Shown here: positions 1 to 22,542 of the stretch, piece after piece
Layout of the letters: every line of letters starts with the position of its first letter
Numbering within the stretch: the first letter of the stretch is position 1
From: Tepidisphaeraceae bacterium
GTDB lineage: Bacteria > Planctomycetota > Phycisphaerae > Tepidisphaerales > Tepidisphaeraceae
Reading direction: 5' to 3'
Assembly: GCA_036388295.1 (NCBI GenBank)
Contig: DASVSC010000054.1
Coordinates: 1-22,542 of the forward strand
Length of the DNA stretch: 22,542 nt
The notes under the pieces: model-generated
What the model was told of the DNA's origin: nothing
Databases searched by the model: none
Seen by the model: only the letters and a program-made list of their open reading frames with translations
Made by a program: the position numbers and the translations under genes

Positions 1-29
1 GGCTCACCACGCGCCGGCCGCGCCATCGC

Positions 30-1499
30 TTAGTAGGTCATGCCGGCATCGGATTCCAGGTGGTAGCCCTGTTCGCCGTGCTGCGTGATGTCGAGGCCTT
101 CGGCCTCTTCTTCGGCCGAAACGCGGACGCCGACGATCAGGTCGACGACCTTCAGCAGGATCAGCGAGCCGACGATGGCGAACACGTACGTGATGCCAGT
201 GGCGATCAACTGGTTGATCAGGGCGTTGCCGCCTTCCAGCAGGCCGGTCTTTTCGGTGTAGGTGCCGGGCAGGTTGACGGCCCCGACGGCGAAGACGCCG
301 GTCAAGATCGCGCCCAGGGTGCCGCCGACGCCGTGCACGCCGAAGGCGTCCAGGCTGTCGTCGTACTTCAAGGCATTCTTGACGATCGTGGCAGCAATCA
401 TGCAGATCACGCCGCCGAGCAGGCCCATGATCAGGGCGTACATCGGGGTGACGTAACCGGCGGCCGGCGTGATGACGACCAGGCCCGCGACGGCGCCGCT
501 GATGGCGCCTAGGACGGTCGGCTTGCCGGTCTTGATCCACTCGGCGAAGGCCCAGCCCAGGGCGGCGGTGGCGGCGGCGAAGTGGGTGGTCACGAAGGCG
601 TTGCTCGCCAGGCCGCCGGCGCTCAGGGCGCTACCGGCGTTGAAGCCGAACCAGCCGACCCACAGCAGGGCCGCACCGATGAAAGCCAGGACGACCGAGT
701 GCGGCGGCATCGGCGTCTTGCCGTAGCCGACACGACGGCCCAGGTACAGGGCGCAGACCAGGGCGCTGACGCCCGAGCTGATGTGGACGACCGTGCCGCC
801 GGCGAAGTCGAGGGCGGGGAAGTTCGGGCCGCCGGGGGTCGGCAGCCAGGCGTTCAGCAGGCCGCCCTTGCCCCACACCATGTGGGCCATCGGGCAGTAC
901 ACGATCAGCAGCCACAGCGTGCTGAAGATGATCATGGCGCTGAACTTCATGCGTTCGGCGTACGCGCCGCAGATAAGGGCGGGCGTGATGATCGCGAACA
1001 TGCCCTGGTAAACCATCCAGGTCGTGTGCGGGATCGTCGGGGCGTACTCGACGGGGTTGATGCCCACTTCGTTCAGGAAGGCGAACCGCAGGCCGCCGAT
1101 GTAGGGGCTGCCGACGTCGAAGCACAGGCTGTAGCCGACGAGCGCCCAGACGACGGTGACGATCGCCATCAGGATGAACGACTGCATCATCGTCGCCAGC
1201 ACGTTCTTGCGACGGACCAGGCCGCCGTAGAACAGGGCCAGCGCGGGGCCGGTCATCATGAGCACGAGGGCCGAGCTGGTCAGCATCCAGGCGGTGTCGC
1301 CACTGCTGATCTTGGCGGCATCGGCCGCGATATCGACGGGCGCGATGCCGTCGGCGGCGGCGGCCGGCTCGGTGGTCGCTTCGGCGGTCGGGGCCGTGGT
1401 GGGCGACTCATTGGCCGGCTGGGCGAACGTAGTCGCCGCCAGCAGGGTCAGGGTGCAGAGCACCAGCCAAATACAGTTCTTGCGAAGGAGAGAGAGCAT
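30..1499 (-). CDS. amt: Ammonium transporter, Amt/MEP family. The likely start is the internal Met beginning MLSLLRKNCIWLVLCTLTLLAATTFAQP (signal peptide), not the extended ORF start at 1724.
   Basis: The translation of ORF 30..1724 carries multiple Amt-like transmembrane segments and conserved blocks (LALFYGGLVRRKNVL, GAYAERMKFSA, DFAGGTVVHISSG, GWFGFNAGS, DAFGVHGVGG). The Met at 1497-1499 (minus strand) is followed by a hydrophobic signal-like segment and is preceded on the minus strand by caaAGGAAcgcg. The 75 codons upstream of it are Arg/Pro-rich low-complexity sequence, typical of stop-free GC-rich non-coding DNA. Confidence 0.9.
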   Translation of the reverse strand: MLSLLRKNCIWLVLCTLTLLAATTFAQPANESPTTAPTAEATTEPAAAADGIAPVDIAADAAKISSGDTAWMLTSSALVLMMTGPALALFYGGLVRRKNVLATMMQSFILMAIVTVVWALVGYSLCFDVGSPYIGGLRFAFLNEVGINPVEYAPTIPHTTWMVYQGMFAIITPALICGAYAERMKFSAMIIFSTLWLLIVYCPMAHMVWGKGGLLNAWLPTPGGPNFPALDFAGGTVVHISSGVSALVCALYLGRRVGYGKTPMPPHSVVLAFIGAALLWVGWFGFNAGSALSAGGLASNAFVTTHFAAATAALGWAFAEWIKTGKPTVLGAISGAVAGLVVITPAAGYVTPMYALIMGLLGGVICMIAATIVKNALKYDDSLDAFGVHGVGGTLGAILTGVFAVGAVNLPGTYTEKTGLLEGGNALINQLIATGITYVFAIVGSLILLKVVDLIVGVRVSAEEEAEGLDITQHGEQGYHLESDAGMTY

Positions 1500-1702
1500 C
1501 GCGTTCCTTTGTGAAATGCCACGGGCGACCGATAAAGCCGGCAGGCGTCGTGCCGCTTTCTTCCTCGGCCGGTGGTGACGGCGTCGGGCGAAAGTGGACA
1601 GGGCAGGCACAGGTCTTTTTATCGGCCGGCCCTCAGGCGGGTCAGCCAGCACGAGACACGGACTGGTCGGTTGAGAGAGGAATACGACATTCGGGGCTGT
1701 CG

Positions 1703-1749
1703 TCGCAATCGGGCCGATTCGCAATCTGCGAGTAGGTAACTATCCTACT
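1703..1749. promoter_or_regulatory. Two candidate operator-like elements in the divergent amt / two-component intergenic region. The first is direct repeats TCGCAATC(N8)TCGCAATC embedded in the near-palindrome GCAATCGG-GCC-GATTCGC. The second is the inverted repeat AGTAGG-N7-CCTACT, 25-40 nt upstream of the kinase start.
   Basis: Read directly from the sequence. Function is not established. Confidence 0.3.
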
Positions 1750-1773
1750 GCCCACCAACCGCGTCCGCGCCGC

Positions 1774-2829
1774 ATGAATGAACTGACGATCCGATCCGAT
1801 GACATCGACGCCCCCGCCCCGTCGCCCAAGGAGGCCGGCCGCAGTGTCGTCGCCCCTTATGTGCTCGGTTTCGTGCTGATCATTGCCGCGCACGGCGTTT
1901 GGGTAATGCTGCGGACGCCGTCGGTGCCGGCCGCTTACTCCGTACTGGTCGCCGCCGTCGTGCTGACCGCGCTGTACGGTGGCTACGGCCCGGCGCTGCT
2001 GGTAACGACCTTGGCGAGCCTGGACCTGACGAGCGTGTTCGGCACCACCATCCGCAACCCGGCCACCACCGGCGATTCGACGCTGATCGTCACTTGCTCC
2101 GCCGCCGCCCTGCTCAGCGGCGCGCTGCGCCGCCCGCGCAACAGCGCCACGCGCACGCCGGCCGATCATGAACTGCTCGCCGTCGCCGAGCGCGAGCGGC
2201 AGCGTATCGGCCATGACCTACACGACGGGCTCGGGCAGGAACTGACTGGCATCTCCATGCTCGTGCGGGCGCTGGCCGAGCGGCTGCGGGCCGAAGGGTC
2301 AGCGACGACCGAACAGGCCGAGCAATTGTCCGGCCTCATCCGCGATTCGGTCCGCCACGCGCAAGATTTGGCCCACGGTTTGTCCCCGGTCGATTTGCAG
2401 GAAAACGATTTGCCGCTCGGCCTGCGGCGTCTGTGCGAGCGCACGGCCCGTTTGCCGAACGTCATGTGCGCTTTCGTCGACCGCGGCCGCTGCGCCGTCA
2501 GCCCCGGGGCGGCCGTGCATTTGTACCGCATCGCCCAGGAAGCCACCGGCAACGCCATGCGGCACGGCCGGGCACGGAACATTGTTGTTAGCCTGAACGC
2601 CACCGACATGGGCCTCACGCTCCGTGTCGCCGACGACGGCCTCGGCTTCGTGCCGCAGGACGTTTCCACCGGCCTGGGCCTGCGCCTGATGGAACACCGC
2701 GCCGCGGCCATCGGCGGCTCGCTGCACGTCGAGGGGCGCGGGTCGGGCGGCACGATCGTCACCTGCCGCGTGCCCTTGCGACGCGACCACCGTCACGCCA
2801 CCGATCGCACGGGGGCCGACAGTGGCTGA
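1774..2829 (+). CDS. Sensor histidine kinase, HisKA_3 (NarX/DesK/LiaS-like) family. It has an N-terminal polytopic membrane region and no obvious large extracytoplasmic domain.
   Basis: H-box ERERQRIGHDLHDGLGQEL (HisKA_3 type). HATPase_c motifs N-box GNAMRHGRA, DDGLGF and GLGLRLMEHRAAAIGGSL. The first ~120 aa hold three or four hydrophobic helices (VVAPYVLGFVLIIAAHGVWVML, AAYSVLVAAVVLTALYGG, STLIVTCSAAALLSGAL). ATG at 1774. Confidence 0.85.
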   Translation: MNELTIRSDDIDAPAPSPKEAGRSVVAPYVLGFVLIIAAHGVWVMLRTPSVPAAYSVLVAAVVLTALYGGYGPALLVTTLASLDLTSVFGTTIRNPATTGDSTLIVTCSAAALLSGALRRPRNSATRTPADHELLAVAERERQRIGHDLHDGLGQELTGISMLVRALAERLRAEGSATTEQAEQLSGLIRDSVRHAQDLAHGLSPVDLQENDLPLGLRRLCERTARLPNVMCAFVDRGRCAVSPGAAVHLYRIAQEATGNAMRHGRARNIVVSLNATDMGLTLRVADDGLGFVPQDVSTGLGLRLMEHRAAAIGGSLHVEGRGSGGTIVTCRVPLRRDHRHATDRTGADSG

Positions 2830-3508
2830 TCGCACAGCGGTGTTGCTGGTCGACGACCACCCGGTCCTCCGCGCGGGCCTCGCGCGTCTGCTCGAAGGCG
2901 AACCCGATTTGATCGTCTGCGGCGAAGCGGAAAACGCCGAAACCGCCCTCGCCGCCGCCGACCGACTGCGGCCCGCACTGGCCGTGGTCGACTTATCCAT
3001 GCACGGCCAGAGCAGCATCGAGTTGATACGCCGGTTGCGAACAAATCATCCGGAGTTGCGTGTGCTGGTGCTCTCCATGCACGACGAAAGCACCTGGGCC
3101 GCCCGCGTGTTGCAGGCCGGCGCGTCGGGGTACGTGATGAAACAGGACGACCCGAAGGTGCTAATCGACCGCATCCGCCAGGTCTTGCGCGGCGAGACGG
3201 CCGTCAGCCCCGCTATTGCCGCGACGCTGCTGCGTGAACTCACCTGGGGCCGCAATCCCGCCAAGCCGGCCGTCGGCGAAGACCGCCTCGGCGACCGCGA
3301 ACAGCAGGTCCTGCGCCTGCTCGGCCAGGGCAAATCGACCCGCGAGATCGCCGCCGATCTGCACATCAGCGTGAAAACCGTCGACGCCCACCGCGAGCAC
3401 ATCAAACAAAAGCTCGGCCTGAGTTCTGCGGCGGAATTGATTCGGTACGCCGTGCTGAAAGTCGAGCGCGACCCGTCGCCGGGCGGTATGAAAAGCGACT
3501 TGTTGTAG
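2822..3508 (+). CDS. Response regulator, NarL/FixJ family (REC domain plus LuxR-type HTH). It is the cognate partner of the upstream kinase.
   Basis: REC domain: VLLVDDHPVLRAGL, phospho-acceptor Asp in LAVVDLSMHG, and conserved K in GASGYVMK. LuxR HTH: LGDREQQVLRLLGQGKSTREIAADLHISVKTVDAHREHIKQKLG. The GTG start at 2822 overlaps the kinase stop (GTGGCTGA, an 8-nt overlap), indicating co-translation. Confidence 0.9.
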   Translation: MADRTAVLLVDDHPVLRAGLARLLEGEPDLIVCGEAENAETALAAADRLRPALAVVDLSMHGQSSIELIRRLRTNHPELRVLVLSMHDESTWAARVLQAGASGYVMKQDDPKVLIDRIRQVLRGETAVSPAIAATLLRELTWGRNPAKPAVGEDRLGDREQQVLRLLGQGKSTREIAADLHISVKTVDAHREHIKQKLGLSSAAELIRYAVLKVERDPSPGGMKSDLL

Positions 3509-3521
3509 CGGCGATTGCGGG

Positions 3522-4844
3522 TCAGACGTCGAGCACGGGTTGGTCTTTGCGGACTTCCAGCACGCCGTCGAGATTGTGCTGGTCGACGCCCGCCGTCGAG
3601 CCGCCGCCGGCGAGGTTGGTTGTTGTCGTCACCACGTCGCGTTCGTGGACCATGCCCATCTTGTACGCCGCGACGATGATCGAGCCGAACAGCACCATGT
3701 AAAACGCCAGGGCGTAGCGCGTGCGGACGTAGACCATGCCGATGCCGCACAGGACGAAGAACAGCGTCAGGGCGTAGCTGATGAGCACGGCCTGCTTCAC
3801 CGTGAGGCCGCGCTGCACCAACTGGTGATGAAAGTGGTGCCGGTCGGCGGAGAAGAACGGACGGCCGGCGACGTAGCGGCGGGCGAACGCCAAGCCCGTG
3901 TCCAGCACCGGCAAGGCGAACATCACCATGCCCGCCAGCAGCCACTTGGCGTTCAGTTCGCCCAGGAGCAGGATCATCAGGGCACAGAAAAAGCCCAGAA
4001 ACATGCTGCCGGCGTCGCCCATGAAGATGCTGGCGGGGTTGAAGTTGTACGGCACGAAGCCGAGGATCGCGCCGAGAAGGGCTATGGCCACGGCGATGCG
4101 GACGCCCTCGCGGTTCACGAACTCGCCGAGTGACGCCAGGCTGATGAATGCCCCCTGCTGCTGCGCGATGATGACGGCGAGGAACAAGAAGCCGGCGGCG
4201 ATGATCGCGGTCACGCCGCCGCACAAGCCGTCGAGGCCGTCCATCAGGTTCGACGCGTTGCAGCAGAAGATCACCAGCCCCAGTGCCATCAGGCTGCTGG
4301 TGGTGTAGCTGACGATCGTGCTTACGCCCGCGGGCACGGTGAAGCCGCTGTAGGCGTCGACCCGCACGATCACGTTATTGACGAAGGCGCTGGTCACGGT
4401 GGCCCCGATGCCGGACGTCAGCAGCAGCACCGCCGCCAGCACCTGGCCGGCGATTTTGATTCGCGGCGCGATGTGCCGCGTATCGTCCCACAGGCCCAGC
4501 AGCATCACGACAAAGGCCGCCACGATAATCGCCAGCGGCACACGCACGCGGTCGTCCACGCCCGGCAGCAGGTGATGGATCGTGACGAACTGCGTCATCG
4601 CCATCCCCGCCAGCCAGCCCAGAAACACCGCCACACCGCCCAAATACGCCACCGGCTGCGTGTGCAGCTTGCGCACCAGGTCGGGCTTGTCGACGATGTT
4701 GTAGTAGATGGCGACCGACCGCATCACCGGCGTGAACAGAAACGCCACGATGAACGCCACATAAAACACGTACACGTACGGCGACAACGCCTGATCGGCG
4801 CTAATCGCCTCTTTCATCACCTCGAACGGCTGGCTGGTCGGCAT
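3522..4844 (-). CDS. Polyprenyl-phosphate N-acetylhexosamine-1-phosphate transferase (WecA/TagO/MraY glycosyltransferase family 4), with a ~60-aa hydrophilic C-terminal extension.
   Basis: About ten or eleven TM helices. Family motifs are GLWDD (DDxxD-like Mg site), CNASNLMDGLDGL (NxxNxxDGxDGL) and the VPYNFNPASIFMGDAGSMFLGF block. An alternative start at MKEAIS (4817) is possible. Confidence 0.8.
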   Translation of the reverse strand: MPTSQPFEVMKEAISADQALSPYVYVFYVAFIVAFLFTPVMRSVAIYYNIVDKPDLVRKLHTQPVAYLGGVAVFLGWLAGMAMTQFVTIHHLLPGVDDRVRVPLAIIVAAFVVMLLGLWDDTRHIAPRIKIAGQVLAAVLLLTSGIGATVTSAFVNNVIVRVDAYSGFTVPAGVSTIVSYTTSSLMALGLVIFCCNASNLMDGLDGLCGGVTAIIAAGFLFLAVIIAQQQGAFISLASLGEFVNREGVRIAVAIALLGAILGFVPYNFNPASIFMGDAGSMFLGFFCALMILLLGELNAKWLLAGMVMFALPVLDTGLAFARRYVAGRPFFSADRHHFHHQLVQRGLTVKQAVLISYALTLFFVLCGIGMVYVRTRYALAFYMVLFGSIIVAAYKMGMVHERDVVTTTTNLAGGGSTAGVDQHNLDGVLEVRKDQPVLDV

Positions 4845-5091
4845 GGGGTTCGCTTAGCTTACCCGCGCGATGGCGAGCGTGCACGAACGAGGTGTCGGGA
4901 CGAGAGGGCAAGCCCGCCAGCTGCCTCGGGGCGACGCCAATTGACACTATCGGACCCTCTGCCGCAGGGCATTTCGCTGTCCCGCGGGCCCTGAATCCGC
5001 TAGAATAGAGTCGTTCTGACCACAACACGGGAACCGGGCACGGATCGCCTGGTGATTCTGCAAGGACGCCGGGGCGTCTCGCGGTCGATTC

Positions 5092-6945
5092 TTGCACATG
5101 AACGGTCCGACTCCATCTTCTTCCAATGGCCTGGACGGCAAGACGCTGGTCCTGCAGGCGGCCGACCTGGTCCAGCTGATCGGCCAGACCGTCAAGCTGA
5201 CCAAACGCGGCAACAGCTACATCGGCCTCTGCCCGTTCCACAGCGAAAAGTCGCCGTCGTTTAACGTTCATCCCGACAAAGGCTTCTACCACTGCTTCGG
5301 CTGCAAGAAGTCCGGCAATGCGATCGACTTCGTCATCGAACGCGACCGCCTGGAGTTCAAAGACGCCCTGCGGCAGTTGGCTGACCTTTATCACATCGAA
5401 CTGCCGCGCGGCGGGGGCAACCGCGAGGCGGCCGGGCTGAAGCAGTCGCTGCTCGACGCCTGCAGCGCGGCCGCCACGTTCTTCGAACAGAACCTGCAAC
5501 ACGCACAGCGCGGCCAAGCCGCCCGTGACTACCTGGCGAAGCGCGGGTTCAACGACGAAACGATTAAGCGCTTCCGCATCGGCCTGGCCCCCGACGGCTG
5601 GGACAACCTGGCCACCTCGCCACTGATGAAGAAGTTTCAGCCCAATCTGCTTTTGCAGGCCGGCCTGCTGAAGCCGCCCCGTGACAACGGCGGCCGGCCG
5701 TACGACACGTTCCGCCACCGGCTGATGTTCCCCATCCGCGACGAAGCCGGCCGGGTGATCGCCTTCGGCGGCCGGGTGATGCCCGGCAATGACAGCCCGG
5801 CGAAATACCTCAACAGCCCCGAAACGCCGTTATTCAGCAAGTCGAAGGTCGCTTACGGCCTCGACCTGGGCCGCCAGAAGATCGTCGAGACCAAAACTGT
5901 CGCCGTCGTCGAAGGCTACACCGACGTCGTGATGGCCCACCAGTTCGGCGCCAGCAACGTCATCAGCGTCCTCGGCACGGCCCTGACGGAGCAGCACGTC
6001 AACCTGCTTCGCCGCTTTGCCAGCCGAATCGTCCTGTTGTTTGATGGCGACGCCGCGGGTGATCTGGCCGTTCAGAGGGCGCTGGAGTTGTTCCTGACCC
6101 AGCCCATCGAAATCGGCATTGCCACCTTGCCGGATGGCGTCGACCCGGACGAATACCTGCTCCAGAACGGCGTGGCCGCGTTCGACCAGATGCTGGCCAA
6201 GGCCGAGGACGCGCTGTCTTTCCAATGGCGGCAGCTGTTCCGCGAACTGCAGGCGAACGAGAATGACTCCACCGCCCGCGCCAAGGCGGTCGAGTCCTAT
6301 CTGCAACGCCTCAGCGACGCCCGCGGCAGCGGCCCCGTCGACCCGATCCGCTGGGGGGCAATCCTGGCCCGCGTTGCCAAAGTGACGCAGATTCCCGCCG
6401 ACGACCTGAACCGCCGCTTCCGCGTCGCCCGACCCGCCTTTCAGCGGCCGGCTCAACATAATTCCGCCGGAGCGGTAAATAATTCCGCGCCCGCCCGGCC
6501 CCGCGTGCCCGCCGCCCGCGAGGCGGCCGAACGCTGGATCCTCGGCGGCCTGCTGCACCGTCCGTCGGCGTGGCAGGACGTGCAGCAAGTCATTGACATT
6601 GATGACTTTATGTCCGAATCGCTTCGCCCCCTGGCGGAATGGTACTGGGACCACCAACGCAACGAGGGCGAGCCCGATCTGGCCGAGGTGATTGCGTTGC
6701 TGGATTCGGGTCCGTTAAAAACCCTCGTGATCGAATTGGCCAGCGAGGCCGAAGCGATGAATAATCCGCAGACCCTGGCAGACGGAGTCGGTTTCATCCG
6801 CCGGGCCAAGGAACTGCAAGCCCAGAGCAAACTCAGCGGGCAGCTGCGGCGTAGTAAAGAAGAACGTCTCGGCGACGACTTCGAAATCGACGCCCTGCAG
6901 AAATTGCAGGATGCGACGCGGGTACGGTCCGCGGAGCACAATTGA
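5092..6945 (+). CDS. dnaG: DNA primase DnaG
   Basis: CHC2 zinc-finger CPFHSEKSPSFNVHPDKGFYHCFGCKKSGNAIDFV. The RNA-polymerase domain has the TOPRIM motifs VVEGYTDVV and LLFDGDAAGDLA. There is a C-terminal helicase-interaction-like region. The track's first codon at 5092 is TTG; an in-frame ATG lies at 5098, and either may be the real start. Confidence 0.9.
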   Translation: MHMNGPTPSSSNGLDGKTLVLQAADLVQLIGQTVKLTKRGNSYIGLCPFHSEKSPSFNVHPDKGFYHCFGCKKSGNAIDFVIERDRLEFKDALRQLADLYHIELPRGGGNREAAGLKQSLLDACSAAATFFEQNLQHAQRGQAARDYLAKRGFNDETIKRFRIGLAPDGWDNLATSPLMKKFQPNLLLQAGLLKPPRDNGGRPYDTFRHRLMFPIRDEAGRVIAFGGRVMPGNDSPAKYLNSPETPLFSKSKVAYGLDLGRQKIVETKTVAVVEGYTDVVMAHQFGASNVISVLGTALTEQHVNLLRRFASRIVLLFDGDAAGDLAVQRALELFLTQPIEIGIATLPDGVDPDEYLLQNGVAAFDQMLAKAEDALSFQWRQLFRELQANENDSTARAKAVESYLQRLSDARGSGPVDPIRWGAILARVAKVTQIPADDLNRRFRVARPAFQRPAQHNSAGAVNNSAPARPRVPAAREAAERWILGGLLHRPSAWQDVQQVIDIDDFMSESLRPLAEWYWDHQRNEGEPDLAEVIALLDSGPLKTLVIELASEAEAMNNPQTLADGVGFIRRAKELQAQSKLSGQLRRSKEERLGDDFEIDALQKLQDATRVRSAEHN

Positions 6946-7189
6946 ACGTATAATCTTTGGGCCGAACTCATGGCCCTACCGTCGTTTGTGTAGTAAAGAC
7001 TGATAGAGATTCCCAGTACCCACGGCGGGAGACCAAAAACGACCGAACGAACCCTTGCCACGAATCGAGCACGTCCAAACCAGCCGGGTACGGGTCCTTC
7101 GTCGACCCCCCGATGCACCCCTTTGGCGGCCCGCTCCGTGAAGAGCCAGTAATTCGATCGCGAACAAGATCTCCCGCTTCATAAAGAAC

Positions 7190-9049
<1,860 letters not shown>

Positions 9050-9061
9050 ACCCTTCACCGG

Positions 9062-9083
9062 CATGGCCGCTTCAGCGGCCATG
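9062..9083 (+). terminator. Perfect 9-bp palindromic stem-loop (CATGGCCGC-TTCA-GCGGCCATG), 13 nt after the rpoD stop.
   Basis: Read directly from the sequence. It has a GC-rich stem and a 4-nt loop but no U-tract, so it may be an RNA-stabilising hairpin rather than a terminator. Confidence 0.5.
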
Positions 9084-9104
9084 AACATCTTCGAAACGAC
9101 CCCG

Positions 9105-9135
9105 CCGGCGGCCCTCACGGGCCGCCGGTCTTTTT
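9105..9135 (+). terminator. Rho-independent terminator downstream of rpoD: CCGGCGGCCC-TCAC-GGGCCGCCGG followed by TCTTTTT.
   Basis: A 10-bp perfect GC stem with a 4-nt loop, immediately followed by a T-rich tract (tcttttt). Confidence 0.7.
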
Positions 9136-9232
9136 GGTCGATCACCCACCGTCAGCGAACCTACCATCCACTCCCGCCCGGCAGTGCCGACACCCGTCGG
9201 CCGACCGGGCTGAACTTCGCCGAAGGATTTCC

Positions 9233-9667
9233 ATGCCCACTGCGTCCAACGACCCCGCCGTCACGATCAAAGACGTCTCCACCGAACACGCCGGCCACGT
9301 CCTGGCCGCCGCCGTCGCCAAATCGAAGGAGCTGAACCTGAAGATGAACGTCGCCGTGGTCGACGCCGGCGGCAATCTCAAGGCGTTCGTCCGCATGGAC
9401 GGCGCGTGGCTCGGCAGCATCGACATCGCCATCAAGAAAGCCCGCACCGCCCGCTACTTCGACATGCCCACCGGCGATCTAGGCAAGGCCAGCCAGCCCG
9501 ACGGGCCGTTGTACAACATCGAAGTCAGCAACGGCGGCCTGATTACCTTCCCCGGCGGCGTGCCGCTGAAGGACGCGGACGGCACGATCATCGGCGCGAT
9601 CGGCGTCAGCGGCTCGACCGTCGAAAACGACCACACCGTGGCGACCGCCGGCGCGGCCGCCAAGTAA
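9233..9667 (+). CDS. GlcG/HbpS-like (DUF336) protein, a small soluble heme- or cofactor-binding-like protein.
   Basis: A 144-aa product starting at the internal Met [10 protein letters not shown], preceded by the RBS cgAAGGAtttcc. Conserved DUF336-like blocks: [45 protein letters not shown] and [34 protein letters not shown]. The 33 codons upstream in the track ORF are Arg/Pro-rich and unlikely to be coding. Confidence 0.75.
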
Positions 9668-9691
9668 CCCAGTCCTGGAAGGAGCGTTCCC

Positions 9692-10006
9692 ATGCCACGC
9701 GGCGATAAGTCGGCCTACACGGACAAGCAAAAACGCCAGGCCCAGCACATCGAAGAAAGCTACGAAAAGCGCGGCGTGCCGAAGGAAGAAGCCGAACGGC
9801 GCGCCTGGGCGACTGAAAACGCCATCAGCGGCGGCGGCAAGAAGAGTGGCAGCGGCCGGGGCAAAAAGACGAACAAGAAGCCGGCGAAGAAAGGCGGCGC
9901 GATCGGCGGATCCAAAGGCGGCAAAGCCAGCGCCGCCCGCCCCGCCGCGGCGAGGAAGAAGTCGGCCAAAAAGGCGGCCGCCACGCGGAAACGCAGCGCC
10001 AAGTAA
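9692..10006 (+). CDS. Small, highly basic protein (104 aa). It has a conserved-looking N-terminal module followed by a Lys/Ala/Gly-rich histone H1/Hc1-like tail.
   Basis: Strong RBS GGAAGGAG 7 nt upstream of the ATG, only 24 nt after the upstream gene. N-terminus: MPRGDKSAYTDKQKRQAQHIEESYEKRGVPKEEAERRAWATENA. C-terminus: GGGKKSGSGRGKKTNKKPAKKGGAIGGSKGGKASAARPAAARKKSAKKAAATRKRSAK. No stop codons in 104 codons, with clear codon-position GC bias. Confidence 0.7.
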   Translation: MPRGDKSAYTDKQKRQAQHIEESYEKRGVPKEEAERRAWATENAISGGGKKSGSGRGKKTNKKPAKKGGAIGGSKGGKASAARPAAARKKSAKKAAATRKRSAK

Positions 10007-10029
10007 CGCGTTCGCGCTTCGGCCTCGAA

Positions 10030-10467
10030 TCAGCGCATTTCGTTTTTCCGCATCGGCATCGCGTCAATCGTCGCAAACAACTCGGCCGACGCCAGCGGTG
10101 TCGTCTCGCGCTGCTTCACGCCGCCGTCTTTGCCGATCAGCACGAGTTCGAAGCGGTCCGATGATCGGGCAAACTTGCGGCGAAGTTCGCCCGCCGCCAC
10201 CGTACGGCCGTCGATGGTCGCCTGGTCATTGATCATTTCCACGACAGTCATTTCCCGTTCCGCGTAACCGGCGGCATCGGCCTTGATGATCGCCCGCTGT
10301 GCCCGCAGAGCAGGATCGTCGCTTGTCGGTGAGAAGAGGATCAGCACGCGACGTTTCCACCGCATCGCTTCCACCGCCGCATCGGCCGACGGATTCGTGG
10401 TCGGCGTCGCTGCCACGCAGACGCCGGCCATCAGGCCGGCGGCCAAGACCCAGTGATGTGTGATCAT
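10030..10467 (-). CDS. Secreted hypothetical protein, DUF4174-like
   Basis: N-terminal signal peptide MITHHWVLAAGLMAGVCVAATP. The W-K-R-R-V-L-I-L-F block (MRWKRRVLILFSP) resembles the DUF4174 signature. About 145 aa. Convergent with the small basic protein gene. Confidence 0.6.
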   Translation of the reverse strand: MITHHWVLAAGLMAGVCVAATPTTNPSADAAVEAMRWKRRVLILFSPTSDDPALRAQRAIIKADAAGYAEREMTVVEMINDQATIDGRTVAAGELRRKFARSSDRFELVLIGKDGGVKQRETTPLASAELFATIDAMPMRKNEMR

Positions 10468-10513
10468 GCCGGATTGTACGTCGCCGGCGTGTCGCGGCGG
10501 TCTACACTTTCAC

Positions 10514-11245
10514 ATGCCGCGACGGTCTTCTGCCTCGCCCGCGCCAGAACCGGCGGCCGCTGCGGCCGCCGTGCCCGCCAGCGAATGGGACGATCGGTTC
10601 GCCACGCTCCGCGCCGCGGTCGAAGCGCTGCCACAAAAGCAGGCCGCCATGTTCATGTTGGCCGATGAAGGGTACGGCAGCGTGTTCGAGCAAGTCGTCA
10701 GCGCGATCATCAGCGTGCGCACGACCGAAGAAGTCACGTTGCCTGCGTCCCGCCGACTGCTGGACGCGGCCAAAACGCCGGCGGCGGTCGCTGACTTGGG
10801 CGTCGCCGGCATCACGCGGCTGATTTCGCCATGCACGTTCGCGGACGTCAAAGCCCGCGACATCATGGCAATCGCCGTGAGCGCACGCGACGACCATAAC
10901 GGCCGGCTGCCGTGTGACGTGGACGTGCTGGACGCCTTCCGCGGCGTCGGCCCGAAAGTAGCGAATCTGGCCATCGCCGCCAGCCACGATTGCAACGAAG
11001 CGGCCGGCATTCCGGTCGACATCCACGTGCACCGCATCGCCAACCGTTGGGGCACGATCGCGACGCGCACGCCGGAGAAAAGCCAGCCCGCGCTCGAGGC
11101 CGTGCTGCCGCGGAAGTATTGGGCCGAGATCAACCGTCTGCTGGTCCCGTTCGGCAAGTTCGTCTGCACGGGTGTGTCGCCGAAGTGTTCGATTTGCCCG
11201 GCACGCGACTGGTGCCAACGCGTAGGCGTGACGTCGCACCGGTAG
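10514..11245 (+). CDS. nth: Endonuclease III-like DNA glycosylase/AP lyase (HhH-GPD family with a [4Fe-4S] loop), paralogue 1.
   Basis: HhH motif LDAFRGVGPKVANLAIA with the catalytic-Lys position conserved. The VDIHVHRIANRWG block carries the catalytic Asp. The C-terminal Cys-x6-Cys-x2-Cys-x5-Cys loop is CTGVSPKCSICPARDWC. The start is uncertain (ATG 10514 is the preferred choice). The track start at 10460 would overlap the divergent DUF4174 gene. Confidence 0.8.
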   Translation: MPRRSSASPAPEPAAAAAAVPASEWDDRFATLRAAVEALPQKQAAMFMLADEGYGSVFEQVVSAIISVRTTEEVTLPASRRLLDAAKTPAAVADLGVAGITRLISPCTFADVKARDIMAIAVSARDDHNGRLPCDVDVLDAFRGVGPKVANLAIAASHDCNEAAGIPVDIHVHRIANRWGTIATRTPEKSQPALEAVLPRKYWAEINRLLVPFGKFVCTGVSPKCSICPARDWCQRVGVTSHR

Positions 11246-11298
11246 CGAACGACGGGCGAAGGACGCCGTTCGAGCGGTCGCTGCGCCTAGACTTGAAC

Positions 11299-12075
11299 AT
11301 GGCACGGAGGCTTTCCATCCCGCCGTCGCGCGCATTGCTCGACAAGGCCGCCGAGATACACCAACGACTGTGCGTGACGTACGGCTGTCCGATCCCCTAT
11401 TTCCATTCGCTCGATCCGCTGAGTGAATTGATTTCGTCATCGCTGTCGCACCGCACGCGCAACGCCGACTCGGGCCGTGCGTTCAAGACGCTGCGGGCGA
11501 AGTTTCCGACGTGGCAGCAGGTGATGGACGCGCCGACGGCGGAAGTCGAAGTGGCGATCAGCGCCTGCACCTGGCCGGAACTGAAGGCGCCGCGCATTCA
11601 GCAGATCTTGCGACAGATCATGGCCGAGCGCGGCGAGCTGTCACTGGATTTTCTGGCCGACCTCGACGTGTCGGCCGCCCGCGCGTGGCTCGAAACGTTG
11701 CCCGGCGTCGGCAAGAAGACCAGCGCGGCGGTGCTGTCATTCAGCCTGCTGCGCAAGGCCGCCCTGCCGGTCGATTCACATCACCATCGCGTGGCCGAGC
11801 GGCTGGAACTGATTCCGGCGCGGACGAGCCTGGACCGCGCCCACGAACTGCTCGAAGCGCAACTGCCGTCCGGCGCGTCGGCGCAATTCGTGTACGACAA
11901 TCACGAAGTGCTAATGCTGCACGGCCAACGCTGTTGCTTCCATCACCGCCCCGCGTGCGGGCGTTGTCCACTGCTGGACCTCTGCCCGACCGGCCAATTC
12001 AATCTGTCCACGTCGCCGAAGCGGATCGAGCAGCCGCAGGCCCCGTCCCTGTTTCACCCGCCGGAAACGGCCTGA
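11299..12075 (+). CDS. Endonuclease III-like HhH-GPD DNA glycosylase with a [4Fe-4S] loop, paralogue 2.
   Basis: Internal ATG at 11299 (MARRLSIPPS), 53 nt after paralogue 1. HhH motif LPGVGKKTSAAVLSF. VDSHHHRVAERL carries the catalytic Asp. Cys ligands in CCFHHRPACGRCPLLDLC. The first 103 codons of track ORF 10990.. overlap nth1 in another frame and are not coding. Confidence 0.8.
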   Translation: MARRLSIPPSRALLDKAAEIHQRLCVTYGCPIPYFHSLDPLSELISSSLSHRTRNADSGRAFKTLRAKFPTWQQVMDAPTAEVEVAISACTWPELKAPRIQQILRQIMAERGELSLDFLADLDVSAARAWLETLPGVGKKTSAAVLSFSLLRKAALPVDSHHHRVAERLELIPARTSLDRAHELLEAQLPSGASAQFVYDNHEVLMLHGQRCCFHHRPACGRCPLLDLCPTGQFNLSTSPKRIEQPQAPSLFHPPETA

Positions 12076-12323
12076 ACGACAGCCAACCGATCGCCAGGCC
12101 GTAGTGGCACGTTCAGGTCGGGCAGGTGTTTCGTGGCCGTTTCGTTGTGGAACACCAGCACGTGTGGCCGGATTCGTAGGGCGTGGTCGAAGATCAACGG
12201 CCCGAGCTTGGGATGCCGCGCGAGCGCCGCGAGTGCTGCGGCCAGTGTGTCGGCTTCGATGTCGACGGTTCGCCTGCCAATGCTGTCGGCCAGCAGCGAC
12301 GGCACTGTGACGCTGATCGTCAC
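12054..12323 (-). CDS. MoaD/ThiS-family ubiquitin-like beta-grasp protein (89 aa) with a C-terminal Gly-Gly.
   Basis: It ends ...DGDRLAVVQAVSGG* (diglycine C-terminus). The block TISVTVPSLLADSIGRRTVDIEADTLAAALAAL...HVLVFHNETATKHLPDLNVPLRPGDRLAVV matches the MoaD/ThiS pattern (KV...FA.LR...G...EVEL...TV.DLL..L......VAVNGE......PL.DGDEVAI.PPVSGG). The GTG start at 12321-12323 overlaps the TGA stop of the upstream BNR-repeat gene (GTGA), indicating translational coupling. The upstream 21 codons of the track ORF (MGGAG...) are not required. Confidence 0.65.
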   Translation of the reverse strand: MTISVTVPSLLADSIGRRTVDIEADTLAAALAALARHPKLGPLIFDHALRIRPHVLVFHNETATKHLPDLNVPLRPGDRLAVVQAVSGG

Positions 12324-13387
12324 AGCACGCCGCCGATCGCCCGCACGCACAAGACGCGCGGCAGCGTCACGTCCAGCGCCGCCCACGTCTGCCCCGCGTC
12401 GGCCGACACGGCTACTTCGCCTGACGTCGTGCCGAGGTAAACGCCCCGCCCGCCGTCAGTGGCCATGGCGTCGCGCAGCACGCTGGCGTAGGAGCGGCCG
12501 TCGATCACGCTGCGGGCGGGCTGCCAACTTTGTGCGCCATCAGTGGAACGGTAGACGGCAGCCTGGCCGTCCGCAAAGTAGCGCTTCTCTTCGCTGTCCA
12601 GCGGCGCGATCACCAGCGTGCCGTCTGGCAGAATCACCATCGGGAAGCCGAAGTTGCCGGGCAAGCCGTTCTCGCACGCCTGCCAGGTGATCGCGCCGTC
12701 GGTGCTGACGAAGACGCCGCCGTGAAACTGCATATAAAGCGTGTCCGGCCACGTCGGGTGCTGCACCATTTTGTGTACGCAGAAGGCGGTCTGCGGCTCG
12801 GCGGTGCCGGTCGGGACGGCCGACAAGCCGGCGTTGGCCAGCGACCAAGTCGTGCCGCCGTCCGTCGTGCGCAACACGCCGACGGCGCTGATCGCGACCC
12901 ATAGGCGCCTCGGGTCGGAATAATCGTGGACGATCGTGTGCAGGCAAAGCCCGCCGCCCCCGGCTTGCCATTGCGGCCGCGTCGGGTGGGCGGTCAGCGC
13001 GGCGACTTCCTGCCACGTGTCGCCATCGTCGGCGGAGCGGAACAGGGCGGCCTCGTCGATACCGGCATACAGCGTGCCGCTGCCCGGGGCGGCCGACAGC
13101 TGCCAAATGCGGTTCGTCTTATACGCCGACCCGTCCGCATACGCCGGCCGGCCTTCCGGCTGCGTCCAAGTGCGGCCGCCATCGCGGCTGCGGCGCGTCA
13201 CTGGGCCGTAAGCGTAGTGCGTGGTGCCGACGAGAAAGTCCAGGTCTTCCGCACCGGACCGCATCAGCAACGCCGATACTTCCCAACCCGCCAAGTGATG
13301 TGCCGCCAGTGTAAATGGCTTGCGGTCTTCAGATTTGAAGACGAATAAACCTTTTTGCGTACCCACCGCCAGTGTGACGTTCGGCAT
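12320..13387 (-). CDS. Cytoplasmic BNR/Asp-box repeat (sialidase-like beta-propeller fold) protein, ~355 aa
   Basis: Six evenly spaced Asp-box (S-x-D-x-G-x-T-W) motifs: SRDGGRTW, SADDGDTW, TTDGGTTW, STDGAITW, STDGAQSW, SADAGQTW. No signal peptide. Start at the internal Met MPNVTLAVGTQKGLFVF, with GGAGGG 6 nt upstream. The 104 upstream codons of the track ORF are Ser/Arg-rich and non-coding. Confidence 0.8.
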   Translation of the reverse strand: MPNVTLAVGTQKGLFVFKSEDRKPFTLAAHHLAGWEVSALLMRSGAEDLDFLVGTTHYAYGPVTRRSRDGGRTWTQPEGRPAYADGSAYKTNRIWQLSAAPGSGTLYAGIDEAALFRSADDGDTWQEVAALTAHPTRPQWQAGGGGLCLHTIVHDYSDPRRLWVAISAVGVLRTTDGGTTWSLANAGLSAVPTGTAEPQTAFCVHKMVQHPTWPDTLYMQFHGGVFVSTDGAITWQACENGLPGNFGFPMVILPDGTLVIAPLDSEEKRYFADGQAAVYRSTDGAQSWQPARSVIDGRSYASVLRDAMATDGGRGVYLGTTSGEVAVSADAGQTWAALDVTLPRVLCVRAIGGVL

Positions 13388-13505
13388 CAGCGAGCCCTCC
13401 TGCGATCTGCAATTATCGACCAAGCGACAAAATTTACATTTGAGAAACCGTTTGCTGATTTCTCCATGGCATTCGTCGTCGGGGGCGGATGATATAGTTT
13501 CGCTG

Positions 13506-15239
13506 GTGATCACGCTGACTGTCCTACAAGGCCCGGACAAGGGCCGACGTTTTGAACTGCCCGACCAGTCCACGCTAATCGGTCGCGAGAGCCGCGCCCT
13601 GCCGCTGACGGACCAGACCATCAGCCGCCGGCACGCCGAACTGAAGCCGGAAGCCGAAAGCGACTGGGTCCTGCGCGACCTCGGCAGTGCCAACGGCACC
13701 TACGTCAACGGCCAACGCGTGCTCAAGCCCTGGACGCTGAAAATGGGCGACCAGATCCGAGTCGGTCGGTCGCTGATGACTGTGGGCATTCAGACCGGAA
13801 GTCGTTCCATCAGCCGTAGCGTGACGCTGGCGGACCAGTCGGCGGGCATGGATTCGTCGATCATCAACACCCTGCCCAGCAACGACGACAGCATGGTGCT
13901 GGCCGTCCCGGAGCCGGCCGCCGCGGCGATGGCGAACCTGAAAATGCTCTACCGCCTGTCGGCGGCGCTGGGCAGCAGCTTTAAGATCGACCAGGTGTTG
14001 GAAGTGGTGATGGACTTGGTCTTCGAACACGTCAAGGCCGACCGCGGCATCCTGATGCTGCTCGACCGCGACGGCATGCCCGAAGCCAAAGTCGTCCGCG
14101 TACGCGACGAAACCGGCCAACGCCAGCGGCCCGGCACGGCCCCCGCCGCCCCGCCCGCCGAGGCCGACGCGCCCGAGCACATCCCCGCCAGCCACACGAT
14201 CATCAAACACGTGATCCAGAACGGCAGCGGCGTGCTCAGCAGCAACGCCATGTCCGACCCGCGCTTCAGCAAGGGCAAGAGCGTGCAGAACCTCGGCATC
14301 CGCTCGGCGTTGTGCGTGCCGATCAAGGCCCGCAAGCTGGAAAACGGACACAACGACCCGGGCGCGAGCGACGAAGTCATCGGCGTCATTTATATTGATA
14401 GTAGTGTTCGCAACTACTCTTATTCGACCGACCAACTCCGCCTGCTGACCAGCATCGGCCTGCAGGCCGGCATGGCGATTCAGAACGCCACGCTTTACCA
14501 GGCCGGCCTGGAAGCCGAGCGCCTGGCGGCCATCGGCGAAACGACGGCGGCGCTGAGCCATTCGATCAAGAACATCCTGCAGGCCCTGCGTGGCGGGGCC
14601 GACGTGGTGGAAATGGGCCTGCGCCGCACCGACGTCGGCCAAGCCACCAAGGGCTGGCGCATCGTCGAACGGAACCTCGACAAGATCTTCAACCTCACGA
14701 TGAATCTGCTGGCCTACTCCCGGCCGCGTTTGCCGAAGCTGGAGATGGTGCACCCGGGCCGCATCATCGGCGAGTGTCTGGAACTGATCGCCCCACTGGC
14801 CACGCAGCGTGGCGTGATGGCGGTGGCGGACGTGGAGAAAGACGTGCCGGCCGTGCCGGTCGATTCGGACGGGCTGCACCAGGTGCTGATGAACCTGCTG
14901 ACGAACGCCCTCGACGCGTCGCCGCAGGAGAACGGGTTGATTCGGGTTGGCTGCCGTTATTCGCCCGAAGAAAAGGCCGTGTTCATCGACGTGATCGACA
15001 ATGGCCCCGGCATCGCCCCGTCGATGAAACCGCACCTGTTCCAGATCTTCCACAGCACGAAAGGCAACCGCGGCACCGGCCTCGGTTTAGCCGTTGCCAA
15101 GAAAATCGTTGACGAGCACCAGGGTCGAATCAGTGCGACCAGCAAGCCGGGCGAAGGCACGACCTTCACCATCAAGCTGCCGGGATATCACATCAATGCG
15201 GAAGACTTGTCCGACACGCGCGGGCCGGGATTGAGTTAG
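13506..15239 (+). CDS. Soluble hybrid sensor: FHA domain, then GAF domain, then histidine kinase (HisKA plus HATPase_c). No receiver domain and no adjacent response regulator.
   Basis: FHA domain: VLQGPDKGRRFELPDQSTLIGRESRALPLTDQTISRRHAEL...GSANGTYVNGQRV. GAF-like core: LVFEHVKADRGILMLLD...VIGVIYIDS...LLTSIGLQAGMAIQNATLY. H-box: AAIGETTAALSHSIKNILQAL. ATP-lid: HQVLMNLLTNALDAS, IDNGPGI, GTGLGLAVAKKIVDEHQGRI. No TM segment. The start is assigned to GTG 13506 (VITLTV...) because the 5' part of the track ORF lies in an AT-richer, stop-poor intergenic region. Confidence 0.8.
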   Translation: MITLTVLQGPDKGRRFELPDQSTLIGRESRALPLTDQTISRRHAELKPEAESDWVLRDLGSANGTYVNGQRVLKPWTLKMGDQIRVGRSLMTVGIQTGSRSISRSVTLADQSAGMDSSIINTLPSNDDSMVLAVPEPAAAAMANLKMLYRLSAALGSSFKIDQVLEVVMDLVFEHVKADRGILMLLDRDGMPEAKVVRVRDETGQRQRPGTAPAAPPAEADAPEHIPASHTIIKHVIQNGSGVLSSNAMSDPRFSKGKSVQNLGIRSALCVPIKARKLENGHNDPGASDEVIGVIYIDSSVRNYSYSTDQLRLLTSIGLQAGMAIQNATLYQAGLEAERLAAIGETTAALSHSIKNILQALRGGADVVEMGLRRTDVGQATKGWRIVERNLDKIFNLTMNLLAYSRPRLPKLEMVHPGRIIGECLELIAPLATQRGVMAVADVEKDVPAVPVDSDGLHQVLMNLLTNALDASPQENGLIRVGCRYSPEEKAVFIDVIDNGPGIAPSMKPHLFQIFHSTKGNRGTGLGLAVAKKIVDEHQGRISATSKPGEGTTFTIKLPGYHINAEDLSDTRGPGLS

Positions 15240-15254
15240 CGTGAAGTTGATAGC

Positions 15255-15309
15255 GGGAAGTGGGAAGTTAAGAAAAGCGTCCGGCACTCTTTCTTACTAC
15301 CCACTTCCC
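15255..15309. terminator. Imperfect 20-21 bp inverted repeat made of tandem GGGAAGT units (GGGAAGTGGGAAGTTAAGAAA ... TTTCTTACTACCCACTTCCC) with a 14-nt loop. It sits between the convergent genes FHA-HK and atpG.
   Basis: Read directly from the sequence. It occupies most of the 86-nt gap between the two stop codons and could terminate transcription in both directions. Confidence 0.6.
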
Positions 15310-15325
15310 ACTGCCAACTACCCAC

Positions 15326-16300
15326 TTATTTCTTCATCGACTCCACGCCGCCCATGATTTCCGACAATTCAGTCGTGATCTGACTCTGGCGGGCGCGGTT
15401 GTACTGCAGGCTCAGGGCGCGGGCCATTTCTTCGGCGTTGTCGGTGGCGGCCTTCATGGCGACCATGCGGGCGACGTGTTCGCTGGTGGCGGCGTCGAGG
15501 AAGGTCTGGAAGAACGCCGTCTTGATGGCCAGCGGGATCAGTTCGGCCAGCAGTTCGCCGGGCTCGGGGCTGAACTCGTAGACCGTGTCTTCGCGCTTTT
15601 CATCGACCGGCGCATTGGCCGTGCCGGCACGCACGGCGTCGAAGGCGCCGGCCTTGGCCTGGCTTTCCTTTTCGTGCATCTGCTGGGCGATTTGGTCGGT
15701 GGCGGCCTTCAAGCTCGTCAACGGCAGCAGTTGCATCACGTCGGGCTTCTGCAGGCCGGTGCTGATGAAGTTCATGTAGCCGACGTACACGCCGTCGATT
15801 CTGCCGTCCGCGAAGTCGGCCATCAGGCGATCGGCCAGCAGTTCAGTTTCGCTGAACTTGGGCGGGTCGGCGACGACCATCTTGTCGGTCAGCACGCGCT
15901 TCTGGAACGTCAGGTAGCTGACGCCCTTCTTGCCGACGGCGTAGACGTCGACGGTCTTGCCTTCGCTTTCCAGTTTCTTGATGGCCAGAACGCTGGTGCG
16001 GATGACGTTGCCGTTGTAACCGCCGGCCAAGCCGCGGTTGCTGGTCAGCAGGACGAAGGCGACGCGGTTCGTGGCGGTGTTACCGGCGGGCACGCGGAGC
16101 AACGGGTGATCAACTTCACCGGCATTGGCGGCCACGTCGGCGACGAGTTCGCGGATCTTTTGCGCGTACGGCTTCGTGCTGACGGCGCGCTTAAGGGATT
16201 TCTGGAACTTGGCCGTCGCGATCATCTGCATGGTGCGGGTGATCTTGCGGATGTTGCGGACCGCCTTGCGGCGTTTAACGATCGCACGTGCTTTGGCCAT
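15326..16300 (-). CDS. atpG: F-type ATP synthase gamma subunit
   Basis: N-terminal MAKARAIVKRRKAVRNIRKITRTMQMIATAKFQKS and C-terminal ARMVAMKAATDNAEEMARALSLQYNRARQSQITTELSEIMGG match the conserved ends of gamma subunits. RBS AGAGGA upstream. No other atp genes lie within 5 kb on either side. Confidence 0.9.
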   Translation of the reverse strand: MAKARAIVKRRKAVRNIRKITRTMQMIATAKFQKSLKRAVSTKPYAQKIRELVADVAANAGEVDHPLLRVPAGNTATNRVAFVLLTSNRGLAGGYNGNVIRTSVLAIKKLESEGKTVDVYAVGKKGVSYLTFQKRVLTDKMVVADPPKFSETELLADRLMADFADGRIDGVYVGYMNFISTGLQKPDVMQLLPLTSLKAATDQIAQQMHEKESQAKAGAFDAVRAGTANAPVDEKREDTVYEFSPEPGELLAELIPLAIKTAFFQTFLDAATSEHVARMVAMKAATDNAEEMARALSLQYNRARQSQITTELSEIMGGVESMKK

Positions 16301-16405
16301 AATTCCTCTTGCTCAGCTCGGTCCGCCGTCGCCCGGCGAAGGGCCACGAATTATGCGGGCAGCGTCGCCGGGTCGCAAGCCGACGCCGGGTTTGCGGACA
16401 GCGAA

Positions 16406-17152
16406 TTACCCCTGCCGCGTCAAATAGTCACGTAGCCACGCAGGGCGGTCGGTGGTGACGGAGTCGACGCCGGCGGCCACCATGGCGTCGGCGGTGCGTT
16501 CGTCGTTGACGGTCCAGCAGCCGAGCGAAAAGCCGCTGTCGCGAACGGCCCGGCCGAAGGCGGGCGTGACGACGCCGGGCCATGCCTGCGTGCCGAGGCC
16601 GTCGGCGTGGCAGCGGTGCAGCGTGGCAAGGATCGTCTCCACCGACGGCGGCGCACTGTCGCCGTATTCGATCAGCCAGTCGGCAGGAATGTCAGGGAAC
16701 GCCCGCTTGCAGCTCGTGACGACGTCGGCCTTGAAGCTCATCAGCCGCAAACGGTCAGGCGGCAGGTCGGTTTTTCTCAACGCCTCAAACAAAGCCGGCA
16801 GCGGCTTTCGGCCGGCTTTGATCTCCAGATACGCCTGCTTACCCGGCGCAACGACCGCCAACACCTCGGCCAGCGTCGCTATGCGCTCGCCGGCGTATTC
16901 AGGGGATTTCCACCCGCCGATGTCGAACGCCCGCAGTTCCGCCAGCGTGCTGCAGGCGATCGTTTTCGTCGACCCGTACCGCCGCATGCAGGCGTCGTGC
17001 ACGCAAACGATTTGGCCGTCGCGGGTCAGACGGAAGTCGCCCTCAATGGCGTCGGCATTCTGTTGCCAGGCGAGGCGGAACGCGGCCAGCGTATTCTCCG
17101 GTGCGTCGGCCGACGCGCCGCGGTGGGCAATGATCAAAGGTAACGCAGGCAC
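16406..17152 (-). CDS. Glycerophosphodiester phosphodiesterase (GDPD/UgpQ-like)
   Basis: N-terminal LIIAHRGASADAPENTLAAF and IEGDFRLTRDGQIVCVHD match the GDPD catalytic His/Arg/Glu/Asp motifs. GTG start at 17152. Confidence 0.85.
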   Translation of the reverse strand: MPALPLIIAHRGASADAPENTLAAFRLAWQQNADAIEGDFRLTRDGQIVCVHDACMRRYGSTKTIACSTLAELRAFDIGGWKSPEYAGERIATLAEVLAVVAPGKQAYLEIKAGRKPLPALFEALRKTDLPPDRLRLMSFKADVVTSCKRAFPDIPADWLIEYGDSAPPSVETILATLHRCHADGLGTQAWPGVVTPAFGRAVRDSGFSLGCWTVNDERTADAMVAAGVDSVTTDRPAWLRDYLTRQG

Positions 17153-17209
17153 GGGGTCGGCAGTTTAGCCGGCGGGCGGCTTCGCCGCTTCTACAGGCTG
17201 GACGTGCGT

Positions 17210-17848
17210 CTACTTATCCCCGCCCGGCCGCGGCTGGCGGCCGGGTTGGATGGAAAAGCTCTGCAAATAGCTGATCCACATCATCGACAGGCCGTGCGAA
17301 TAGGCCCCCTGCACCAGCAGGTCCATGTAAAAGTGCGTCGGCGGGATGTGGTATTTTTCCGCACTCACGCCCTGATAAGTCATTGCCATGACCTGATCTT
17401 TCCGGCCCAGTTGGGCGACGGAGACTTCGGTCCGTTTATAGATGCCGGTTTCTCGCCCCTGATCGTCGACTTTGCGTCCGACCTTGGCGTCGAGGATCTT
17501 CAGTTCCGCTTCCGGCAGATCGAACAGCACGCCGGCCACGTACTTGCCCGGGTCGTAGACGATGTCGCCGATGCCGCCGCCCCAGTATTCGCTGTAGATA
17601 GGGAAACAAAGGCGAAAATTGTCGAGAACGGCGCTTTTTCCGTGCTTCATGGGCGGGGCGCGGTGGCCGTGGTGCTTCGCCCAGTCGCGCACGGCGCGGG
17701 CGTTGAGATTGGATCCGTAAGCGAAGTAGTACACAGTGAAATGGCCGCGTCGCCAGCAAAACCGGAAGGGCGCAAAGCCAAGCCATTTTGCGGGGAATGG
17801 CGGCGAATGCAACCTCCGGTAAGCCCTAATTCGACCAAGATTCGTCAA
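17210..17848 (-). CDS. Gamma-glutamyl cyclotransferase-like (GGCT/AIG2 fold) protein. The start is uncertain.
   Basis: Hallmark YFAYGSNLN motif near the N-terminus and a conserved Glu in the ...ILDAKVG... block. The track start is TTG at 17848; the true start may lie closer to the YFAYGSN motif. Confidence 0.6.
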   Translation of the reverse strand: MTNLGRIRAYRRLHSPPFPAKWLGFAPFRFCWRRGHFTVYYFAYGSNLNARAVRDWAKHHGHRAPPMKHGKSAVLDNFRLCFPIYSEYWGGGIGDIVYDPGKYVAGVLFDLPEAELKILDAKVGRKVDDQGRETGIYKRTEVSVAQLGRKDQVMAMTYQGVSAEKYHIPPTHFYMDLLVQGAYSHGLSMMWISYLQSFSIQPGRQPRPGGDK

Positions 17849-18015
17849 AGTCGCCCGGCGGGAATGTCCGATAATGTTGGCAGAGAAGGACGGGCCGCCG
17901 GCCGGCTACGGTGGAAATTTTTGCCACCGCCCGGCCGATGGCTTAATCTACCCGGCCGCGGGCGTCGTGTTGCCGCCGCCGGGAACCCGGTCGCGACCGT
18001 CGTCTTGAGTGAACC

Positions 18016-18903
18016 ATGATCGTTGATTGTCACACGCACATCTGGCAGTCCCCAGACCAACTCGGCCCCGCCGACCTCGGCGAACCCGGCCGCGCCGCCC
18101 GTGCCCGGGGCACCCGCCCCACGCCCGGCGGCCGCGCCATTCGCCGCAGCATCCCCGCGGCCGACCCGGACCATCACTGGCACGAACAAGAGGAAGCGTC
18201 GATCGATAAGTCGATCGTCCTGGGCTTCAAAAGCCGCTACCTCAAGAGCGACATCCCGAACCATTTCGTCGCCGACTACGTCCGCCGCGCCCCGGACAAG
18301 CTCATCGGTTTCGCCGGCATTGACCCGACCGACGGCCGGGCTTTGGAAGAACTGCGGATGGCCAAAGACGAGTTGCGCCTCAAGGGCGTAACGCTGTCGC
18401 CGTCGATGCAGGACTTTCACCCGAGCGATTCGCGGGCGATGGAAGTTTATGCCCTGGCCGAATCGCTCGGCATGCCGATTCTGTTCCATCCCGGCGCCCA
18501 CTTCATCGAACACAGCAAAATGGAGTTCGGCCGGCCGTACCTGCTGGACGAGGTGGCCCGCAGCTTCCCGAAGCTGCGCATGGTCATCGGCCAACTCGGC
18601 GGGCCCTGGATCGACGAAACGATCGTCATGCTCGGCAAGCACCCGAACGTCTTCGCAGACATCAGCGGCCTGATCAGCCGGCCGTGGCAGGCGTTCAACA
18701 CCTTGGTGAACTGCCACCAGTACGGCGTGATCGAGAAACTGCTGTTCGGCAGCGACTTCCCCTACACGCTCGCCAGCGACTGCATCGAATCGCTTTACAG
18801 CCTGAACCAGATGGTCCAAGGCACCAACCTGCCCGTCGTGCCGCGAGAACAACTCCGCGGCATCGTGGAACGCGACGCGGTGTCGCTGCTCGGCATCTCA
18901 TAA
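18016..18903 (+). CDS. Amidohydrolase-2 family (TIM-barrel metal-dependent hydrolase) protein
   Basis: Begins MIVDCHTHIW (HxH metal-binding motif). ILFHPGAHF and LLFGSDFPY are typical of amidohydrolase_2 proteins. A ~45-aa Arg/Pro/Gly-rich insertion follows the first motif. The antisense 335-aa track ORF (17845..18852) is rejected. Confidence 0.8.
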   Translation: MIVDCHTHIWQSPDQLGPADLGEPGRAARARGTRPTPGGRAIRRSIPAADPDHHWHEQEEASIDKSIVLGFKSRYLKSDIPNHFVADYVRRAPDKLIGFAGIDPTDGRALEELRMAKDELRLKGVTLSPSMQDFHPSDSRAMEVYALAESLGMPILFHPGAHFIEHSKMEFGRPYLLDEVARSFPKLRMVIGQLGGPWIDETIVMLGKHPNVFADISGLISRPWQAFNTLVNCHQYGVIEKLLFGSDFPYTLASDCIESLYSLNQMVQGTNLPVVPREQLRGIVERDAVSLLGIS

Positions 18904-18905
18904 AG

Positions 18906-18988
18906 AAGGCGTAAGGGGAGAGGCGTAAGGCGTAAGGAAGAAATGCCTTGTGTCTTGCCCTTCCTTACACCTCTACCCTTACGCCTCA
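18906..18988. repeat. Long imperfect hairpin built from three direct GGCGTAAGG units and their complement (…GGCGTAAGGGGAGAGGCGTAAGGCGTAAGGAAG…loop…CTTCCTTACACCTCTACCCTTACGCC).
   Basis: Read directly from the sequence. It begins 3 nt after the amidohydrolase stop. Twenty-one of 23 positions pair across the main stem. Confidence 0.6.
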
Positions 18989-19005
18989 ATTCACGGATGA
19001 TTTCC

Positions 19006-19584
19006 ATGCGTAACCGCCTCAGAACCGCCGCTGCCGCCCTGCTTTTGTCCGCCCTCGCCGGCTGCGCTTCAAACGATGGCATGACCCATTTGTCGGTCCA
19101 GAAAGCCGACGGCGGCGATCCGTACACCGCCAGCTTCGAGCGCGCCCTGTTCACCGAATCCCCCAACGGTTCCACCGACCTGATTCTTCTCAGCAGCGGC
19201 GGTGTGCGGCAGGTCGTTCACATCCGCGTGCTCTGGCAGCCGACGCGCACCATTCGCATCGACTCGGCGTCGGCGGGCAACGCCATGATCGACTGGCTCG
19301 TCTCCGCCAGCGACAAAGACCGCGTGGTCTACGGCGGCTCCTGCTGGGCCAAGGTCAGCGTCGACGGCGACGAAGCCGAGGTCGATCTGCGTGAGGCCGC
19401 CGTCAGTGTCCGCCATGTTGACGGGCAGATGACCGACCCGCTGCAGCGCGCGAACCTGAGCGGCAAGTTCGTCGCCAAGCGTGCCGACGCGAGCGTGCGG
19501 GCGTACGTCGACGAGATGGCCGCCGCCGGCCGCCGGACCGCGACGGCCGCCGCGCTGCCCAAGCCGTTGGCGGTCACGCCGTGA
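19006..19584 (+). CDS. Lipoprotein of unknown function (~192 aa mature plus signal)
   Basis: Signal peptide with lipobox MRNRLRTAAAALLLSALAG-C-ASNDG. No recognisable catalytic motifs. Alternative ATG at 18997. Confidence 0.65.
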   Translation: MRNRLRTAAAALLLSALAGCASNDGMTHLSVQKADGGDPYTASFERALFTESPNGSTDLILLSSGGVRQVVHIRVLWQPTRTIRIDSASAGNAMIDWLVSASDKDRVVYGGSCWAKVSVDGDEAEVDLREAAVSVRHVDGQMTDPLQRANLSGKFVAKRADASVRAYVDEMAAAGRRTATAAALPKPLAVTP

Positions 19585-19979
19585 AGCAACGTTACGTGCT
19601 TCGGCCGCCGATCCAGGACGCCGTGCTGCCGTTCGGCCAGCAGGTCGACCTGCAGCTGAACGGCGAAGTCGTCGCCAGCGCCCGCTGGCACGCGCCCGAA
19701 TCAACGGACGGCGTGTTCCAGATTGCTGATATCCGTGTCGTCCCCGCCCACCAGCGCCAGGGCCACGGCTCGGCCCTGCTGAAAAAGTGCTACGCCGAGG
19801 CGGCCGAGTTGTACGCCGCCCTGAACATCAAGCCGCGGCGGGTCTGGATCCTCATCGAGCAAAAAAAGCACGTGATCGCGCGGGCCTTCCTCTCCCGCCA
19901 CGGCTTCCAGCACGTCTCCACGATGTCGGCCGCCTTCCGTGGGCAGGACGGAATGATCTACCAGCGGTCGTTCGACTGA
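19581..19979 (+). CDS. GNAT-family N-acetyltransferase (132 aa)
   Basis: Acetyl-CoA binding motif A, VVPAHQRQGHGSALLKKCY (R/Q-x-x-G-x-G/A), and overall GNAT size. The GTG start overlaps the TGA stop of the lipoprotein gene (GTGA at 19581-19584). Confidence 0.7.
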   Translation: MKQRYVLRPPIQDAVLPFGQQVDLQLNGEVVASARWHAPESTDGVFQIADIRVVPAHQRQGHGSALLKKCYAEAAELYAALNIKPRRVWILIEQKKHVIARAFLSRHGFQHVSTMSAAFRGQDGMIYQRSFD

Positions 19980-19986
19980 GGTTTGA

Positions 19987-20008
19987 GCCGCGGGCGTGAA
20001 ACCGCGGC
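19987..20008 (+). terminator. Stem-loop GCCGCGG-GCGTGAAA-CCGCGGC, 8 nt after the GNAT stop.
   Basis: A 7-bp GC stem followed by moderately T-containing sequence (catggctctgcggttctgtcgcttt). It is a weak candidate terminator. Confidence 0.4.
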
Positions 20009-20074
20009 CATGGCTCTGCGGTTCTGTCGCTTTACGCTTCCGTCGGGGTCGATCGGTTCTACAATGAACGCGAG

Positions 20075-21502
20075 ATGCCGCCCGCGCCGCCGCTATTCGC
20101 CCAACGCCGTGACGGTCGCGTCGTCGCGCGGCCGGAGCCGACGACGCTGAAGTTCACGCTGCCGGATTTGCGTACGGCTGATGGCCACGCGGTCACGGCC
20201 TACGTCACCGCCACCGCCCGCCTCGTCGATCGGCCGGCGGACGTGCAATTGTTCACCGAGCACTTCCTCCACGGCCGTGACGACGCGACCGCCGACGACC
20301 TGAAACAACACTTCGCCAGCCCGCTTGCCGCTTCCGCACGCGAGTTCGTCGCACGGCACGACGCCGACGCCTGCCTGCGGCAGCAGACGACCCTGGAAAC
20401 GCTGCTCCTGCAGCGCTGCGAAGCCATCGCCTTCGGCTGCGGCTTAGAGTTCCTAAAGCCTCTGACGGTCGTGCTGGACAGCGAGACGCTGCGGGCCGAC
20501 CAGCAGCGGCGGACCGCGCGGAAGCGCCAGCTCGACGACGCCGAGCACGCCGTAAAATTGTCCGAGACCCTGGCGAGCGTCGACGCGTCGACGCGTTTGC
20601 CAATTGCCGAACAGGCGGCGTTGCTCCCGACGCTGCTGGCCGCGTTGCCGCGCACGCGCGTGGTGCTCACGGCCGGGCCGAATGTCGTGACGATCGACCC
20701 GGACGACACACTCAACGTCATTCCCGCGCCGGCGGCCGTGGGGCCGCTTCGATCGATCCGCTCCCTGGGTGACGGCCGTTACGCCGTCGGCGGCACGAAC
20801 GGCGTGGCCGTCTTGGACGGCGCGTTCGCCGTGTCTGAATTATTCACCGGCGGCTCGACCTCGTCGCGCGGCTTCAACGCGGTGGCCTGGCTGAATACGA
20901 AAGATGAGTTGGCTGCCACGCACGGCGAGTTCGGGTTGGTCGTCTGGTCGACCGACCGCAAGAACACGCCGCGTACGCTCCCGACATCTGCCGCGGCCCG
21001 GTTATTGATGCCGCTGGACGACCGGCTGATCTTCGCCGCCGGCGGTTCGGTTCAGGTTTACGACGGCAGGACCGTCGAGACAATCGACGGCAGCGACGGT
21101 GCCAGCATTATTGCGTTCGCCCGGCTCCATGACGGGGTCGCCGTGTTCCGGGCCGATGGCCGAGTGCAGACGCTCGACCGCGCGACACTGCAACGGATCA
21201 GCCAGACGCAGCTGACGCCGGACGCGGTCGCCGCCATCGGTCTGCCCTTGCGCGGCATGCAGGCCGCCGTGATCGCCAGCGGCCGGGGTGGGTTCGACTG
21301 CCTCTCCCTTGACGGGTCGCCGCTCGCCCGCGCGCCCGGGCCGCCGCTACGCATGCTGGCAATGGCCGGCGGCTGCCCGGTGGCCGTGACGGCGGACCGG
21401 ACGGGCGTAAAAATCTGGGACGTGCTCACGCAACCGGAGCCGCGAACGATCAACGTGTTGGCCCGCACGGGACATCACGTTACCGATTTGATTGCGGACT
21501 GA
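20075..21502 (+). CDS. Hypothetical 475-aa protein. The N-terminal ~190 aa show an SPFH/band-7-like pattern without a TM anchor. The C-terminal ~250 aa show ~40-aa repeats consistent with a beta-propeller.
   Basis: N-terminal segment LRTADGHAVTAYVTATARLVDRPADVQLF...TTLETLLLQRCEAIAFGCGLEFLKPLTVVLDSETLRADQQRRTARKRQLDDAE resembles the SPFH core followed by a charged helical segment. C-terminal repeats: ...VQVYDGRT.., ..VAVFRADGRVQTLD.., ..GVKIWDV... The reading frame runs 475 stop-free codons with GC3 bias. Confidence 0.55.
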   Translation: MPPAPPLFAQRRDGRVVARPEPTTLKFTLPDLRTADGHAVTAYVTATARLVDRPADVQLFTEHFLHGRDDATADDLKQHFASPLAASAREFVARHDADACLRQQTTLETLLLQRCEAIAFGCGLEFLKPLTVVLDSETLRADQQRRTARKRQLDDAEHAVKLSETLASVDASTRLPIAEQAALLPTLLAALPRTRVVLTAGPNVVTIDPDDTLNVIPAPAAVGPLRSIRSLGDGRYAVGGTNGVAVLDGAFAVSELFTGGSTSSRGFNAVAWLNTKDELAATHGEFGLVVWSTDRKNTPRTLPTSAAARLLMPLDDRLIFAAGGSVQVYDGRTVETIDGSDGASIIAFARLHDGVAVFRADGRVQTLDRATLQRISQTQLTPDAVAAIGLPLRGMQAAVIASGRGGFDCLSLDGSPLARAPGPPLRMLAMAGGCPVAVTADRTGVKIWDVLTQPEPRTINVLARTGHHVTDLIAD

Positions 21503-21518
21503 AGTCGCGCCGCCGGCA

Positions 21519-22542
21519 TCACCGGCGCATCGCGGCTTCGATGTCCTTGACGGTTTTTGGAATCCGCTCCGTCAGGTTCTTGCTGCCGCCGCGCGTCAGC
21601 AGCAGGTCGTCTTCGATGCGCACGCCGAGTCGGCGGTCCGGCAGATAGATCCCCGGCTCGATCGTGATGACCATGTTCGCCACCAGCGGATGGTCCGGCA
21701 CCACGTCGTGGACGACCAGGCCGAGTGGGTGGCCGATGGAGTGGATGAACGCGTCGCCGAAGCCGGCTTTGTCGATCACGTTTCGGGCGGCGGCGTCAAT
21801 GTCGTGCAGACGAACGCCCGGCTTGGCCGCTTTGATCGCGGCCAGCTGTGATGCGAGGACGACTTCGTACACTTCGCGCTGGTCGGCAGTGAACTTGCCG
21901 TTGACGGGGTACGTGCGCGTGACGTCCGCGGCGTACCCGCCGAAGCTGGCGGCAGAGTCGATCACGACCAGGTCGCCGTCCGCCAGCGGCCGGTCGTTTT
22001 GCACGTAATGGAGCACCGTCCCGTTCAGCCCGCCGCCGACGATCGTGCCGTACGCGACGCCGCCGCCCTGCTGTTTGTAGACCGTTTCCAGCGCCAGCTG
22101 CAGTTGCGCCTCGTTCAGGCCCGGCCGGATGTGCGGCACGCTTTGGCGGTAGGCCTGCTCGGTAATATCGACGGCCCGTCGGATCAGGGCGAGTTCCGCC
22201 GGCGACTTCACGGCCCGCATCGACAGCAGCAGCCCGGTCTTATCGTCGATCTTCACGCCGGGGACGCGTTGCGCGACCTGCTGAAAGACGCTTAAGTCGC
22301 TCGACACCGGAGCCGGGTAAACGGCGAACGGGTGCAAGCACGCGGCCTGCTTTTGGCGGCGCAGCGCGGCCGTCACCAGGCCGGGCAGCATGTTCGTGCG
22401 CATCACGCTGGGGAAGCCGGTCTTTTTTCGCAGATCACTTCCGATCGCCGGCCGGTAGCCATCCCAGCGTTCGGCCTCGGTGTTCAGCGGTCGCAGCAGC
22501 AGCGTGATACGCCGCTCGGGCTGCGGGTGGTTGCCGTCGAAC
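21519..22542 (-). CDS. pepP: Xaa-Pro aminopeptidase (M24B, PepP), 5'-partial: the N-terminus runs off the window edge.
   Basis: Pita-bread catalytic motifs GGYAADVTRTYPVNGKFTADQREVYEVVL, HSIGHPLGLVVHD, EPGIYLP and GVRIEDD. The reading frame stays open from 22406 to the window end (…FDGNHPQPERRITLLLRPLNTEAERWDGYRPAIGSDL…), consistent with the Creatinase_N-like domain continuing upstream. Confidence 0.85.
   Translation of the reverse strand, partial: FDGNHPQPERRITLLLRPLNTEAERWDGYRPAIGSDLRKKTGFPSVMRTNMLPGLVTAALRRQKQAACLHPFAVYPAPVSSDLSVFQQVAQRVPGVKIDDKTGLLLSMRAVKSPAELALIRRAVDITEQAYRQSVPHIRPGLNEAQLQLALETVYKQQGGGVAYGTIVGGGLNGTVLHYVQNDRPLADGDLVVIDSAASFGGYAADVTRTYPVNGKFTADQREVYEVVLASQLAAIKAAKPGVRLHDIDAAARNVIDKAGFGDAFIHSIGHPLGLVVHDVVPDHPLVANMVITIEPGIYLPDRRLGVRIEDDLLLTRGGSKNLTERIPKTVKDIEAAMRR

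Follow-up and report, generated by a model that had tools for sequence, protein, structure and literature searches.

The minus strand of the window, that is, the whole stretch of 22,542 nucleotides that was analysed, carries two overlapping genes. The first (13387-12320, ATG at 13387 and TGA at 12322-12320) translates to a protein of 355 residues with six Asp-boxes of the form [ST]xDxGxxW, placed 47-56 residues apart. The second (12323-12054, GTG at 12323-12321 and stop at 12056-12054) encodes a protein of 89 residues that ends in ...QAVSGG. An alternative 110-residue reading of the second gene from a GTG at 12386 is possible; gene callers and homologues favour the 89-residue start. The features of the two genes are as follows:

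12320..13387, minus strand: coding sequence of a 355-residue cytoplasmic seven-bladed Asp-box β-propeller of the 3b7f/Reut_B4987 family
12054..12323, minus strand: coding sequence of an 89-residue ThiS/MoaD-family (CysO-like) β-grasp protein ending in Gly-Gly (from translation, Pfam ThiS and the family profile against PDB CysO)
12320..12323, minus strand: GTGA, the propeller TGA overlapping the carrier GTG, a translational-coupling junction (from the sequence)
12057..12062, minus strand: codons of Gly88-Gly89 directly before the stop (from the sequence; GG conserved in partners)
13166..13189, minus strand: Asp-box 1, SRDGGRTW, residues 67-74 (from translation, checked against the DNA)
13013..13036, minus strand: Asp-box 2, SADDGDTW, residues 118-125 (from translation)
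12845..12868, minus strand: Asp-box 3, TTDGGTTW, residues 174-181 (from translation)
12683..12706, minus strand: Asp-box 4, STDGAITW, residues 228-235 (from translation)
12524..12547, minus strand: Asp-box 5, STDGAQSW, residues 281-288 (from translation)
12383..12406, minus strand: Asp-box 6, SADAGQTW, residues 328-335 (from translation)

The N-terminus of the propeller, MPNVTLAVGTQKGLFVF, leads directly into a propeller strand, and the protein therefore has no signal peptide. An earlier note on this DNA had reported the coordinates, the GTGA overlap, both reading frames, the six Asp-boxes and the lack of a signal peptide, all of which are reproduced from the sequence and its translation. Its description of a six-Asp-box β-propeller is right about the boxes and wrong if taken to mean six blades: the protein is a single seven-bladed propeller, whose seventh blade lacks an Asp-box and is formed by the C-terminal strand together with three N-terminal strands.

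Family membership of the two proteins

Profile searches bear out the BNR and MoaD/ThiS assignments that the note had proposed. On the propeller, the Pfam models Sortilin-Vps10 (42.5, cut-off 33) and BNR (31.8, cut-off 27) are matched above their cut-offs, and the protein shows full-length homology to, and the same fold as, PDB 3b7f and other Reut_B4987-like seven-bladed Asp-box propellers. It has Asp-box repeats and a propeller architecture in common with Ycf48/HCF136, the GH74 xyloglucanases, the GH33 sialidases and sortilin Vps10, but these match only through the repeats or below their family cut-offs (PF14870, 26.5 against 27, and NF010237, 28.4 against 326, for Ycf48/HCF136), differ in blade number or domain organisation and are mostly extracytoplasmic. 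Likewise, the F510_1955 family glycosylhydrolase model (NCBIfam NF045728) is matched with 65 bits and its equivalog cut-off of 175 is not met. We know of no ThiS partner for the Ycf48/HCF136, GH74, GH33 or sortilin Vps10 propellers. Archaeal plasmid matches at 24-28% identity were set aside as generic BNR proteins.

The 89-residue protein matches Pfam ThiS (PF02597) with 34.5 bits against a cut-off of 22.5, as do 18 of 25 partner proteins from other species when searched individually. Its best NCBIfam match is SAMP1 (NF041918), but at 40.7 bits this lies below the equivalog cut-off of 60. When a profile of the whole partner family was compared with PDB, the closest entries were the two CysO chains, 4n6e_B (E = 3e-18) and 3dwg_C (2e-17), ahead of SAMP1 (3e-11) and MoaD-related proteins (8e-11). 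The small protein by itself is less informative: a word-indexed homology search returned only 4 matches, and its AF2 model is poor (pLDDT 58.3, from an alignment of only 4 sequences). Foldseek with that low-confidence model placed SAMP1 first among a top 25 consisting of SAMP1, MoaD, CysO or Urm1, all at E >= 0.011 and hence not significant.

The NCBI PGAP names of the two genes, 'exo-alpha-sialidase' and 'MoaD/ThiS family protein', raise the possibility that the pairing is incidental, with the propeller being an exo-α-sialidase or other glycoside hydrolase and the small gene an ordinary MoaD for molybdenum cofactor (Moco) synthesis. Asp-box repeats are indeed common to GH33 and GH74 enzymes. 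Nevertheless, the sialidase-type domain BNR_2 scores 29.9 on the propeller, under its cut-off of 31.4, and the fold has seven blades against the six of sialidases, so that neither feature of a GH33 exo-α-sialidase is present. As for GH74, the single propeller aligns to only one half of chains of ~730 residues that contain a tandem pair (TM-score normalised to the target ~0.3). The lack of a signal peptide also counts against the database names, and the small protein falls far short of the NCBIfam moaD model (TIGR01682, 13.1 against 66.15) and below that for archaeal MoaD (TIGR01687, 31.1 against 49.5).

Conservation of the pair and its fusions

Conservation was surveyed in 80 species-level loci from more than 10 phyla, 79 of which could be assessed for a ThiS-like neighbour. 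Of these 79, 77 have such a gene downstream of the propeller and on its strand; it is directly adjacent and ends exactly at GG in 64 of the 80 loci. Pairs from other species were scored for the start/stop junction, and 48 of the 66 show a 4-nucleotide overlap (ATGA or GTGA). The order is inverted, ThiS then propeller, in the Proteobacteria P. aeruginosa, Burkholderia, Ralstonia and Mitsuaria, whose 89-residue partners end in QALSGG. With adjacency, GG end and 4-nucleotide overlap conserved across phyla, the pairing is beyond chance. The earlier note had made its proposal depend on the two genes being conserved as neighbours, which they are, and on the small reading frame being no artefact, which is settled by its protein-level conservation across phyla with an invariant GG. 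Moreover, the identity matrices of propeller and carrier correlate with r = 0.96 (Mantel test, a value reached by none of 2000 permutations). In all, the pair occurs in at least 600 species-level genomes and thousands of sequence clusters from at least 10 phyla, tractable carriers of it including P. aeruginosa, Burkholderia, Ralstonia and Cupriavidus. By analogy with MoaD-MoaE, ThiS-ThiG and CysO-CysM, the best explanation would be a dedicated two-protein module.

Every one of the 25 aligned partner proteins has GG, whichever of the three partner subtypes it belongs to, while the carrier surface is poorly conserved except for R52 and the tail. In 8 of 77 partners the chain extends past GG (SA, CY, RGL, ND, LNS, ASR, GIDD and one extension of 20 residues); these resemble carrier precursors that are trimmed and, on that analogy, imply trimming to expose GG. 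In two Nonomuraea species the adjacent ThiS-like gene ends in ...LPALA without GG, with both genes intact. Propellers with a full pocket but without an adjacent ThiS gene also exist, namely L012, L041 and the Streptomyces and Rhodobacter plasmid copies.

Rare in-frame fusions of the type ThiS(GG)-linker-propeller, in which GG becomes internal, were found in two lineages (P0150/P0276 and P0180). A further candidate, a 441-residue 'MoaD/ThiS family protein' (P0010), was rejected as a natural fusion: an Arg-rich out-of-frame stretch replaces its last blades, which points to a frameshift chimera.

The internal GG of the fusions and the Nonomuraea variants lend some support to the idea that the β-grasp protein is a non-covalent accessory subunit or chaperone, binding the propeller structurally or as a regulator with its C-terminus never activated and GG being kept merely to fit a narrow pocket; the poor conservation of the carrier surface and the lack of any linked activating enzyme point the same way. 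We consider this unlikely. The β-grasp families without activation chemistry (TmoB, RnfH and YukD) have also lost the GG end, whereas here GG is invariant in the aligned partners and most often the exact terminus, and the putative trimming of the extended partners would serve to expose it. In addition, characterised MoaD-MoaE fusions with the same domain order are reported to be cleaved after the MoaD part (PMC4326299, PMC8832034).

Gene neighbourhoods and kinase-linked variants

In none of the nine contexts annotated with Pfam was a gene for E1/ThiF, JAMM, rhodanese, MoaE, ThiG or CysM present, although the earlier note had named such genes as the normal neighbours of these carriers; nor was an E2, E3, JAB or E1 gene seen beside the pair in the contexts examined, and the window itself contains no E1 or rhodanese gene. 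Two all-against-all clusterings of the open reading frames in the 80 loci yielded no recurrent neighbour family, be it E1, JAMM, rhodanese or a pathway enzyme; the leading clusters consisted of generic ABC ATPases and short-chain dehydrogenases in at most 11 loci. Xanthine-dehydrogenase-family genes lie upstream of the pair in a single locus, and otherwise no Moco genes are linked to it. A gene between propeller and ThiS in Pyrinomonadaceae, considered as a possible JAMM protease, is actually a secreted tandem YciI-like protein. The same note had held that a propeller is not among the described contexts of such carriers, and indeed a propeller, BNR or sialidase partner of ThiS/MoaD goes unmentioned in two classic neighbourhood surveys of prokaryotic ubiquitin-like proteins and in a review of the β-grasp fold. 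We found no literature describing the pair, and likewise nothing relevant on 3b7f or on the guessed P. aeruginosa tags PA1355/PA1356; a BNR protein in a fitness-browser preprint belongs to a different family.

The absence of adjacent moaE or other Moco genes, along with the retention of the pair in nearly all assessable loci and in both gene orders, adds to the evidence against an incidental pairing of a sialidase with an ordinary MoaD, which we regard as very improbable.

In P0133/P0277 the propeller forms one protein with a Hanks-type Ser/Thr kinase, and a ThiS gene of 93 residues ending in GG follows 8 nucleotides later; such fusions are rare, as 1 or 2 of the 150 top-ranking cluster representatives have one. 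In the window itself the propeller gene is divergent from a gene coding for an FHA-GAF-HATPase_c protein, and FHA-GAF genes adjoin the pair in 3 other loci.

ThiS/MoaD-type carriers are prokaryotic relatives of ubiquitin and, as SAMP1, TtuB and Urm1 illustrate, one such protein can be both sulfur carrier and protein modifier. Both the kinase fusion and the FHA-GAF neighbours favour the main rival to a sulfur-transfer function, namely that the small protein is a modifier or signal of the SAMP/TtuB/Urm1 type and that the propeller is its receptor, target or adaptor, reading the state of the C-terminus (free, thiocarboxylated or conjugated) and in some lineages signalling to a kinase. SAMP1 being the best NCBIfam match, though below cut-off, and the first match of the low-confidence fold model would fit this, as would the ability of seven-bladed propellers of this fold class to bind peptide tails; Ycf48, which is seven-bladed and, judging from PDB titles, has been solved with a bound D1 peptide, offers a precedent. 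What speaks against it is that no UbaA-type E1, E2, E3 or JAMM/JAB gene lies near the pair in the contexts examined, that neither protein matches any PADLOC-DB defence model, including the ubiquitin-like ones, at E <= 0.1, that most propellers stand alone without an output domain, and that CysO, a pure sulfur carrier, is matched far more strongly by the family profile than SAMP1 is. We retain a ubiquitin-like function as a possibility, albeit a doubtful one.

Invariant propeller residues and a possible carrier-dependent reaction

Fourteen propeller positions are invariant in 80/80 loci (W95, H134, W140, C148, H150, T151, C203, H205, Q220, H222, F246, F248, R305 and T320), and K12 is kept in 79/80. 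K12, W95, W140, H150, H205, Q220, H222, F246, F248 and R305 are also kept in the proteobacterial group, which is only 30% identical. Several of the invariant residues lie in three motifs:

12935..12961, minus strand: GGGGLCLHT, residues 143-151, where the innermost strand of blade 3 begins, with C148, H150 and T151 (80/80 invariance; strand assigned by DSSP on the model)
12770..12781, minus strand: CVHK, residues 203-206, where the innermost strand of blade 4 begins, with C203 and H205 (80/80 invariance)
12722..12730, minus strand: QFH, residues 220-222, at the end of strand B and in the B-C loop of blade 4, with Q220 and H222 (80/80, all subfamilies)

H150 and H205 are universal, including in the proteobacterial subfamily. 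C148 and C203 cannot be universally catalytic, because G and D, respectively, replace them in the proteobacterial pairs. According to the strand assignment by DSSP on the model, each of the conserved core residues either stands where an innermost strand begins or belongs to a B-C loop. This face of the propeller is the one that holds the ligand in propeller enzymes and peptide-binding propellers. The placement of the invariant set at a central pocket of the top face is an inference from canonical propeller topology, with no measured distances. Such a degree of pocket invariance is more typical of catalysis than of binding and to that extent disfavours the ubiquitin-like alternative, although the invariant K12 could be an acceptor lysine.

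Our best reading, which we hold tentatively and which may well prove wrong, is that of a carrier and partner enzyme akin to MoaD-MoaE, using a thiocarboxylate made by an E1 that is encoded elsewhere. A MoeB/MoeZ/ThiF-type E1 from another part of the genome would adenylate the Gly-Gly end of the CysO-like carrier and turn it into a thiocarboxylate, and translational coupling would supply the two proteins in approximately 1:1 amounts. The propeller might then receive the carrier on its top face, with the flexible ...A-x-S/A-G-G tail of the carrier entering a central pocket presumed to be lined by K12, W95, W140, H150, H205, Q220, H222, F246, F248 and R305, together with C148 and C203 outside Proteobacteria. 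There the activated C-terminus would be used, most likely for delivering sulfur to an unidentified acceptor, either a small molecule (possibly sugar-like) or metal-bound. The analysis establishes the families of both proteins, the GG end, the fusions, the set of invariant residues, and that coupling and co-inheritance are conserved. It is by inference only that an E1 acts in trans, that the tail docks, that the pocket lies where it is placed and that sulfur is transferred; neither a thiocarboxylate or adenylate nor a complex has been observed. Since the surroundings of the pair show no conserved pathway genes or acceptor substrate, the chemistry amounts to a guess. Several observations sit uneasily with sulfur transfer: there is no linked E1, rhodanese or JAMM gene in any examined locus, cleavage of the fusions is only assumed, the Nonomuraea partners lack GG, and solitary propellers occur. 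The kinase-propeller fusion with its downstream ThiS gene fits sensing or recognition at least as well.

The carrier profile comes closest to the CysO systems, CysO-CysM in cysteine synthesis of M. tuberculosis and CysO-BexX in 2-thiosugar synthesis of A. orientalis, and the carriers are alike in their length of ~90 residues and their ...A-x-x-G-G end. In these systems the thiocarboxylate tail is delivered into the partner enzyme, 3dwg_C being CysO in complex with CysM and 4n6e_B CysO in complex with BexX. However, CysM is a PLP enzyme and BexX a ThiG-like TIM barrel, whereas the partner here is a seven-bladed Asp-box propeller. CysO is encoded with cysM and the JAMM protease gene mec+; in the contexts examined here no PLP-enzyme or JAB gene is adjacent, and the likeness to CysO is confined to sequence. 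MoeZR, the activator of CysO, is encoded away from cysO. MoeZR is reported to have a dual role in Moco and cysteine biosynthesis (PMC3227635), and the absence of an adjacent E1 is compatible with the proposed mechanism, because one E1 may serve several carriers in the same manner.

MoaD-MoaE likewise consists of a small GG-ended β-grasp carrier encoded beside, and often overlapping, its partner, although MoaE has no similarity to the propeller. In MoaX of M. tuberculosis and DrMoaD-MoaE of D. radiodurans the carrier is N-terminal, the same order as in the ThiS-propeller fusions. MoaX is reported to be active only once cleaved, and the DRJAMM protease to cut DrMoaD-MoaE (PMC4326299, PMC8832034). 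On the propeller side, 3b7f is Reut_B4987 of Ralstonia eutropha JMP134, entered as a 'putative glycosyl hydrolase with BNR repeats'. It represents another subfamily, which has five Asp-boxes against six here, other residues in place of C148 and C203, and the inverted gene order. Its crystal structure has been available since 2007 without a function, so that it gives the fold but no mechanism; the pairing supplies a concrete, testable hypothesis for it.

Together, the propeller and its carrier look like an undescribed two-protein machine. To our knowledge, each known partner enzyme of such carriers (ThiG, MoaE, CysM, MetY, BexX and the tRNA thiolases) has marked a distinct sulfur-insertion pathway, and this pair would add a carrier partner with an entirely different fold. 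There is no support for the automatic annotation of the propeller genes as 'exo-alpha-sialidase' or 'sialidase family protein', and the fusion to a kinase suggests that a ubiquitin-like protein may be connected with bacterial phospho-signalling. We think it probable, without being certain, that the 3b7f-type propeller is a previously unrecognised partner class for ThiS/MoaD proteins: either a thiocarboxylate-dependent sulfur-transfer enzyme, perhaps metal-assisted via a triad of H150, H205 and H222 and acting on a sugar-like or cofactor substrate, or a receptor for a ubiquitin-like protein that is wired to a kinase in some lineages. In either case the pathway would be widespread and ancient, ranging from Planctomycetota to P. 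aeruginosa. If true, such a partner class would mean that a pathway has been overlooked because its genes are labelled 'exo-alpha-sialidase' and 'MoaD/ThiS family protein'.

Gene order, overlap and co-inheritance of the pair

The source genome, a Tepidisphaeraceae (Planctomycetota) metagenome-assembled genome, encodes two genes in the window that share the tetranucleotide GTGA, which is common to the stop codon of the first and the start codon of the second:

13387 (ATG) to 12322-12320 (TGA), minus strand: propeller, 355 aa
12323-12321 (GTG) to 12056-12054 (stop), minus strand: small protein, 89 aa, C-terminus ...VVQAVSGG

The propeller contains six Asp-boxes ([ST]xDxGxxW; residues 67, 118, 174, 228, 281 and 328) spaced by 47-56 residues, and since its N-terminus opens directly with a β-strand (MPNVTLAVGTQKGLFVF), it lacks a signal peptide. 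In profile searches it matches the Pfam Sortilin-Vps10 (42.5 against a cut-off of 33) and BNR (31.8 against 27) models, and the small protein matches the ThiS family (34.5 bits against a cut-off of 22.5). The earlier note had described a six-Asp-box propeller without a signal peptide, overlapping through GTGA an 89-aa GG-ended protein, with BNR and MoaD/ThiS affinities respectively; as the ORFs, Asp-boxes, overlap and Pfam placements all agree, this description is accurate.

A scan with a propeller profile of one genome per species (GTDB) recovered at least 600 matching stretches. The best 80 loci, which were retained, span Chloroflexota, Verrucomicrobiota, Bacillota (Paenibacillus, Cohnella), Gemmatimonadota, Acidobacteriota, Actinomycetota, Planctomycetota, Pseudomonadota, Elusimicrobiota, Eremiobacterota and others. 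A census of these loci with an HMM of the small proteins found the partner gene in 77 of the 79 that could be assessed, and the conservation as neighbours for which the earlier note had proposed a survey is thus borne out.

ThiS-like genes in the best 80 propeller loci
Adjacent, same strand, exact GG end: 64
Adjacent, GG followed by 2-3 additional residues: 3
Adjacent, GG followed by 20 additional residues: 1
Adjacent, interrupted by contig end: 1
Adjacent, no GG, C-terminus ...LPALA (two Nonomuraea species): 2
240-1030 nt downstream, same strand: 6
Absent: 2
Not assessable: 1

A 4-nt ATGA/GTGA overlap is present in 48 of 66 scored pairs, with gaps of 1-11 nt in most others. Pairwise identities of propellers and partners across the 66 pairs are correlated at r = 0.96, a value reached by none of 2000 Mantel permutations, and the two proteins are therefore inherited together and diverge as a unit. 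Five of the six non-adjacent cases belong to Pyrinomonadaceae: in locus L065 (7956-10324) a secreted tandem YciI-like gene lies between the two genes, and in L034, L036, L055 and L066 the gap of 872-1030 nt is of similar size. The ThiS proteins of four of these five loci carry 2-4 additional residues past the GG (ND, LNS, ASR, GIDD).

No other conserved genes were found around the pair in the best 80 loci or in the Pfam-annotated contexts, and neither protein matches known defence-system models. The window itself additionally encodes:

9692-10006, plus strand: 104-aa very basic protein with a Lys/Gly/Ala-rich tail (MPRGDKSAYTDKQKRQAQHIEESYEKRG...), no Pfam match recorded
10460-11245, plus strand: HhH-GPD (endonuclease III / DNA glycosylase) gene
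~11300-12075, plus strand: tandem HhH-GPD paralogue, convergent with the carrier gene and sharing 22 nt (12054-12075) with its 3' end
13320/13452-15239, plus strand: FHA-GAF-HATPase_c gene, divergent from the propeller gene, the starts ~64 nt apart or overlapping depending on the start chosen
15326-16300, minus strand: lone ATP synthase gamma-subunit-like gene (Pfam PF00231, 324 aa)

The last of these lies between a GDPD gene and the FHA-GAF kinase-like gene with no further atp genes near, and its synteny is also kept in locus L098 of a 70%-identical relative. The pair also has DNA-repair genes (uracil-DNA glycosylase, AlkZ-like) as neighbours in some unrelated genomes, and scattered genomes encode thiol, redox or detoxification proteins near it (thioredoxin-family, VOC, DJ-1/PfpI, GST, ahpCF, DinB-like).

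Fold and conserved residues of the propeller

In the strand pattern of the model, blades 1-6 each carry one Asp-box between strands C and D, and the C-terminal strand (345-352) joins three N-terminal strands (4-31) in blade 7; the protein is accordingly a seven-bladed propeller with six Asp-boxes. As a single propeller it differs from the GH74 enzymes, which are double propellers, and it stays under the Pfam/NCBIfam cut-offs for sialidase-type BNR_2, for Ycf48 and for the F510_1955 hydrolase family. The repeats are the only basis for the name 'exo-alpha-sialidase' assigned to homologues by PGAP, and the database reading, a sialidase beside an ordinary MoaD, failed the membership tests and is very improbable.

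Fourteen residues are invariant in all 80 species (W95, H134, W140, C148, H150, T151, C203, H205, Q220, H222, F246, F248, R305 and T320) and K12 is conserved in 79. A core of K12, W95, W140, H150, H205, Q220, H222, F246, F248 and R305 is also kept in proteobacterial pairs, fusions and the kinase form described below; C148 and C203 are replaced by G and D, respectively, in Proteobacteria, and the kinase lineage has A or F in place of C148. By the strand assignment of the model, the conserved residues lie where innermost strands begin or in B-C loops. Canonical propeller topology would place them on the top face, surrounding the channel at the centre, an inference drawn without model coordinates. 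The three universal histidines, with Cys/Asp/Gly variation alongside, suggest a metal or acid-base site, and the Lys, Arg and aromatic residues could bind a tail that ends in a carboxylate or thiocarboxylate.

The full invariant pocket is also seen in intact propellers of the Nonomuraea loci L029 and L057 (9081-9392), where the neighbouring ThiS-like protein lacks GG and terminates in ...VYVLPALA, and in N. aridisoli (locus L012), where the ThiS-like gene is missing. On a plasmid of Rhodobacter sp. CZR27 (locus L088, 3601-7128), a propeller copy that has no ThiS gene beside it is divergent from the ergothioneine genes egtB-egtD.

Affinities of the small protein, gene inversions and fusions

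In a profile built from 25 partners that cover the three subtypes (...AVSGG, ...AMAGG, ...QALSGG), R52 and the terminal GG are the only invariant positions. Among solved structures the profile comes nearest to CysO chains, namely 4n6e_B, CysO from the complex with BexX (3e-18), and 3dwg_C, M. tuberculosis CysO in complex with CysM (2e-17), followed by SAMP1 (3e-11) and MoaD-related proteins. For the small protein of the window itself, the top NCBIfam scores are those of SAMP1 and archaeal MoaD, each below its cut-off. Strict CysO, MoaD or SAMP1 identity is ruled out, because the respective partner genes are absent and the scores fall below the cut-offs. Judged from these profile matches, the small protein is a member of the clade in which the GG end is adenylated and thiocarboxylated. 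Eight partners have a short extension past the GG, reminiscent of carrier precursors that are trimmed.

A proteobacterial subfamily at 30% identity, which includes the structure 3b7f (Reut_B4987 of Ralstonia eutropha JMP134), was examined in annotated records of Ralstonia solanacearum, Burkholderia sp., Mitsuaria sp. and P. aeruginosa. In all four a 'MoaD/ThiS family protein' gene (89 aa, C-terminus ...QALSGG) lies directly upstream of the 'exo-alpha-sialidase' gene, and they therefore contain the same pair in reverse order. The P. aeruginosa pair is also flanked by YciI-family genes.

Among family cluster representatives (4019 clusters at E <= 1e-30, an upper bound that includes large multi-propeller proteins), in-frame ThiS(GG)-linker-propeller fusions occur in two lineages. 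P0150 and P0276 differ at many positions and have a common junction, PAVSGG/ASDVRKGS; the junction in P0180, which lies on a 1.49-Mb contig, reads PAISGG/AVAEPVPEEAPAE. Besides these, the propeller is found fused to a kinase. The coordinates of one fusion of each kind are:

L099 (locus of P0180), 6001-7362: in-frame ThiS(GG)-linker-propeller fusion
L100 (locus of P0133/P0277), 1050-3453: Hanks-type Ser/Thr kinase-propeller fusion, 704 aa, C148 replaced by A

The carrier-first order of the ThiS-propeller fusions is that of MoaX and DrMoaD-MoaE; MoaX requires cleavage for activity and DrMoaD-MoaE is cut by the DRJAMM protease (PMC4326299, PMC8832034). The 441-aa Tepidisphaeraceae protein P0010 (NCBI 'MoaD/ThiS family protein') was rejected as a natural fusion: it is a frameshift chimera, in which an Arg-rich stretch read out of frame separates propeller residues 1 to ~283 from the in-frame ThiS protein. 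Directly upstream of the fused gene in L099, on the same strand, are xanthine-dehydrogenase/CO-dehydrogenase-family genes (Fer2, MoCoBD, FAD_binding_5), a single case that hints at a link to molybdenum-cofactor sulfuration.

A 93-aa GG-ended ThiS gene begins 8 nt after the kinase-propeller gene. FHA-GAF genes adjoin the pair in the window and, as found by ORF clustering of the best 80 loci, in three others, and together with the kinase fusion hint at a phospho-signalling link.

Carrier and partner enzyme as a proposed functional module

A role in ubiquitin-like recognition or conjugation, for which the kinase-propeller fusion and the sub-threshold SAMP1-like scores are main supports, is somewhat unlikely. 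A purely non-covalent subunit role finds support in the internal GG of the fusions, the Nonomuraea variants without GG and the propellers that retain the pocket though no ThiS gene adjoins; we regard it as decidedly doubtful. As a tentative best reading, short of being probable, we propose that the pair functions as a carrier with its partner enzyme, on the pattern of MoaD-MoaE, ThiS-ThiG or CysO-CysM; the small protein would be the carrier, activated by an E1 acting in trans, and the propeller a partner enzyme of a new fold with an unidentified substrate.

The earlier note had placed a propeller partner outside the described ThiS/MoaD contexts. Neither of two gene-neighbourhood surveys covering prokaryotic ubiquitin-like proteins nor a β-grasp fold review (PMC1779556, PMC1949818, PMC2948915) mentions a ThiS/MoaD partner that is a propeller, BNR or sialidase protein, a full-text literature search returned nothing on the propeller-ThiS combination, and the sole paper discussing 3b7f lists its function as unknown. 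On this basis, the carrier family counts as known and the partner class as undescribed. As the pair is widespread and found in tractable bacteria, it is open to direct testing.
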